Shown: positions 1 to 64,000 of the stretch, piece after piece
Layout of the letters: the number at the start of each line of letters is the position of its first letter
Numbering within the stretch: position 1 is the first letter of the stretch
Assembly: GCA_043765155.1 (NCBI GenBank)
Contig: JAYUJP010000022.1
Coordinates: 5,077-69,076, forward strand
Direction of reading: 5' to 3'
Length of the DNA: 64,000 nt
DNA from: a bacterium
Lineage (GTDB): Bacteria > Patescibacteriota > Minisyncoccia > Phycocordibacterales > UBA5272
Position numbers and translations under genes: made by a program
Notes under the pieces: model-generated
What the model saw: only the letters and a program-made list of their open reading frames with translations
What the model was told of the DNA's origin: nothing
Database searches by the model: none

Positions 1-1
1 G

Positions 2-250
2 CAAGGAATTATAGATAAAATTTGCTACACAGAACTTGTTTATCAAAGAATAAATAAGAAACTGAAAATAGAACTTTCAAAAGAGAGCATTGAAAAATTT
101 GTTCTTGCTATTCTCAAAGAAACTGACGAGTTAAATTACATAAAAATAGGTAAAAATATTTATATAACAAATAACGAAAAAAATATTAAGCTTACAATTA
201 ATTTCTACACAAATAGAATAATAACAGCCGACAAGTTAAACAAAAAATAA
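2..250 (+). CDS. 3' end of a gene that starts upstream of the window (hypothetical, C-terminal ~82 aa)
   Basis: An open frame runs from the window edge to TAA at 248-250 (...NFYTNRIITADKLNKK*). No recognisable motif. Confidence 0.3.
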   Translation, partial: QGIIDKICYTELVYQRINKKLKIELSKESIEKFVLAILKETDELNYIKIGKNIYITNNEKNIKLTINFYTNRIITADKLNKK

Positions 251-293
251 TATAATTAACGATATTAAAAAAGTTGCTAATATGACATTTTCA

Positions 294-1796
294 TTACCTC
301 AGCTCATCAATAACCTGATCCAGATCTTTGTGGCGCTCTTGTATAGTTTTATTTTTGATAAGCCAAAAGACTTTTGACTCTAGGCCCGCTATGAACTCAT
401 GGTCATGAGTAACTAGTAATATAGTACTGCTGGACTCATTACACGCATTGAGCAGTATCTGCCAAGTGACCTCATCTAGATTATTGGTCGGCTCATCAAG
501 TATTATAAAGTCAGGATTACCTCCAAATACCAATGCGAAACGTAAACGCATCCTCTCTCCTCCTGATAATTCGCCAACTTTTGTTTTCATTTTCTCTGGG
601 GTGAATTTCATCGCACCTAGGACTATCCTTGCTTTATTTTCATCACATATTAATGCCTCAGATATTATTTGCATAGCTTCCTTTTTAACATCAAATTCTG
701 CATGCTGGTCAAAGTAACTAGTCTTGAGATTGTCAGCCCATACTACCGAGCCAGAGGCGAGCTTGAGATTGCCAGTTATAGAGTTGAGAAAGGTAGATTT
801 GCCCGAGCCATTTCTGCCGAGCAGTACGATGTGACTACCGGTACGCATGTCTAGGGTTATGTCTTTGAATATTTCTTTGTTTTCATATGAGAAGCAGGCT
901 TTGTCTATTCTGCATAGCAGCTTACCATTGTGCAGGTCGCTACTACTACCGACTAATTTTATTTTTGTACGAGTATCATCAGCACGTGGATTAGCTTTTT
1001 GATATTCCTTCATTTCTTTTAACTCTTCTTTGCGTTTGAGGTATGAGGCTACGTCTTTACCGCGAAGGGCTTTCTGAGCTAGCATCGGCACCAGTAGCTC
1101 GAGCTGCTTGATACGTTTTGAGTCCGAGTCAAAGTTACGCTGTAGCCCGGCTATTCTAGAGAGTCTAGAATCTATATAGTCCTGATACGCCCCCTCTGAG
1201 ATAAAAACTTTTTTATCAGCAACCTCAGCTACCTTTGTGGCGACCGCGTCAATTATCATCCTGTCATGTGAGACAAATAGTACTCCGCCTCTATAATTTT
1301 GCAACACTTTTATAAGTTCCATACGACTCACAATATCAAGATGATTTTCAGGCTCATCTAAAAGTAAAAAGTCTGGCGTCATAGATATACCAACACTAAG
1401 AGCTAGGACTTTCTGCTGACCTCCTGACAGGCTAATGCACTGCGTAGTTAAAACCTTTTCAAGATCAAAGCCAAGCTGTACGCTGATAGAAAATAATTTT
1501 TTGAGCACAGATACTGATGCGTACTTCTTTATAAATTCCTCGACACTTGTATTTAGATCAGCTTTTGGGAATTCTTGGGGTACATAATAGCGTCTGCTGT
1601 GCGAGTCCATAACTACGCTACCTTCGTCTTGCTCTATCTCGCCTACAATTATTTTGAGTAGAGTGGACTTGCCAGTACCATTATCACCCACGATACATAC
1701 GCGATCATCACTGGTAAATTTAAATGACACTTCGTCCAGTAAAAGCTTTTCAATAAATGAGTGAGTTATATTTTTGAGGGATATTGTTTTGGTCAT
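294..1796 (-). CDS. ABC-F family ATPase (two tandem ABC nucleotide-binding domains, EttA/Uup-like)
   Basis: Two Walker A motifs (GDNGTGKST, GRNGSGKST) and two signature/Walker B pairs (LSGGQQ..LLLDEPENHLD; LSGGERMRL..ILDEPTNNLD), with no TM segments. The start is trimmed to MTKTISL because the longer ORF would read into the tRNA-Gln. Confidence 0.85.
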   Translation of the reverse strand: MTKTISLKNITHSFIEKLLLDEVSFKFTSDDRVCIVGDNGTGKSTLLKIIVGEIEQDEGSVVMDSHSRRYYVPQEFPKADLNTSVEEFIKKYASVSVLKKLFSISVQLGFDLEKVLTTQCISLSGGQQKVLALSVGISMTPDFLLLDEPENHLDIVSRMELIKVLQNYRGGVLFVSHDRMIIDAVATKVAEVADKKVFISEGAYQDYIDSRLSRIAGLQRNFDSDSKRIKQLELLVPMLAQKALRGKDVASYLKRKEELKEMKEYQKANPRADDTRTKIKLVGSSSDLHNGKLLCRIDKACFSYENKEIFKDITLDMRTGSHIVLLGRNGSGKSTFLNSITGNLKLASGSVVWADNLKTSYFDQHAEFDVKKEAMQIISEALICDENKARIVLGAMKFTPEKMKTKVGELSGGERMRLRFALVFGGNPDFIILDEPTNNLDEVTWQILLNACNESSSTILLVTHDHEFIAGLESKVFWLIKNKTIQERHKDLDQVIDELR

Positions 1797-1810
1797 AACT
1801 CTTGTACGTG

Positions 1811-1881
1811 CTGGCGGAATAAGAATCGAACTTATATTCACAGCTTCAAAGGCTGCTGTCCTACCATTAGACGATCCGCCA
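1811..1881 (-). tRNA. tRNA-Gln (anticodon UUG)
   Basis: The reverse complement folds as a cloverleaf. It has a 7-bp acceptor stem (TGGCGGA/TCCGCCA) with the U1:A72 pair typical of tRNA-Gln, anticodon stem GCAGC/GCTGT with loop CTTTGAA, and a T arm ATAAG-TTCGATT-CTTAT. No CCA is encoded. Confidence 0.8.
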
Positions 1882-2136
1882 AGATCTAAATTACTCTCTA
1901 AAATTATTAACTAACCCTAATAGATAAGTAATTTATTTTTAATTATAAATTATATATTTAAATAATTTTTAGGAAATATTTTTACTATTATATCACAAAA
2001 ACCAAGCTTATACAAAGTAACATTTATAACTTTTTGACAACAACACGAGTATGGAAAAGATAAATATTGTGTTTTATTTTTGAGAGGAGTATACTTAAGT
2101 TATTAAAAATTACTTCATTAAAATAAATAGAAATAC

Positions 2137-2310
2137 ATGAATATCAAATCTTTTTTCGGTGTAAAAAGTCCAACTAATGATTCTAATAATTTAGAAAAAT
2201 TAAATACAGTTGAATTGTCCTCTAACCAAGAATTAAGAATGCGCGAGCCGCTCTCTAGTCAAGAGATAAAGCTAGCAGCCACAAACGTGTCAGGATTATT
2301 TTCTTACTAG
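2137..2310 (+). CDS. Possible small ORF (57 aa, MNIKSFFGVKSPTNDSNN...)
   Basis: ATG..TAG open frame in an otherwise empty 500-nt gap. No RBS or known motif; it is below the 60-aa cut-off of the ORF track. Confidence 0.2.
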   Translation: MNIKSFFGVKSPTNDSNNLEKLNTVELSSNQELRMREPLSSQEIKLAATNVSGLFSY

Positions 2311-2340
2311 TTGACAAAATAAGAAAAATAAGTTAGTATA
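2311..2340 (+). promoter_or_regulatory. sigma70-like promoter (TTGACA-N17-TAGTAT)
   Basis: ttgacaaaataagaaaaataagttagtat lies about 30 nt upstream of the 2369 ORF. Confidence 0.4.
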
Positions 2341-2368
2341 TATTTAATATTTAAATTTTATTTAATTT

Positions 2369-2662
2369 ATGAACAAAGTAATAGCCCCAATTAAAAGTCT
2401 CTTGAGAGAAGCAGAAATGACCTATGACGAGGTTAGGGCATTTGAGATAGGTATAAGTAGTATAAGCACTGACAGTCAGGTTGAGCTATATAGATATTTC
2501 AATTATGATCGTAATCTGATATATCCTACCTTTGTTAACTATATGGCCAAAAAGAGAGCAAAAGAAACTGGCATGGGCTGGGATGAGGCGGTAGAGGCTG
2601 AGATAAAATTTTTAGAATCTTATACAGATGGCAAAAGAGTTGGTGACGAGGTAAAGATGTAA
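2369..2662 (+). CDS. Hypothetical protein (97 aa)
   Basis: Intact ORF preceded by the promoter-like element. No recognisable domain. Confidence 0.5.
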   Translation: MNKVIAPIKSLLREAEMTYDEVRAFEIGISSISTDSQVELYRYFNYDRNLIYPTFVNYMAKKRAKETGMGWDEAVEAEIKFLESYTDGKRVGDEVKM

Positions 2663-2723
2663 AGTGTTATTTTAGACAGAAAGTTTCTAAAATAAAAATC
2701 CCGTGAGGAATTTTTATTTTTTA

Positions 2724-2732
2724 TGCTATAAT
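2724..2732 (+). promoter_or_regulatory. Extended -10 promoter element TGCTATAAT
   Basis: Motif lies 24 nt upstream of the ATG at 2756. Confidence 0.45.
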
Positions 2733-2755
2733 TATTTGTATAATAAAATAAGCAC

Positions 2756-3433
2756 ATGACACATAATAAAAATAAGTTAGAAAATATTTTCTCTTTTAAA
2801 AACATAGTAATAGGATTAGTTTTGATCTTAATTGCCTTTTTTGCATTTTCAAAATATTCACAAATACAAAAAGATTCACAGCCTGTAGCAATAAAAGTTA
2901 CAAATACTGATCATACTATAGGTAGAGCAGATGCAAAAGTTAGCGTGATAGAATTTGCCGACTTACAATGTCCAGCTTGTAAGGCATTTGATCCGATAGT
3001 TACGCAGGTCATAGCTGACTATATAGCCAAAAATGCTAGTGTAAAGTTTACCTTTAAACATTTTCCGTTAACTGCTATACATCAAAATACATTACTAGCA
3101 GCAGTAGGATCTGAGGCAGCTGCAAAGCAGGGTAAATTCTGGGAATATAAAAAAGTAGTATATGAGAAGCAGGAGGACTGGGCCTCATCACTTGATGCAA
3201 AAGATAAGATAAAGTCATACTTATCTGCTGTGGGTATAGACACTACAAAGTGGGAGAAAGATCTATCAGATGCATCTCTGGAGGATAAAGTTCTCAGCGA
3301 CTTAAAAGAGGCTACAAGTATTAGCTTGTCAGGTACGCCAAGCTTTATAATTAACGGTGTAAAAGTCGATGCTTCTAAGTTATCTAGTCCAGAAAAAATG
3401 AAAGCATATATTGATGCAGAGTTAGCAAAGTAG
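2756..3433 (+). CDS. DsbA-like thioredoxin-fold thiol:disulfide oxidoreductase, membrane-anchored
   Basis: N-terminal TM helix, then a CxxC active site (DLQCPACKAFDP) in a DsbA/thioredoxin-like context. Confidence 0.8.
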   Translation: MTHNKNKLENIFSFKNIVIGLVLILIAFFAFSKYSQIQKDSQPVAIKVTNTDHTIGRADAKVSVIEFADLQCPACKAFDPIVTQVIADYIAKNASVKFTFKHFPLTAIHQNTLLAAVGSEAAAKQGKFWEYKKVVYEKQEDWASSLDAKDKIKSYLSAVGIDTTKWEKDLSDASLEDKVLSDLKEATSISLSGTPSFIINGVKVDASKLSSPEKMKAYIDAELAK

Positions 3434-3475
3434 GACTCTAAATATTAGATATTAAAAAATATAAAATAATAAAAT

Positions 3476-3509
3476 ACAGGCGCCCACGTAGCGGGCGCCT
3501 GTATTTTAT
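3476..3509 (+). terminator. Rho-independent terminator
   Basis: ACAGGCGCCC-loop-GGGCGCCTGT perfect 10-bp GC stem followed by ATTTTAT. Confidence 0.8.
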
Positions 3510-3519
3510 ATGACTTTTG

Positions 3520-3528
3520 TGTTATAAT
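3520..3528 (+). promoter_or_regulatory. Extended -10 promoter TGTTATAAT
   Basis: Motif lies 35 nt upstream of the lepA ATG. Confidence 0.45.
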
Positions 3529-3562
3529 ACTAACAAATAAAACCTCATTCTCATCAATTTAT

Positions 3563-5389
3563 ATGGACCGCATCAGAAATTTCTCAATCATAGCCCATAT
3601 TGATCACGGTAAGTCCACACTTGCTGATAGGTTACTTGAGGTGACAGGGACCATCGACAAGCGTAACATGCAGGATCAGGTACTAGATAGCATGGAGCTA
3701 GAGAGGGAAAGAGGTATCACCATTAAGATGACTCCAGTTAGGCTAGACTATACTAATAAAAAGGGAGAAAAATATATTTATAATCTTATCGACACTCCGG
3801 GGCATATAGACTTTTCATATGAGGTATCGCGCTCACTGCGCGCTGTGGAGGGGGCGCTATTGCTAGTCGACTGTACTCAGGGTGTGCAGGCGCAGACTAT
3901 GACGGTGCTAGAGATGGCGCGTGAGGTAGGACTAACTATTATCCCAGTACTAAATAAAATAGATTCGCCACTTGCCAATATAACTGAGACCGAAGATGAG
4001 ATTATCAAGCTCTTAAAATGCGAACGTGCTGATATTATGCGTGTAAGCGGTAAGACTGGCGAGGGAGTCGCTAGCCTTCTTGAGGTTATAGCAGACAGGG
4101 TACCTGCTCCAAAAGAAGGAGGAGCTACTTCTCCTGAAAAAAATGAAAACAAAAACATAGCGAGCTCAGCTATTTCTAATAGGGGACTTATTTTCGACTT
4201 TGAATACTCTAATCATCAAGGAGTAATTATATATTTGCGTGTACTAGACGGGTCTATTAAAAAGGGTGACGAGTTAAAATTTATAGCTAGTGATTATAAT
4301 TTTGTAGTCCGCGAAGTAGGAACTTTTAAGCCTAAAAAAGTAGAATGTGACAAAATAAGTGAGGGTGAGGTGGGATACATTGTGACTGGTATTAAGGAGC
4401 CAGGAGTCGCACGCGTCGGAGATACTGTGACTATGAGGTCACGCCCTATGGAGGCATTTCCAGGTTATGCATCACCGCGCCCACTTGTGTTCGCATCTGT
4501 GTATCCAGAGTATCAAGAATATTTTGACGACCTACGCCGCGCTCTAGATCGCTTGCGTTTATCTGACTCGTCATTAACTTATGAAGAGGAGCAGTCAGGA
4601 GCTCTTGGTCGCGGATTTAGATGCGGATTCTTGGGAATGCTTCACATGGAAATAATTACAGAGAGATTAAGAAGAGAATTTGATTTAGAGCTGATAGTAA
4701 CTAGTCCGTCTATTACATATGAAGTCACCACGCGTGATGGTGTAACTGAAAAAGTGTATACTCCTATACATTTCCCAGATTTCGGTGAGGTTACAAAAGT
4801 CCGCGAGCCGTGGATACTCACTACCATTATAACCCCTCATGATTATGTCTCAAATATTATGGAGCTATGTCATGAGTATGAAGCGAGTGTATTTGAAATG
4901 GAGGACTGGGGTGATAATAGGGTCAAGATTATTTTGGATATGCCGCTGCGTGAGCTGATGCGTAATTTCTTTGATACTATAAAGTCAGCAAGTAGTGGTT
5001 ACGCCAGTGTCGCCTATGAGGGTAATGACATGCGCGACGCGCAGGTGACTCGTATGGATATATACATAGCCGAGGAGCGCGTAGCCGCATTTTCAAGAGT
5101 AATACCAGAACACAGGGTAGACAAAGACTGTGACGAGGCAGTAGAAAAACTTTTTAAAATACTTCCTAGTGAGTGGTTTAGAGTAAAAATCCAAGCCTAT
5201 GTAAAAGGGAGAATAATCGCAAGCCGTAGTAAGTCTGCGCTAAGTAAAGACGTAACTGGTCACCTGTACGGAGGAGACATTACCCGTAAAATGAAGCTAC
5301 GTGAGAAGCAAAAAGAAGGTAAAAAGCGTATGCAGGCTGAGGGTAAAGTTCATATTAGTCACGATACTTTTCTCAAGATGATGAGGTAA
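3563..5389 (+). CDS. lepA: Elongation factor 4 (LepA)
   Basis: MDRIRNFSIIAHIDHGKSTLADRLL, DTPGH and NKID GTPase motifs, plus the LepA-specific C-terminal domain. It carries a ~40-aa low-complexity insertion (PAPKEGGATSPEKNENKNIASSAISN). Confidence 0.95.
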   Translation: MDRIRNFSIIAHIDHGKSTLADRLLEVTGTIDKRNMQDQVLDSMELERERGITIKMTPVRLDYTNKKGEKYIYNLIDTPGHIDFSYEVSRSLRAVEGALLLVDCTQGVQAQTMTVLEMAREVGLTIIPVLNKIDSPLANITETEDEIIKLLKCERADIMRVSGKTGEGVASLLEVIADRVPAPKEGGATSPEKNENKNIASSAISNRGLIFDFEYSNHQGVIIYLRVLDGSIKKGDELKFIASDYNFVVREVGTFKPKKVECDKISEGEVGYIVTGIKEPGVARVGDTVTMRSRPMEAFPGYASPRPLVFASVYPEYQEYFDDLRRALDRLRLSDSSLTYEEEQSGALGRGFRCGFLGMLHMEIITERLRREFDLELIVTSPSITYEVTTRDGVTEKVYTPIHFPDFGEVTKVREPWILTTIITPHDYVSNIMELCHEYEASVFEMEDWGDNRVKIILDMPLRELMRNFFDTIKSASSGYASVAYEGNDMRDAQVTRMDIYIAEERVAAFSRVIPEHRVDKDCDEAVEKLFKILPSEWFRVKIQAYVKGRIIASRSKSALSKDVTGHLYGGDITRKMKLREKQKEGKKRMQAEGKVHISHDTFLKMMR

Positions 5390-5439
5390 AAAGATAGAGG
5401 GTACTATAAAAGTAAGTTCAATAAGTAGACTTTGCATAT

Positions 5440-5603
5440 TTTTACTTTTTATGTTATTATGTGTGCATACACCAAAGAAGTAGGTGCAAAAATCTTTTAG
5501 AAATTTGCGTAAACCCTGCGGAGGAGTATCAAAAGCAGTAATGCTATTTGGTATAAATCTAACAATCTTAAAAAGACTCTGGTGTAAGAGTCTTTTTATT
5601 TTA
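5440..5603 (+). promoter_or_regulatory. Putative rplJ (L10) leader / attenuator region
   Basis: A 230-nt untranslated gap before rplJ with higher GC than neighbouring spacers. It has a terminator-like hairpin AAAAGACTCT-GGTGTAA-AGAGTCTTTT plus T-run at 5571-5603, immediately before the rplJ start. Bacterial L10 leaders are known autoregulatory elements. Confidence 0.35.
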
Positions 5604-5622
5604 TCAAGCACATTAAACAAAT

Positions 5623-6111
5623 ATGGCATTAACAAAAGCAAAAAAAGTAGAGCTTATTGATGTTTACAGTGAGTCATTAAAGAACGCGCAGTCAGCTGTG
5701 TATGTATCTTTTAAGGGTCTCGGTGTAGCCAAGCAAGAGCAACTACGCAAAAAATTATTTGCTGAGAAAATGAATTATACAGTGGTAAAGAAATCACTCT
5801 GGAGTATCGCAGCAAAAGCTGCTGATATAAAAGGTGAGGCGCCAGCTGTAACGTCTGAGATGGCTGTACTGTGGGGTAATGACTTACTCGCACCAGCACG
5901 TATCGCAAATGAATTCGCAAAAGCAAATAAAAAAGCTATCGCTATACTAGGAGGAATTTTTGAAGGATCTTATAAAGATGCTGCAGAGATGATGACAATT
6001 GCAACTATCCCATCAAGAGAAGTTCTATTGTCACAGATCGCGTACTTGCTTAAGAGTCCAGTTCAGAGACTTGCTATTGGTATTGACGCTGTAGCACAGA
6101 AGAAAGCATAG
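5623..6111 (+). CDS. rplJ: 50S ribosomal protein L10
   Basis: MALTKAKKVELIDVY...VSFKGLGVAKQEQLRKKL matches the L10 N-terminus. It is followed by rplL. Confidence 0.9.
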   Translation: MALTKAKKVELIDVYSESLKNAQSAVYVSFKGLGVAKQEQLRKKLFAEKMNYTVVKKSLWSIAAKAADIKGEAPAVTSEMAVLWGNDLLAPARIANEFAKANKKAIAILGGIFEGSYKDAAEMMTIATIPSREVLLSQIAYLLKSPVQRLAIGIDAVAQKKA

Positions 6112-6149
6112 GCTTATTCTAAAAAATTAACAAAAAATAAATATATTAT

Positions 6150-6515
6150 ATGGAAAAATACGCAGACATGTTAAATAAAATCGAGTCTATGTCAGTACTC
6201 GAGCTTAACGAATTAGTAAAAGCAATCGAAGAAAAATTCGGAGTATCAGCAGCGGCTGTATCAGCAGCACCAGCTGCAGGAGCAGCAGTAGAATCTGAGG
6301 CAAAATCAGAGTACACTGTACACCTTGTATCAGCAGGAGAGAGTAAAATCCCTGTGATGAAGGTTGTAAAAGAAGCTCTAGGTCTTGGACTTAAGGAGGC
6401 TAAGGATCTAGTTGACGGAGCTCCTGTTGATCTAAAAACAGGTGTTAAAAAAGCAGATGCAGAAGCTATGAAAAAAGCTCTTGAGGAAGCAGGTGCAAAA
6501 GTAGAACTAAAGTAA
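6150..6515 (+). CDS. rplL: 50S ribosomal protein L7/L12
   Basis: N-terminal dimerisation helix, Ala-rich hinge ([14 protein letters not shown]) and C-terminal domain ([27 protein letters not shown]...[14 protein letters not shown]). Confidence 0.95.
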
Positions 6516-6540
6516 TTTAGTATACTTATCACAAAATACA

Positions 6541-6570
6541 AAAGCGCCGCCCTACGGGCGGCGCTTTTAT
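6541..6570 (+). terminator. Rho-independent terminator
   Basis: AAGCGCCGCCC-TAC-GGGCGGCGCTT plus TTTTAT. Confidence 0.8.
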
Positions 6571-6571
6571 A

Positions 6572-6580
6572 TGCTATAAT
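6572..6580 (+). promoter_or_regulatory. Extended -10 promoter TGCTATAAT
   Basis: Motif lies 27 nt upstream of the 6608 ORF. Confidence 0.4.
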
Positions 6581-6607
6581 ATATTTAAGTTAATTTATAC
6601 ATAATAT

Positions 6608-7156
6608 ATGATGAGCTCAATCAAAGGCGCGCTAGGTATACTTTTAAAGTGGGGACTAATTGCTATCGCTCTTGTGATAGCTTTTAAACTTGTTACGACT
6701 TTTGTACCAGCCCTTTCTCAAGATAGCATAAAAGAAAAACTAAATAATAATTCTAATTCTATAAATAGTGCTGAGTCGCCAAAAAAAGACTTTATGACTT
6801 CACTTCGGGAATTCCTTACTCCTAATTTTAATAATGCAGCGACTACCACCTGTATAAAGTCTAAGAATAGTACAGTCGTAAATAATTCTAAATACAAAGC
6901 CATACAGGCACCCACTTTAGATTATTATATAAAAAGAGATACAAATATAAAATATTACAACAATGGTAATAGTGTTAGTTATGATAGTGATGTGTACGGA
7001 GCTGGTGATAATAGTAATACCTGGGGGCAAGTAGGTACAGATTGGAATGCGTCTAGTACAGACTGGGGAGCCGTAGAGACGGATTGGAATAAAAAGCAAA
7101 CTAATTGGGACCAAGGTCAGACTGACTGGGGTATAACCAAAACTGACTGCAATTAA
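6608..7156 (+). CDS. Membrane-anchored hypothetical protein with Asn-rich region and C-terminal TDW heptad repeats
   Basis: N-terminal TM (LGILLKWGLIAIALVIAF), then an Asn/Ser-rich linker, then six or more repeats of the form TDW/TNW + 4 aa (GTDWNAS STDWGAV ETDWNKK QTNWDQG QTDWGIT KTD). Confidence 0.6.
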   Translation: MMSSIKGALGILLKWGLIAIALVIAFKLVTTFVPALSQDSIKEKLNNNSNSINSAESPKKDFMTSLREFLTPNFNNAATTTCIKSKNSTVVNNSKYKAIQAPTLDYYIKRDTNIKYYNNGNSVSYDSDVYGAGDNSNTWGQVGTDWNASSTDWGAVETDWNKKQTNWDQGQTDWGITKTDCN

Positions 7157-7198
7157 GAATAGAATATAAATATTATAAACAAAAAATATAAATAAAAT

Positions 7199-7228
7199 AA
7201 GCGCGAACCTTCGGTTCGCGCTTTTAAA
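7199..7228. terminator. Bidirectional rho-independent terminator
   Basis: GCGCGAACC-TTC-GGTTCGCGC with an A-run upstream and a T-run downstream. It sits between convergent genes. Confidence 0.75.
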
Positions 7229-7230
7229 CT

Positions 7231-7407
7231 TTACAGTTGCTCTACATCAGGCTTTTCTCCAGAAGCGAGCTGCTTCTGATCTAAACCTCCAGACTGAGAT
7301 TGTTTAAGTTTTGGCGTTACAACTGCAGAAGTTTTTTTTGCAGGGTCTTCTTTTTTCTCTGGAAGACCATAATCACGAGGCCGTAATGCCTCAGCTACTC
7401 TACCCAT
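7231..7407 (-). CDS. Small hypothetical protein (58 aa, MGRVAEALRPRDYGLPEKKEDPAKK...)
   Basis: ATG preceded by the strong RBS AAGGAGAG, co-directional with and immediately downstream of the yqeY-like gene, and ending at the terminator. It is below the ORF-track cut-off. Confidence 0.4.
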   Translation of the reverse strand: MGRVAEALRPRDYGLPEKKEDPAKKTSAVVTPKLKQSQSGGLDQKQLASGEKPDVEQL

Positions 7408-7453
7408 GACTCTCTCCTTAAAAGTGTAAGTTACTAACTGTTGTAGTATATAA

Positions 7454-7933
7454 CTATTTTAATAAGTTGTCAACTACTTCCTTTATGTCTTTGCCATCTG
7501 CATTTGCTGATAAGGCTTTGATTATTCCTCCTGTTATTTGACCCTTTTTACTCATGTCTAATTCTCCGCCGTTAAAAGCTTTTATTTTCTCTATTTCTGC
7601 CTCTACAGCCTTAGTTAATTCCTCGCGTGACATTTGGGCAGGGAGAAGAGTTTCGAGTATTGCGAGCTCAGCTTTTTCATCTGAGGCTAAGTCTTCTCGA
7701 CCACCAGCTACAAATTGCTCGATACTGTCTTTTCTTTGCTTGACCAATTTCTTGACCACCTTTAGGCACTCTTCATCGCTTAGCATTTCTGTTGGAGCCT
7801 TGCCGCTAGCTATTCTTTGCTCTGACACCATCTCAGTAGTTAATGCTGCTGAGATACCGCGCATTACTCCTAATCTTACACTGTCTTTTGCTATCATCGC
7901 TGCCTTCATTTCTTGTTTTATTTTGTCTTGCAT
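7454..7933 (-). CDS. GatB/YqeY-domain protein
   Basis: Full-length similarity to the YqeY family (MQDKIKQEMKAAM...DMSKKGQITGGIIKAL...KEVVDNLL). Confidence 0.8.
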   Translation of the reverse strand: MQDKIKQEMKAAMIAKDSVRLGVMRGISAALTTEMVSEQRIASGKAPTEMLSDEECLKVVKKLVKQRKDSIEQFVAGGREDLASDEKAELAILETLLPAQMSREELTKAVEAEIEKIKAFNGGELDMSKKGQITGGIIKALSANADGKDIKEVVDNLLK

Positions 7934-8036
7934 ATATTTGATTTAGTAGAATCACCTACTGGGTATTTATTACTATTTTTTTATTATTTTGTATTTACTA
8001 TTATAATTTTTAATTATGTTTTTTGTTTTCTATAAA

Positions 8037-8426
8037 TTATTTTATTTTGACATAATAATCCTTATTGCCATATATGCTGTATTCATTTTCTGATAATTTA
8101 TCAGCATACACTTCTGCGTCTCTGCCTATTTTCTTTTCTATATCTCCTATATCTTCTGCACCTATTAGCTTACCAATTTCTTTAGGTCCCATTGATCTGC
8201 CGCCAGTGACTAGTATAACTTTTTTACCGGATATTGTGACGCTACATGTAGCATCAACAAAACATCCAGTATCAACAGCTTCTACTTTTCCTGTGAATCT
8301 TTTCACGTCTTTTATTTCTACTACTTGTGCCACTTTTTGAGTCGAGCTATATATCATAAATGCTATTACTAACATTGCCGACACGGCAATTATTTTTATT
8401 ATATTTTTTGTTTGTATTTTTTTCAT
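8037..8426 (-). CDS. Secreted/membrane-anchored hypothetical protein (129 aa)
   Basis: N-terminal hydrophobic anchor (IIKIIAVSAMLVIAFMIY), two Cys, Gly/Lys-rich. Confidence 0.55.
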   Translation of the reverse strand: MKKIQTKNIIKIIAVSAMLVIAFMIYSSTQKVAQVVEIKDVKRFTGKVEAVDTGCFVDATCSVTISGKKVILVTGGRSMGPKEIGKLIGAEDIGDIEKKIGRDAEVYADKLSENEYSIYGNKDYYVKIK

Positions 8427-8476
8427 ATGCTTTTTATATAGACTTATTATACTATATATTTAATATTTATGATATA

Positions 8477-8485
8477 TGTTATAAT
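8477..8485 (+). promoter_or_regulatory. Extended -10 promoter TGTTATAAT
   Basis: Motif lies 13 nt upstream of the ATG at 8499, giving a near-leaderless transcript. Confidence 0.4.
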
Positions 8486-8498
8486 ACACAAATAAATT

Positions 8499-9248
8499 AT
8501 GAGTCCAGCCCTAGAAATAAAAAACCTAACTAAAAAGTATATCGCTGATAAAAGTGGTCCAGCAAAAGTCGCAGTTGACGATGTGTCATTTTTAATTGAA
8601 AGCGGCGACATGCTCGCTTTGCTCGGCCCTAATGGTGCTGGTAAGTCTACTATTATTAACTGTATGGTAGGATTAGTCGACATAACAAGTGGTAGTATAA
8701 AAATAAACGGATATGATAGTGTGAGCGAATATGTTGAGGCCAAGCTAAGCGTTGGCATAGTACCCCAAGAGTTTAACTTTTCTATTTTTGAAAAAGTCAT
8801 AGATATAGTCACTACTCAGGCTGGGTATTATGGAGTACCTAGAAAGTTAGCACTAGAAAGAGCTGAGAGTATTTTAAAAGAATTAGACTTGTGGACTAAA
8901 AAAGATAGTCCTGCCAAGAACTTGTCGGGCGGTATGAAAAGAAGACTTATGATAGCACGCGCTCTTGCCCATAATCCAAAACTTCTCATCCTAGATGAGC
9001 CGACCGCAGGAGTGGATGTAGAGCTACGTAAGAGTATGTGGGTATATCTTAAGAAGCTTAACCAAGAAAATGGAATTACCATAATACTCACAACTCATTA
9101 TCTGGAGGAAGCCGAGGAGTTGTGTAACAAAGTAGTATTTATAAATAACGGAAAAGTGGTAGAAAGTGGTGATATGAAAAATATTATAAATAAATATGAT
9201 AATCAGAAACTAGAAGACATATATCTAAAAGTTATTAACAGAAAATAA
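8499..9248 (+). CDS. ABC transporter ATP-binding protein (ABC-2 exporter type)
   Basis: Walker A GPNGAGKST, signature LSGGMKRRL, Walker B LLILDEPTAGVD. Confidence 0.9.
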   Translation: MSPALEIKNLTKKYIADKSGPAKVAVDDVSFLIESGDMLALLGPNGAGKSTIINCMVGLVDITSGSIKINGYDSVSEYVEAKLSVGIVPQEFNFSIFEKVIDIVTTQAGYYGVPRKLALERAESILKELDLWTKKDSPAKNLSGGMKRRLMIARALAHNPKLLILDEPTAGVDVELRKSMWVYLKKLNQENGITIILTTHYLEEAEELCNKVVFINNGKVVESGDMKNIINKYDNQKLEDIYLKVINRK

Positions 9249-9315
9249 TCTACTAATTAAATAATTTTTTAAAAAATTAAAGTAGTAAAGAAAAAATCAG
9301 AATCGTAAAATAAAT

Positions 9316-10110
9316 ATGTCAAAAATAATAAATAATAAAATATTAAATATACAGGTAGTTGCGATACAGACCATGCTAAGAAAAGAGATGGTCAGGATAT
9401 TTCGCATATGGCCACAGACATTTTTACCAGCTGTGATAACTACGACGCTATACTTTTTGGTATTTGGTAAGTTCATCGGGTCACAGATAGCGCCTGTATC
9501 TGGCTACTCATATATGAGCTATATAGTACCTGGCCTTGTTATGATGGCGGTTATAACCGCTGCGTATACTAGCACCGTGTTCTCATATTTTGGGGCAAAG
9601 TTTATGAAAAATCTAGAAGAGGTCTTAGTAGCACCTGTTAGCTACTCATCTATTATTTTCGGCTATGTACTTGGCGGAGTGGTACGCGCACTTATAACAG
9701 GGTGTGTAATATTGGCGCTCAGTATGTTCTTTGTCAGTATTTCTATATCACATATTTGGGCTATATTATTTTTTATGATCTCAACTAGTATTATGTTCGC
9801 ACTGGCTGGACTTGTGAACGCTATATATGCCAAAAGTTTTGACGACACATCTATTGTTGCTACTTTTGTACTTACACCGCTCACTTATCTTGGAGGAGTA
9901 TTTTATAGCATATACATGCTACCAATATTTTGGCAAAATGTTTCTATGTTTAATCCGATATTTTATATGATTAATGGATTCCGTTACGGATTTCTCGGCA
10001 TTACTGATGTGAGTGTTATAAAAAGCGTTGTAGTCACAACAACATTTTCACTCGTATTTTTCTTTTGGTGCATATATCTTTTTAAAACAAAAAGAGCAGT
10101 TAGGGTTTAG
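9316..10110 (+). CDS. ABC-2 family transporter permease
   Basis: Six predicted TM helices, directly downstream of the ABC ATPase. Confidence 0.8.
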   Translation: MSKIINNKILNIQVVAIQTMLRKEMVRIFRIWPQTFLPAVITTTLYFLVFGKFIGSQIAPVSGYSYMSYIVPGLVMMAVITAAYTSTVFSYFGAKFMKNLEEVLVAPVSYSSIIFGYVLGGVVRALITGCVILALSMFFVSISISHIWAILFFMISTSIMFALAGLVNAIYAKSFDDTSIVATFVLTPLTYLGGVFYSIYMLPIFWQNVSMFNPIFYMINGFRYGFLGITDVSVIKSVVVTTTFSLVFFFWCIYLFKTKRAVRV

Positions 10111-10946
10111 AGGAACTCTATAACTTTTTTAAAGTCTATATCTTCATTAATCATAACAATATCAAAAGCTTCTTGATATTTTTCTAGATTAGAATCACTT
10201 GGTCCAGTTTTTGTATTTTCGTATATACCAATACGTAAAATATTTTTCTTATTTTCTTCTGGCGTATCTACTTGACTATCTTTTACTATGAACGCGTCAT
10301 GAAGTCCATCACCGATTATGATAATATTTTTCTTGATTTGTTCATTACTAATAAAATTATATTTGTTACCACTGTGAATTAAGGGTTCTAGATACCCAGT
10401 CATTACGCCATTATTGCCCCATACCATCTTATTAGAAATTATCTCTATGTTGTCATACGTTATATGATCACGCTCTAGTAATAATTTTATACTATCATAA
10501 CCAAGGCCGCCAGCTGAGAGTATTATAACTTGTATATTTTTATCAAAAGCCAGCTTAAGCATTTCTTTTACGCCAGGTCTAAATACCAACAACTCACTTT
10601 GCACAGCTTGTTGTATATGCTTAATATTTAATTTCTTTTCTATCATTATGTCAAAGTGTTTGGTCCACCACTCATGCATTTTTTCTGACTTATCCGCATC
10701 ACTCATATCCGGGTTCTTTTCTATGGAGTGATAATACTCAAATAGCGCGTGAGCTCTCTCTGCATAGTCTTCATCAAGGTAGTCTTCGCTACGAAGTATA
10801 GAAGTTATGCTTGGCACCTCTACTCCGTTAACTTTGCCGCAGATAAGAGTACGGTCAAAGTCTAAAATAAGAGTTTTGGTATCAGGTTCAGCATTTTTGA
10901 TTACGGATATTTTAGATTGTATTTTTTCTTGTATTTTATTTTGCAT
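10107..10946 (-). CDS. HAD-superfamily hydrolase, cytosolic 5'-nucleotidase III (UMPH-1)-like
   Basis: Motif I LILDFDRTL; ILSAGGLGYDSIKLL and ISNKMVW resemble the pyrimidine 5'-nucleotidase family; IIIGDGLHDA supplies the HAD motif IV. Confidence 0.65.
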   Translation of the reverse strand: MQNKIQEKIQSKISVIKNAEPDTKTLILDFDRTLICGKVNGVEVPSITSILRSEDYLDEDYAERAHALFEYYHSIEKNPDMSDADKSEKMHEWWTKHFDIMIEKKLNIKHIQQAVQSELLVFRPGVKEMLKLAFDKNIQVIILSAGGLGYDSIKLLLERDHITYDNIEIISNKMVWGNNGVMTGYLEPLIHSGNKYNFISNEQIKKNIIIIGDGLHDAFIVKDSQVDTPEENKKNILRIGIYENTKTGPSDSNLEKYQEAFDIVMINEDIDFKKVIEFL

Positions 10947-11037
10947 ATTTTTTATTATTTGTTTATATTTTAATTTGCTTTGTGATAACTATTTCTATTA
11001 AATAGATTATAACATATTTTTATATGCGAGTATTATA

Positions 11038-11046
11038 TGATATAAT
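11038..11046 (+). promoter_or_regulatory. Extended -10 promoter TGATATAAT
   Basis: It lies inside the longest ORF but 16 nt upstream of the in-frame ATG (MDDLKSE), which is therefore taken as the gltX start. Confidence 0.4.
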
Positions 11047-11062
11047 GCTCTTAAATAAATTT

Positions 11063-12877
11063 ATGGACGATTTAAAATCAGAAGACACATCAAAATTAGC
11101 TAGCTTACTTTTCCCAGATATAGCAAATGGCAGCAAAAATAACAGGTCTCATTTTGAACAAGAGAGAAATGCATTAATGGCCAAAAGAGATCTTCAGAAA
11201 AGCATTAACTCTGCAGGTGAGCAAGTTACACCAGAAGTCACCCGCGTCGGACCTAGCCCAACAGGGCCAATGCATATAGGTACGCTATACATGGCGCTGG
11301 TATCAAAGAAAATAGCGCAGCAGAGCGGCGGACTTTTTTATTTAAGAATAGAAGATACTGACAAGGCGCGTGAGGTGGAGGGCGCGAGAGAATTTATAAA
11401 AAGCACTCTGAGCGATTATGATTTAAATTTTGACGAGATATATACGCAGAGTGAGAGAGTAAAAGTATATAAAGCTTTTGCTTATGACCTTGTAGCAAGA
11501 GGCTTAGCCTACCCATGTTTTATGAGTAGCGCGGAACTAGATGCGATGCGCGAAGAGCAGACCGCAATGAAAACAAGACCGGGAGTATATGGTAAATATG
11601 CAAAGAGTAAGGGGTTATCTTTTGATGAGATAGAAAAATTATTGCAAGATAATTCAGAACAAAATAATCTAATAAGCGGCGCCAGCGAAGCTGGCGCCGG
11701 AGAAAGCAAAAATGAAAACAAATTAGAAAAAGTCACTAAAAATAACTTTGTATTAAGATTTAGAGCAAATGGTGATGTAAATAAAAAAGAAAAATTTATC
11801 GACGAATTTTTGGGCGAGCATAATATACCTGAGAATGATGAAGACTTTGTACTACTTAAAAGTGACGGAGTGCCAACTTATCATTTTGCCCACGTTGTAG
11901 ATGATTATACACTCGGTACAACTTTTGTTACGCGTGGTGAGGAGTGGTTGTCGAGTCTGGGTAAGCATTTGGCTTTATGGCGCGCCTGCGGCGCGCCGGT
12001 TCCAAAATACGGCCACATAATGCCTATTAATAAAAAAGAGATAAATGCAGAAAATAAATCAAGCGTGAGAAAGTTATCAAAAAGAAAAGATCCTGAGGCT
12101 AGTATGAGCTATTGGCAGGAAATGGGTTATACGCGTGACGCGATAGTGTCATATCTATTACGCCTTGCTAATCCTGATCTTGATATATGGTGGGACGAGA
12201 AAGTAAAAAGTAATACAGATATAAAAATAAATGAGTATGCTTTAGATCTAAAACAAATGAAAAGAGGAAGCCGTGGCCCGCTTCTTGACTTTGCTAAGCT
12301 AGATAATATGTTAGCTGATCTTATATCTCAAATGAGCGCAAAGGAAGTCTCGGAAAAAGTTTTAGACTATACAAAAAAGTATGATGTAGAATTATTTGAG
12401 ACCATAAATAACTTAGAAAATAAAGACGCAAATTATCTTGAGCAAATATTAAATATAGAAAGAGAGGGAGAACAAAAGAGAAAAGATATAGCCAAGTGGA
12501 GTGATGTGAGGGAGCAAGTATTTTATTTTTATGATGAATTATTTGAAGAGAGAAAAAGAGAGTCAGAAATTTTTACAGAACAAGAGAAAAAAATAGCAAA
12601 GCTATTTGCAAAAAAGTTAGAAGAAATAGGATTTGAAAACTGTATGACAAGCCTCGAAGTTTGGATGGAAAAGATGAAGATGATATACGCCGACAACTTT
12701 GCTGAAAATGAAGAATTTAAAGTAGAAGATAAAATAGGAAATAAATCTGCAGTAAAATTTGGTCAAGTCATGATGATGGTCAGAAAGTCCGTCACAACAA
12801 AAGAGAAAACTCCTAACTTGTATTATGTATTTGAAGTGCTAGGAAAAGAGAGAGTTATTAGTAGATTAAGTAATTAG
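11063..12877 (+). CDS. gltX: Glutamate--tRNA ligase (long form with insertions)
   Basis: Class I motifs PSPTGPMHIG (HIGH), RIEDTD and KLSKR (KMSKS). It has low-complexity insertions (GASEAGAGESKNENK) and a long C-terminal extension. Confidence 0.85.
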   Translation: MDDLKSEDTSKLASLLFPDIANGSKNNRSHFEQERNALMAKRDLQKSINSAGEQVTPEVTRVGPSPTGPMHIGTLYMALVSKKIAQQSGGLFYLRIEDTDKAREVEGAREFIKSTLSDYDLNFDEIYTQSERVKVYKAFAYDLVARGLAYPCFMSSAELDAMREEQTAMKTRPGVYGKYAKSKGLSFDEIEKLLQDNSEQNNLISGASEAGAGESKNENKLEKVTKNNFVLRFRANGDVNKKEKFIDEFLGEHNIPENDEDFVLLKSDGVPTYHFAHVVDDYTLGTTFVTRGEEWLSSLGKHLALWRACGAPVPKYGHIMPINKKEINAENKSSVRKLSKRKDPEASMSYWQEMGYTRDAIVSYLLRLANPDLDIWWDEKVKSNTDIKINEYALDLKQMKRGSRGPLLDFAKLDNMLADLISQMSAKEVSEKVLDYTKKYDVELFETINNLENKDANYLEQILNIEREGEQKRKDIAKWSDVREQVFYFYDELFEERKRESEIFTEQEKKIAKLFAKKLEEIGFENCMTSLEVWMEKMKMIYADNFAENEEFKVEDKIGNKSAVKFGQVMMMVRKSVTTKEKTPNLYYVFEVLGKERVISRLSN

Positions 12878-12883
12878 TACAAT

Positions 12884-13321
12884 ATGAAAGTATTTGATAA
12901 TATAAAAGAAATAGAAACAGAAGATGCCTGGATAGCCAAGACAAAAGTTAAAAAAGGATTAGCTGGATTTGGACTTTTCGCTGAGCAAGAGATCAAAAAA
13001 GGTGAAAAGATAATAGAGTATATTGGTAAGATATTACTGGGTAAAGAGGCAGAAGAAGTCAAAACTAATATGTACCTTTTTGAAGTGTCTAAAAATAAAA
13101 CTATAGACGGTAGTGTGAGGTGGAACAAAGCGAGATACATGAATCACAGCTGCAAAGGTAATAGTGAGAGCGAGATTAGAAAGGGTAGAGTATTTATAAT
13201 CGCTACCAAAAATATTAAAATAGGTGAGGAGATAGTTTATGATTACGGTGAAGTATTTTTCAAAGAGTATATAGGTAAAAATTGTAGATGCGATAGTAAA
13301 AAACATAGTTATCAGAAGTAA
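12884..13321 (+). CDS. SET-domain protein lysine methyltransferase
   Basis: GFGLFA (GxG), ARYMNHSCKGN (NHSC), EEIVYDYG, and post-SET Cys cluster CRCDSKKH. Confidence 0.85.
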   Translation: MKVFDNIKEIETEDAWIAKTKVKKGLAGFGLFAEQEIKKGEKIIEYIGKILLGKEAEEVKTNMYLFEVSKNKTIDGSVRWNKARYMNHSCKGNSESEIRKGRVFIIATKNIKIGEEIVYDYGEVFFKEYIGKNCRCDSKKHSYQK

Positions 13322-13465
13322 ATAAAATAAAAAATAAAGAGTTAAAAGATAGTAATTTAAAGTTTAAATATAAAAAGTGCTAAGCCTCATAGATATTAAA
13401 AAATAAGTTAATAATTAAAACAAAATATAAAATTAATAAAAAATATATAAATAACAAAAATTATA

Positions 13466-13494
13466 CAAATGCAAACGCGAAGTGTTTGCATTTG
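13466..13494 (+). terminator. Hairpin (possible terminator after the SET gene)
   Basis: CAAATGCAAAC-GCGAAGT-GTTTGCATTTG perfect 11-bp stem with a weak T tail. Confidence 0.35.
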
Positions 13495-13659
13495 TATCTT
13501 ATGAGTTATCCACAGAGAGATTATATAAAAACTATTTACAATAAATTTGTATCTGTCATAATGTAAATATGAGAGTGAAAGGCCTAGGTCAAAGTCTACT
13601 GTAAATAAATTAAAAACATTACGGAACACTCTCAAAAGTTTTAAATCTATATAATTACT

Positions 13660-13833
13660 ATGGCAGTAGCAAAAAAGAAAGTAGCAGCTAAAAAAGTTGC
13701 GAAAAAGGCAGTTAAGAAAGTGGTAGCAAAGAAAGTAGCAGCTAAAAAAGTTGCGAAAAAAGCTCCAGCTAAAAAAGTAGCAGCTAAAAAAGTTGCGAAA
13801 AAGGCAGTCAAGAAAGTTGCAAAAAGAAAGTAA
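13660..13833 (+). CDS. Lys/Ala-repeat histone-H1/Hc1-like small basic protein (57 aa)
   Basis: MAVAKKKVAAKKVAKKAVKKVVAKKVAAKKVAKKAPAKKVAAKKVAKKAVKKVAKRK*. It is followed by a perfect terminator. The 156-aa minus-strand ORF over the same DNA is a low-complexity antisense artefact. Confidence 0.55.
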   Translation: MAVAKKKVAAKKVAKKAVKKVVAKKVAAKKVAKKAPAKKVAAKKVAKKAVKKVAKRK

Positions 13834-13852
13834 TATTTCTGAGTATCGACTT

Positions 13853-13893
13853 AAAACAAAACACTTGAATAAAATCAAGTGTTTTGTTTTGGG
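13853..13893 (+). terminator. Rho-independent terminator
   Basis: AAAACAAAACACTTGA-ATAAAA-TCAAGTGTTTTGTTTT, a perfect 16-bp stem. Confidence 0.8.
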
Positions 13894-13971
13894 TATAACT
13901 CTAAAATTTTTCCCTAAAATTAAGATAAATTATAGTATAATAACCTTGAATAAGATAAATAATACAAAAAT

Positions 13972-15024
13972 ATGTTTTTTAGACAAGAAAATAAAATAGT
14001 GACAGCCATAGATATAGGTACAGCCAGTATAAAGTCAGTAGCCATAATAAGAGATGGAGAAAGGTTACTTCTTAATAATTATAATGAGATATATTCTGCT
14101 TCTTATGTGGGGAAAGACGTAGGACAATATGCCAAAATGGGATATTTAGAAATGGGAAAAATAATTAGTGATTCATATAATGAGCTAAAAGTAAAAACAG
14201 ACTTACTAGTTATGGGTATACCAGCTTCAGAATGTATTTTTAAAAATGTGAAAATACCTACACATGTTTTGAATGCAACCGAGGATAAAAATCTTATAGA
14301 TAACATAATAAAATTAGAATTCAAAAAAAATACTATAGGCTTAGACATTTTAAATTATAATTTTACCTTTTCAGAAATAAATCAAAATCAAAATGAGAGA
14401 GAGTATCTTGTGCTTGCTATCAAAAAAGAATATATATCAAATATAAGTAGCATAGCAAGCAGTATTAATAAAAACTATATAATAGAGCCAAATATTTTTG
14501 GAGGTATAGCAATGCTACCACATGAGATAGGAGTAAATAACGTGCTCCTAAATATAGGAGCTAATAATATAAATATAGTATTTATAAATGATGGTAAAAT
14601 TGTCGGCGTAGAAAATATAGAGCAAGGCATAAACAAAGTTATTTTTAATGTAAAGACCTCTATGCTACTTGGCTATAGAGAAGCAAGAGAATCAGTTTTT
14701 GCTTTTGATTATCTAAATGAAGAGGACCTAATATTAAAAGACATAATAAAGTTATCCACAATAAATCTTATAAATGACATTATAGACGTTCTTAATAGAT
14801 ATGAATTAAGATATAATGTAAAGTATAATAAAGTTTATATAGGAGGAAGTTCAGCCAAAATACTTAATACTAAAATTTTTTATGAGAATCATCTCAAAAA
14901 AGAGGTTGCAATTATGAGACCTTTTGAAAGAATAGAGATGCCTCAAGTTCTCCAAGATTCTCTTGTAAAAGATTCTGCTGTATTTATGAACTCAATAGGA
15001 CTCGCCATAAATCATGTAAACTAA
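13972..15024 (+). CDS. pilM: Type IV pilus assembly protein PilM (actin-like ATPase fold)
   Basis: N-terminus AIDIGTASIKSVAI is typical of PilM/FtsA-like proteins. It is the first gene of the pilus cluster. Confidence 0.75.
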   Translation: MFFRQENKIVTAIDIGTASIKSVAIIRDGERLLLNNYNEIYSASYVGKDVGQYAKMGYLEMGKIISDSYNELKVKTDLLVMGIPASECIFKNVKIPTHVLNATEDKNLIDNIIKLEFKKNTIGLDILNYNFTFSEINQNQNEREYLVLAIKKEYISNISSIASSINKNYIIEPNIFGGIAMLPHEIGVNNVLLNIGANNINIVFINDGKIVGVENIEQGINKVIFNVKTSMLLGYREARESVFAFDYLNEEDLILKDIIKLSTINLINDIIDVLNRYELRYNVKYNKVYIGGSSAKILNTKIFYENHLKKEVAIMRPFERIEMPQVLQDSLVKDSAVFMNSIGLAINHVN

Positions 15025-15038
15025 CATAAAAATAATTT

Positions 15039-15791
15039 ATGCCACCAATAAGACAAAATAATACATTTTTAAATACAGGTCAAGAAAATAGACAAGATCT
15101 AAATCCAGCTAATCCGTTTAAAACATTAGGTGTAATATTTTTAATTGTGTCAGTGCTATTAAGTGTAACAAGTTACTTAGTACTTAGCTTTACCGAGAGT
15201 AAAAATGTTAAAATTGAAAATAACATAAAAAGTATAGAAACTAGTCTTACAAATGTACCTCTGTCTGAGATGTTAGTGTTTTATAATAAGATAAGATCTA
15301 TAAACAGTGTTCTAAAGTCTCATTATTATGTTACAACGCATCTTGCGACACTCTCAGACGCAGTAGAATCGTCTACATATTTTAAAAATTATAACTTTAC
15401 AGTAAAAGAAAAAGGAGACAGTGAAATAACCTTTTCTGGAGTAACAACAAATGAGTCTAATGTAGTTAGGCAAATAGATTTATTTAAAAGCGATAAGTAT
15501 AGTAAGTTTATAAAAAGTGTAGAGCTAAAGTCTGTATCAAAGGATCAATTTGATAATATTTTGTTTGATTTAAAATTAACTATAGATAGCACCGTAAAGC
15601 CTGACTATATAATATCTGAGAACTTAAGAGTAAATACCCCGGTTAAAAATATTATACAGACAAATTCTACTAGCACTAATGGCACCGGTACTCAGGTTCA
15701 AATAGGATTTGACTCTGTAGTCAAAGGACAAAAGACAGTATCTAGCTCAACAGCTACAACAACAGCAACAACTAGCATAATAAAAAGGTAA
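15039..15791 (+). CDS. PilN-like bitopic membrane protein
   Basis: Single TM near the N-terminus (LGVIFLIVSVLLSVTSYLVLSF). Position after pilM and the Thr/Ser-rich C-terminus support the call. Confidence 0.5.
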   Translation: MPPIRQNNTFLNTGQENRQDLNPANPFKTLGVIFLIVSVLLSVTSYLVLSFTESKNVKIENNIKSIETSLTNVPLSEMLVFYNKIRSINSVLKSHYYVTTHLATLSDAVESSTYFKNYNFTVKEKGDSEITFSGVTTNESNVVRQIDLFKSDKYSKFIKSVELKSVSKDQFDNILFDLKLTIDSTVKPDYIISENLRVNTPVKNIIQTNSTSTNGTGTQVQIGFDSVVKGQKTVSSSTATTTATTSIIKR

Positions 15792-15793
15792 AT

Positions 15794-16363
15794 ATGAAAA
15801 AAGAAAATATTATAATAATTAGTTTATATGCGATATCTATATTTTTGATAATAGGTGTTGCTTATCCTATATATAGCGGAGGAGGCTTAAAAGTTTTACC
15901 AAATACCTCTAATATAATGTATGAGCTAGCGAGATATGACTCACTAAAAGATTTAGAGTTGGAGGCTCTAAAGTTAAAAGATAATGGTATTATACAGGCA
16001 GAAAACTATATAAATATAAGCCAGGATAAAAAAAGTAGAATAGACGTATCGATACCAGAAAAAATAGATATAGGCCGCAAGATAAATGATCTAGCTAAAA
16101 TAGCGCAGGCACACAAAATGAAAATGTCGGATATAAAGTTTTCTAAAAATACAGTTAACAAAAAATTTCCAGATCTTAACACCTATGACATGTCTATGTC
16201 TCTTGAGGGTGAGTATTTGAACTTTAGAGATTACATAAATACAATACAAAATAGCCTACAGATATATAATATAAAGTCTCTTAGCTTTTCTAGATCAGAC
16301 AGTCAGGATCAGGTATCTAGTTATAAGTTCTCATTAACAGTAGAAGCTTTTGAGCTAAAATAA
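15794..16363 (+). CDS. PilO-like bitopic membrane protein
   Basis: N-terminal TM followed by predicted coiled coil. Assigned by synteny. Confidence 0.45.
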   Translation: MKKENIIIISLYAISIFLIIGVAYPIYSGGGLKVLPNTSNIMYELARYDSLKDLELEALKLKDNGIIQAENYINISQDKKSRIDVSIPEKIDIGRKINDLAKIAQAHKMKMSDIKFSKNTVNKKFPDLNTYDMSMSLEGEYLNFRDYINTIQNSLQIYNIKSLSFSRSDSQDQVSSYKFSLTVEAFELK

Positions 16364-16368
16364 AATAT

Positions 16369-16665
16369 ATGAATAACAATTTTGTAGACAAAACTAAAGT
16401 AGTATTTTACGGATTTATATTAGTGATAACTATACTTGTTACAGGTATAGTGTATTCTTATACAACCTTTGATAAGGCTAGCATAGCCAAAAATCCCATA
16501 TTAGAAACTAGATTTTTTTCTATACTTAATACCTTTAAAAAGGATCAGATAGACTTTTCTAATATATCTCAGCTTTTATCAAATACTTTTGAGACTCTTG
16601 TAGACACACGCACCGAGATACCTTTTATTAAGAGTGAAGGTAGAGTTAACCCATTCTCCCTTTAA
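16369..16665 (+). CDS. Small single-TM protein (pilus assembly accessory?)
   Basis: 98 aa with one TM; its stop overlaps the pilB start region. Confidence 0.4.
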   Translation: MNNNFVDKTKVVFYGFILVITILVTGIVYSYTTFDKASIAKNPILETRFFSILNTFKKDQIDFSNISQLLSNTFETLVDTRTEIPFIKSEGRVNPFSL

Positions 16666-16666
16666 A

Positions 16667-18409
16667 ATGCAAGTATTAGACACGTTATTAAAGAGGAATA
16701 TATTAAGCGATCTTATTTTTAGGGATATAAAAAACTCTATAGATTCTGGTGATTATAATTATATAGAAGATGGTCTTATCAAAAATAATATAGATATAAG
16801 CATATTAAAAGACATAAGATCTGAGATTTTTAATATAGAAAAACGTATAACAGAAATTAAAATAGACAAACATCTCTCTGATTATTTTACCGAAGATTTT
16901 TGTATTAAAAATAAAGTATTACCATTAGAGAAAAATGTACTGGGAATATTAGATCCAGAGCAAAAAGATGTGTTGAGGTCTTGCCAAGAAGTTTCTATAA
17001 AGTTTAATTTGGATTATATTTTTAATATTATATCAAAACAAGAGTATGAAATAGGGCTTGAGCTTTTGATGAAAAATGACTCAAATAATTATAAGTCAGA
17101 AGGAGATACTGACCTGGTAATGAGGGATGTGTCGCATCTAAATGTTAGCAGTGACAAAAAAGAAGCAGATGATATAACTGAGGACCGTATAGACTTTGAA
17201 ACATATAAAGAAAAAATAGAAGAGGTTCCAATAGAGAAAATAATAAATAGTATTTTGTACATGGCTATACAAAAAGAAGCTAGTGACATACATATAGAAC
17301 ATACAGGCGAAAATAGTAGGGTAAGATTTAGAGTTGATGGTACATTAGCTCAGGTATTACAAGTATCACAAAAGCTACACTCTTCACTACTTGCTCGTAT
17401 AAAAATACTTTCTGACATGAAGCTGGATGAAAAAAGAAAACCTCAAGACGGTAGATTTTCGGTACGTGTCAAAAATGGCGAAGTTCTGCATAAGATAGAT
17501 TTTCGTGTCTCCACTATGCCAGCATATTATGGAGAGAAAGTGGTTATGCGTATACTTGATAGCTATAGAGGTATTAAAAAGCTAGAAACTGTAGGATTCT
17601 CTTCTACACATCTGAATCAAATAAGAAAAGCGCTCGAGAGGCCTTACGGCATGATAATAATAAGCGGACCGACAGGTTCTGGCAAGACTACAACTTTGTA
17701 TTCGATGTTAAATGAGTTAGACAGAGAAAAGAGAAATGTAGTATCTCTTGAGGATCCTATAGAATATAATGTTCCAAACATGAATCAGTCTCAAATATTT
17801 CCAGAAATAGGTTACACCTTTGCAACTGGTCTAAGGTCTATACTGCGCCAGGACCCTGACGTTATAATGGTGGGAGAGATACGCGACAAAGAGACTGCTG
17901 AGCTTGCGATACAGGCCGCCCTCACAGGTCACCTTGTATTCTCGACTATACATACAAATAATTCAGTCGGTGTTATAACGAGGTTAATGGACATGGGCGT
18001 AGATCCATACCTCATAGCACCTACTGTCATACTAGCTATAGCACAGAGATTATCACCTATGATATATCCTGGATGCGCCTCACCAGTTGAGATGACCCCA
18101 GCAGTAAGTAATATAATAAACGTAGAATTTGGAGATCTGAAAAATGAATATAAAGAAAAACTAAATCTAGGTAGACCATTTTACGAAGCATTGCCAAGCA
18201 ACGTATCACTCACCGGCACAAAGGGGCGTATGCCAATATTGGAGGTGCTAGAAGTTGATGACGATATACAAAATGCAATACTGGGTAGGAAAAACGAAGA
18301 CGAGATATTTAAAATAGCAAGAGAAAAGGGTATGCTAACAATGAGGCAGGATGCTATGCTAAAGTCTATGGACAGTAAGATACCTTTTGTGGAAATCGCA
18401 AGCTTGTAA
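16667..18409 (+). CDS. pilB: Type IV pilus assembly ATPase PilB (GspE family)
   Basis: Walker A GPTGSGKTTT, Asp box, Walker B and His box (VMVGEIRD..TGHLVFSTIHTN). Confidence 0.9.
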   Translation: MQVLDTLLKRNILSDLIFRDIKNSIDSGDYNYIEDGLIKNNIDISILKDIRSEIFNIEKRITEIKIDKHLSDYFTEDFCIKNKVLPLEKNVLGILDPEQKDVLRSCQEVSIKFNLDYIFNIISKQEYEIGLELLMKNDSNNYKSEGDTDLVMRDVSHLNVSSDKKEADDITEDRIDFETYKEKIEEVPIEKIINSILYMAIQKEASDIHIEHTGENSRVRFRVDGTLAQVLQVSQKLHSSLLARIKILSDMKLDEKRKPQDGRFSVRVKNGEVLHKIDFRVSTMPAYYGEKVVMRILDSYRGIKKLETVGFSSTHLNQIRKALERPYGMIIISGPTGSGKTTTLYSMLNELDREKRNVVSLEDPIEYNVPNMNQSQIFPEIGYTFATGLRSILRQDPDVIMVGEIRDKETAELAIQAALTGHLVFSTIHTNNSVGVITRLMDMGVDPYLIAPTVILAIAQRLSPMIYPGCASPVEMTPAVSNIINVEFGDLKNEYKEKLNLGRPFYEALPSNVSLTGTKGRMPILEVLEVDDDIQNAILGRKNEDEIFKIAREKGMLTMRQDAMLKSMDSKIPFVEIASL

Positions 18410-18462
18410 TATCTAAAAGTGTAGTATAATAAAATTAGGAATAAATATTAACAATAGCTATT

Positions 18463-19521
18463 ATGAACAACAAAGAACTTTTAAATATTTTAATATTAAC
18501 TCTTGTAAAAGAGTCGGGCTCAGACATACACTTGGTCACAAAGTCTAGTCCTATACTGCGTATACACGGAGAACTCATAACTGTGTCTAGGCTTGATATT
18601 TTAAAGTCATCTGATACCATAGATCTGCTACGAGAGATGACAAATGACAGCCAGTATCAAGACTTTGTTAATAATAAGCAATTAGACTTTTCTTATACGC
18701 ATGCAGGTGAGTATAGGTTAAGAGGTAACGCTTTTATGCAAAGCGGTGAGGTTACTATAACTCTAAGATTGGTCACAAAAGTTAAAACTATTTCTGATCT
18801 AAGCTTACCAAAAGAATTATTAGAATTTTCAGCCAAAAAGCAAGGTTTCTTTTTGGTGGTTGGTCCAGTGGGACAGGGTAAATCTACAACTATAGCAGCC
18901 ATGATAGACAATATAAATCAAAAAGAAAAGAGAATGATAATGACTATTGAGGATCCTGTAGAATATATACACGAGAACAAGAATAGTATAATAATGCAGC
19001 GTGAGGTAGGATTTGATGTTAATGATTTTAACTCGGGACTAATAGGGGCATTACGTCAGGACGTGGACGTTATATTTATAGGTGAGATGAGGGACTCAGC
19101 AACCATGAGCGCAGCAGTAACTGCGGCTGAGACAGGTCATCTTGTATTTTCTACACTGCACACTAACTCCGCTTCACAGACTATAGACAGAATTATAGAC
19201 TCTTTTCCTTCTGGTCAACAGGACCAAATACGCACTCAGCTAGCCTCGTCATTACTAGGTATATTTTCTCAGAGATTACTTCCAAAAGTTGGTGGTGGTC
19301 AAGTCCCTGTGTACGAACTTCTTGTTAGTAATACAGCGGTTCAGAATCTTATACGTGAAAAGAGAATATTTGAAATAGACAGAATTATAGAGACTGGCGG
19401 TGATATGGGTATGATAAGTTTTGATAGATGTCTAGCTGATTTAGTTAGAAAAGGTGAAGTGCCCCTTGATGAGGCTATGAAGTATGCGAAATACTCAAAA
19501 GTATTTGAGCAGATGATATAA
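18463..19521 (+). CDS. pilT: Twitching motility / pilus retraction ATPase PilT
   Basis: GPVGQGKSTT, IFIGEMRD..TGHLVFSTLHTN; PilT-length (352 aa). Confidence 0.9.
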   Translation: MNNKELLNILILTLVKESGSDIHLVTKSSPILRIHGELITVSRLDILKSSDTIDLLREMTNDSQYQDFVNNKQLDFSYTHAGEYRLRGNAFMQSGEVTITLRLVTKVKTISDLSLPKELLEFSAKKQGFFLVVGPVGQGKSTTIAAMIDNINQKEKRMIMTIEDPVEYIHENKNSIIMQREVGFDVNDFNSGLIGALRQDVDVIFIGEMRDSATMSAAVTAAETGHLVFSTLHTNSASQTIDRIIDSFPSGQQDQIRTQLASSLLGIFSQRLLPKVGGGQVPVYELLVSNTAVQNLIREKRIFEIDRIIETGGDMGMISFDRCLADLVRKGEVPLDEAMKYAKYSKVFEQMI

Positions 19522-19555
19522 AAAAGATAACAGCAACTAAAAAGTTTTTACAATT

Positions 19556-20764
19556 ATGAAATTTAAATACAAAGTATTTGGCCAAGATACAAGAATAAAA
19601 GAAGCCTATATAGACGAAATAAGCCGTGACAATGCTATATCAAAACTTCAGAGTGAGGGTAATATTATAATAGAAGTTACCGAGGCCCCAATAGATCTAG
19701 AGGACTCTATTTTTAAAAAGTATCAAAATAGAATATCTAACAAGGACCTAGTTATGTCAGCCAAACAATTAGCAACCCTAATTGGTGGCGGAGTAAATGT
19801 GCTCAAGGCTTTTAGATTACTTGCCAGTGAGTCAACTTCACCAGGTCTCGCCAATAGGTTCAAAATAATAGCTGAGGACATACAGTCTGGTATGCCCGTA
19901 TATAAGTCGATGGGAAGGCACACAGACATATTTGATAACTTTTTTATATCAATGGTGCACTCGGGTGAGGAGAGTGGTAAGCTAAAAGATACACTTAACT
20001 ACCTAGCTGACTTTTTAGAGCGTAATTACGAGTTAACCCAAAAAACCAAAAAGGCCCTTACTTATCCGATGTTTGTACTGGTAACCTTTTTTGTAGTTAT
20101 GATAATAATGACAGTATTTGTACTACCAAAATTAGCCGAAATGATAAGTAGCCAAGGCCAAGAGCTTCCAACCTTTACAAAGATAATAATGAGTTTTTCT
20201 AACTTTGTTATAAGCTATTGGTGGATGATAATACCGAGTATTTTTGCAGCGGGATATTATTTGCGTTCTTATGCAAGGACTGCGGACGGCTCAGCTTATT
20301 TTGATACTTTAAAATTAAAGATACCAATAATATCAGGACTATATAAAAAGCTATATCTTTCTCGCTTTGCGGATAATATAAATACCATGATATCAAGCGG
20401 CGTACCTATAGTGCAGGCACTGCAGATAACAAGTGAAGTGGTTGATAATTATGTATACAAAAAAGTATTTGAGAGAGTAGCTGAAAAGGTGCGTGATGGA
20501 AAGGTGCTGTCATTATCCCTTGCTGACGAGCCCCTAATTCCAAGTATTATGGTCCAGATGACGCGTATAGGTGAGGAGACTGGCGAGCTAGGTTATATGT
20601 TATCAAATGTAGCTAAATTTTATAAAAGAGAACTTGAGCAGACAATAGATTCAACCATAGCCCTCATCGAGCCGCTTATGATAGTTGTACTTGGCGGCTC
20701 AGTCGGTGTGCTGATGGCATCTATACTACTGCCTATATATAATATTGCGACAAATATACAGTAA
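19556..20764 (+). CDS. pilC: Type IV pilus platform protein PilC (GspF family)
   Basis: Two GspF repeats with three TM segments, about 400 aa. Confidence 0.9.
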   Translation: MKFKYKVFGQDTRIKEAYIDEISRDNAISKLQSEGNIIIEVTEAPIDLEDSIFKKYQNRISNKDLVMSAKQLATLIGGGVNVLKAFRLLASESTSPGLANRFKIIAEDIQSGMPVYKSMGRHTDIFDNFFISMVHSGEESGKLKDTLNYLADFLERNYELTQKTKKALTYPMFVLVTFFVVMIIMTVFVLPKLAEMISSQGQELPTFTKIIMSFSNFVISYWWMIIPSIFAAGYYLRSYARTADGSAYFDTLKLKIPIISGLYKKLYLSRFADNINTMISSGVPIVQALQITSEVVDNYVYKKVFERVAEKVRDGKVLSLSLADEPLIPSIMVQMTRIGEETGELGYMLSNVAKFYKRELEQTIDSTIALIEPLMIVVLGGSVGVLMASILLPIYNIATNIQ

Positions 20765-20788
20765 ATAAATATATTATCAAATATAAGT

Positions 20789-21208
20789 ATGGAAAATTTA
20801 GATCTCAAAAAAACATATCAAAAAGATTTTGATAGCTGGATAAAAATAAAAAAAGATATAGAAGATAGACAAAGAGTTGAAGCTTACAAGTACTCTATAT
20901 TCTGGTCTTCTTTTGGAGAGAATATTGGCTCTGAGGTCTGCGGCAAGGGTACATCTTTTTTGCGCCCTGTAGTTATCTTAAAAAAATTTGGTGAAAGATG
21001 TGTACTTGTAGCCCCGTTAAGTTCAAAAATAGACACTGATAAAAATAATATAAATATAAAGTTAGACTTTGAAGAAGGAGAAAGATGTGTTTTAATTTCT
21101 CAAATAAGAGTTTTGGATACTAAAAGGCTTTTTGACTATATGGGTAAAGTTAAGAAAGATAGCAGAGAAGATCTTAAAAATTCTTTTAACAAAATAGTTA
21201 AAATGTAG
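20789..21208 (+). CDS. MazF/PemK/EndoA-family endoribonuclease-like protein with a 40-aa N-terminal extension
   Basis: GSEVCGKGTSFLRPVVILKKFGERCVLVAPLSS... and ERCVLISQIRVLDTKRLFDYMGKV align with B. subtilis EndoA (GSEQGGVRPVLVI...SPTAIVAAITAQ...SVILLEQIRTIDKQRL). Confidence 0.6.
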   Translation: MENLDLKKTYQKDFDSWIKIKKDIEDRQRVEAYKYSIFWSSFGENIGSEVCGKGTSFLRPVVILKKFGERCVLVAPLSSKIDTDKNNINIKLDFEEGERCVLISQIRVLDTKRLFDYMGKVKKDSREDLKNSFNKIVKM

Positions 21209-21243
21209 CTAGCTATAAAGGTTAGCCGGTATATAAAAATCCT

Positions 21244-21270
21244 CCCCCCCTATTTTTAGATAGGGGGGGG
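21244..21270 (+). repeat. C7 / G8 homopolymer hairpin
   Basis: CCCCCCC-TATTTTTAGATA-GGGGGGGG; the only long G/C homopolymers in the window. Confidence 0.6.
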
Positions 21271-21394
21271 AAGTGCGATGATCAAGTCATCAATATATTT
21301 ATTATAGCAAATCAAAAATAAAAGTCAAGTGTTATTATTTTATAAGCTCCCTGTGTATAACTCACTAGTTATAACTTTTTTATGATAACTATTT

Positions 21395-21403
21395 TGTTAT
21401 AAT
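21395..21403 (+). promoter_or_regulatory. Extended -10 promoter TGTTATAAT for the major pilin
   Basis: Motif lies 80 nt upstream of the pilin ATG. An 18-bp palindrome TATAACT-CAC-TAGTTATA sits at 21357-21376. Confidence 0.45.
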
Positions 21404-21483
21404 ATGAGTATAATTAAAAAATAAATTAAAATATGTTAATACACAATTTAAAAAATAAAATCTCTAATCTTTTAAGAAGAAGT

Positions 21484-22095
21484 ATGAAAGGTGGTATGCG
21501 CGGATTTACATTACTCGAGCTAGTTATTGTTATAGCAATTATCGGTATACTTGCAGTTATAGTTCTACCTTCAATGCTAAGTGCCCTTTCAAAAGCTCGT
21601 GACGCTAAAAAAATGAGTGAGCTTAGGGGTATTCAATCTTTTTTGACAGTATCAGGTATAGACACTTCTTTAAGGTATCCAAAAGATACAACAGAACTGA
21701 AGCTTTGGTACGGATATAGAAAGGAAAGAGGTCCCGTTGCTTTGACTCAAACAGCTCCAGAATACAGATATGCGGGTATCGGCTGTGACACCACAGCAGG
21801 TGCTGTTAGAGTAGGGTCTGGCACATCTGATGCTACCACTTGTCAGTCTTATCAGTTGTGGACCGAGTTAGAAATAGATGCTGCTGCACTTCGTTTAGAC
21901 GCTGACCTTATTGGCGCCGCTGCTGGCACAGCATGTAGCGGTACTGGTACAGGTCCATGTGTTAATACTGGCGATATAGATGGATCTATTGTCATACCTA
22001 CAGGAGGTAAAGAAGGTAATCTAGAAGCTTGTACAAATAGGGCAGCCACAACAGCAAACACAACAGCAGACTGTGTATTTGATCTAGTGCCATAA
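21484..22095 (+). CDS. Type IV major pilin (prepilin)
   Basis: MKGGMRG|FTLLELVIVIAIIGILAVIVLP is a class III signal with Glu+5. The C-terminus is Ala/Thr/Gly-rich with 4 Cys. The longer upstream-extended ORF was rejected. Confidence 0.8.
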   Translation: MKGGMRGFTLLELVIVIAIIGILAVIVLPSMLSALSKARDAKKMSELRGIQSFLTVSGIDTSLRYPKDTTELKLWYGYRKERGPVALTQTAPEYRYAGIGCDTTAGAVRVGSGTSDATTCQSYQLWTELEIDAAALRLDADLIGAAAGTACSGTGTGPCVNTGDIDGSIVIPTGGKEGNLEACTNRAATTANTTADCVFDLVP

Positions 22096-22133
22096 TTTTT
22101 AGGATATAAATTTGTAATATAAAAATTATACAC

Positions 22134-22931
22134 ATGCTTACTATTTTATCTTTTATATATGGTGCGTCGCTAGGTTCATTTGCTAACCTCATAGCTGATA
22201 GGCTGCGTGTACGCACTATATTTAAGGATCGTAGTATGTGTCTGCATTGTGGTAAAAAGTTAACTTGGCGTGAGTTATTTCCCGTGCTCTCTTATCTGGT
22301 TCAGAAGGGTAAATGTTCTGGTTGCAAGTCAGATATATCTCAGATGTATTTCTGGTCTGAGATAGTGTGCGGATTACTTATAGCATTTTTGCCATTAGTT
22401 ATAACTCAATACGTGGACGTGGTTGCCAGCCCTGCTAATTTATTTTATGGTGTATTTCTATTTTTTGTTATATCAGCAAGCTTAGCATTATGTATAGCCA
22501 TAGCAATATATGACCTGCGCCATATGGTTGTACCATTTGAGCCGGCTATGGTCTTATTATCTATAGGGTTATTAGCCTCTATAGTAAGGCAATACATGCT
22601 CGGGTTTAACTTATACGACTTTTTTGCGGGCGCACTCGTCGCTGCTCCATTTGCATTTATGTACATACTATCAAAAGGCAAATGGGTTGGTATGGGGGAT
22701 GTGCTTATGTATGCAGCGCTTGGATTTGTGCTAGGGTTACCAATAGGAGCGACTACCTTCTTCTATTCAGTGTGGCTCGGATCTTTTATATCACTATTTT
22801 TACTTATAATGCATAAGAGAGAGTATAATCTAAAGTCAGAGATACCATTTACGCCGTTTATAATAATAGGAGCTATACTCGCTTTTTATACACATGCTGA
22901 TATACTTGGACTTTATGATATCTTGTATTAA
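22134..22931 (+). CDS. pilD: Prepilin peptidase PilD (A24 family)
   Basis: Zn-binding CLHCGKKL...CSGCKS tetracysteine motif, about 7 TM helices and conserved Asp residues. Confidence 0.85.
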   Translation: MLTILSFIYGASLGSFANLIADRLRVRTIFKDRSMCLHCGKKLTWRELFPVLSYLVQKGKCSGCKSDISQMYFWSEIVCGLLIAFLPLVITQYVDVVASPANLFYGVFLFFVISASLALCIAIAIYDLRHMVVPFEPAMVLLSIGLLASIVRQYMLGFNLYDFFAGALVAAPFAFMYILSKGKWVGMGDVLMYAALGFVLGLPIGATTFFYSVWLGSFISLFLLIMHKREYNLKSEIPFTPFIIIGAILAFYTHADILGLYDILY

Positions 22932-23640
22932 AAATAATCTAAAAAAATATTTTAATTGTAAAAATCTTTGTAAAAATTATAAAGGATTCACTTTGGTAGA
23001 AGTCGTAGTAACAGTAGCTATATTTTCTATTATAGCGACCATAACATATACTTCTTATCCTAATGCCAACAACATATTATCTTATAATATAACAGTACAA
23101 GAAGTAGTGAGTAGGGTAAAAGATGCCCAGATATACGGCTCTAGCGCCGGAGTAGACAGTGTATCTGGTGAGGATTATAAGGGGGCTGGATTATTTTTTG
23201 AGACAGATATTGTTAACTCTAAATATATAACAGAATTTTTAGACTTATCTACTAAAATAAGTGACTTAGCTGTAAAAGATAGCAATAAATATTATGATGA
23301 CCTGTCTGCTGCTAATCCAGACAAGATAAGCTCACAAGATAGTATTAAAAATAATGTGATAATAAGTAAGCTGTGCGTGAAGTCTACAGGCGCAGGAATA
23401 ATAGATTGTAGCCCTACTCAATTGTCTGTCACATATATAAGACCAGACACTCAGGCTAATATTACAAACATGGTTGCTGAGCCAGATACGATAAATAATC
23501 CTAATCTAAGTGGTAAAAAAGCTTTTGATATAGGCTATATAGAATTAAAATCAAATGTTATAAGAAGCGGTGAAAACTTGAGATGTATACAAGTATATAA
23601 AAATGGACAAGTTAATGTCAAAAAAGAAGCTTGCCAGTAA
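22915..23640 (+). CDS. Minor pilin / pseudopilin
   Basis: ...KNYKG|FTLVEVVVTVAIFSIIATI prepilin N-terminus. Confidence 0.7.
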   Translation: MISCIKNNLKKYFNCKNLCKNYKGFTLVEVVVTVAIFSIIATITYTSYPNANNILSYNITVQEVVSRVKDAQIYGSSAGVDSVSGEDYKGAGLFFETDIVNSKYITEFLDLSTKISDLAVKDSNKYYDDLSAANPDKISSQDSIKNNVIISKLCVKSTGAGIIDCSPTQLSVTYIRPDTQANITNMVAEPDTINNPNLSGKKAFDIGYIELKSNVIRSGENLRCIQVYKNGQVNVKKEACQ

Positions 23641-23691
23641 GTTTACTTATTTTAAAATATAAAATATAAATTAATATAAAAGTATAAATAC

Positions 23692-24276
23692 ATGAGAAAA
23701 AAATTATTAAATCTAAATAAAAAATATAAAAACTCTATCAGTAATATTAATAGTATGCGAGGTTTTTCACTTATAGAGTTACTTGTATCTATAACCCTTT
23801 TTACTTTTGTTGCCCTTGTTGCTATTGCCTCATTAGTGTCTACTCAGCAGCTTAATAGTAGACAAAAAGCGATTAATAATCTCTACAGTAATATGTACTT
23901 TTCAACTGAGGAGATAGCGCGCGAGCTCAGGCAGGGGAGTGGATACTCTAATACTGCAGGAGCTATGCAGTTCACTCCTTATCAGCCGAACGCCTCATCT
24001 TTTTATAAAGTTAAATACTTTCTAAATGCTAGCGGGGCTATAGAAAAGTCTAATAATTCTGCTAACTCTTCAATATTTGTGTCAGAGGGTAATCTTACCA
24101 ATGATAATATTACAATAACAGATTTAAAATTTGAGATTATTGGCGGTGGTAATTTTACTAGTGATGATAGGCAGCAGCCGAGTGTCAAGATTTTTATAAA
24201 AGGAGAGACAAAAGAAAAGCCATTTGTTAAATTTCAGCTTGAGGACTTTATAACTCAGCGTGACACAGATCAGTAA
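23692..24276 (+). CDS. Minor pilin / pseudopilin
   Basis: SMRG|FSLIELLVSITLFTFVALV. An alternative start at 23755 would give the leader MRG. Confidence 0.7.
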   Translation: MRKKLLNLNKKYKNSISNINSMRGFSLIELLVSITLFTFVALVAIASLVSTQQLNSRQKAINNLYSNMYFSTEEIARELRQGSGYSNTAGAMQFTPYQPNASSFYKVKYFLNASGAIEKSNNSANSSIFVSEGNLTNDNITITDLKFEIIGGGNFTSDDRQQPSVKIFIKGETKEKPFVKFQLEDFITQRDTDQ

Positions 24277-24311
24277 AATAAACTAACAGGTCATAATACT
24301 AAATAAAAAAT

Positions 24312-25007
24312 ATGCAAATAAAATTTTTAAATATAAATAATATAAAATCTAAAACTTACATAAGAGGGGTAAGTCTACTTAATATGCGCGGCTTTACCCT
24401 GGTAGAGTCACTAATGGCTATACTTATACTCACTACTGCGATAATAGCCCCATTATCTCTTGCTATGCAGACACTCAGATATAGCAAGATAGCAACTGAG
24501 AAAATAGAAGCTACCTATATGGCTGAGGAGGCGATAGAAATGATTTATAATGTAAAGAAGAGCGCGGAGGTATACTGTTCAGATCCTGCCTCACCATCTG
24601 CTATATGCACTAACTATTTTACTGATTATTTTTTGGATCAGAATAATTTATCAGAAAATGTAATAGATACAAAATGTTTTGGTTTTGCTATTGGTGGAAT
24701 AAAAAGATTTTGTAACTTTGATATTAGTAATATTGTATACGCATCTGATAAGACAACCAAGCTTAAAAATATAGATTCTACATCTGTGTATTTACTTAAA
24801 AATGATAGTGGCCTCTCATCAGCAACAAATGCTAAGAATAACTTTAAAAGGAGTGTTAATATAACTCAGACAGACTTTAATTCTTTCGGCCAACTGTCTA
24901 ATTCAAATAGCATATTAGTTACTAGTATAGTCTGTACCAGAGAAGAGGGAGAATGTGATGAAAATAGTCAAAATAAAGTAATATTACAAAGCTTAATAGC
25001 TAGGTAA
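24312..25007 (+). CDS. Minor pilin / pseudopilin
   Basis: NMRG|FTLVESLMAILILTTAII. Its 5' region is duplicated in the next gene (MQIKFL...). Confidence 0.7.
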   Translation: MQIKFLNINNIKSKTYIRGVSLLNMRGFTLVESLMAILILTTAIIAPLSLAMQTLRYSKIATEKIEATYMAEEAIEMIYNVKKSAEVYCSDPASPSAICTNYFTDYFLDQNNLSENVIDTKCFGFAIGGIKRFCNFDISNIVYASDKTTKLKNIDSTSVYLLKNDSGLSSATNAKNNFKRSVNITQTDFNSFGQLSNSNSILVTSIVCTREEGECDENSQNKVILQSLIAR

Positions 25008-25025
25008 AATAAAAAATAAAAAAGT

Positions 25026-25727
25026 ATGCAAATAAAATTTCTAAAATTAAATATAAATTATGCAAGTAACTTTTCTTTAGAAAGAGAAAATAAAACAAGT
25101 GCTATGCGCGGCTTCACTCTCGGTGTTGCTATGATAATAATGGGTATACTGGTCACTATATCAATAGGTATGAGCACTTTACTCCTCAAGGATTTAAAAC
25201 TTGTGAGCGTAACAGAAAAAAGTAGCATAGCGTATAATATAGCCGACTCTATATTAGCCTGCGCCACTAGTTATGAGAATCATATTAGATATATTAACCC
25301 TTCAGGAGTAGATGACACAGGAATATTTCCAACCTCTACTCAGTATAATTATGGTTCAAATTATAAAGAAAATTATACAACTGTTAATACAGATAATCAA
25401 TTAAGTTTCGATAAAAGTAGTATAAAGTGTTTTGATCAGGAAATATTGGACGAAATAAACTCTGACCCTAAAAATATTACAAAAGTCATGGCTATTAATA
25501 ATATAGATGCTGACCGAGAAAATGATGGTCCAAGTAATTATGCTGGGGGGGTAAAGACTATTGTAAGGGTGCAGACTGATTATATGAAAAGTAATTTGCG
25601 TGACGCATGCGCCGAGGTAGAAATATACTCTATAGTTTCTCAGGATAAACTCTTGGTAGCAAAGGGTAAAGTCCCATGTACCGGACCCAAAATAATTGAA
25701 AAGGTTATAGTTAAAAGCGTGCAGTAA
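25026..25727 (+). CDS. Minor pilin-like protein (atypical, no Glu+5)
   Basis: AMRG|FTLGVAMIIMGILVTISIG. It is a paralog of the preceding gene with the same MQIKFL N-terminus. Confidence 0.6.
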   Translation: MQIKFLKLNINYASNFSLERENKTSAMRGFTLGVAMIIMGILVTISIGMSTLLLKDLKLVSVTEKSSIAYNIADSILACATSYENHIRYINPSGVDDTGIFPTSTQYNYGSNYKENYTTVNTDNQLSFDKSSIKCFDQEILDEINSDPKNITKVMAINNIDADRENDGPSNYAGGVKTIVRVQTDYMKSNLRDACAEVEIYSIVSQDKLLVAKGKVPCTGPKIIEKVIVKSVQ

Positions 25728-25749
25728 TATTTTATTTATATTAAAAAAG

Positions 25750-25758
25750 TGTTATAAT
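25750..25758 (+). promoter_or_regulatory. Extended -10 promoter TGTTATAAT
   Basis: Motif lies 21 nt upstream of the ligA ATG. Confidence 0.4.
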
Positions 25759-25779
25759 ATATACATATATTATATACTA

Positions 25780-27846
25780 ATGACAAAAATAGAAGCTAAA
25801 AATAGAATAGAAATACTAAGCTTGGAGCTAGAAAAACATAGAGTATCATATCATGTTAATGACTCGCCCGCTATAAGTGATGAGATTTATGATTCTCTTA
25901 TGAGCGAGTTATCTAGATTAGAAGTAGAGTATCCAGAATATAATAGCAGTACTAGTCCGACCAAAAGAGTGGGAGGAGAAGTGTTGGATAAATTTGAAAA
26001 AGTCACCCACGCTTTTCCGCAGTGGAGTTTTGATAATGTTTTTAATTTTGAAGAATTAGAAGAGTGGAACACTCGTAATAAAAAAATTATAGATAAATTA
26101 GAAAATAAAAATGACATCACATATAATCCTAGCTATATGTGTGAGATGAAAATAGATGGGTTAAAAGTTATATTAACTTATAAAAGTGGCGCGCTATCGC
26201 GCGCCGCCACTCGCGGCGACGGTGTAATGGGTGAGGACATAACAGAAAATGTAAAAACTATAAAGTCCATACCGTTAATTTTAAAAGATAAAACAGACGT
26301 TACAGTAGTAGGTGAATGTTGGTTAGAAAAGTCTGAGCTGATTAAAATAAATAATGAGCAAAAAAATCTCGGACTAAAAGAATATGCTAATACGCGCAAC
26401 CTGGCAGCTGGTACGTTACGCCAGCTTGACCCAAAAATAGTAGCTAAGAGAAATCTAAAAATATTTGCTTATCGTGTAGAGTCTCATACTCCAGAAATCG
26501 TTCAAGAAGCTTTTGATTATATGGACAAATTAAACACTCAAGAAAAAGTATTAAAATTTTTAGAGGAGCTAGGATTTTTAGTTAACAGGGAGAGAAAACT
26601 ATGTAAAAATCTAAAACAGGTGCAGCAATATTATGAGTCACAAGTTAACAAAAGAAATAGTTATGAGTATGGTGTTGATGGTATGGTTATAAAAATAAAT
26701 GAAAATAAGATTTGGGACGAATTAGGTTATACAGCCAAAAGCCCAAGAGCGGGAGTCGCTTATAAGTTTCCAGCTGAAGAGGCAGCTACTATTATTGAGA
26801 GTGTGATATTTCAAGTAGGTAGGACGGGGGCAATAACGCCTGTTGCTAATCTGCGCCCAGTACTACTAGCTGGGTCTACTGTCTCGCGTGCTACACTGCA
26901 TAATCAGGATGAAGTAAATAGACTGGGGGTCAAAGTACATGATACTGTTATGCTACGCAAAGCAGGGGATGTGATACCAGAGATATATGAAGTGGTGTTA
27001 AGCTTGCGTGATGAAAACAAATCACAAGATATTATCTTTCCAAAAAATTGCCCAGTATGTAAAAGTGTACTCATAAAAAGAGTAGTCGGAAAAGAAGAGG
27101 GTGTAAAAATATTTTGTGATAATAGTGAATGCGAAGCTAAGCATATAGAAAACCTTATACATTTTGTCAGCAAAAAAGCTATAAATATAGATGGCATGGG
27201 GCAAAAAATAATAGAGGAATTTTGCACATTAGGAATTGTAACTGATTATGCTAGTATATATAATCTTAAAATAAGTGACATAGAAAATCTTTTTGGTTAT
27301 GGACTAAAAAGCGCAGAGAATATAATAAGCAGTATAGATAAGAGTAGAGAGGTAAAATTAAATAATTTTATTTACTCTCTGGGTATACTGAGTGTGGGCG
27401 AGACTACTGCTAAGGATCTGGCTAAGTATTTTGTGGACCTAGCCGCGCTTCGCGCGGCTACAATTGAGAATATAATCCCTATTCCTAACATGGGCCCAGT
27501 TACAGCCAAAAATATATTTGAATATTTTAGAGACAAAAAAAATATAGATAAACTAGAAAGATTACTCAAAGAGATAAAAATAGAAAATGCTCAGCCTATT
27601 TTTAGCCAAACAAGTAAAATATTAGATAGTAAAACTTTTGTAATAACAGGATCTTTTGCTATATCTCGTGACTTTTTAAAAGATAAAATAGAAAGGAGTG
27701 GGGGGCGAGTTTCTGGATCTGTCTCGTCTAAGACTAATTATCTGCTAGCTGGCGATAATGCTGGGTCAAAATTATCAGATGCTGAAAAGCTAAATATAAA
27801 AATAATTAATGAGGAAGACTTTCTAAAAATGTTAGGAGAGTTATAA
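25780..27846 (+). CDS. ligA: NAD-dependent DNA ligase
   Basis: Adenylation motif CEMKIDGLKV (KxDG), OB fold, Zn finger Cys cluster (CPVCKS...C..C), HhH, and C-terminal BRCT (FVITGSF). Confidence 0.95.
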   Translation: MTKIEAKNRIEILSLELEKHRVSYHVNDSPAISDEIYDSLMSELSRLEVEYPEYNSSTSPTKRVGGEVLDKFEKVTHAFPQWSFDNVFNFEELEEWNTRNKKIIDKLENKNDITYNPSYMCEMKIDGLKVILTYKSGALSRAATRGDGVMGEDITENVKTIKSIPLILKDKTDVTVVGECWLEKSELIKINNEQKNLGLKEYANTRNLAAGTLRQLDPKIVAKRNLKIFAYRVESHTPEIVQEAFDYMDKLNTQEKVLKFLEELGFLVNRERKLCKNLKQVQQYYESQVNKRNSYEYGVDGMVIKINENKIWDELGYTAKSPRAGVAYKFPAEEAATIIESVIFQVGRTGAITPVANLRPVLLAGSTVSRATLHNQDEVNRLGVKVHDTVMLRKAGDVIPEIYEVVLSLRDENKSQDIIFPKNCPVCKSVLIKRVVGKEEGVKIFCDNSECEAKHIENLIHFVSKKAINIDGMGQKIIEEFCTLGIVTDYASIYNLKISDIENLFGYGLKSAENIISSIDKSREVKLNNFIYSLGILSVGETTAKDLAKYFVDLAALRAATIENIIPIPNMGPVTAKNIFEYFRDKKNIDKLERLLKEIKIENAQPIFSQTSKILDSKTFVITGSFAISRDFLKDKIERSGGRVSGSVSSKTNYLLAGDNAGSKLSDAEKLNIKIINEEDFLKMLGEL

Positions 27847-27874
27847 AATATAAGTTTTGTCTGAGATATTTTTA

Positions 27875-27883
27875 TGTTATAAT
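27875..27883 (+). promoter_or_regulatory. Extended -10 promoter TGTTATAAT
   Basis: Motif lies 20 nt upstream of the gatC ATG. Confidence 0.4.
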
Positions 27884-27903
27884 ACTTGTAATAAATTAAA
27901 AAT

Positions 27904-28185
27904 ATGATCACCACAGAAAATATGTTATATCTAGAAAATCTTGTAAAAGTAAGACTAGACGCAGAAACAAGAGAAAAGTACAGACTTCAGATGGGAAGTA
28001 TTTTAGATTATGTCCAAGAGATAACAAGTTTAGACCTTGGTGATGTAATTCCTGATCATACGCATAAGAATATTTACAAAAATGACATAGTAGACCAGGA
28101 TACAGATCATATAAAGAGAGCATTAGCAAATGCGCCTGACAAAATAGGTAATCTCTATAAAGTGGCTCAGGTTATAAAGCAGTAA
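27904..28185 (+). CDS. gatC: Asp/Glu-tRNA amidotransferase subunit C
   Basis: 93 aa; VKVRLDAETREKYRLQMGSILDYVQEI matches the GatC pattern, directly upstream of gatA. Confidence 0.75.
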   Translation: MITTENMLYLENLVKVRLDAETREKYRLQMGSILDYVQEITSLDLGDVIPDHTHKNIYKNDIVDQDTDHIKRALANAPDKIGNLYKVAQVIKQ

Positions 28186-28204
28186 AAATTTTTTAATAAA
28201 AAAT

Positions 28205-29644
28205 ATGAAAAGTCTAATACAAGATATAAATAATAAAATAAAGTTAAAAGAAAAGTCAGTGCGTGATATCGTGGACGAGTATGTAAAAGTTTTAAAAGAG
28301 AAAGATGTTGAGATAGGCGCTACTCTTGAGATATTTGATAATGATTATATATCTGAGCAGATAGTATCCGCTGAGCACATGTTTGCGTCCAATACTAGTA
28401 CATTAATGACAGGTGTGCCAATAGTTATAAAAGATAATCTCTGTATCAAGGGGAAAATAGCTAGCGCTGGATCAAAAATGCTTGAAAATTATGTCTCGAC
28501 TTATGACGCCACTGTTATCAAAAAGTTAAAAGAGGCTGGCGCTATTATTATAGGTAGAGCCAATATGGACGAGTTCGCAATGGGTGGTAGTACAGAAAAT
28601 AGCGCCTACAAAAATACTAAGAATCCGCTAGACATTACCCGTGTACCTGGTGGCTCATCAGGAGGATCAGCAGCGGTGGTCGCCATGGGCGGAGTCCCGG
28701 TCTCACTTGGATCTGATACTGGCGGATCAGTGAGGCAGCCAGCAAGCTTTACGGGGTTAGTAGGTCTCAAGCCAACATACGGATCAGTGTCACGTTACGG
28801 ACTTATAGCTATGGGGTCATCACTTGACATAGTGGGTCCATTTTCACATAATGTGCGTGACTGCGAGATAATCTTTGATATTATAAAAGGCGAAGATGAC
28901 AAAGATGCGACTACTATAAAATCTTTTGAACTAGAAAAAATAAAATCAGAAAATAAAGAAAAAGAAAAAGGAGACAAAAAATTAAGAATAGGTGTCCCAA
29001 GGAAATTTGTAGACCAAGATGGAGTAGATAAAAATATCAGAGATAACTTTTACAAAACTTTGGAAGTATTAAAATCAAAAGGTTATGAGATTGTGGACAT
29101 AGAAATAAATAATATAGAAAAAGCTTTGTCTGTATATTATATACTTATGTTCGCAGAAGTTTCGAGCAATCTAGCTCGTTTTGATGGGGTGCGTTATGGT
29201 AAAAGTGTCGCAGGAGAAAAGCCAGAAGAAAGTATGATACTCAGCCGTTCAGCAGGCCTTGGTGATGAGCCGATAAGAAGATCACTTATGGGAGCTTATG
29301 TTCTCAGTAGCGGTTATTATGATGCGTATTATAATAAAGCTATCAAAATGCGTGACTATCTAAAGTCAGAATTTGCAAAAGTTTTTGAAAATGTTGACCT
29401 CATAGCTACGCCAACCTCGCCGGTATTTGCTTGGAAATTTGGAGAAAAGTCAGATCCGCTCGCTATGTACCTCGCTGATATATTTACAGTGCCCGCTAAT
29501 ATTGTGGGCGTACCAGGTATAAGTATACCTACAGGAAAAGTTGAAGTAGAAGAGTATAAAAATTTAAATTATGGTGTACAATTTTTAGCTAGCTGGCACT
29601 GTGAGGATAAACTGTTTAAAACTGGCTATGATTTAGAGGTTTAA
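28205..29644 (+). CDS. gatA: Asp/Glu-tRNA amidotransferase subunit A (amidase signature family)
   Basis: GGSSGGSAAVVA amidase signature, Ser-cisSer-Lys context, and GatA length. Confidence 0.9.
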   Translation: MKSLIQDINNKIKLKEKSVRDIVDEYVKVLKEKDVEIGATLEIFDNDYISEQIVSAEHMFASNTSTLMTGVPIVIKDNLCIKGKIASAGSKMLENYVSTYDATVIKKLKEAGAIIIGRANMDEFAMGGSTENSAYKNTKNPLDITRVPGGSSGGSAAVVAMGGVPVSLGSDTGGSVRQPASFTGLVGLKPTYGSVSRYGLIAMGSSLDIVGPFSHNVRDCEIIFDIIKGEDDKDATTIKSFELEKIKSENKEKEKGDKKLRIGVPRKFVDQDGVDKNIRDNFYKTLEVLKSKGYEIVDIEINNIEKALSVYYILMFAEVSSNLARFDGVRYGKSVAGEKPEESMILSRSAGLGDEPIRRSLMGAYVLSSGYYDAYYNKAIKMRDYLKSEFAKVFENVDLIATPTSPVFAWKFGEKSDPLAMYLADIFTVPANIVGVPGISIPTGKVEVEEYKNLNYGVQFLASWHCEDKLFKTGYDLEV

Positions 29645-29743
29645 TATATTATAATTGAGTTATAATATAAATACTTATATATAAATTTATATAATGTTTT
29701 TTAATTTTGTATTTTTTACAAATATATTAACTCATAACAATAC

Positions 29744-31192
29744 GTGCAATCTTTTAACTTTAATTCTATTTTCGATACCTTTTATGATGGCATGCTCTGG
29801 ATAAAGTATGTAGTTTATTTTAATATATTAGGTTATGACAAAGATAGGTATCTTAGTCTAGTTCAAGGCGAAGCTTCAGATGGTTTACGTGATAGGGGCT
29901 GGCTTACAGGGTCAGGCTCATTATCCGCCGGTCCTGGTGATAAAATATCAGACCTGCTTGCTAGCTCAGGCATAGATATAAAAAGAGATAATGACGGTGA
30001 TGGCATACCAAATCTAAAAGATGATTATCCAAATGATCCAAATAATTTTTCTAATGAAAAGATAAAGGAAATATTTTCAAGTGAGCTATCTTGGGGTGAT
30101 AATGTGCGAGATTTTTTTGGACTTAACGTTATGGATAGAGACGGTGATGGCGTACCAGATAGCGCAGAGAGTCTGCGAGGTACAGATCCGCTCAAAGTCG
30201 ATACTGACGCTGATGGAGTTTATGATGGGGAGGAAGTATTTAAAAATCTAGACCCTAAAAATCCAGATACCGACGGTGACGGGGTTATTGACGGGCGTGA
30301 CGCTCAACCACTCGACAAATATAAGAGTATATTCGAAAGTGACGTAGATACTGATGGTGACGGCGTGGGTGATAGATTTGAAAAAATATTAGGCACTGAT
30401 TCAAATATGACTGATACCGATAGTGACGGACTGCGTGACGGCATAGACCCTAATCCAAGTATAGCTGAAAATAAAATACAAGCTGCTGCAAATATTTACG
30501 GCACATTTTCAGATGGGCTAAGCTTAGTAATACAAAATAAATTTTTAGCCTTTATGGCTGATGTTTTGACTATTTTAACTTTATTTACTATACCACTTTC
30601 TATATTTATATTTTTAAAATGGTATTGGAAGTTAAAAGAAGCTAATGAGCATTATTATCATCTTTTTCACAATGCTTTTGGATATAAAGAAGCTTTCGGA
30701 CACGCTTCACATGATTATATTAATGATCTTAAGACTCACAAAAATGAAAGCAAAAGTGATGATTCTCATATACACAAAGAGGCTCATAAAAATGAAAATT
30801 TGTCATACAAGCAAGAACATAAAAGCCAGAGTGCTAATGTCTTAGAAAATAACATTTCTACTGCACCAAAAGAAAAAGATTACATTAATAACCCAAAATG
30901 GGCCATAATAAAAAGCTATATGAGTGAGAGTCATCAAGTCTTTTGGCGTATGGGTATTATCGAGGCTGATGCGATGCTTGATAATATTTTGATAGAAAGG
31001 GGCGCCTTGGGGCGAGATCTGGGTGAGAGGCTTAAGAGTATAAGACTAGAAAGTATCAATAGTGCCTGGGAGGCACATAAGGTCAGGAATAGAATATCAC
31101 ATGAAGGCTCAAATTATAACTTATCAGAGAGAGACGCCAGGCTAACTTTTAATAATTATGAGAGGGTATTTATAGAGTTAAAGGTTATTTAA
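29744..31192 (+). CDS. Membrane protein with thrombospondin-type-3-like Ca-binding repeats, a His-rich segment and a C-terminal HEPN-like (Rx4H) domain
   Basis: At least six DxDxDGxxDxxD repeats (DNDGDGIPNLKDD, DRDGDGVPDSAE, DTDADGVYDGEE, DTDGDGVIDGRD, DTDGDGVGDRFE, DTDSDGLRDGID). A central TM follows (FMADVLTILTLFTIPLSIFIFLKWYW), then a His-rich stretch, then the C-terminus ...AHKVRNRISHEG. Confidence 0.6.
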   Translation: MQSFNFNSIFDTFYDGMLWIKYVVYFNILGYDKDRYLSLVQGEASDGLRDRGWLTGSGSLSAGPGDKISDLLASSGIDIKRDNDGDGIPNLKDDYPNDPNNFSNEKIKEIFSSELSWGDNVRDFFGLNVMDRDGDGVPDSAESLRGTDPLKVDTDADGVYDGEEVFKNLDPKNPDTDGDGVIDGRDAQPLDKYKSIFESDVDTDGDGVGDRFEKILGTDSNMTDTDSDGLRDGIDPNPSIAENKIQAAANIYGTFSDGLSLVIQNKFLAFMADVLTILTLFTIPLSIFIFLKWYWKLKEANEHYYHLFHNAFGYKEAFGHASHDYINDLKTHKNESKSDDSHIHKEAHKNENLSYKQEHKSQSANVLENNISTAPKEKDYINNPKWAIIKSYMSESHQVFWRMGIIEADAMLDNILIERGALGRDLGERLKSIRLESINSAWEAHKVRNRISHEGSNYNLSERDARLTFNNYERVFIELKVI

Positions 31193-31274
31193 AATACCCA
31201 GTAGGCGATTCTGCTGAATCGAATATAAATAAAAAAATAAGAATAAAATTAGATAATTAAAATTAAAATAAATA

Positions 31275-31283
31275 TGTTATAAT
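31275..31283 (+). promoter_or_regulatory. Extended -10 promoter TGTTATAAT (leaderless transcript predicted)
   Basis: The motif ends 7 nt before the ATG at 31291, so transcription should start at or next to the start codon. Confidence 0.45.
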
Positions 31284-31290
31284 ATAAAAT

Positions 31291-32025
31291 ATGAAAAATA
31301 AAGTAGCTATTGTAACAGGGGGTAGTGGGGGTATAGGATCAGAAATATCACGTATGCTCGCCGCTGAGGGCTGTAAGGTTGTCATAAATTACTTTAACAA
31401 TAAAGAGCTAGCCGAAAATCTTAAATTAGAATTAGATAATAAAAATTTTACTTGCGAGGTATTCAAAGCTGACATTAGATCAGAAAAAGACGTGGACGCT
31501 CTGATTGATTTTACATTTAAAACATATGGGAGTATAGATTTTATAATAAATAATGCTGCTATCGTTTATGATAAAGAATGGAACACGAAAGAAATGGTAG
31601 AGTGGGAGAATACTTTTCGTACAAATGTTTTCTCTATCTTTTATATAATTAAAAAAGCTGAAAAGTTTTTAAAAGAAAGTAAACAAGGTAGAATAGTGAA
31701 TATATCTTCTACTAACGCTACGAACTCGTACTCGTCTTTTTCTATGGACTATGACGCATCAAAAGCGGCGGTGATTAGTATGACCAAGAATTTTTCTAAA
31801 ATATTTGCGCCTAACGTAACCGTAAATACTGTCTTACCTGGGTGGGTAAATACAAAAATGAATGACTCCCTGGATAAAGATTTTATAAAAAATGAATGTG
31901 AGAAAATTTCTTTAAAAAGATTTGCAGAGCCAAAAGAAATAGCCTCTGTTGTTAAGTTTTTATGTAGTGAAGATGCTAGCTATATAAATGGAGCCGAAAT
32001 AGTGGTGGATGGCGGAGTAATTTAA
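31291..32025 (+). CDS. SDR-family oxidoreductase (FabG-like)
   Basis: TGGSGGIG Rossmann motif, NNAAI, and catalytic YxxxK context (YDASKAAV). Confidence 0.85.
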   Translation: MKNKVAIVTGGSGGIGSEISRMLAAEGCKVVINYFNNKELAENLKLELDNKNFTCEVFKADIRSEKDVDALIDFTFKTYGSIDFIINNAAIVYDKEWNTKEMVEWENTFRTNVFSIFYIIKKAEKFLKESKQGRIVNISSTNATNSYSSFSMDYDASKAAVISMTKNFSKIFAPNVTVNTVLPGWVNTKMNDSLDKDFIKNECEKISLKRFAEPKEIASVVKFLCSEDASYINGAEIVVDGGVI

Positions 32026-32033
32026 TGCTATAA
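32025..32033 (+). promoter_or_regulatory. Extended -10 promoter TGCTATAAT
   Basis: It overlaps the SDR stop codon, 72 nt upstream of the SOD-like gene. Confidence 0.35.
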
Positions 32034-32105
32034 TATATTCATAAAAATACTTAACTAATTAAGTATTAACAAATATTAAAAATAAAAAACTTAAAAAATA
32101 ATTAT

Positions 32106-32675
32106 ATGTATACAGCAAAAGACTTTACACACTTGTTAGGGTTAGCAGGATTCTCAGATACAATGCTAACCAATCATTTTACTTTATATAATGGTTACGT
32201 TAACAATATAAACACTATGCTGACAAAGTTTGAAACTTTGGATCAGGCCTCTATGGAGATGTCAGAGCTTAGTAGGAGATTCGCTTGGGAGTATGACGGC
32301 ATGAAAATGCATGAGTTATATTTTGGTAACATGACCAAGGAGAAGACAGAAATAAACAAAGAGGGTGAATTATACAAGAGGCTAATCTCTACTTATGGTA
32401 GTTATGAAAAATGGGTAGAGGTACTAAAGGCCAAAGGTATGATGCGTGGTATAGGCTGGGTTATGCTAAGCGTGGATACCGATAATGGAGAATTATACAC
32501 TCACTGGATACGCGAACATGAGATAGGTCATATGGTAGGTTCAAAGTCACTTTTGATTATGGATACTTGGGAGCATGCCTATATGACTGATTACGGACTT
32601 AAAAAGGCAGACTATATAAATGCGTTTATAAGTGCCATAGACTGGAATGTAGTTGAAAGTAGATATAAAGCGTAG
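32106..32675 (+). CDS. Fe/Mn superoxide dismutase family protein (divergent)
   Basis: C-terminal DTWEHAYM (D-x-W-E-H ligand motif), central MHELYFGNM and N-terminal HFTLYNGYVNNINTML all match SOD. The first His ligand region is altered (NHF instead of HH). Confidence 0.65.
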   Translation: MYTAKDFTHLLGLAGFSDTMLTNHFTLYNGYVNNINTMLTKFETLDQASMEMSELSRRFAWEYDGMKMHELYFGNMTKEKTEINKEGELYKRLISTYGSYEKWVEVLKAKGMMRGIGWVMLSVDTDNGELYTHWIREHEIGHMVGSKSLLIMDTWEHAYMTDYGLKKADYINAFISAIDWNVVESRYKA

Positions 32676-32821
32676 ATAAAAAAAGAGACCTAAACTACCA
32701 CACGGCAATTTAAGTCTCAAGTCATACGGCAACTGCAAAGTGTTCGTATGAGAGCTTGATAGTCATTAGGGGGAGGAACCTAATCTTACCAAACTCGATT
32801 ATAATTTTAACACACAATAAC

Positions 32822-32852
32822 AAAAATTGCAAGCTTTTAGCTTGCAATTTTT
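32822..32852. terminator. Bidirectional rho-independent terminator
   Basis: AAAAATTGCAAGC-TTTTAG-GCTTGCAATTTTT, a perfect stem flanked by an A-run and a T-run, between the SOD gene (+) and tRNA-Leu (-). Confidence 0.8.
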
Positions 32853-32858
32853 AATTTG

Positions 32859-32939
32859 TGCCGAAGGCGGGACTTGAACCCGCACACCCGAAGATAAGCG
32901 ATTTTGAGTCGCTCGCGTCTACCATTCCGCCACTTCGGC
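32859..32939 (-). tRNA. tRNA-Leu (anticodon CAA), type II with long variable arm
   Basis: The reverse complement reads GCCGAAG...CTTCGGC-A as acceptor, anticodon stem AGCGA/TCGCT with loop CTCAAAA, variable arm TATCTTCGGGTGT, and T arm GCGGG-TTCAAGT-CCCGC. Confidence 0.85.
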
Positions 32940-33002
32940 ATATCAAGTACAAATTATATCACAAAAAATGTGAATATGTAAGTTAAAAATTTTACTTTTA
33001 AA

Positions 33003-33011
33003 TGCTATAAT
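33003..33011 (+). promoter_or_regulatory. Extended -10 promoter TGCTATAAT
   Basis: Motif lies 24 nt upstream of the parB ATG. Confidence 0.4.
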
Positions 33012-33035
33012 ACTTTTAAGAAAAGAAAAATTATT

Positions 33036-34235
33036 ATGGCAGCAACAATGGAAAACGCAATATATTGGATAGAAATAGAAAAGTTAGTTCCTAATCCATA
33101 TCAGCCCAGAAGAGAATTTGAAGAAGTGGCCCTTAATGAATTAGCCGATAGTATAAGGCAATATGGAATACTACAGCCTCTTGTTGTGTCTCGTTTTGAG
33201 CAAGATAGTGAGGACGGGGGTATGGAGGTGGTATATCAGCTCATAGCAGGTGAGAGGCGTATGAGGGCGAGCAGGCTTGCTGGTCTATCTCAGGTGCCAT
33301 GTATTATACGCATAGGTGATGATAACAGGGATAAGCTAGAGCTCGCTATAATTGAGAACGTTGTGAGGGCCGACCTTAATGCTGTAGAAAGGGCGATGGC
33401 ATATCAGAGGTTAGCTGACGAGTTCAAAATGAATTGGACTGAGATAGGTAAAAAAGTTAGCAAGAGCCGTGAATATGTATCCAATACCGTCCGTATACTT
33501 ATGCTGCCCCAAGATATACTTGATGGGCTTTCAAAAGGTAAAATAACAGAGGGTCATACTAGGCCGCTCCTGATGCTTATAGACAGGCCTGATGAGATGA
33601 TGACACTCTTCAAAGAGATGTTAATCAGGAAAATGACAGTACGTGAGGCAGAGAAGATTGCCAGAAAGATAGCTTTTGAAAAGACCAGGAAAAAGAGTAC
33701 CATGATGACTCCAGAGGTTGTGGATATGGAGGAGGTAATAGCAAGCGCCTTAGGCACTAGAGTGACCATAGATCCAAAGGAAAGAGGAGGCAAGATAACT
33801 ATAGAGTACTTTACCCATGATGAGCTGATGTCATTGTCACGTCTACTACGTAGTGCGGGTGAAAACAAAACTCATAAGGGTATGTTTGATATTATCCGTG
33901 AAGACAATAATAATAATGCTATAGGGGGCTATAATCCAGAAAATATTTTTGTTGCTGAGCTGGTTAATGATATAACACCAAGCATGGAGACAGATAATAT
34001 TTTGGTAAGCACTGACATGAATAATATTTCTATAAGTTCTGACATGCAAAATGTCTCTGCAAGTATAGAAGTAGAAAATATTTTGCCAAGCGTAGAGGCT
34101 CAAGATATATTACCAGTAGGATATGACGCTAATGAATCAGCTCTTGCTGTTAATGATATGACAAAAGATGAGGAGAGGGAGATACAAAACGCTCAAGATG
34201 ATGATCTTTATAATATAAATAAGTTTACTTTATAA
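33036..34235 (+). CDS. parB: ParB/Spo0J-family partition protein with a repetitive C-terminal extension; no adjacent parA
   Basis: ParB box GERRMRAS, an HTH region, then about 130 aa of Asn/Ile/Ser-rich quasi-repeats (ILVSTDMNNISISSDMQNVSASIEVENILPSVEAQDILP). Confidence 0.8.
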   Translation: MAATMENAIYWIEIEKLVPNPYQPRREFEEVALNELADSIRQYGILQPLVVSRFEQDSEDGGMEVVYQLIAGERRMRASRLAGLSQVPCIIRIGDDNRDKLELAIIENVVRADLNAVERAMAYQRLADEFKMNWTEIGKKVSKSREYVSNTVRILMLPQDILDGLSKGKITEGHTRPLLMLIDRPDEMMTLFKEMLIRKMTVREAEKIARKIAFEKTRKKSTMMTPEVVDMEEVIASALGTRVTIDPKERGGKITIEYFTHDELMSLSRLLRSAGENKTHKGMFDIIREDNNNNAIGGYNPENIFVAELVNDITPSMETDNILVSTDMNNISISSDMQNVSASIEVENILPSVEAQDILPVGYDANESALAVNDMTKDEEREIQNAQDDDLYNINKFTL

Positions 34236-34262
34236 ATTTTAAATAATTCTTGTAAAACAATA

Positions 34263-34296
34263 AGCGCTGACGAAGTCGGCGCTTATTGTTTTATTT
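34263..34296. terminator. Bidirectional rho-independent terminator
   Basis: AACAATAAGCGC-TGACGAAGTCG-GCGCTTATTGTT between convergent parB and dnaB. Confidence 0.8.
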
Positions 34297-34337
34297 AGTT
34301 AATTTTATTTTTCTACTTGTGTTTTATTTTCTTTTTC

Positions 34338-35861
34338 CTAAAACTCTCCGCTAATATTTACATTCATACTCGGCACTGCAAAGTCTCCAAATACATCTTC
34401 GGCCATTTCCATAAAGCTAGTGGTCTTAGCATCGAACATCAGCTTGACTACACCCGTCGCACCATTACGATGCTTTTCTATGAGTAGCTCGACCATGTTA
34501 TTGTTTTGACTTTGCTCACCATATTTTTCTTCACGGTGTATAAACATAACAACGTCAGCATCTTGCTCTATAGATCCTGAGTCGCGTAGGTCAGAAAGAC
34601 GTGGCTTACCACCGCGCTGCTCCACGTTACGGCTTAGCTGCGATAGGGCAATTACGGGCGCGTTAAATTCTTTGGCTAATTGCTTGAGTGACTTTGAGAT
34701 ATCCGAGACCTGATGCACCATGCTATCATAATTTTTAGAAGTATTCATTAACTGTAAATAGTCGACTATAATTAACCCTATAGGCTTTTCAGCTTTTAGT
34801 CTACGTAGCACACTACGCATGTTAACTATAGTGTTACCTGCGGTGTCATCGATAAAAATAGGCGCTTTGGATAATTCATTTAGCCCTTGCTGTAGCCTTT
34901 CTATATCATGCTCCATAGAGAGTGCGCCTGTGCGTAGCTTCCAGCCGTCAACCTTACTTTGAGCCGCTAGCATACGGTCAAATAGCTGTTCCTTACTCAT
35001 TTCAAGCGAGAACAATGCGGTGTGCACATTATGATTAACAGCTGCTGAGCGCGCAAAGTCTAGCATTAGTGATGACTTACCCACTGATGGGCGCGCCGCT
35101 AGTATTATAAGATCAGACTTTTGGAATCCGCTTAGCTTATTATCGAGTGACTTGAACCCGCTCGGAACTCCGCGCATACCGCCGCCGCCATCTTGCATTG
35201 TCTCGATACGCTTCCAAGCATCCTCGATGAGGGTGCTGACGGCGATGAGCTTACCGGCGCCGCTACCGTGACTAGTTATATCATATATTTCTTTTTCGGC
35301 AGTCTCGAGTATATGCTCAACTTCGTGTTTCTCCTCATATGAAAAGTCAGATATTTTGTTACTACTTTCTATTAACCTTCTTAGTAATTCTTTTTTCTTA
35401 AGTAGTGTTGCATAATATTTTATATTTGCAGCTGAAGCTATGAATCCAGATAGCTCGGCCAGGTAGATAGATCCTCCTATACTTTCTAGCTCACTTTTTA
35501 TTTTGAGTTTATTATTAAGAGAAATAAGGTCCACCGGCTCACGCGCACCTACTAACTCCTGCATCGCGCGCCAAATTGATCTATGCTTTTCAGCATAAAA
35601 AGTTTTCTCAGTTATCAGGTCCTCTATATCATAAAAACTTTCGGGTGATATTATAATAGCTCCGAGCAAAGCCTTTTCACTATCAAGATCCTGAGGTGGT
35701 ATACGCAGCCCTTCAAATGGAGACTTTTCTATATATTTTTTTTCAGAGTTAGAATCAGAGTTAGATTTCTTCTCAAAGTTAACGTCAGTCAGCTCGCTAG
35801 TATCTCTTTTATTTTTAGAGTATTTGCCCTTTTCAAAATAATTGTTTTCGTTTTTAGCCAT
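34338..35861 (-). CDS. dnaB: Replicative DNA helicase DnaB
   Basis: Walker A ARPSVGKSS, the GFKSLDNKLSGFQKSDLIILAARP context, a RecA-like C-terminal domain and an N-terminal DnaB domain. Confidence 0.95.
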   Translation of the reverse strand: MAKNENNYFEKGKYSKNKRDTSELTDVNFEKKSNSDSNSEKKYIEKSPFEGLRIPPQDLDSEKALLGAIIISPESFYDIEDLITEKTFYAEKHRSIWRAMQELVGAREPVDLISLNNKLKIKSELESIGGSIYLAELSGFIASAANIKYYATLLKKKELLRRLIESSNKISDFSYEEKHEVEHILETAEKEIYDITSHGSGAGKLIAVSTLIEDAWKRIETMQDGGGGMRGVPSGFKSLDNKLSGFQKSDLIILAARPSVGKSSLMLDFARSAAVNHNVHTALFSLEMSKEQLFDRMLAAQSKVDGWKLRTGALSMEHDIERLQQGLNELSKAPIFIDDTAGNTIVNMRSVLRRLKAEKPIGLIIVDYLQLMNTSKNYDSMVHQVSDISKSLKQLAKEFNAPVIALSQLSRNVEQRGGKPRLSDLRDSGSIEQDADVVMFIHREEKYGEQSQNNNMVELLIEKHRNGATGVVKLMFDAKTTSFMEMAEDVFGDFAVPSMNVNISGEF

Positions 35862-36047
35862 ATTTTTATTTCTAAATTTATATTTTCTCTTAATTACATT
35901 ATATTCTTATATCATAAAAATCACTAATTATCATAATTACAAAAATCCTTATATATCAAAATTAAGCTGGGGATAAGGTGGAGAAGTTCTAATAATTAAT
36001 TAGGTGGCTGTAAGTGATTATAGAAATAAGAACATTTAAAATTTATT

Positions 36048-36077
36048 TGACACTACTCAAAATATTTGTTAGTATAA
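36048..36077 (+). promoter_or_regulatory. sigma70-like promoter TTGACA-N17-TAGTAT
   Basis: ttgacactactcaaaatatttgttagtat lies upstream of the 36131 ORF. Confidence 0.35.
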
Positions 36078-36130
36078 ATTGTTCTTTCTAAAATCAAAAC
36101 TTTGGCGTATTCCGCCAAGAAAGGTAAGTC

Positions 36131-36859
36131 ATGACAAATCGTTCTTTCGTTAACGTCCTGCTATCAGCTGGATTGTTCTTAGCGCTCTTATTTATCTCCG
36201 TCGTGCCATCTTTGGCGCACGCAGGGGATAAATTTTTCTGCAAAAGTGACATAAAATGTGAACAGGAAGGCTCATTTGCTCATGTTAAGGGAGATTTAAA
36301 ACTTAGCAGTGATCAAGTGGCTAAAGTTGTAGCAGCAAAAGGTTTACCTGTGAATATCGAAACAGTGAAAAGAGAGTGGGTCTACCCATTTAATAGTTAT
36401 AAAGAGGTAAAGATACCAACCGTCACTGCTGTGTACGAGAGTGAAGAGGTTGTCAGAGTTACCCCAACTCAGCCTGAAAGTACGCAGATCGTAAGTAGTT
36501 ATGCCCTGTACATGTTTGGAGTAGGAATTCTGTTTGGGCTCACATTTTTTACTTTTTCAGGTGAGAGAAACCAGTTAGTGAATAAAACTAGTTTCTTTGA
36601 CATCTTGTCGCTTATTTGCATGTTGCTGTTGCCTGTTTTTGCTTTAATTTTTATCTCCTCTAGCTTTATGTATTTAGGTTTTGTTTTACTGGTTACATTC
36701 TTATATATGATTTTTATCTGTATATTAAGTCTCTTATTCTATAAACTATTGGCATGCTTAAGGCCAGCGCCTTTGGATAGCGAGGATTCGTATAGAAAAT
36801 TTTGTGTCTTTTACATTTCTTCAAACCTCTTAATTGGCTTATCAATTTGGAATCTTTAA
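36131..36859 (+). CDS. Signal-peptide-bearing polytopic membrane protein, hypothetical (compositionally atypical)
   Basis: Signal peptide ...VVPSLAHA|GDKFF, a soluble domain of about 110 aa with 3 Cys, then 4 TM helices. GC is visibly higher than in flanking genes. Confidence 0.6.
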   Translation: MTNRSFVNVLLSAGLFLALLFISVVPSLAHAGDKFFCKSDIKCEQEGSFAHVKGDLKLSSDQVAKVVAAKGLPVNIETVKREWVYPFNSYKEVKIPTVTAVYESEEVVRVTPTQPESTQIVSSYALYMFGVGILFGLTFFTFSGERNQLVNKTSFFDILSLICMLLLPVFALIFISSSFMYLGFVLLVTFLYMIFICILSLLFYKLLACLRPAPLDSEDSYRKFCVFYISSNLLIGLSIWNL

Positions 36860-36900
36860 GGACGCGGTAAGATATATTCCTAGGACCTGTAAATCAATCA

Positions 36901-36935
36901 GCCCCTCAAGCGTACGCGTGAGGGGCTTTTTTTTA
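36901..36935 (+). terminator. Rho-independent terminator
   Basis: GCCCCTCA-AGCGTACGCG-TGAGGGGC followed by T8. Confidence 0.85.
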
Positions 36936-37024
36936 TTTCAAATACAGAAAAACCAAAATTTTAAAAAACCTACTAAATATGATATAATCTTAATTAAGAA
37001 AAACTAATAATTTAGAATAATACC

Positions 37025-37438
37025 ATGATAAATGTAACCATAGCAACTCCAAGCGAAAGCATATTTAAAGGTGAGGCCAAGAAAATAATAATAAGCACAA
37101 GTACGGGTGAGATAGCCGTACTAGCTGGTCATGAGCCGCTTATGACTACTGTTGACGCGGGGCAAGTTATTATTGAAAATAAAGACGACACTAAAATTGT
37201 ATACTCAGCATACAATGGAGTAGTAAATATAGAAAATAATAAAGGTAAGACTAATGTTAGCGTACTACTCGAGAGCGGTGAAGATGTAAAAAAGATAGAT
37301 GAAAAGTCACTTGAGGAAAGTGTAAAAAGAGCTAAAGAAGCAAATGTAGAAAAAATGGATGAAATGGGTCTAGAGCTTAACTCTGAGCTAATGCGTGACC
37401 TAAATAAAATAAAATTAGCCAGAAGATACGCTAGATAA
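37025..37438 (+). CDS. atpC: F-type ATP synthase epsilon subunit-like protein (isolated)
   Basis: The N-terminal beta-sandwich pattern V.IATPSESIFKGEAKKIIISTSTGEIAVLAGHEPLMT aligns with epsilon subunits, and the helical C-terminus fits. No other atp genes are adjacent. Confidence 0.65.
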   Translation: MINVTIATPSESIFKGEAKKIIISTSTGEIAVLAGHEPLMTTVDAGQVIIENKDDTKIVYSAYNGVVNIENNKGKTNVSVLLESGEDVKKIDEKSLEESVKRAKEANVEKMDEMGLELNSELMRDLNKIKLARRYAR

Positions 37439-37481
37439 GTCAAATTTTAGGGGAAATATTGATTTTTGTTTTCATTTTTCA

Positions 37482-37490
37482 TGTTATAAT
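37482..37490 (+). promoter_or_regulatory. Extended -10 promoter TGTTATAAT
   Basis: Upstream of the smc-like gene. Confidence 0.35.
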
Positions 37491-37558
37491 TCGTATAAGA
37501 AATAAAATTATTTTATTATATTTTTCTAAATATCTATCTTTTCTAAAATAAAAATAAT

Positions 37559-39928
37559 ATGATACTCAAATCAATTACACTCACAGGGTTCAAGTCTTTT
37601 GCTAAAAAGACGACTATTGATATATCTAAAAATGTAACTGGTATAGTAGGTCCAAATGGTAGCGGTAAAAGTAATATAGCTGAGGCTGTCAGGTTTGTGA
37701 TGGGTGAGCAGTCGATGAAAAGTATAAGGTCAAAGTCTATGGGTGACCTGGTGTTCAAAGGGTCAGAGCATATATCACAAATGTCACGCGCTAGTGTATC
37801 CATCGAGATAGACAACAAAATAAAAACATATAATGAGGGAGTGTCACCAGAACTTGCAACTTATTTGTCATATGACGAGATAACTTTGTCACGTGAGGTA
37901 TTTGTAGACGGTGGTAGTATATACAAGATTAATGGCGGCGAGGTTAGGTTAAAAGACGTGCAGTCACTATTGGCGCTCGCGGGCATAGGAGCGAGCGCCC
38001 ACACTATAATATCTCAAGGTGAAGCGGACAAAATACTAATGTCTAGCAGCAAAGATAGAAAAGAGATGATAGAGGACGCCCTAGGCCTCAAGATACATCA
38101 GATACGTCTCAAAGATAGCGAAAGAAAGCTTAAAAAAGTAAATGAGCATGTACGCACGGCGGAGTTACTTAGGCGTGAGATAGCTCCAGAGCTGTCTCAC
38201 CTAAAAGTGCAAATGGAAAAGATAAATAAAATAGAAGGAGAAAGAGAAAAATTACTCGCTTGTTATCTTAATTATTTTGCGTATGAGAATGCAGAAATAG
38301 ATAATCTCAAAAATAAAATAAATAATAATAAAAGTGATGATGAGCTTATAAATACAAAAAAGTCAGAGCTAGATAGTCTTAGAACAAAAGAAAGAGAGTT
38401 AAACTCTCTAAATCCTTCAGATAACACTAACGCATCTAAGAATATTAAAAGTGAAAGTATTATATCTCTAGAAAAAGAAATAAGCGAGTATGTAGAATCT
38501 AGATTTGAACTAGAGAGAAATCTGAGCGTATACATGTATGAGAAAAAGAACCTACTCACACAAATAGAAAAAGAAATAGAAAGTGTAACTTTTACTAAGT
38601 CAGAATTTTTATCTTTTAAAAATAATTTAAAACAAGAAATAGAGAAAATAGAAAATATAATTTTAGACTTAAATAAAAGTCTAAATAATAACTATAACTC
38701 AGATACTAATTCAAATGCTCACAGTAATCTTTCTAACTTAGAAAATATAAAAAGTGTAAATAGTGGTATTAAAAATATTTTGTCTTTTGGGGAGGGGTTA
38801 TTAAAAGAAAATAATAATAGTAAAATAAGACTCAATATAGAAAATGTAGATAAAAATATACAAGATATTTCTAATCATATTTTAGAAATTAAAAATAAAA
38901 TAGAAATTTTAAATAGTAAAATAAAAGAGGAGTTAGCAGAAATAGAAAAAGAGAAAGTAGAAAAAGAAAAGTTGAAATTAGAAAGTGTTAAAAATATTTA
39001 TAGTGATATATATAAAATAGAAAAAGAAATAAATAATTTAGAAAGTGAAAAGCAAAATGTTATCCTGGATATGCAGGCACTTAAAACTAGAGAAAGTGAT
39101 TTTACATTCAAATTAGAAGAGGGGACAAAATTTGTAGGACCTCAAATTTTAAATTATAAAATGTATAATGTTGGAGAAAATATAGATGATAAAATAGAAC
39201 AAAATAAAAATAATTATAATCACTCAGATGGTCAAAGAATGATAGAGAGACTAAAAATAAGAATAGAAGAAATAGGAATACTAGATCCGACCAGTGTCAA
39301 AAATAGCTTTGAAGAGATAAGCGGCCGAGACATACATCTGAGTACCGAGGTCCAAGATCTCAAGAATACCCAAAAGAGTCTGGACGAGATAATAGTTGAG
39401 CTTGAAAATAATATCAAGAATGATTTTAATCGTGGTATAGAAAAGATTAACTTTGCCTTTAATAATCTATTTCATGAAGTGTTTCCTGGTGGACGTGCCA
39501 GTATAAAAGTAGAAAAGATTTTAAATAAAAATGATAAAGATTATACTGGAGATATACAAGATGAAGAAAATAGTTTTGGAGACATAGAAGTCGCAGAGGG
39601 TATTAATCTTTCTATAAACTTACCAAGTAAAAAGGTAAGTGATATCAATATGCTTTCAGGCGGGGAAAAGACACTCGCCAGTATAGCGCTACTATTTGCG
39701 CTCACAAGTATAACTCCGCCACCATTTATGGTGCTGGACGAGACGGACGCCGCACTGGATGAGATGAACGCCCGTAAGTATGGAAAGTTATTATCAAAGC
39801 TCGCTGAGAAAAGCAGATTACTTGTTATAACTCACAATAGAGAAACCATGAATGAATGTGACATATTATACGGTGTTACTGTTGGTGGTGACGGATCATC
39901 AAAGATACTCTCTATCAAGTTTGATTAA
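37559..39928 (+). CDS. smc: SMC-like chromosome segregation ATPase (short, 789 aa)
   Basis: N-terminal Walker A GPNGSGKSNI in an SMC head context, a long Lys/Glu/Asn-rich coiled coil, and C-terminal LSGGEKTLASIALLFAL...MVLDETDAALDE (signature motif and Walker B). Confidence 0.8.
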   Translation: MILKSITLTGFKSFAKKTTIDISKNVTGIVGPNGSGKSNIAEAVRFVMGEQSMKSIRSKSMGDLVFKGSEHISQMSRASVSIEIDNKIKTYNEGVSPELATYLSYDEITLSREVFVDGGSIYKINGGEVRLKDVQSLLALAGIGASAHTIISQGEADKILMSSSKDRKEMIEDALGLKIHQIRLKDSERKLKKVNEHVRTAELLRREIAPELSHLKVQMEKINKIEGEREKLLACYLNYFAYENAEIDNLKNKINNNKSDDELINTKKSELDSLRTKERELNSLNPSDNTNASKNIKSESIISLEKEISEYVESRFELERNLSVYMYEKKNLLTQIEKEIESVTFTKSEFLSFKNNLKQEIEKIENIILDLNKSLNNNYNSDTNSNAHSNLSNLENIKSVNSGIKNILSFGEGLLKENNNSKIRLNIENVDKNIQDISNHILEIKNKIEILNSKIKEELAEIEKEKVEKEKLKLESVKNIYSDIYKIEKEINNLESEKQNVILDMQALKTRESDFTFKLEEGTKFVGPQILNYKMYNVGENIDDKIEQNKNNYNHSDGQRMIERLKIRIEEIGILDPTSVKNSFEEISGRDIHLSTEVQDLKNTQKSLDEIIVELENNIKNDFNRGIEKINFAFNNLFHEVFPGGRASIKVEKILNKNDKDYTGDIQDEENSFGDIEVAEGINLSINLPSKKVSDINMLSGGEKTLASIALLFALTSITPPPFMVLDETDAALDEMNARKYGKLLSKLAEKSRLLVITHNRETMNECDILYGVTVGGDGSSKILSIKFD

Positions 39929-39998
39929 TATAATTAAATTGAAAACAAAAAAGTAAACTTACAAAAGAATATATTTTATAAGTTTATTTTTTGCTAGA

Positions 39999-40943
39999 TT
40001 ACAACCACTTTTTCCATTTAAAATAAGTAAAGAATATAATAGACATGATAAACATCATAAGTATGATAATCTCAAAATCATAGCGGGCGCCGACTATTGG
40101 CATATTTTCTACATTCATACCAAACACGCCAGCCATGAGCGATAGCGGGAATATTACAAAGCTCATCATGGTGAGTGTCTTCATGGCGTCAGCTGTTTTA
40201 TGTTGTAATAGAGAATCATTAGTATTTTGGAATTCTCGAAAGGCATCTTTTAAGAATTTTATGCGACTGGTTACCTCACTATAGGTAGAATGTAGATTAT
40301 TCATACCGCGAGTAAAATTATCGCCATATAATTTTTGACCAAAACTAGCTGCGTCTACTATTATGTTCTCATGCATCGAGAATGAATGCTCAAGGTCGAT
40401 AAGATCGCGCATTTTTTGTGATAATACGCTTACCATATTTCTCTCTTTGCCTGAGTAGATATTTTTTTCTACTAGGTCCAGCGATGAGTCTATTTCATCT
40501 ATTTTGCCATCGCATTTTTTGTATATGCTTTTTATTATTTGTATATAAAATCTACCTACATCTATATTATGGTAAGTGGTCTGATCGGTTGTATAGTCAA
40601 ATATACTATGCAGATCGACTATACTATTTACGTCAGTATAACTAACACTTATAATCCAGTTTTCACCTAGGACAAAGTCTATCTCATGTTTTCTTACCGC
40701 TTCTGCCTTTTTATCTTTGTTAGAGTGAGGCTCTTTTTCTATGTTACGCATTTGCGGAAAATGCTGCACTATATACATACATTTTTCATATATCTTAGCT
40801 CCCGGTCTTAGTGTTGGAGTGGCTATATCGTCGTACACATCAAAAGGTAAAAGGAATTCCTCTTTGACTTTTTCTATGTCTTCTTTGGTTGGATTTTGTA
40901 TATCTATCCAGGTTATTTTGCTAGCGCTTTTTCTAGTTAACAT
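39999..40943 (-). CDS. corA: CorA-family Mg2+/Co2+ transporter
   Basis: Two C-terminal TM helices with the GMN motif (VFGMNVENMP) and a cytoplasmic N-domain of CorA size. Confidence 0.85.
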   Translation of the reverse strand: MLTRKSASKITWIDIQNPTKEDIEKVKEEFLLPFDVYDDIATPTLRPGAKIYEKCMYIVQHFPQMRNIEKEPHSNKDKKAEAVRKHEIDFVLGENWIISVSYTDVNSIVDLHSIFDYTTDQTTYHNIDVGRFYIQIIKSIYKKCDGKIDEIDSSLDLVEKNIYSGKERNMVSVLSQKMRDLIDLEHSFSMHENIIVDAASFGQKLYGDNFTRGMNNLHSTYSEVTSRIKFLKDAFREFQNTNDSLLQHKTADAMKTLTMMSFVIFPLSLMAGVFGMNVENMPIVGARYDFEIIILMMFIMSIIFFTYFKWKKWL

Positions 40944-41018
40944 ATTTTTATTTATATTATTTTTCTATTTCTAATTATAGCATTTTTGTAGTATAATAGT
41001 ATTATAAAAATAAACCTT

Positions 41019-42320
41019 ATGCACAATTTTGTAAACAAAACACAGTCAGGTGAGACTTCAAATTTCTTTAGCTTTAAAAACTCTAAGTATTTAGTTTTGG
41101 CTATAGCCATGTCACTCGCTTTTGGATATTATACAGGCAGTAAAAATATTATACCCAAAATATTTGCTCAGAATATTACAACTGATATGGTCTTAGAAAA
41201 TAAATATAATGCATCCGGGACCTCTAATTTTTTTGATAAAAAAATAGAGGTAAACAATAGTGACCTATTTAATGAAGTTAAAAACTCTCTAGATAGCAAA
41301 TTTGTAAGCTGGAAGGCTACATATACTCCGCCAACAGCAAAAGATTTTGAGAACAGTATAATCTCAGGATATGTGTCTGCTTATAAGGATCCATATACGC
41401 AATATTTCCCACCAACTGAAGCCAAGATATTTAAAGATCAAGTTAAGGGTTCATTTGGAGGTGTTGGTATGGAGGTGGGTAATAAGGATGGATTCATAAC
41501 AGTCATAGCCCCTCTCAAGGACACACCTTCTATGAGAGCAGGTATAAAATCAGGTGATATTATTTTAAAAGTTGATGACAAAGATATATCCGGCATGAGT
41601 ACCGAGCAAGCAGTAGGTCTTATAAGAGGTGAAATAGGAACAGAGGTAAGAGTAACTATAATAAGTAAGACAAGCAAGACCCCAAAAGAAATAAAAATAA
41701 AAAGAGAAGAGATAAAAATACCAACCATAGACACTAAGCTGATAAGCGGAGTGTTTATAATATCACTTTATAGCTTTACGGCCGAGAGTCCAGAATTATT
41801 TAAAAATGCCCTAATCAAATTTGTCGAGTCTAAAAGCAATAAGTTGGTTATAGATTTGCGTGGCAATCCAGGAGGATATCTTGACGCTGCAGTAGAGATA
41901 GCTTCATTCTTCTTGCCTCAAGGGAAAGTGATAGTATCAGAAAAAGGCTCAGATCCAAGCAAAGACGTTGAGCTTAGGTCAAAGGGTTATAATGTTTTGG
42001 GTGATAATTTAAAATTATACATAATAGTAGACGAGGGTTCAGCTAGTGCGAGCGAGATATTAGCAGGGGCGCTCCAAGATCAAAAAGTTGCAAAAGTTTA
42101 TGGTCAAAAAAGCTATGGCAAGGGTAGTGTGCAAGAGTTAATAGATCTTAAAAATGGCGGCTCATTAAAAGTCACAATAGCCAAATGGTTTACCCCAAAT
42201 GGACGTAGCATAACCGAGGAGAAAATAGTCCCAGACTTTATAGTTGTCCGTAGCGCTACTACAACACTAGATATAGAAACCAAAACTATTGTAAAGATGA
42301 TACTAAAAGAAAAGAAGTAA
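41019..42320 (+). CDS. C-terminal processing peptidase, S41 family (CtpA/Prc-like)
   Basis: N-terminal TM, PDZ domain (GIKSGDIILKVDD), S41 catalytic region (DLRGNPGGYL ... GSASASEILAGALQD). Confidence 0.85.
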   Translation: MHNFVNKTQSGETSNFFSFKNSKYLVLAIAMSLAFGYYTGSKNIIPKIFAQNITTDMVLENKYNASGTSNFFDKKIEVNNSDLFNEVKNSLDSKFVSWKATYTPPTAKDFENSIISGYVSAYKDPYTQYFPPTEAKIFKDQVKGSFGGVGMEVGNKDGFITVIAPLKDTPSMRAGIKSGDIILKVDDKDISGMSTEQAVGLIRGEIGTEVRVTIISKTSKTPKEIKIKREEIKIPTIDTKLISGVFIISLYSFTAESPELFKNALIKFVESKSNKLVIDLRGNPGGYLDAAVEIASFFLPQGKVIVSEKGSDPSKDVELRSKGYNVLGDNLKLYIIVDEGSASASEILAGALQDQKVAKVYGQKSYGKGSVQELIDLKNGGSLKVTIAKWFTPNGRSITEEKIVPDFIVVRSATTTLDIETKTIVKMILKEKK

Positions 42321-42353
42321 AAGAAAGAAAGTGAGTTTATCATAAAAAATTAT

Positions 42354-42390
42354 AGTCCAGCATTGCCTACAATGCTGGACTATTTATGTT
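42354..42390. terminator. Bidirectional terminator hairpin
   Basis: AGTCCAGCATTG-CCTAC-CAATGCTGGACT, a perfect 12-bp stem between convergent genes. Confidence 0.75.
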
Positions 42391-42401
42391 TAGAGTTTTT
42401 C

Positions 42402-42749
42402 TTAAATTGAAGTCATTTTTTTTAGAGACCTCAACATTATCTCTTTTTGAATTCGCCCAAACCTTTCTGACACTCTTTCAATCTCTTCTGCAAGATTCGC
42501 AGAAGATGACCCAGTCATATTTTTTACTTGCTCACAAAAGTGAGGGTTACTTAAGAGTCCTTCCGAGATAACTTTTGCCATCTCGTCATAAAACGTAACA
42601 TTAATTTTCGTGCATTCAAAACCTGCTGAGACCATCATTCGCTGAGCAAGAATAAGTTCCGAGAGGGGCTCATTTTTCCCTATATGTTTTCTACCTTCCT
42701 GTGCAAGGTCAGTCAAAGTCATTTCCGCGATAGGTTTTTTATTACTCAT
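42402..42749 (-). CDS. Hypothetical protein (115 aa), compositionally atypical
   Basis: Intact ORF with local GC well above the window average. No recognisable motif. Confidence 0.45.
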   Translation of the reverse strand: MSNKKPIAEMTLTDLAQEGRKHIGKNEPLSELILAQRMMVSAGFECTKINVTFYDEMAKVISEGLLSNPHFCEQVKNMTGSSSANLAEEIERVSERFGRIQKEIMLRSLKKMTSI

Positions 42750-42832
42750 TTCAAACTCCTGTTAAAATTTAAGAACTTTATTATAATATAACTTTTTATA
42801 GTATAAGTCAAGTTTTTATAATTGGTATATTT

Positions 42833-42841
42833 TGTTATAAT
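42833..42841 (+). promoter_or_regulatory. Extended -10 promoter TGTTATAAT (leaderless rplI predicted)
   Basis: The motif ends 7 nt before the in-frame ATG at 42849 (MKIILTQ). Confidence 0.45.
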
Positions 42842-42848
42842 GTTTTAT

Positions 42849-43307
42849 ATGAAAATAATCTTAACACAAAATGTACCGCGCATAGGGGTTAAGGGGCAAA
42901 TATTAGATATGACTCAGGTCTACGCTATGAATGCTTTTGTTAACAAAGGTTTGGCTCGTCTCGCTACTGTTAACGACGAAAAGCTCATAAAAAATAAAGA
43001 AGACAAAAAAAGAGAAGTAAAAGAAAACGAGAGCGATAAGAGCTCGCAATTATTTTCAAAATTAGAAAAAGATTCAGCCGAGAATGCATTTGTAATAAAA
43101 AAGAAAATAGATGCGAAGGGAAACTTTTATGCAAAGCTATCAAAACAAGATATAGAAAATGTTATTTTTGAAAAGGCAAAAATTTCTATAAATGAGTCGC
43201 AAATAATCTCAGATACACAAAGCATAATAAAAGTTGGGGAGTATGGTATAGAGCTAAAAGTTAACAATAAAAAGTACAAAATACTCGTAAAAATAGTAAA
43301 AGAGTAA
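42849..43307 (+). CDS. rplI: 50S ribosomal protein L9
   Basis: MKIILTQNVPRIGVKGQILDMTQVYAMNAFVNKGLARLAT matches the L9 N-domain. The start is trimmed to the ATG after the promoter. Confidence 0.8.
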   Translation: MKIILTQNVPRIGVKGQILDMTQVYAMNAFVNKGLARLATVNDEKLIKNKEDKKREVKENESDKSSQLFSKLEKDSAENAFVIKKKIDAKGNFYAKLSKQDIENVIFEKAKISINESQIISDTQSIIKVGEYGIELKVNNKKYKILVKIVKE

Positions 43308-43349
43308 TTGGGGTATAAATTAAAACTTCTTGTAAAAAAGAAATTATTA

Positions 43350-43358
43350 TGCTATAAT
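43350..43358 (+). promoter_or_regulatory. Extended -10 promoter TGCTATAAT
   Basis: Motif lies 18 nt upstream of tRNA-Ala. Confidence 0.4.
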
Positions 43359-43376
43359 TTTGTTACAAATTAATAA

Positions 43377-43449
43377 GGGCCCTTAGCTCATTTGGTAGAG
43401 CGCCTCATTTGCACTGAGGAGGCGAGCGGTTCGAATCCGCTAGGGTCCA
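43377..43449 (+). tRNA. tRNA-Ala (anticodon UGC)
   Basis: GGGCCCT acceptor with the G3:U70 Ala identity pair, D arm GCTC-ATTTGGTA-GAGC, anticodon stem CCTCA/TGAGG with loop TTTGCAC, and T arm AGCGG-TTCGAAT-CCGCT. No CCA is encoded. Confidence 0.9.
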
Positions 43450-43450
43450 C

Positions 43451-44113
43451 ATGAAAATAATATCTTGGAATATAGGTAATTTTATTTGGATAAAACATTT
43501 ACCCGGCAGATCGCATTATGCATTTCAAAGTGAGAATGTAGGTGAAGTCTCACGTCTTATAAAAAAAGAAAATGCAGATGTGATATTTTTGCAAGAAATA
43601 ATGGACGGTAAAGATGTAGATCTTATAACAGAAAGTTTTTCAGAATTCCCGCATTTTTTAAAAATAAAAACAGGAGATAGAATTTCAGTTTCTCTATTTT
43701 TAAGTAAATACGAAATAAGAGAAATACATCACACCAACAGCAACGATTATATTATAAATAGTCTTAGCTTCTTTCCCGTACATCTTAATGCTTTTTCTCC
43801 AAGGAAAAGATTTGAGCAGGCTAATAAGTTGATTTTAGACTTACCAAAAGAAAAAGGAATTATTTTGGGTGATACTAATTTTTGGATACTTAATAAATTT
43901 TTCTTTTCAAGTAGAGATAAGACCTCTTATTCTAAAATAGTAGCAGATCATACGGATATATTAAAAAAACTAGGTGCGACTTGTAGGTTTTTTCTGTCCC
44001 TAGATAAAATATTTATTACAAAAGATCTTGATTATAAAAATACTAAAATAATAAAACATAAAATAGGTCATATGGATCACTATATGATAAGCTCTGAGGT
44101 TAATGTGTTATAA
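43451..44113 (+). CDS. Endonuclease/exonuclease/phosphatase (EEP) family protein
   Basis: N-terminal IISWNIGNF and ADVIFLQEI are typical EEP motifs. The ATG starts 1 nt after the tRNA-Ala. Confidence 0.7.
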   Translation: MKIISWNIGNFIWIKHLPGRSHYAFQSENVGEVSRLIKKENADVIFLQEIMDGKDVDLITESFSEFPHFLKIKTGDRISVSLFLSKYEIREIHHTNSNDYIINSLSFFPVHLNAFSPRKRFEQANKLILDLPKEKGIILGDTNFWILNKFFFSSRDKTSYSKIVADHTDILKKLGATCRFFLSLDKIFITKDLDYKNTKIIKHKIGHMDHYMISSEVNVL

Positions 44114-44123
44114 TTAACTCATC

Positions 44124-45140
44124 ATGATCAAGCACATATCCTCGATAAGTAAAAAAATTAAAAGTGATGCCTTTACAAAAATAGAAAAGACTATTATTTT
44201 TGTGGTTATATTATTACTTATAACATCACTTGTTGTTATCGGTTATTCTTATAAAGTAAATATCGAGCAAAAGAATAATATTCTAGTAATACAGTCAGAG
44301 GCCAAAAATCTAAAAGCTGATCTTGAGTCACTTAATTCAAAGTATGTAGACATACTGAGTCAAATAGAAATATCAGAAAAAGATAAAACCTCACTCATGC
44401 AGGCGCTTAGTCAGGTTGGTGTGGAGTATAGCAGTCTAATGCAAAATTATAATACAAAAATAACAGAGGTAGACAAGCTACAAAAGACAGTGCTTATCGA
44501 TGATGAGTTACTCAAAAAGTATTCAAAATATTATTTTCTAAATGAAAACTATGCGCCATCTTCTACCTCTATTATAAATAGTGATTACACTTTTAATAAA
44601 AAAGAAATAAGCATACTCTCAGAAGTAAAGCCAAAACTTGAGCAGATGATAAATGACGCTAGAAATTCTGGCATTACAAATAATACAAATAATAACATAA
44701 GTAATAATACTGGGACTAATAGCGGTAGCGATAAAAAGATAGCCTTAGTAGTTAATTCTGGCTATAGATCATTCAAGGAGCAAAAGGGACTCAAGGGTGC
44801 CTATGTACAAAAGTACGGCCTGACCAAGTCCAATCAATTCTCAGCTGATCAGGGATATAGCGAGCATCAGCTAGGCACTGCTGTAGACCTCAGTAATAAT
44901 AATCCAGATCTTAGTATTAGCTTTGACAAGACAGATACTTTTGCTTGGCTCAAAGACAATGCTCACAAGTACGGGTTTATATTATCTTATCCAAAAGGTA
45001 ATAGTTATTATATGTATGAGCCATGGCATTACAGATTTGTCGGAGTTGAGCTCGCTACTTACTTATATTCTAACAATCTTAACTTTTATGATTTAGATCA
45101 AAAGTTTATAGATGGTTATAAAGTCAAAATATTTGAGTAA
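44124..45140 (+). CDS. VanY/M15B-family D-alanyl-D-alanine carboxypeptidase with N-terminal TM and coiled coil
   Basis: SGYRSFKEQ, SEHQLGTAVDL and YGFILSYPKGNSYYMYEPWHYRF, the Zn-ligand motifs of peptidase M15. Confidence 0.8.
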   Translation: MIKHISSISKKIKSDAFTKIEKTIIFVVILLLITSLVVIGYSYKVNIEQKNNILVIQSEAKNLKADLESLNSKYVDILSQIEISEKDKTSLMQALSQVGVEYSSLMQNYNTKITEVDKLQKTVLIDDELLKKYSKYYFLNENYAPSSTSIINSDYTFNKKEISILSEVKPKLEQMINDARNSGITNNTNNNISNNTGTNSGSDKKIALVVNSGYRSFKEQKGLKGAYVQKYGLTKSNQFSADQGYSEHQLGTAVDLSNNNPDLSISFDKTDTFAWLKDNAHKYGFILSYPKGNSYYMYEPWHYRFVGVELATYLYSNNLNFYDLDQKFIDGYKVKIFE

Positions 45141-45163
45141 GATTTGATAATTATCCAAAAAAG

Positions 45164-45172
45164 TGTTATAAT
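45164..45172 (+). promoter_or_regulatory. Extended -10 promoter TGTTATAAT
   Basis: Motif lies 27 nt upstream of tRNA-Asp. Confidence 0.4.
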
Positions 45173-45199
45173 AATATTCTGTTAATATACAGATAGTTT

Positions 45200-45276
45200 G
45201 CAGATGTAGCTCAACTGGTTAGAGCACCCGCCTGTCACGCGGGAGGTTACGGGTTCGAGTCCCGCCATCTGCGCCA
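45200..45276 (+). tRNA. tRNA-Asp (anticodon GUC), CCA encoded
   Basis: Acceptor GCAGATG/CATCTGC with discriminator G and CCA, D arm GCTC-AACTGGTTA-GAGC, anticodon stem CCCGC/GCGGG with loop CTGTCAC, and T arm (A)CGGG-TTCGAGT-CCCG(C). Confidence 0.85.
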
Positions 45277-45584
45277 TGCTTACCAAAGAAATAGTCCTAC
45301 AAGAACTCAAAAAAGTTATAGACCCAGAGCTTAACATAGACATAGTTGCTTTAGGTCTTATTCGTGACGTCACAGTGGGTGAATATTTTGAAGAGCTAGG
45401 AGTACATGAAAACATAAGCGTGCTTATGACTTTCACCAGCCCTATGTGTCCATTTGTAGATAGTATGCTACAAGACGTGGAGGATACTATAAATATTTTA
45501 GGCAAAGGTGAAGCTCAAGTAGAAGTAACTTTTGATCCACCGTGGGAATGCCCAGAAGATTTGAGATTAGAGCTGGGCCTATAG
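45276..45584 (+). CDS. DUF59/MIP18 (SufT-like) Fe-S cluster assembly-associated protein
   Basis: LKKVIDPELNIDIVALGLI...TFTSPMCPF matches the DUF59 signature. The ATG overlaps the last A of the tRNA-Asp CCA. Confidence 0.7.
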   Translation: MLTKEIVLQELKKVIDPELNIDIVALGLIRDVTVGEYFEELGVHENISVLMTFTSPMCPFVDSMLQDVEDTINILGKGEAQVEVTFDPPWECPEDLRLELGL

Positions 45585-45714
45585 AAAATCAGAGGATGTA
45601 AACTACTTGACTTTTCACACTAAATATGTTTTAATATTAGAGTTGTGAATTCGTCACAATTTCGCCTCGGAGTAGAGGAAAACCAATGCGCAATGTAGCG
45701 CAGAAGGAAATGAA

Positions 45715-46302
45715 ATGAATGAGTTCTTTATTAAAAAAATGACAGTCGGTCAGTTGAATGCAGTCGTCAAATTTATATCGGGTCAAACCGGGATAAAAGA
45801 CACTGACGAGATTGTTCGTCAACTTGACATGGGGTTTTGGAAAATAGTTTCTACGGGTGAGGATGTTCTCATTGCGAGCAATATCTTGGTTGTCAAAAAC
45901 CAGACTATTCAGCAAGCCATCGCAGCCGGTAACTACGACTGGCACAATGACTTGATTCCCCAAAAATTTACCCATGACAACAGTTTGGTGGGCAAATGGG
46001 AATTTAAGCTTATTAACCCAAACAGAGACATCTCATCAGAAGACGCGAAAAAAATGTGTGAGGTAGATGGCTGGCAAGTTGGAGATATTGAGCATGAGCT
46101 TGCTATCGGGGCGCAGTTTCCGTCTTTACAGAAAGATGGACCCATAATTGCCTTGGGTTCTGTCTGCGAGCACTACGGCAGTCGTCGCGTGCCAGCGCTC
46201 TGGACTGACGGTGCGCGGCGTGAGCTGCGTCTGTACGATTGGGACGGAGACTGGCCTAGTCATTTTCGTTTCCTTTCTGTTCGTCCGCTCTCAGAGTCTT
46301 AA
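45715..46302 (+). CDS. Hypothetical protein (195 aa) inside a GC-rich island
   Basis: Intact ORF with a sigma70-like promoter (TTGACT-N17-TTTAAT near 45617-45645) and its own terminator. GC and codon usage differ sharply from the host. No known motif. Confidence 0.45.
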   Translation: MNEFFIKKMTVGQLNAVVKFISGQTGIKDTDEIVRQLDMGFWKIVSTGEDVLIASNILVVKNQTIQQAIAAGNYDWHNDLIPQKFTHDNSLVGKWEFKLINPNRDISSEDAKKMCEVDGWQVGDIEHELAIGAQFPSLQKDGPIIALGSVCEHYGSRRVPALWTDGARRELRLYDWDGDWPSHFRFLSVRPLSES

Positions 46303-46338
46303 ACTCTTAGATTTCGATCTCTGTCCCTTGGACACTTT

Positions 46339-46372
46339 GACCCTTTTGCTTTTTGCAAAGGGGTCTTTTTTA
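46339..46372 (+). terminator. Rho-independent terminator
   Basis: GACCCTTTTGC-TTTTT-GCAAAGGGGTC plus T6. Confidence 0.75.
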
Positions 46373-46726
46373 TATTATAATAAATACGTCACGAGATAAA
46401 TCCAAGGTTAAGGCTCTGGGTATTGTGTCCGCAGATTATGCATGAGAATTATTTTGGATACGTCTAAAATAAGTGTGTGCATAGAATGTTTAAATAAAAT
46501 ATAATTGGTGTGATGCTTTTGATAATTGCGATTACAAGTAATATACAATCCAAAGATATTTCGATGGGTGGTGACACGGATGGGGTATCACACATAGCAC
46601 TTACCTGTTTCCAGTGAACGTCTACTGGAACGGTGACAACCAGAAGTGGAATGTCAACTGTTATCACTTTGACCAGAATGGTAACTGGAATGCTGACAAT
46701 CTTGTATGTGGTAAATATATTAATTT

Positions 46727-46758
46727 CTCCCTGAGTTATCTCAGGGAGTTTTGTTTTT
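46727..46758 (+). terminator. Rho-independent terminator
   Basis: CTCCCTGAG-TTAT-CTCAGGGAG followed by TTTTGTTTTT. Confidence 0.75.
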
Positions 46759-47061
46759 CCACCTGCCCCAACCAGCCACCAAGCATACGGCCGACTTCAT
46801 CGAGCGGTATTGATATCAGCTCATACTTTTTATAATCATAGAGTATTACGCACGAGCACAAAGAGGAGGACGCTAAAAAGGGTGAATGAGAAAAATGTAA
46901 GTAGTTATTTGGGGATATTAAAGTGGTGTAAGAGGTGGAAGGTGGAGAGAGAGGTTTTGGGGAAGCTTGAGTGCGTAAGCTTGTAAAATGGCTGTTTTTG
47001 TGTTATTATATATTTAAGAAAAATAAATATATAATATATTATTTAAATTAAAAATAAACAT

Positions 47062-48036
47062 ATGCTACTCGACAAAATAACTTTAGATCTTAGTGCTGGA
47101 AAAGGAGGCGATGGCGTCGTGCGCTGGAGACGTGAAAAAGGTATACCTTATGGTGGTCCTGCTGGAGGTGACGGTGGCAAGGGTGGTGACGTGTACGTAA
47201 AAGTTATACGTGACATATATGCTCTGGGTCAATATCGTATGAAAAGAGAATGGCAAGCCGAAGTGGGAGAGATGGGGCAAAAGAGGTCAATGCATGGCGG
47301 TGACGCCAAGGACCTTATTTTGAGCCTACCTATTGGATCTGTTATCTATAACAAGGACTATGACATAACATATGATCTGAGTGAGGACGGAGCACTGATT
47401 AAAATATTAAAAGGTGGCAAGGGTGGCCTCGGTAATGAGAACTTTAAGACATCTACTAATCGCGCCCCAGAAGAATTTACCAAGGGTCAACTGGGTGAAA
47501 GTGGTACATTTGAGATAGAGCTACGTCTTATCGCGGATGCAGGATTCATAGGTAAGCCTAATGCCGGAAAAAGTTCACTACTCAATTCGCTAACACGCGC
47601 CGGAGCCAAAGTTGCCGATTATGCTTTTACTACTCTTGAGCCTAATCTAGGGTCATACCACACGTACGTACTAGCTGACATACCAGGACTAATTGAGGGT
47701 GCGAGTGAAGGCAAGGGTCTAGGTCATAAATTTTTAAAGCATGTTCGCCGTACAAATACACTCGTGCACCTGATAGCTAGTGATGAAGTTGATCATGTCG
47801 AGACTTACAAGGTCATAAGAAAAGAGCTTGAAGCTTTTGACTCAGAAATGATGAAAAAGGACGAGATAGTCTTATTATCTAAAATAGACCTTATAGACGA
47901 AAAAGAAATGGAGAAAATAGTAAAGAAGTTCAAAAAAGAATTAAAGCTAGACATAACCCCAATCACAATACTTGATGATGCTAGCGTCAAAAACTTTGGA
48001 GATAAGCTTGTAAAAGTTTTGAGAAAAGAAATTTAA
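47062..48036 (+). CDS. obg: GTPase Obg/CgtA
   Basis: Obg fold with Gly-rich N-terminus (GKGGDGVVRWRREKGIPYGGPAGGDGGKGGDVY), G1 GKPNAGKSS, and G3 DIPG. Confidence 0.95.
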   Translation: MLLDKITLDLSAGKGGDGVVRWRREKGIPYGGPAGGDGGKGGDVYVKVIRDIYALGQYRMKREWQAEVGEMGQKRSMHGGDAKDLILSLPIGSVIYNKDYDITYDLSEDGALIKILKGGKGGLGNENFKTSTNRAPEEFTKGQLGESGTFEIELRLIADAGFIGKPNAGKSSLLNSLTRAGAKVADYAFTTLEPNLGSYHTYVLADIPGLIEGASEGKGLGHKFLKHVRRTNTLVHLIASDEVDHVETYKVIRKELEAFDSEMMKKDEIVLLSKIDLIDEKEMEKIVKKFKKELKLDITPITILDDASVKNFGDKLVKVLRKEI

Positions 48037-48115
48037 TAAATAAAAAGTAATTTTTTATATTTTTAGTTAAACTTCACCTTTTAAGTAATTTTGGTTTGTA
48101 TTTTATAGGTTTTTT

Positions 48116-48124
48116 TGGTATAAT
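48116..48124 (+). promoter_or_regulatory. Extended -10 promoter TGGTATAAT
   Basis: Motif lies 27 nt upstream of the atpB ATG. Confidence 0.4.
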
Positions 48125-48151
48125 ATATGCAAGATTTTTAAAATAAGAGTT

Positions 48152-48952
48152 ATGAAAGAAAAGATATTAGGATTAATACAGATAAAAGAAGAGATACCGG
48201 GGATTAATCCGCATGAGCTATTTCACGTTGGGTTCTTATCTTTTTCTTCATCTACAATGATGGCAATACTTGGCGTAATATTATTTTCTATACTAGCAAG
48301 TAGAGTCGCAAAGTTTAAGTTACTTCCAAGCAAATTTCAACTCATAGTCGAGGATATAGTTATGTTTGTGCAGAACTTTATAGTGCAGATTATAAATGAC
48401 GAAGATAGAGCCAAAAAAATAATGCCATTTGTGGGTGCTGTATTTATGTTTATACTTTTCGCTAACCTGATATCACTTGTACCATTTTTATCAAGTATAA
48501 CTTTTAATGATTATCATGTGTTTACCGCTAGTACCGCTGACTTTAATACGACATTCGCTCTCGCTCTCGCCTCTGTGGTTATTATAAACATAAATGCAGT
48601 AGTTGAAAATGGGCTCTTTTCGCATCTTGGGCATTTTATACAAATAAAACCAATTATAACTGGATTCAAAAAATCTATGGGTGATGGATTTTTAGCTATA
48701 GTTAACTTCTTTGTGGGGTTAATAGAGGTCATTGGTGAAGTCGCTAAGATCATCTCGTTATCACTTAGACTATTTGGAAATATGTTTGCCCATGAGGTGC
48801 TAACTATAATATTGCTCGGCGCCTTCTCAGTTGGAGTGCCAGCCATTTGGATGGGTATGGGTATACTTGTAGGTGTAGTGCAGGCAGTAGTATTTACTGC
48901 GCTAATTACAGTATATTACTCACTCACAATCAGAACAAAAGCGCATCATTAG
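48152..48952 (+). CDS. atpB: F-type ATP synthase F0 subunit a (isolated)
   Basis: The conserved Arg motif LSLRLFGNMFAHE, plus PSKFQLIVEDIVMFV and FILFANLISLVPF, match subunit a. Neither atpE nor other atp genes follow. Confidence 0.8.
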   Translation: MKEKILGLIQIKEEIPGINPHELFHVGFLSFSSSTMMAILGVILFSILASRVAKFKLLPSKFQLIVEDIVMFVQNFIVQIINDEDRAKKIMPFVGAVFMFILFANLISLVPFLSSITFNDYHVFTASTADFNTTFALALASVVIININAVVENGLFSHLGHFIQIKPIITGFKKSMGDGFLAIVNFFVGLIEVIGEVAKIISLSLRLFGNMFAHEVLTIILLGAFSVGVPAIWMGMGILVGVVQAVVFTALITVYYSLTIRTKAHH

Positions 48953-48961
48953 TATAAACAC

Positions 48962-49279
48962 ATGAAAGAAAATACTTTTATTATAATATACGTCACACAT
49001 AAAAATAAAGATGAGGCTGAAAAAGTAACTAAGCATTTGCTAAGTCAAAAATTAATTGCTTGTGTTAATTATTTGCCAATACAAAGTGAATACTTTTGGA
49101 AAGGTGAAATGGCAAATGAAAATGAAGTTGTTACATTACTTAAGACTAAAAATGAAAATTGGGATAAAGTAAAAAGTGAAGTTGAGAAGATTCATACATA
49201 CGAAGTGCCAGCAATAATAAAATTTGAAGTAGAAGCAAATCCAGCTTATGTAAAATGGATTAATGATATGAGTATATAA
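48962..49279 (+). CDS. cutA: Divalent-cation tolerance protein CutA
   Basis: IIYVTHKNKDEAEKVTKHLLSQKLIACVNYLP...YFWKGE...HTYEVPAII matches CutA1 throughout. Confidence 0.8.
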   Translation: MKENTFIIIYVTHKNKDEAEKVTKHLLSQKLIACVNYLPIQSEYFWKGEMANENEVVTLLKTKNENWDKVKSEVEKIHTYEVPAIIKFEVEANPAYVKWINDMSI

Positions 49280-49291
49280 AAAATATTTATT

Positions 49292-49804
49292 ATGAAGACT
49301 TTCACTTTTGTAGATACTCAAAATCTCTTAAAAACATTTGAAGCTAATTCTTGGATTTTAGATTATTCAAAATTATTTGATTATATAAAAAATGACTTGA
49401 AGTCTGAGAAAGTTATATTATTTTTTGGTTATAACAATAAAAATAAAAAACTGTATCAAGAATTAGAAAATATAGGTTACGAACTAGTCTTTAGACCTAT
49501 GTATAATGGTAAGGCTAATGTCGATAATGATATAGTCTTACATGCTGTAGATAGGCTGAATAAGTACGATGCTTTCATTCTTATTTCAAATGATGGAGAT
49601 TTTTATAATCTTATAAAATATCTTAAAGAAAAAAATAAGTTTAGAAATATAGTCAGTCCAGCCAGGATAACTTGCTCCAAACTTTTGAGGAAAATATCAG
49701 ATAATAAGATAATATTTGCAGATGATATATTAATTAAGATTACAGAAGGCGTAAAAGTATCAGCGGTAAAAGTAAGCATAAAAACACAAAACACTTCTGA
49801 GTAG
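49292..49804 (+). CDS. NYN (LabA-like) domain protein
   Basis: FVDTQNL ... VDNDIVLHAVDRLNKYDAFILISNDGDFYNLIKYLKEKNKF matches the NYN ribonuclease-like fold signature. Confidence 0.65.
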   Translation: MKTFTFVDTQNLLKTFEANSWILDYSKLFDYIKNDLKSEKVILFFGYNNKNKKLYQELENIGYELVFRPMYNGKANVDNDIVLHAVDRLNKYDAFILISNDGDFYNLIKYLKEKNKFRNIVSPARITCSKLLRKISDNKIIFADDILIKITEGVKVSAVKVSIKTQNTSE

Positions 49805-49885
49805 AAGTGTTTTGGAAAGACTGCCAACACCTAATCGGTAAGAGCTTATCTTTTAATATCTTAATTATATACTAATTAAAAAAAT

Positions 49886-50803
49886 ATGTCAAATAAAACA
49901 GATCTAGAAATAAATGATACCAAAATCATAGAGTTCAGAATAATAGAAATAGAAAATGCTATGCAGACTGCAGAGTTTTGGCTTGATAAAGTGACTGCAA
50001 CTGAAATGATCAAGGAGCTCAAGATTTTGAAAAATAAATTATTGGGTGAGAAAGCTTTGGATCAAGGCGGCGCTATTATAAACATAATAGCTGGTGCTGG
50101 TGGTGACGATAGTGAAGACTGGGCCTATATACTTTTTGATATGTATAGTAAATATTTTGAAAAGAGAAGTAAAAATATTTCTGCTTGCAGTATAAGCATC
50201 TTACACTCACATTATAATGAACACAAGGGGATTAAAAATATTACTTTAGAAGTTACGGGTAAAAATATCTTTGGTGATCTTAAAAACGAATCTGGAGTGC
50301 ATAGGCTGGTGCGCATATCGCCATTTGACTCTAATTCAAAAAGGCATACTAGCTTTGCGATGGTAGAAGTTCTGCCTATTATTGATGACAGTATAGAGAT
50401 AAATATAAGACCTGAGGACATAGAGATAACAACGCAGCGTGCTGGTGGTCCTGGTGGGCAAAATGTAAACAAACGTGAGACTGCAGTGCGCATAGTGCAT
50501 AAGGCCACAGGCCTTAGCGTGCATATAAGTGACGAAAGGTCACAAGAAGCTAATCGTGAAAAAGCGATGCAGCTAATCAAGTCAAAATTATACGCTCTAG
50601 AGCAAGAGAAAATAAAAGCTGAAAAAGAAGGACGAAGCATAACCAAAACTACTGAAATAGAATGGGGTAATCAGATACGTAATTATGTATTGCATCCTTA
50701 TAAGCTAGTAAAAGATCTGCGTAGTAACTTTGAAACTAGTGATACAGAGGCTATATTATCTGGGGAAATACAAGAATTACTGGATGCAGAAAAGAGTATT
50801 TAA
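49886..50803 (+). CDS. prfB: Peptide chain release factor 2 (N-terminally short, no programmed frameshift)
   Basis: SPF tripeptide ([20 protein letters not shown]), GGQ ([21 protein letters not shown]) and the RF2-type domain 3-4. At 305 aa, domain 1 is about 60 aa shorter than E. coli RF2. All upstream frames are closed, so there is no +1 frameshift window. Confidence 0.85.
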
Positions 50804-50982
50804 AACTAATGTCTTTAAAAACATAAAGAAAAAACTTAAAAAATAAAGCCAGAATTTAATTTTCTAAAATAAGATTTTTGTAGTATAATATAAGAAATAA
50901 AAAATAAGATAAAAACATATCTTAAAAATAAAACCTAAATTAAATTTAAAACTTTTTACTAAGTATTTAAGAAACAAAAAGT

Positions 50983-53568
50983 ATGAAATACTCTAAAAAT
51001 TGGCTACAAGAATACATAAAAGAAAGTCTTCCGCAAGATAAGATAATAGAGGATGTTTTAAATGCCAAAGCTTTTGAAGTAGAAGGATTAGAGGTTATAA
51101 AATATTCTAAAATATCTAAAAATGGAGAGATAAAAGAAGTACAGGATACTATTTTTGATATAAAAGTTTTACCTAATCGCGCCCATGACGCACTGTGCCA
51201 CTTGGGTATGGCGCGTGAAGTTGCTGCTTGTCTTGACTTAACTTTTAAAAAAGAGGAGATAGATAAATATGAGAATCTTGATAATTTTAAAAGTATAAGC
51301 AAATTTGAATTTGATAATAATATAAAAAAAGTAAGTATAAAAATTCTAGAAGATAAATCTTGTACAAGATTTATGGCTACGCGTATTGACGGAATTGTCG
51401 TAGGAGAGAGTCCAGAGTGGCTCAAAAATAAATTAGAAGCAATAGGGCAGAGAAGTATTAATAACATAGTAGATATAACTAATTATGTGCAGTATACCCT
51501 CAACAAGCCGATGCACGCTTATGATGCTAATAATATTGCTGGCGGCTTACAAGCGAGATATGCTGCAGAAGGTGAAGTGTTGGTAACACTTGATGACAAG
51601 GAGTTAATTTTGAATCAAAGCGGCACAGAAAAAGTTTTGGTTATTAGTGATGATAAAAAAGCCTTAGGTCTAGCTGGTATTAAGGGTGGTAAATACTCAG
51701 GCGTTAACTCAGACACTACCAGTATGATATTAGAGAGCGCTAATTTTGATCCAGTTTTAATACGTAAAACTAGTCAAAAATATAACATTAAAACAGATGC
51801 TAGCAAAAGATTTGAGAATGGTATTGCTGATACCCTAGTCGAGTCAGGATTACACATGACAATAAGTGAGATCTTAAAGCTTTTCCCAGATGCAAAAGTT
51901 GGAGAGATTGGTGACACAAAATTAAGAGAATATAAAAATTATAAATCTGGGGTTACTTTAGATGATGCAAATAGTATATTAGGTTCTGACATATCAGAAC
52001 AAGAATTAGAGAATATTTTAAATAGACTTGGATTTGAATATGATAAAGTTAATACGACAGAAAAGTTGAAAGAGCTTATAAAAATAGCTATAGATAAGCC
52101 ATATAAAAGAGGGGCTAGTGTAATGTATGATGCGCCAGAAAGTTTTGACTGCTCATCACTCACTAATTATTTTTATAAAGAAAGTTATGGTCACATACCC
52201 AGAATATCAATAGATCAGTATGTATTTTCAAAAGCAATTAAAACAGAAGAAGCAAGATTTGGAGATTTGGTATTTACCAATACAAATATTATCAAGACAA
52301 AAGATAATAATATATTTTCACAGGTTCTAGGTAAAGTTGTAAATGATATAGGCACTAGAACAGAAAGTTTAGAATTTATGAAGGGTGCAAAAGTAGAGGG
52401 CGGCATAGATCATGTGGGATTTTATATAGGTAATAATCAAGTTTTGCATGCGAATAGTACTGATGGAAAAGTGGTATTAGAAGATATTGATGATTCAAAT
52501 GCTTTTAAGAATTCTAAATTGCTTAGAAGACCTTTTGAAAATATAAAAGATTTTAGTTATATAGTGAGCATACCTCACGAAAGACTAGACCTGCGTACAA
52601 AAGAGGACTTAATAGAAGAGGTTGGTAGAATATATGGTTATGAAAAATTAGTGCCTATTTTGCCAGATCTTAAAAATAAAATACAAGAAAATAAAATAGG
52701 ATTAATAAATAATAGATTGAATACTCAAAATATAATTAGAAACATTTTGAATAAATATGACTTTTCAGAGGTTATAACTTATAGCCTCACAGAAAAAGGT
52801 GATATAAAATTAGCTAAGTCAGCGAGTGACAAGACAAAGTTACGCATTAATATAAGTGATGGACTTTTAGAATCCCTTAATAAAAATCTTGGCAATATGC
52901 CACTACTTAATCTTGAGACTGTTAAAATGTATGAGATGGGTTCTGTATTTATATTGGGCAAAGATACAAATAAAATCACAGAACCTCTTAACCTTGCTAT
53001 CGCTATAGATGACGGCAAGAAGAAAAGTCATTTCCAAGAAGAGATTAAAAATATTTTATTAGAAATAGAAAAAAAGTTAAACTTAGAAAAAATAGATTTT
53101 GTAGTAAAAAGTGTTAAGCCTTATGTTATAGAAATAAGTCTAGATAACATAATAAATCAAATAGAAAATATAACAACAGGAGAAAATTTAGGAAATAACT
53201 TTTTAAGTCTAGATAATAAAAAAATAGAAAATATAAAATACAAATCATTTTCTCAAATGCCATTTGTTGTGCGTGATGTGGCATTTTGGTGTGATGTTAA
53301 TACTGACAAAATAGAAATATTAGGAGTGATAAAAGATAATGCTGGGGAATTGTGTGTTAGTGTTAATATATTTGATGAGTTCACAAAAGAAATAGAAATA
53401 AAAAAAGACTCACAAGAAAATAGCGTAACAGAAAAGAAAACTATGAAAAGTCTAGGTTATAGATTAGTCTATCAAGATAATATTAGAACACTCACTGATG
53501 AGGAAGTTAATACATACTCTGATAAAGTGTATGAAGTATTAAAAAATAAAGGATTTGAGATAAGGTAA
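50983..53568 (+). CDS. pheT: Phenylalanine--tRNA ligase beta subunit with an NlpC/P60 domain inserted in the B5 domain
   Basis: N-terminal tRNA-binding domain (MKYSKNWLQEYI...), B3/B4 (SPEWL...VDITNYV...PMHAYD), B5 halves (ILGSDISEQELENILNRLGFEY / RRPFENI..IPHERLDL..EDLIEEVGRIYGYE) and the C-terminal domain (FVVRDVAFW) are all present. Between the B5 halves sits a roughly 135-aa NlpC/P60 core (FDCSSL...GDLVF...HVGFYIGNNQVLHA). Confidence 0.9.
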   Translation: MKYSKNWLQEYIKESLPQDKIIEDVLNAKAFEVEGLEVIKYSKISKNGEIKEVQDTIFDIKVLPNRAHDALCHLGMAREVAACLDLTFKKEEIDKYENLDNFKSISKFEFDNNIKKVSIKILEDKSCTRFMATRIDGIVVGESPEWLKNKLEAIGQRSINNIVDITNYVQYTLNKPMHAYDANNIAGGLQARYAAEGEVLVTLDDKELILNQSGTEKVLVISDDKKALGLAGIKGGKYSGVNSDTTSMILESANFDPVLIRKTSQKYNIKTDASKRFENGIADTLVESGLHMTISEILKLFPDAKVGEIGDTKLREYKNYKSGVTLDDANSILGSDISEQELENILNRLGFEYDKVNTTEKLKELIKIAIDKPYKRGASVMYDAPESFDCSSLTNYFYKESYGHIPRISIDQYVFSKAIKTEEARFGDLVFTNTNIIKTKDNNIFSQVLGKVVNDIGTRTESLEFMKGAKVEGGIDHVGFYIGNNQVLHANSTDGKVVLEDIDDSNAFKNSKLLRRPFENIKDFSYIVSIPHERLDLRTKEDLIEEVGRIYGYEKLVPILPDLKNKIQENKIGLINNRLNTQNIIRNILNKYDFSEVITYSLTEKGDIKLAKSASDKTKLRINISDGLLESLNKNLGNMPLLNLETVKMYEMGSVFILGKDTNKITEPLNLAIAIDDGKKKSHFQEEIKNILLEIEKKLNLEKIDFVVKSVKPYVIEISLDNIINQIENITTGENLGNNFLSLDNKKIENIKYKSFSQMPFVVRDVAFWCDVNTDKIEILGVIKDNAGELCVSVNIFDEFTKEIEIKKDSQENSVTEKKTMKSLGYRLVYQDNIRTLTDEEVNTYSDKVYEVLKNKGFEIR

Positions 53569-53613
53569 AAAGAAAACCCACCTAGATGAATTTTCTTCAC
53601 CGGTGAGTTTTTA

Positions 53614-54222
53614 TTAGGGGTCTGTCTTGTATTTTCCTTTTGAGTATATTATGGAGATATTTTTTGGTGTTGCTTCTAGCCCCTTAGCTCTACAATATTT
53701 TAGTATCGGTACATAATTTTTAGATGACATACCGATAAAAATAAAACTGTAAGAAATAAAAAGTTGCACATCTACACCTAGCCTCCTTGCTTTTTTAAGC
53801 TTAGTGTCTATATTCTCAAAAGATAATCCAAGTATAGCCGGTGACGAAGTGATCAACTTTTGCGGATCTTTAAATCCTCGCTCAATTAATCCTGCAATCT
53901 TAGTGTCTATATTCTCAAAAGATAATCCAAGTATAGCCGGTAACGAAGTGATCAACTTTTGCGGATCTTTAAATCCTCGCTCAAGTAATCCTGCAATCTT
54001 AGTGCCTATATTCTCAAAAGATAATCCAAGTATAGCCGGTAACGAAGTAATCAACTTTTGCGGATCTTTAAATCCTCGCTCAAGTAATCCTGCAATCTTC
54101 GTGCTTATTTCTGATGCTGGCCACAAAGCTGGCTTAAAAGGTGTCTGTTTGTCTACCCATACCTGACCAAACGTTTTTACATATGCCATTTTTCTAGCTT
54201 GGTGTTCATGGTTTGAAAGCAT
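53614..54222 (-). CDS. Tandem 33-aa helical-repeat protein, mTERF-like
   Basis: Three nearly identical repeats TKIAGLLERGFKDPQKLITSLPAILGLSFENIG, plus degenerate flanking repeats (KKARRLGVD...NYVPILKYCRAKGLEATPKNI), fit the L..G.s...i..lP.iL..s.e.i periodicity of mTERF motifs. Confidence 0.55.
   Translation of the reverse strand: MLSNHEHQARKMAYVKTFGQVWVDKQTPFKPALWPASEISTKIAGLLERGFKDPQKLITSLPAILGLSFENIGTKIAGLLERGFKDPQKLITSLPAILGLSFENIDTKIAGLIERGFKDPQKLITSSPAILGLSFENIDTKLKKARRLGVDVQLFISYSFIFIGMSSKNYVPILKYCRAKGLEATPKNISIIYSKGKYKTDP
53800..54096. repeat. 3 x 99-bp near-perfect direct tandem repeat (coding)
   Basis: Units 53800-53898, 53899-53997 and 53998-54096 differ by only 2-4 substitutions. 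Confidence 0.9.
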
Positions 54223-54308
54223 GTAATCTCCTTTTTCGTTAATGAAAGAACTTGATAGATAATATCATTATAAAAAGCCTAAGTCAAGTTTAGTAAAATT
54301 CATATTTT

Positions 54309-54317
54309 TGTTATAAT
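54309..54317 (+). promoter_or_regulatory. Extended -10 promoter TGTTATAAT
   Basis: Motif lies 10 nt upstream of the murC ATG. Confidence 0.4.
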
Positions 54318-54327
54318 ATAATTACTT

Positions 54328-55638
54328 ATGTATATAAAATATAAAAAAATACATTTTATAGGAATTGGTGGTATAGGAATGTCAGCTCTTGCTAGATATT
54401 ATAAGTCTCAAGGTGTAATTATTAGCGGTAGTGACTCATCAGAAAGTGAGCTAATAGATAATCTTAGATCTGAGGGTATTATTGTAAATATTAGCGAAAG
54501 TTCTGATAATGTAGCGGATGACATAGACTTACTAGTCTATACTATTGCTATTAAGAGTGATAACGTGGAGCTATTAAAAGGTTTAGAACTAGCCAATAAT
54601 AATGAAAAGAGCTGTAGAGTGTTAACTTATCCACAAGCACTCGGAGAGATGTCACGTGAAAAAAAAGTGATAGCCGTATGTGGTACTCATGGCAAGACCA
54701 CAACTACGGCGATGGTATATAATGCCCTGCAAAATGCTGGATTAGATGTCTCTATGATACTTGGTTCACTAATTAAGGATAAAAATAGTGAAAACAAAAT
54801 GACTAATTATATACACGGCAATAGTGACTGGATAGTTATAGAAGCTTGTGAGTACAGGAGAAGCTTTTTAAATTATAATCCTGAGATAATATTAATTACT
54901 AATATCGATGCCGATCATCTAGATTATTATAAAGACATCGATGATATTGAAAATGCTTTTAGAGAGTTTATAGACAGGTTATCAGAAAACGGAAAAGTTA
55001 TAATACATAAAAACGAAGAGAATATTCTCGAAAAATTAGAAAAGAAAAAAGTTGTAAATAAGATTATTTGTGAAGATGTTATAAATCTAGAAGATGTAAA
55101 ATTAAGTGTACCAGGCGAGCATAATAGAAAAAATGCGCAGCTTGTTGTCGCTCTGGGTGATATGCTTAGTCTAAATAGAGAAAAAGTTTTAGAGGGCCTT
55201 AAAAATTTCGCTGGTACATGGAGAAGGCAAGAATATAAAGGTAAGCATTTTGATATGGAGTGTTATGATGATTATGCTCATCACCCATCAGAAATAAAAG
55301 CAACTTTGCAAGCCTTTAGAGAAAAATGTCCTGATAAGAAAATCATAGCTTGCTTTATGCCTCATCTTTATAGTAGAACCAAGATATTATTTGATGACTT
55401 TGTAAATAGCTTTGAAGATGCTGACGAAATTATACTATTGCCAATATACGCAGCGCGCGAGCAAGTAGATATTAGTATAAGTAGCGACATGTTAGCGCGT
55501 GAGCTTAATAACATAAATAAAAAGGCTGTATCACTTGCTAATATAAATACTTTGAAAGACTATTTAAAAATTCATAGTGACAAAGATAATGTAGTAGTAA
55601 CTATGGGTGCGGGAGATATTTATAAACTCTACGAATAA
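54328..55638 (+). CDS. murC: UDP-N-acetylmuramate--L-alanine ligase
   Basis: HFIGIGGIGMSALA N-terminus, GTHGKTTTT P-loop, and Mur ligase middle and C domains. Confidence 0.9.
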   Translation: MYIKYKKIHFIGIGGIGMSALARYYKSQGVIISGSDSSESELIDNLRSEGIIVNISESSDNVADDIDLLVYTIAIKSDNVELLKGLELANNNEKSCRVLTYPQALGEMSREKKVIAVCGTHGKTTTTAMVYNALQNAGLDVSMILGSLIKDKNSENKMTNYIHGNSDWIVIEACEYRRSFLNYNPEIILITNIDADHLDYYKDIDDIENAFREFIDRLSENGKVIIHKNEENILEKLEKKKVVNKIICEDVINLEDVKLSVPGEHNRKNAQLVVALGDMLSLNREKVLEGLKNFAGTWRRQEYKGKHFDMECYDDYAHHPSEIKATLQAFREKCPDKKIIACFMPHLYSRTKILFDDFVNSFEDADEIILLPIYAAREQVDISISSDMLARELNNINKKAVSLANINTLKDYLKIHSDKDNVVVTMGAGDIYKLYE

Positions 55639-55714
55639 GCTCTATGAATAAAGTTTATAAATAAAAATACACTAATTATTAAAAATAAGATACAAATAAA
55701 ATTATCAGCAAATT

Positions 55715-57202
55715 ATGAAAGCCTACTTAATATACCCGCATCAATTATACAATCCAGATAGCATAAAAAATCTTTTACTTGAGAGCAATTTTGACTATAT
55801 TGTACTTGCTGAAGAGTTTTTATATTTTAAGCATTTTTATTTTCACCCTATCAAGGTAAAATTCCACATAGATACTATGCATGCTTATAAGTTAGAATTG
55901 GAAAAATTTTTAGAAAAAACAAAAATAAAAAATATTAAAATTATTTATATAAAATCAGAAGAGCTAGGTAGTACAGAAAAGCTGGCACAATTATTAAAAA
56001 ATGAGTACAAAATTAAAAATATAATCACTCATGACCCGACAGATGTATGGTTAACAAAACACATGTCTGCTGAGTGTAAAAAGTTAGATATAGAAATAGA
56101 GTATATGGACTCGCCTAATTTTATTTTCTCAAAAAAAGATATAGAAGACTTTTACGTTGTAAAAATAGGTGAGAAAAATAGTATCAAAAAAATGCTTATG
56201 AATACCTTTTATATACATTCTCGTAAGAAGTTAAATATTTTGATAGCTGGCGGAGAAGAGAAAATAGATTATAAAAACATGATGCCGATTGGAGGCAAGT
56301 GGAGCTATGATGTTGAAAATAGAAAAAGTATACCCAAGGGTATGGAGACGCCAGACGAGTCACATTTTAAATGGGCGACTACAAGAGCTGAAGCAGAAAA
56401 AGTAATGAATCAATTTTTCAAAACAAAATTTGCAATGTTTGGTGACTATGAGGATGCTATTGTGAGTGATAAAAATTTTCTTTATCATTCAACACTCTCT
56501 GCGTATATAAATGTGGGACTACTTGACCCAAAACAAGTTGTAAACGAGGCTCTAAAATTTTATGAGAATAGTAAAAAAGAAAACAAAAAAGATGAAGGTG
56601 AGATAAAATTAGCAACGATAGAAGGATTTGTAAGGCAGATTATCGGCTGGAGAGAGTATATGAGAATAGTTTATATTTTGAAAGGTGATGAGATCAGGAC
56701 TAAAAACTTTTTTAAATTTGACAAAAAATTACCTTATACTTTTTGGACAGCAACTACAGGTAACGATGTTATAGACAAGACAATAGCCAAAACTATTAAG
56801 TATGCCTATAATCACCACATAGAAAGACTTATGATACTGGGTAATTATATGTTACTCAAGGAATATAATCCAGATGATATATACAAGTGGTTCATGGAAA
56901 TGTATATAGATGCTTATGACTGGGTGATGGTGCCAAATGTATACAGTATGAGCCAATACGCTGACGGTGGTATTATAACTACTAAGCCGTACGTCTCAGG
57001 CAGCGCTTATGTAAAAAAGATGAGTGACTACAAAAGTAGTAGTAAAAAAGAAATAAAATCAGAAGGATGGGACACAGAGTGGGACAATTTATACTGGGAC
57101 TTTATTTATAAAAATAGAGAAAAGTTTAAAAATAATTTCCGTATGGCCATGATGGTTAATATGTCTATCAAAAGATTTGAGAAAAATAATATAAAAGAAT
57201 AA
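55715..57202 (+). CDS. Cryptochrome/photolyase-family protein of the FeS-BCP / (6-4) photolyase PhrB type, lacking the Fe-S cysteines
   Basis: Near-identical blocks to A. tumefaciens PhrB: GFVRQIIGWREYMRIVY, HHIERLMILGNYMLL, WFMEMYIDAYDWV, KPYVSGSAYVKKMSDY, and NLYWDFIYKNREK. The positions of the four PhrB [4Fe-4S] cysteines are not Cys here. Confidence 0.85.
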   Translation: MKAYLIYPHQLYNPDSIKNLLLESNFDYIVLAEEFLYFKHFYFHPIKVKFHIDTMHAYKLELEKFLEKTKIKNIKIIYIKSEELGSTEKLAQLLKNEYKIKNIITHDPTDVWLTKHMSAECKKLDIEIEYMDSPNFIFSKKDIEDFYVVKIGEKNSIKKMLMNTFYIHSRKKLNILIAGGEEKIDYKNMMPIGGKWSYDVENRKSIPKGMETPDESHFKWATTRAEAEKVMNQFFKTKFAMFGDYEDAIVSDKNFLYHSTLSAYINVGLLDPKQVVNEALKFYENSKKENKKDEGEIKLATIEGFVRQIIGWREYMRIVYILKGDEIRTKNFFKFDKKLPYTFWTATTGNDVIDKTIAKTIKYAYNHHIERLMILGNYMLLKEYNPDDIYKWFMEMYIDAYDWVMVPNVYSMSQYADGGIITTKPYVSGSAYVKKMSDYKSSSKKEIKSEGWDTEWDNLYWDFIYKNREKFKNNFRMAMMVNMSIKRFEKNNIKE

Positions 57203-57203
57203 C

Positions 57204-58544
57204 ATGCAAAAATTTGAAACAGATTATAACAAAATAATAGAGAGGATAAAAAATATAGATCCAGTCATTTATGCTAGGACCAGAAATAGCCTTGATGGTG
57301 ATGTGAGTTATATATCAAGATACCTCACTCATGGAGTTGTCAGTCTAAAATTAGTAAAAGATATTACCAATAAAATCTCTAATACAAATCTAGAAAATAA
57401 AAATTACTCTGATAATATAAAATATGAAAAATGGAATCAGGAGTTAGCTTGGCGGGAATATTTTCATAGGGTGTGGCAGTCACTCGGCGACGATATATTT
57501 TCTAGTATAAGACAGGATCAGAGTAACGTTAAGCATGCAAGTGGTATACCGATATCTTTTGCAAATCTTTCTTCTTATAGTAAAATAGAAGAAGTAAAAA
57601 AAGATAATAAAGAGAGTGGAAAAGAAAACTCAGAACTAGATAGTACTGGTGTAAAAAGCCTAGATAGAAATATAGAAAAACTAATAGAGACTGGTTATAT
57701 GCATAATCACGCCCGTATGTGGACTAGCATGCTAGCTACAAATATAGCCGGCTATGCTTGGAGTGATTGTAGCCGCTGGATGTATTATCACCTAATCGAT
57801 GGTGATCTGGCTAGTAATACCCTCAGCTGGCAGTGGATATGCTCTACATTTTCAGCAAAGCAGTATGTTGCTAATCAAGAGAATATAAATAAGTATGACA
57901 GGGACAATGCACAGCGTAAAACTTATCTGGACTGTGAATATGAGGACTTATATGACGCAGTATTACCAGAAAGCATGATAGCTAGTTTTGATATACAAAA
58001 ATATTTTGATGATGATTTTGAATTAGATACCCAAGCGTTAAATAAATACTCTATAGGAAATATTTTAAAAGATAAAAATAAGGAAGGAGAAAATGAAAAC
58101 AAAAAAGAAGAAAATAAATTAGAATTAGAGCAAGTGTTAAACTTTGAAAATAATTTTGATAAAAATAAAAATACTATAATATATAGCATGTGGAACCTGG
58201 ATCCGACTTGGTATGAGGATAAAGGTGACAATATAAACAGAATTTTATTTATAGAAAAGTCAGCATTAAAAGACTTTCCTATGAGCACCAAGCGTATAGA
58301 ATTTGTACTAGAAATTACTAAAAATATCTCAGATAAATATAAGAATTTTCAGATACTATACGGAGAAATTAACGAGTTAGAAGGTCTTGTTACAAAAGAT
58401 AAGCTTGATAACAGTATCTCACGTGAGTATCCGCTTTGTAATCACTGGGGTAACTTGGTAGAAGATAGAGAGTGGCTATATCCTAATTACTCTTGGAGTA
58501 GCGGCGGCTTTATGTCATTCTGGTCAAAAGTTAATGGGAGGTAA
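57204..58544 (+). CDS. Photolyase-family protein with permuted domain order (FAD-binding domain N-terminal, alpha/beta photolyase-like domain C-terminal)
   Basis: Residues 20-235 align with the photolyase FAD domain (YARTRNSLDGDVSYISRYLTHGVVS; LAWREYFHRVW; TGYMHNHARMWTSML...YHLIDGDLASNTLSWQW). The C-terminal 150 aa resemble the N-terminal alpha/beta domain (IIYSMWNLDP...ILFIEKSAL...MSTKRIEFVLEITKNISDKYKNFQILYGE). Confidence 0.65.
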   Translation: MQKFETDYNKIIERIKNIDPVIYARTRNSLDGDVSYISRYLTHGVVSLKLVKDITNKISNTNLENKNYSDNIKYEKWNQELAWREYFHRVWQSLGDDIFSSIRQDQSNVKHASGIPISFANLSSYSKIEEVKKDNKESGKENSELDSTGVKSLDRNIEKLIETGYMHNHARMWTSMLATNIAGYAWSDCSRWMYYHLIDGDLASNTLSWQWICSTFSAKQYVANQENINKYDRDNAQRKTYLDCEYEDLYDAVLPESMIASFDIQKYFDDDFELDTQALNKYSIGNILKDKNKEGENENKKEENKLELEQVLNFENNFDKNKNTIIYSMWNLDPTWYEDKGDNINRILFIEKSALKDFPMSTKRIEFVLEITKNISDKYKNFQILYGEINELEGLVTKDKLDNSISREYPLCNHWGNLVEDREWLYPNYSWSSGGFMSFWSKVNGR

Positions 58545-60084
58545 AAATATGAATACAAAATTAGAATACAAAAAATATTTTGAAGGTAAAAAAATAACTA
58601 AGCAGGGATTTGGTATACTCGGACGCGGTATTGGAGTTGTAAAGTTTTTGCTTGAAAGCGGAGCACAAGTACTTGTTACAGATACAAAGCCTGAATCAGA
58701 CTTCTTAGAAAATATAAAAGAGGTGACTAATTTTATGTTAGAAAAAAATATATCGAGCAGTAAAGTTTCGTATGTATTTGGCGAGCACAGAATGCAAGAT
58801 TTTGTAGAATGTGACTATGTGGTGCAGGCTAGTGGCGTGCCAAAAGATAATATATATTTAAAACATGCGCGTGATAATAATGTAAAAGTTTATCAAGAGA
58901 GTAGCCTTTTTTGTGAGATTATAAGAGAATACAACAAAAACATATTTGAAGAAATTTCAAAAGAAAATAAAATAAGCATAATAGGAATCACGGGTACAAG
59001 AGGTAAGACTACAACAACATTTTTGATAAAGAAAATAATAGAAGATTGTATAAATAACGAGAATAGAAGTAAAGAAATTTCTGAAAGTATTAACTTAGAC
59101 AATTTTGACTTAGAAAAAAATAGAGGAAATACCAGAAAAGTATATTTTGGTGGTAATGTACAAGGAGTAGCAACCCTTGAGAATTTAAAATATATAAAAA
59201 GCGGTGATGTGATTGTGATGGAGCTGGACTCCTGGATATTACAGGGGTTCAGAGATATAAATTATAGTCCAGAGATAGCAGTATTTACTACTTTTATGGC
59301 TGATCACATGAATTATTATAAGGGCGATATGCAAGATTATTTTCTAGATAAAGCTAATATATTTCTGTGTCAAAATTTTGATGACATATTCATAACTACT
59401 GATAAAATAGAGGCAGATATAAAAAAGTATTTAAAAATAGAAGAGTATGAGAATATAAAATATAATAAAATATTTTTAAGTGACAAAGAGATCTGTGGAA
59501 TTAAAAATAACTTTACTAGTAAGCTAATAGGAGCGCACAATGACGTTAATGTTGCTCTTGCCATTAGTGCTTGTAAAGTATTTGGTGTTGACGATATTAG
59601 TATACAAAAATCTCTTGAAAGCTTCACGGGCGTAGCAGGGAGATTAGAATTTTTAAAAGAATTAGATGGAGTTAAATATTACAATGACACGACCTCAACA
59701 ACACCGGACTCTCTTATAGTTGCTTTAGAATCTTTTAAAAATGAAAATATAATTTTAATTTGTGGTGGTAGGGATAAAGAGCTAGATATGACACTTGCCG
59801 CAGAAAAAATAATTAATTTTAAAAATGAAAACAAAATAAAGCAGATAATATTACTGAGTGACGATACTACTACGGGGACAAAAAAGCTGATAGAGCTATT
59901 TAGCCCCCTCCATTTTGAAGATTATTTGGAGTGCGAGAATCTAGAAGTTGCAGTACAGGCCGCGCGAAGCGCGGCCACAAGTGGCGACATAATCCTATTC
60001 TCGCCAGGCTTTGCATCTTTTGGTATGTTCCAAAATGAATACGACAGAGGAGATAAATTTAATCAAATGGTAAATAGTTTGTAG
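58534..60084 (+). CDS. murD: UDP-N-acetylmuramoylalanine--D-glutamate ligase
   Basis: N-terminal Rossmann GFGILGRGIGVVKFLLESGAQVLVTD, P-loop GITGTRGKTTTT, and a Mur ligase C domain. The true start may be the ATG at 58549. Confidence 0.85.
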   Translation: MGGKNMNTKLEYKKYFEGKKITKQGFGILGRGIGVVKFLLESGAQVLVTDTKPESDFLENIKEVTNFMLEKNISSSKVSYVFGEHRMQDFVECDYVVQASGVPKDNIYLKHARDNNVKVYQESSLFCEIIREYNKNIFEEISKENKISIIGITGTRGKTTTTFLIKKIIEDCINNENRSKEISESINLDNFDLEKNRGNTRKVYFGGNVQGVATLENLKYIKSGDVIVMELDSWILQGFRDINYSPEIAVFTTFMADHMNYYKGDMQDYFLDKANIFLCQNFDDIFITTDKIEADIKKYLKIEEYENIKYNKIFLSDKEICGIKNNFTSKLIGAHNDVNVALAISACKVFGVDDISIQKSLESFTGVAGRLEFLKELDGVKYYNDTTSTTPDSLIVALESFKNENIILICGGRDKELDMTLAAEKIINFKNENKIKQIILLSDDTTTGTKKLIELFSPLHFEDYLECENLEVAVQAARSAATSGDIILFSPGFASFGMFQNEYDRGDKFNQMVNSL

Positions 60085-60116
60085 ACTATTGTCAAGTGTT
60101 AAAAGTTATGTAAAAA

Positions 60117-60125
60117 TGATATAAT
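60117..60125 (+). promoter_or_regulatory. Extended -10 promoter TGATATAAT
   Basis: Upstream of gyrB with a long (~105 nt) leader. Confidence 0.35.
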
Positions 60126-60214
60126 ATAAACATATAAAAATCTCTTAAAACACTTATAAAACAAAGAGTTTAATCTTATTTAAAAATATAAATTAAAAAA
60201 TATCCAGTAGGTGA

Positions 60215-62305
<2,091 letters not shown>

Positions 62306-62347
62306 ATACAATATATAATTTTTGTTTAGATAGACAAAATATTATAT

Positions 62348-63397
62348 TTGTGTTATATTAAAGACATGAAAACAAATAACCAAAAAGATAATTTTGACCA
62401 AATAAGCAAAGCTTTTGATAGAGAAGAAAAGTCCGAAAGAAAAGAAGAAGTTAAAAATAAAAAAACTATAAATAAAAGTAGCGTTGGTAAAAGCTGGGAG
62501 GAGATAAAAAATGGCGGAGTGAAAATAAAAGAAGATCAAAATAGAGAAGGTAGAAAACTGGAGAGAAAAAGTGAGAATATAAAAACTGACTGGGGTAATG
62601 TCTCAAAAAGTTATGACAAGTATCTTGTTAGCGACGGGTCATATCATGCTGATGTTATAATGCCTAATCTTTTTAGAATGATAGGTAAGGTTGTAGATGA
62701 GAAAAATAAAAACCCTTTAACTATTTTAGACATAGCTTGTGGTCAGGGACAGATAGTAAGTGAGCTGCACAAGCTTGGGGCAAAAGCGGAAGGATTTGAT
62801 TATGGTATAGATCTCATAAAAATAGCCAAAGAAAATACCAAAAAAGACAATTCTAATATTAATTATCTTGTTGCTGACGCTCAGAACTTTGCCGATAATT
62901 ATTTTGATAAAAAAGAAAATAAATATAAGACCTTTGATATTATAACCTGCGTACTTGCCATACAGAACATAGAAAATATTAAGCTAGTTCTAGAAAACAT
63001 TAAAAAAGTTACTAATAAAAATAGTAAGATATATCTGGTTATAAATCATCCAGCCTACAGAATACCAAAACATACTGAATGGGGTTATACTCAAGAAGGT
63101 TCTGGGGACAAAAATACAAGTATACAGTACAGAAGAGTAGATAAGTATATGAGTGAGGAGAAAATAAAAATGGATATGAATCCAAGTGTTAAAATAGAAG
63201 CATCAAAAGAGTATACTTATAGTTATCACAGGCCGCTACAATATTATTTTAAACTATTTAGCAATAACAGCTTTGCGGTGACTAGGTTAGAAGAATGGAT
63301 AAGCAACAGGGTGAGCGATGGCAAGCATGAGGACAGAGAGAATACAGCCAGACGCGAATTTCCAATGTTTATGTGTCTAGAGATAAAGAATATCTAG
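62348..63397 (+). CDS. Class I SAM-dependent methyltransferase with a Lys/Glu-rich N-terminal extension
   Basis: Motif I ILDIACGQGQIV, with acidic and aromatic motif II/III residues downstream. The first ~90 aa are a low-complexity K/E region. Confidence 0.7.
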   Translation: MCYIKDMKTNNQKDNFDQISKAFDREEKSERKEEVKNKKTINKSSVGKSWEEIKNGGVKIKEDQNREGRKLERKSENIKTDWGNVSKSYDKYLVSDGSYHADVIMPNLFRMIGKVVDEKNKNPLTILDIACGQGQIVSELHKLGAKAEGFDYGIDLIKIAKENTKKDNSNINYLVADAQNFADNYFDKKENKYKTFDIITCVLAIQNIENIKLVLENIKKVTNKNSKIYLVINHPAYRIPKHTEWGYTQEGSGDKNTSIQYRRVDKYMSEEKIKMDMNPSVKIEASKEYTYSYHRPLQYYFKLFSNNSFAVTRLEEWISNRVSDGKHEDRENTARREFPMFMCLEIKNI

Positions 63398-63435
63398 TAT
63401 TCTATAACAGAAAAAATAATCACAATCATAAAAAA

Positions 63436-63470
63436 ACAAAAGCGCCGGCTACGCCGGCGCTTTTGTTTTT
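63436..63470. terminator. Bidirectional rho-independent terminator
   Basis: ACAAAAGCGCCGGC-TAC-GCCGGCGCTTTTGT between the convergent MTase and thrS. Confidence 0.85.
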
Positions 63471-63480
63471 AAATATATCT

Positions 63481-64000
63481 TTACTTTTTCTCCACTATCT
63501 CAAGTTTTAGCTTAGCCACCAACTCTTCTTTTGTTATATTTAATTTCTCGCCGCTTCTACTTTCTAGGGTCAAAGTATTGGTTTCTATATCATTATCACC
63601 GACTACAATCCAGTAAGGATATTTCATTTCTTTTGAATTACGCACTTTTTTACCTAATCCATTTGTATTTAATTCTTCGTATTCTGATCTTATTTTTTCT
63701 TGCTTTAGTAGAGTATGTATTTCTTTTGCATAGTCTCCATGCTTTTCGAGGTTAACAGGTATAACAGCAATTTGCACTGGCGCTATCCAAAGAGGAAAAT
63801 TACCAGCAGTGTGTTCTATATATACTGACATGAATCTCTCAAGTGATCCAGCTATCGCGCAGTGTATCATTACCGGCATCTCACGCACACCCTCCTCATT
63901 AACATATTCTAATCCAAAATTGGTCGGCTGTACAAAGTCTACCTGTATTGTACCAACTTGATGCTCGCGTCCTATTGCATCCTTGGCCATAAAGTCTATT
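63481..64000 (-). CDS. thrS: Threonine--tRNA ligase, C-terminal part (gene continues beyond window end)
   Basis: Class II motif 3 and anticodon-binding domain (GTIQVDFVQPTNFGLEYV...PVMIHCAIAGSLERFMSVYIEHTAGNFPLWIAPVQIAVIPV) match ThrRS. Confidence 0.85.
   Translation of the reverse strand, partial: IDFMAKDAIGREHQVGTIQVDFVQPTNFGLEYVNEEGVREMPVMIHCAIAGSLERFMSVYIEHTAGNFPLWIAPVQIAVIPVNLEKHGDYAKEIHTLLKQEKIRSEYEELNTNGLGKKVRNSKEMKYPYWIVVGDNDIETNTLTLESRSGEKLNITKEELVAKLKLEIVEKK

Follow-up and report, generated by a model that had tools for sequence, protein, structure and literature searches.

The window, i.e. the whole stretch of 64,000 nucleotides that was analysed, has a GC content of about 33% and displays a strong strand bias. 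Between pheT (50983..53568) and murC (54328..55638), the only gene on the minus strand is an mTERF-like gene, and RF-1, a DPRP/photolyase pair, a MurD-like ligase and gyrB are encoded nearby. GyrB shares 80% identity with a "Patescibacteria group bacterium" protein and 73-74% with proteins from Nomurabacteria, Paceibacterota and Parcubacteria, which places the organism among the ultra-small bacteria of the CPR/Patescibacteria. The deduced product, referred to here as the window protein, is basic (pI 9.79) and consists of two caps that enclose three tandem units. The gene and its associated features are as follows:

53614..54222, minus strand: whole gene including the stop codon, encoding a basic 202-aa protein with a predicted mTERF fold
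54103..54222, minus strand: N-terminal cap (aa 1-40) with the motif MLS..R..FY..FG....LWP, conserved in the Patescibacteria subfamily
54004..54102, minus strand: unit 1 (aa 41-73), type L21/L27, encoding TKIAGLLERGFKDPQKLITSLPAILGLSFENIG
53905..54003, minus strand: unit 2 (aa 74-106), type L21/L27, encoding ...ENID and identical to unit 3 of the L042 allele
53806..53904, minus strand: unit 3 (aa 107-139), type S21/L27, encoding TKIAGLIERGFKDPQKLITSSPAILGLSFENID and identical to unit 4 of the L042 allele
53614..53805, minus strand: C-terminal cap (aa 140-202) and stop codon, with degenerate mTERF-like helices and a pI of about 10
54228..54233, minus strand: ribosome-binding site AAGGAG, read from the sequence 5 nt upstream of the ATG
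54259..54287, minus strand: candidate for a sigma-70-like promoter, TTGACT, a 17-nt spacer and a TG-extended TATTAT, with 10 of 12 matches (a consensus match only)

In alignment A1 the residues R10, Y14 and W34 of the N-terminal cap are invariant, and the C-terminal cap carries the motif RRLGVDV..FI....F.GMS.K.Y.PI. The predicted model places helices at residues 4-18 and 20-26 of the former and at residues 152-158, 161-164, 167-179 and 186-195 of the latter. The promoter candidate is located within a 105-bp divergent spacer that is common to the gene and murC. No intrinsic terminator was found between pheT and the mTERF-like gene, an Rfam search over the window detected four tRNAs only, none of them at the locus, and no paralogues of the protein are encoded within the window. 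Moreover, an all-vs-all BLAST comparison of three genes per side at about 40 loci revealed no conserved neighbourhood or operon, and only near-identical strain pairs were linked. The mTERF-like gene is a stand-alone gene with its own ribosome-binding site and a promoter-like site that was recognised by consensus match.

Two of the neighbouring regions show peculiarities of their own. The DPRP (PF04244) and FAD_binding_7 photolyase-family genes are adjacent to each other on the plus strand (55715..58544) between murC and the gene of the MurD-like ligase, which places a light-repair pair inside a Patescibacterium cell-wall gene cluster. The PheT protein (50983..53568, plus strand, 861 aa) contains an NlpC/P60 cell-wall hydrolase/peptidase domain at residues 373-434 (56.6 bits against a cutoff of 23) that is inserted between B3_4 and B5, an unusual fusion; the PheT architecture is identical in the independent assembly L042.

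The tandem array was delineated with Tandem Repeats Finder at positions 53800..54103, with a period of 99 bp, 3.1 copies, 97% matches, 0 indels and a score of 573. It comprises three in-frame units that share 95-98% nucleotide identity and differ pairwise at 3, 2 and 5 nucleotides, located in codons 1 and 18 (synonymous), 7 (L/I), 21 (L/S) and 33 (G/D). The original prediction had described three 99-bp units differing by 2-4 bases in a protein essentially built from repeats. The near-identical units are present, but their differences range from 2 to 5 nucleotides, and the second part of the description was overstated, as only 99 of the 202 residues belong to the units and the remainder is contributed by the 40-aa N-cap and the 63-aa C-cap. 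A 120-aa open reading frame on the plus strand (53804..54166) lies inside the array and is itself repetitive; it represents a shadow of the repeat and no gene.

The mTERF proteins were long regarded as a eukaryotic, organelle-linked invention. The Pfam profile PF02536 (mTERF) matched the window protein with 28.4 bits (gathering cutoff 23.1, E 9.8e-7) and recognised 21 of 31 subfamily members with the same architecture (best E 6.6e-18), the missed proteins being mainly those with a single unit. A phmmer search against PDB sequences ranked human MTERF3 first, and a profile search against the PDB aligned MTERF3 only. An AlphaFold2 model computed from a 31-sequence alignment reached a pLDDT of 87.6 and a pTM of 0.76 and predicts a repeating pattern of helices of 13, 7 and 5 residues per unit; the predicted model thus displays motifs of about 30 residues with two alpha-helices and a short third helix in a superhelical stack. 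When this model was compared with the PDB by means of Foldseek, the best 16 matches were all MTERF3, MTERF4 or MTERF1, with MTERF3 as the best single match.

The canonical mTERF signature consists of a proline at motif position 8 and leucine or another hydrophobic residue at positions 11, 18 and 25 (Roberti et al. 2009, quoted in PMC11417379). It is present in the window protein as P22, L25 (P+3), I32 (P+10) and L6 of the next unit (P+17), and these residues are invariant or nearly so throughout the family. The window protein is neither nucleus-encoded nor organelle-targeted, which is a taxonomic habit of the mTERF family and no structural requirement. Since sequence, profile and predicted-fold evidence agree, the proposal of an mTERF-like protein turned out to be correct; the mTERF fold as such is taken from a model predicted with confidence. 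Other solenoids were searched for in parallel: TPR, Sel1 and further solenoid families gave no Pfam match even at E<=10 and did not occur among the structural matches listed. The two-helix unit with a repeat-variable diresidue at positions 12/13 and the superhelix that characterise TALE and TALE-like proteins were likewise not found in the window protein. NCBIfam yielded just a spurious sub-threshold match to RbfA, the PADLOC defence models and PHROGs returned nothing meaningful (repeat-inflated matches without a significant stretch), and no match below E 0.2 was obtained among the BFVD viral structures.

A word-indexed search collected 88 relatives, mostly from Patescibacteria (Kaiser-, Lloyd-, Peregrinibacteria and others) together with a set from Alphaproteobacteria, and a scan with one genome per species detected 13 loci, all of them in Patescibacteria. 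An exhaustive profile search of 1.84 billion representative proteins resulted in 672 proteins at E<=1e-3 and 86 at E<=1e-30; the family is therefore rare, as had been anticipated for mTERF motifs in bacteria. Every member follows the same plan of an N-cap, N tandem units and a C-cap, with N ranging from 1 to at least 9 and with several different cap types, and the unit spacing in 133 relatives was 33 aa in 222 cases, 34 aa in 46 and 35 aa in 4.

The alphaproteobacterial relatives are prophage genes. The member from Methylovirgula ligni (GCA_003387225.1; locus L043, 8001..8741) is identical to that of the IMG/VR viral genome IMGVR_UViG_2770939601_000001 (L046); the gene is flanked by those for an MT-A70 methylase and DUF7146, GapR, AAA, NusG-like and TerL proteins, and its stop overlaps its neighbours. 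This prophage context suggests a role in phage transcription or DNA transactions. A second copy (L044) adjoins a phage lysozyme gene, and three further viral contigs carry relatives.

The longer relatives P0149, P0152, P0164, P0178, P0122 and P0228 (267-478 aa) form a subgroup with degenerate 34-aa units, and several of them begin with a hydrophobic, signal-like N-terminus. All six have in common a conserved domain at the C-terminus, with ...NW.WIF..[YH]K.C... as its final motif, and their architecture thus seems to be a different one that is possibly exported. The 2097-aa protein P0211 carries mTERF-like units near residues 1638-1712 (9 matched stretches), which points to a repeat module fused to other domains.

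The first report of prokaryotic mTERF relatives dates from 2024 and concerned gut MAGs of Bacillota (Hu et al., Nucleic Acids Res 2024, PMC11417379). These "prokaryotic mTERF-like" tandem-repeat proteins, termed pTERF, stem mostly from Bacillota MAGs and contain 3-11 units, and pTERF1 (MBQ3414883.1) was placed in the 35-aa-period cluster TR_35_C32 (PMC11417379). In our literature search, no other paper used "pTERF" in the sense of Hu et al. and none linked mTERF with Patescibacteria. A lineage with a 35-aa period was present among the profile matches of the window family, represented by P0146 (E 3.4e-39 with the A1 profile), and comprises no fewer than 398 relatives, each of which matches PF02536 and some of which stem from MGnify. 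An hhalign comparison of A1 with A3, the alignment of this lineage, yielded a probability of 98.9% and an E-value of 1.8e-17 at 35% identity over 127 columns, and the two extra residues of the 35-aa unit fall in the GF..DP loop. In its 35-aa period, its occurrence in MGnify and gut metagenomes and its PF02536 matches, the lineage fits the description of pTERF, and it shares with the window family both the copy-number series and the variable patch described below. By this match to the description, the 35-aa lineage, a homologue of the window family, probably represents pTERF as published.

With respect to copy number, the 90% cluster of the window protein includes a 235-aa form (P0089) that is encoded at the identical locus in the independent assembly L042 (ENA ERZ27314326, a 72,067-bp contig). 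Over 10.5 and 10.2 kb of flanking sequence the two contigs share 99.96% and 99.90% identity, respectively, and the two proteins have identical caps. The L042 allele consists of four units (LY, LL, LL, SL), the window allele of three (LL, LL, SL). Unit 1 of the window is an exact chimera, its 5' end matching unit 1 and its 3' end unit 2 of L042, and the two alleles thus differ by a clean in-register step of 99 bp. Similar differences were observed elsewhere: the syntenic loci L021 and L023, originating from two metagenomes and having flanks with 99.55-100% identity, are exactly 198 bp or two units apart, and the proteins within 90%-identity clusters differ in length by unit steps, for instance 144/177/210 and 288/321 residues. 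In the 35-aa lineage, the clusters of P0270, P0260 and P0330 form series in 35-aa steps (240/275/310/345/380 and 236/271/306/341) within 90% identity, and copy-number variation is therefore a trait of the whole superfamily. The view that the locus is prone to changes in copy number is supported by the comparison of these assemblies.

The difference between the window and L042 is probably either a deletion of one unit or an assembly collapse, judged from the two sequences. The latter explanation, according to which the gene in fact has four or more units and differences in copy number between public contigs are in general artefacts, deserves serious consideration and falls somewhat short of an even chance. 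A collapsed repeat would be expected to show an exact in-register chimera such as that of L042 units 1 and 2, no more than 2-5 nt in 99 separate the units, and assemblers evidently struggle with such genes: at about 15 of the 41 loci from the genome and metagenome scans, a contig starts or ends inside or at the gene (L006, L007, L020, L022, L026, L028-L032, L034, L035, L040 and L041). Short-read assemblers often break at arrays, and the unit counts in public data are therefore lower bounds. An identical chimera is, however, also produced by unequal crossing-over or slippage. Moreover, 12 substitutions and 2 gaps over the 20.7 kb of flanking sequence separate the two contigs, which are therefore not one consensus, and P0002, a relative with 92% identity, likewise has three units, but with the unit types in a different order. 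The exact unit-step series, too, recur in many clusters and partly on many contigs, the 144-aa form having been seen on 35 contigs and the 177-aa form on 11, and some length variants of the 35-aa lineage are located on contigs of more than 700 kb and recur on many contigs.

The homogeneity of the units extends beyond the window locus. At positions 4, 7, 8, 12 and 15 of the unit, the mismatch frequency in 64 proteins was about 0.8 between proteins and 0.09-0.31 within proteins. This homogenisation within proteins represents concerted evolution. The original prediction had interpreted the near-identity of the three units as a sign of very recent expansion. This interpretation is disfavoured, as near-identical units are typical of the family as a whole and the nearest allele has more units, not fewer. 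Because near-identity of units is the rule across the family, recent expansion is replaced by long-term homogenisation and copy-number flux, and the array in the window probably represents the loss or collapse of one unit on this background.

A small set of positions escapes this homogenisation. Among 64 multi-unit proteins, position 21 (L/S) displayed a mean within-protein mismatch of 0.71 and position 27 (L/Y) one of 0.65, followed by the junction residue with 0.49. In 24 homogenised arrays, nonsynonymous polymorphism was detected at codon 21 in 21 arrays, at codon 27 in 20, at codon 23 in 16 and at codon 26 in 12, and synonymous polymorphism at codon 21 in 1 and at codon 27 in 4. Among 35 non-redundant representatives the same four positions ranked in the order 23, 21, 27, 26 by variability, and in the wider set position 21 is also occupied by F, H, M, Q, N and K. 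The variable patch is alike in the 35-aa lineage (108 proteins), where the equivalent of position 27 is Y in 402 and L in 319 cases. In the predicted model, helices 2 and 3 are separated by a break at position 21, helix 3 carries positions 23 and 26, and position 27 follows just after it.

The codons involved allow some insight into the age of these states. In the Methylovirgula array (65% GC), the units of which are 4-7 nt apart in 99, codon 27 is either TAC or CTG, and in L044 one unit has AGT and another TTG at codon 21. The states at positions 21 and 27 are thus no simple mutational toggles. Both states appear to be old and retained, because codon differences of several nucleotides persist while the rest of the unit is homogenised. 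These observations bear on the idea that a single 99-bp unit was triplicated very recently in this lineage, without any lasting constraint on the unit. The 95-98% DNA identity of the units is in line with such an event, but equally homogeneous arrays of 2-9 units occur in Patescibacteria, in alphaproteobacterial prophages and in the 35-aa lineage, dimorphism at the same two positions is seen everywhere, with codons that differ by as many as 3 nt although the units are near-identical in other respects, and L042 as the nearest allele exceeds the window in unit number. As this pattern needs long-term homogenisation along with retention of both states, a single recent triplication is regarded as very improbable.

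The arrangement of the states along the arrays was examined as well. All four combinations of L/S and L/Y are common (54, 50, 38 and 23). Adjacent units shared their state in 33/112 and 36/112 cases, compared with 0.39 and 0.45 expected from the pooled frequencies. A strict alternation, i.e. a two-unit super-repeat, was tried as a model and found weak support in within-protein shuffles (p about 0.11 and 0.04), and no size-compensating coupling was detected between position 21 and position 27 of the neighbouring unit.

These data permit an assessment of the proposal that the protein serves as a protein-protein scaffold or a purely structural solenoid, in which positions 21, 23, 26 and 27 are packing positions that read no ligand and an alternation of states keeps adjacent identical units from misfolding or determines the pitch of the superhelix. 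Positions 21 and 27 mostly hold hydrophobic residues (L, F, M, Y), which suit packing at least as well as base reading; position 27 is aligned with the hydrophobic residue of the LL.hS stretch of MTERF3, and neighbouring units share a state less often than the pooled frequencies predict. Nevertheless, such a scaffold is considered rather improbable: the alternation is weak, all four combinations are common, the size compensation between neighbours is absent, position 21 also accommodates H, Q, N and K in the wider set, the mTERF fold is known solely as a nucleic-acid binder, and among pTERF members the DNA motif that is bound changes with the arrangement of the units (PMC11417379). The patch formed by positions 21, 23, 26 and 27, in combination with the number and order of units, is the best candidate for tuning binding specificity or solenoid geometry. 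It is common to both branches and, as far as the searchable literature shows, has not been described so far; the text of Hu et al. (PMC11417379) names no variable residues.

With a probability of roughly 60%, these lines of evidence can be combined into one reading. The window protein would be a small, basic, all-helical mTERF-fold solenoid composed of an N-cap, three near-identical 33-residue mTERF motifs, each with one long and two short helices, and a degenerate C-cap, and it would belong to a superfamily of tandem mTERF-like repeat proteins that is rare and occurs in prokaryotes and phages. Homology and fold suggest that it would bind nucleic acid along the solenoid, most likely dsDNA, and it may act as a stand-alone regulator, roadblock or terminator-type factor with expression from a promoter of its own. 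Recombination within the gene or gene conversion would keep the units near-identical and would also shift their copy number in clean 99-bp steps, while the helix-3 patch (positions 21, 23, 26 and 27) would stay diverse between units and, together with unit number and order, tune specificity or geometry.

As to the ligand, the window protein would bind nucleic acid, most likely dsDNA in the manner of pTERF and MTERF1; its pI of 9.79 and the DNA binding of the related pTERF proteins are indirect indications of nucleic-acid binding. For pTERF1, SELEX revealed the motif ACTNNNAGTC in dsDNA, bound with a Kd of 1.87 nM and corroborated by EMSA and reporter activation, and pTERF2 binds a different motif (PMC11417379). 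The three or four units at the window locus and the caps form a short solenoid, and binding may therefore need oligomerisation. The protein could instead bind RNA or associate with the ribosome and act on rRNA, introns or other structured RNA, following the models of MTERF4-NSUN4 on mitochondrial rRNA, of the mitoribosomal mTERF-fold proteins and of plant mTERF4 in group II intron splicing. Several RNA binders do occur among the best structural matches, namely MTERF4 as well as mL121, mS93 and mL114 of the mitoribosome, but MTERF3 is the best single match and the score of the DNA binder MTERF1 is similar to those of the rRNA binders. Among the prokaryotic relatives, the closest ones that have been characterised show a nanomolar Kd for dsDNA and activated a reporter through a DNA site (PMC11417379), no linkage to rRNA, ribosomal or methyltransferase genes was observed in about 40 loci, and the phage-borne relatives are located among genes of DNA transactions and regulation (Cro, MT-A70, GapR, NusG). 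An RNA-directed role is thus unlikely, and dsDNA remains the preferred ligand.

A more far-reaching proposal regards the bacterial and phage mTERF-like repeats as a second, independently evolved modular scaffold for nucleic-acid recognition with a programmability like that of TALE proteins. Each unit would read a short DNA (or RNA) step by means of its helix-3 patch, the recognition code would consist of the ancient and actively maintained dimorphisms at positions 21 (L/S) and 27 (L/Y) along with positions 23 and 26, and recombination within the array would shuffle and resize it, giving rise to new specificities. We consider this a long shot. In particular, a simple polar code of one base per unit was given a low probability because the pTERF1 motif is partly palindromic and misfits a simple polar modular read-out.

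The kind of protein described here has been known since 2024 (PMC11417379); new are the 33-aa unit, the branch in Patescibacteria and prophages, and the presence of the canonical signature. This second, more canonical branch, which has kept the Pro/Leu signature, is present in Patescibacteria and is carried by prophages in Alphaproteobacteria, widens the question of the origin and spread of the mTERF fold. In both branches, what homogenisation has left variable is located on one small patch (positions 21, 23, 26 and 27). Hu et al. noted that pTERF proteins may be reprogrammable (PMC11417379), and the variable patch provides a concrete, testable hypothesis for this "reprogrammability", which was only hinted at in their study (PMC11417379). 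For genome curation, the locus represents a documented array whose copy number differs between assemblies of one population, in a family with frequent contig breaks.

A comparison with known systems places the window family closest to pTERF. Both are bacterial and consist of three-helix mTERF-like units that are strictly tandem, near-identical within a protein and variable in number, and the 99-bp period with 95-98% nucleotide identity conforms to the strictly tandem, highly similar units of pTERF. The period itself differs, as the unit of the window protein comprises 33 aa instead of 35 (34 in some members of the family), and so do the N- and C-caps. The window locus has 3-4 units, compared with the 3-11 reported for pTERF, and the window family occurs in Patescibacteria and alphaproteobacterial prophages, not in Bacillota. 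Whereas pTERF1 is said to lack the canonical Pro/Leu signature (PMC11417379), the window family has kept it. The eukaryotic mTERF proteins (human MTERF1-4 and those of plants; PF02536) have degenerate, non-identical motifs in fixed copy number and are nucleus-encoded and organelle-targeted; the window family, in contrast, has near-identical tandem units in variable number that are encoded by a bacterial chromosomal gene, and the sequence identity between the two groups amounts to only 14-21%. The TALE and TALE-like proteins (AvrBs3, BurrH/Bat, STAR) resemble the window family in their near-identical helical units of 33-35 aa, their concerted evolution, their few repeat-variable positions and their variation in copy number, and for pTERF the likeness includes a DNA specificity that shifts with the arrangement of the units.
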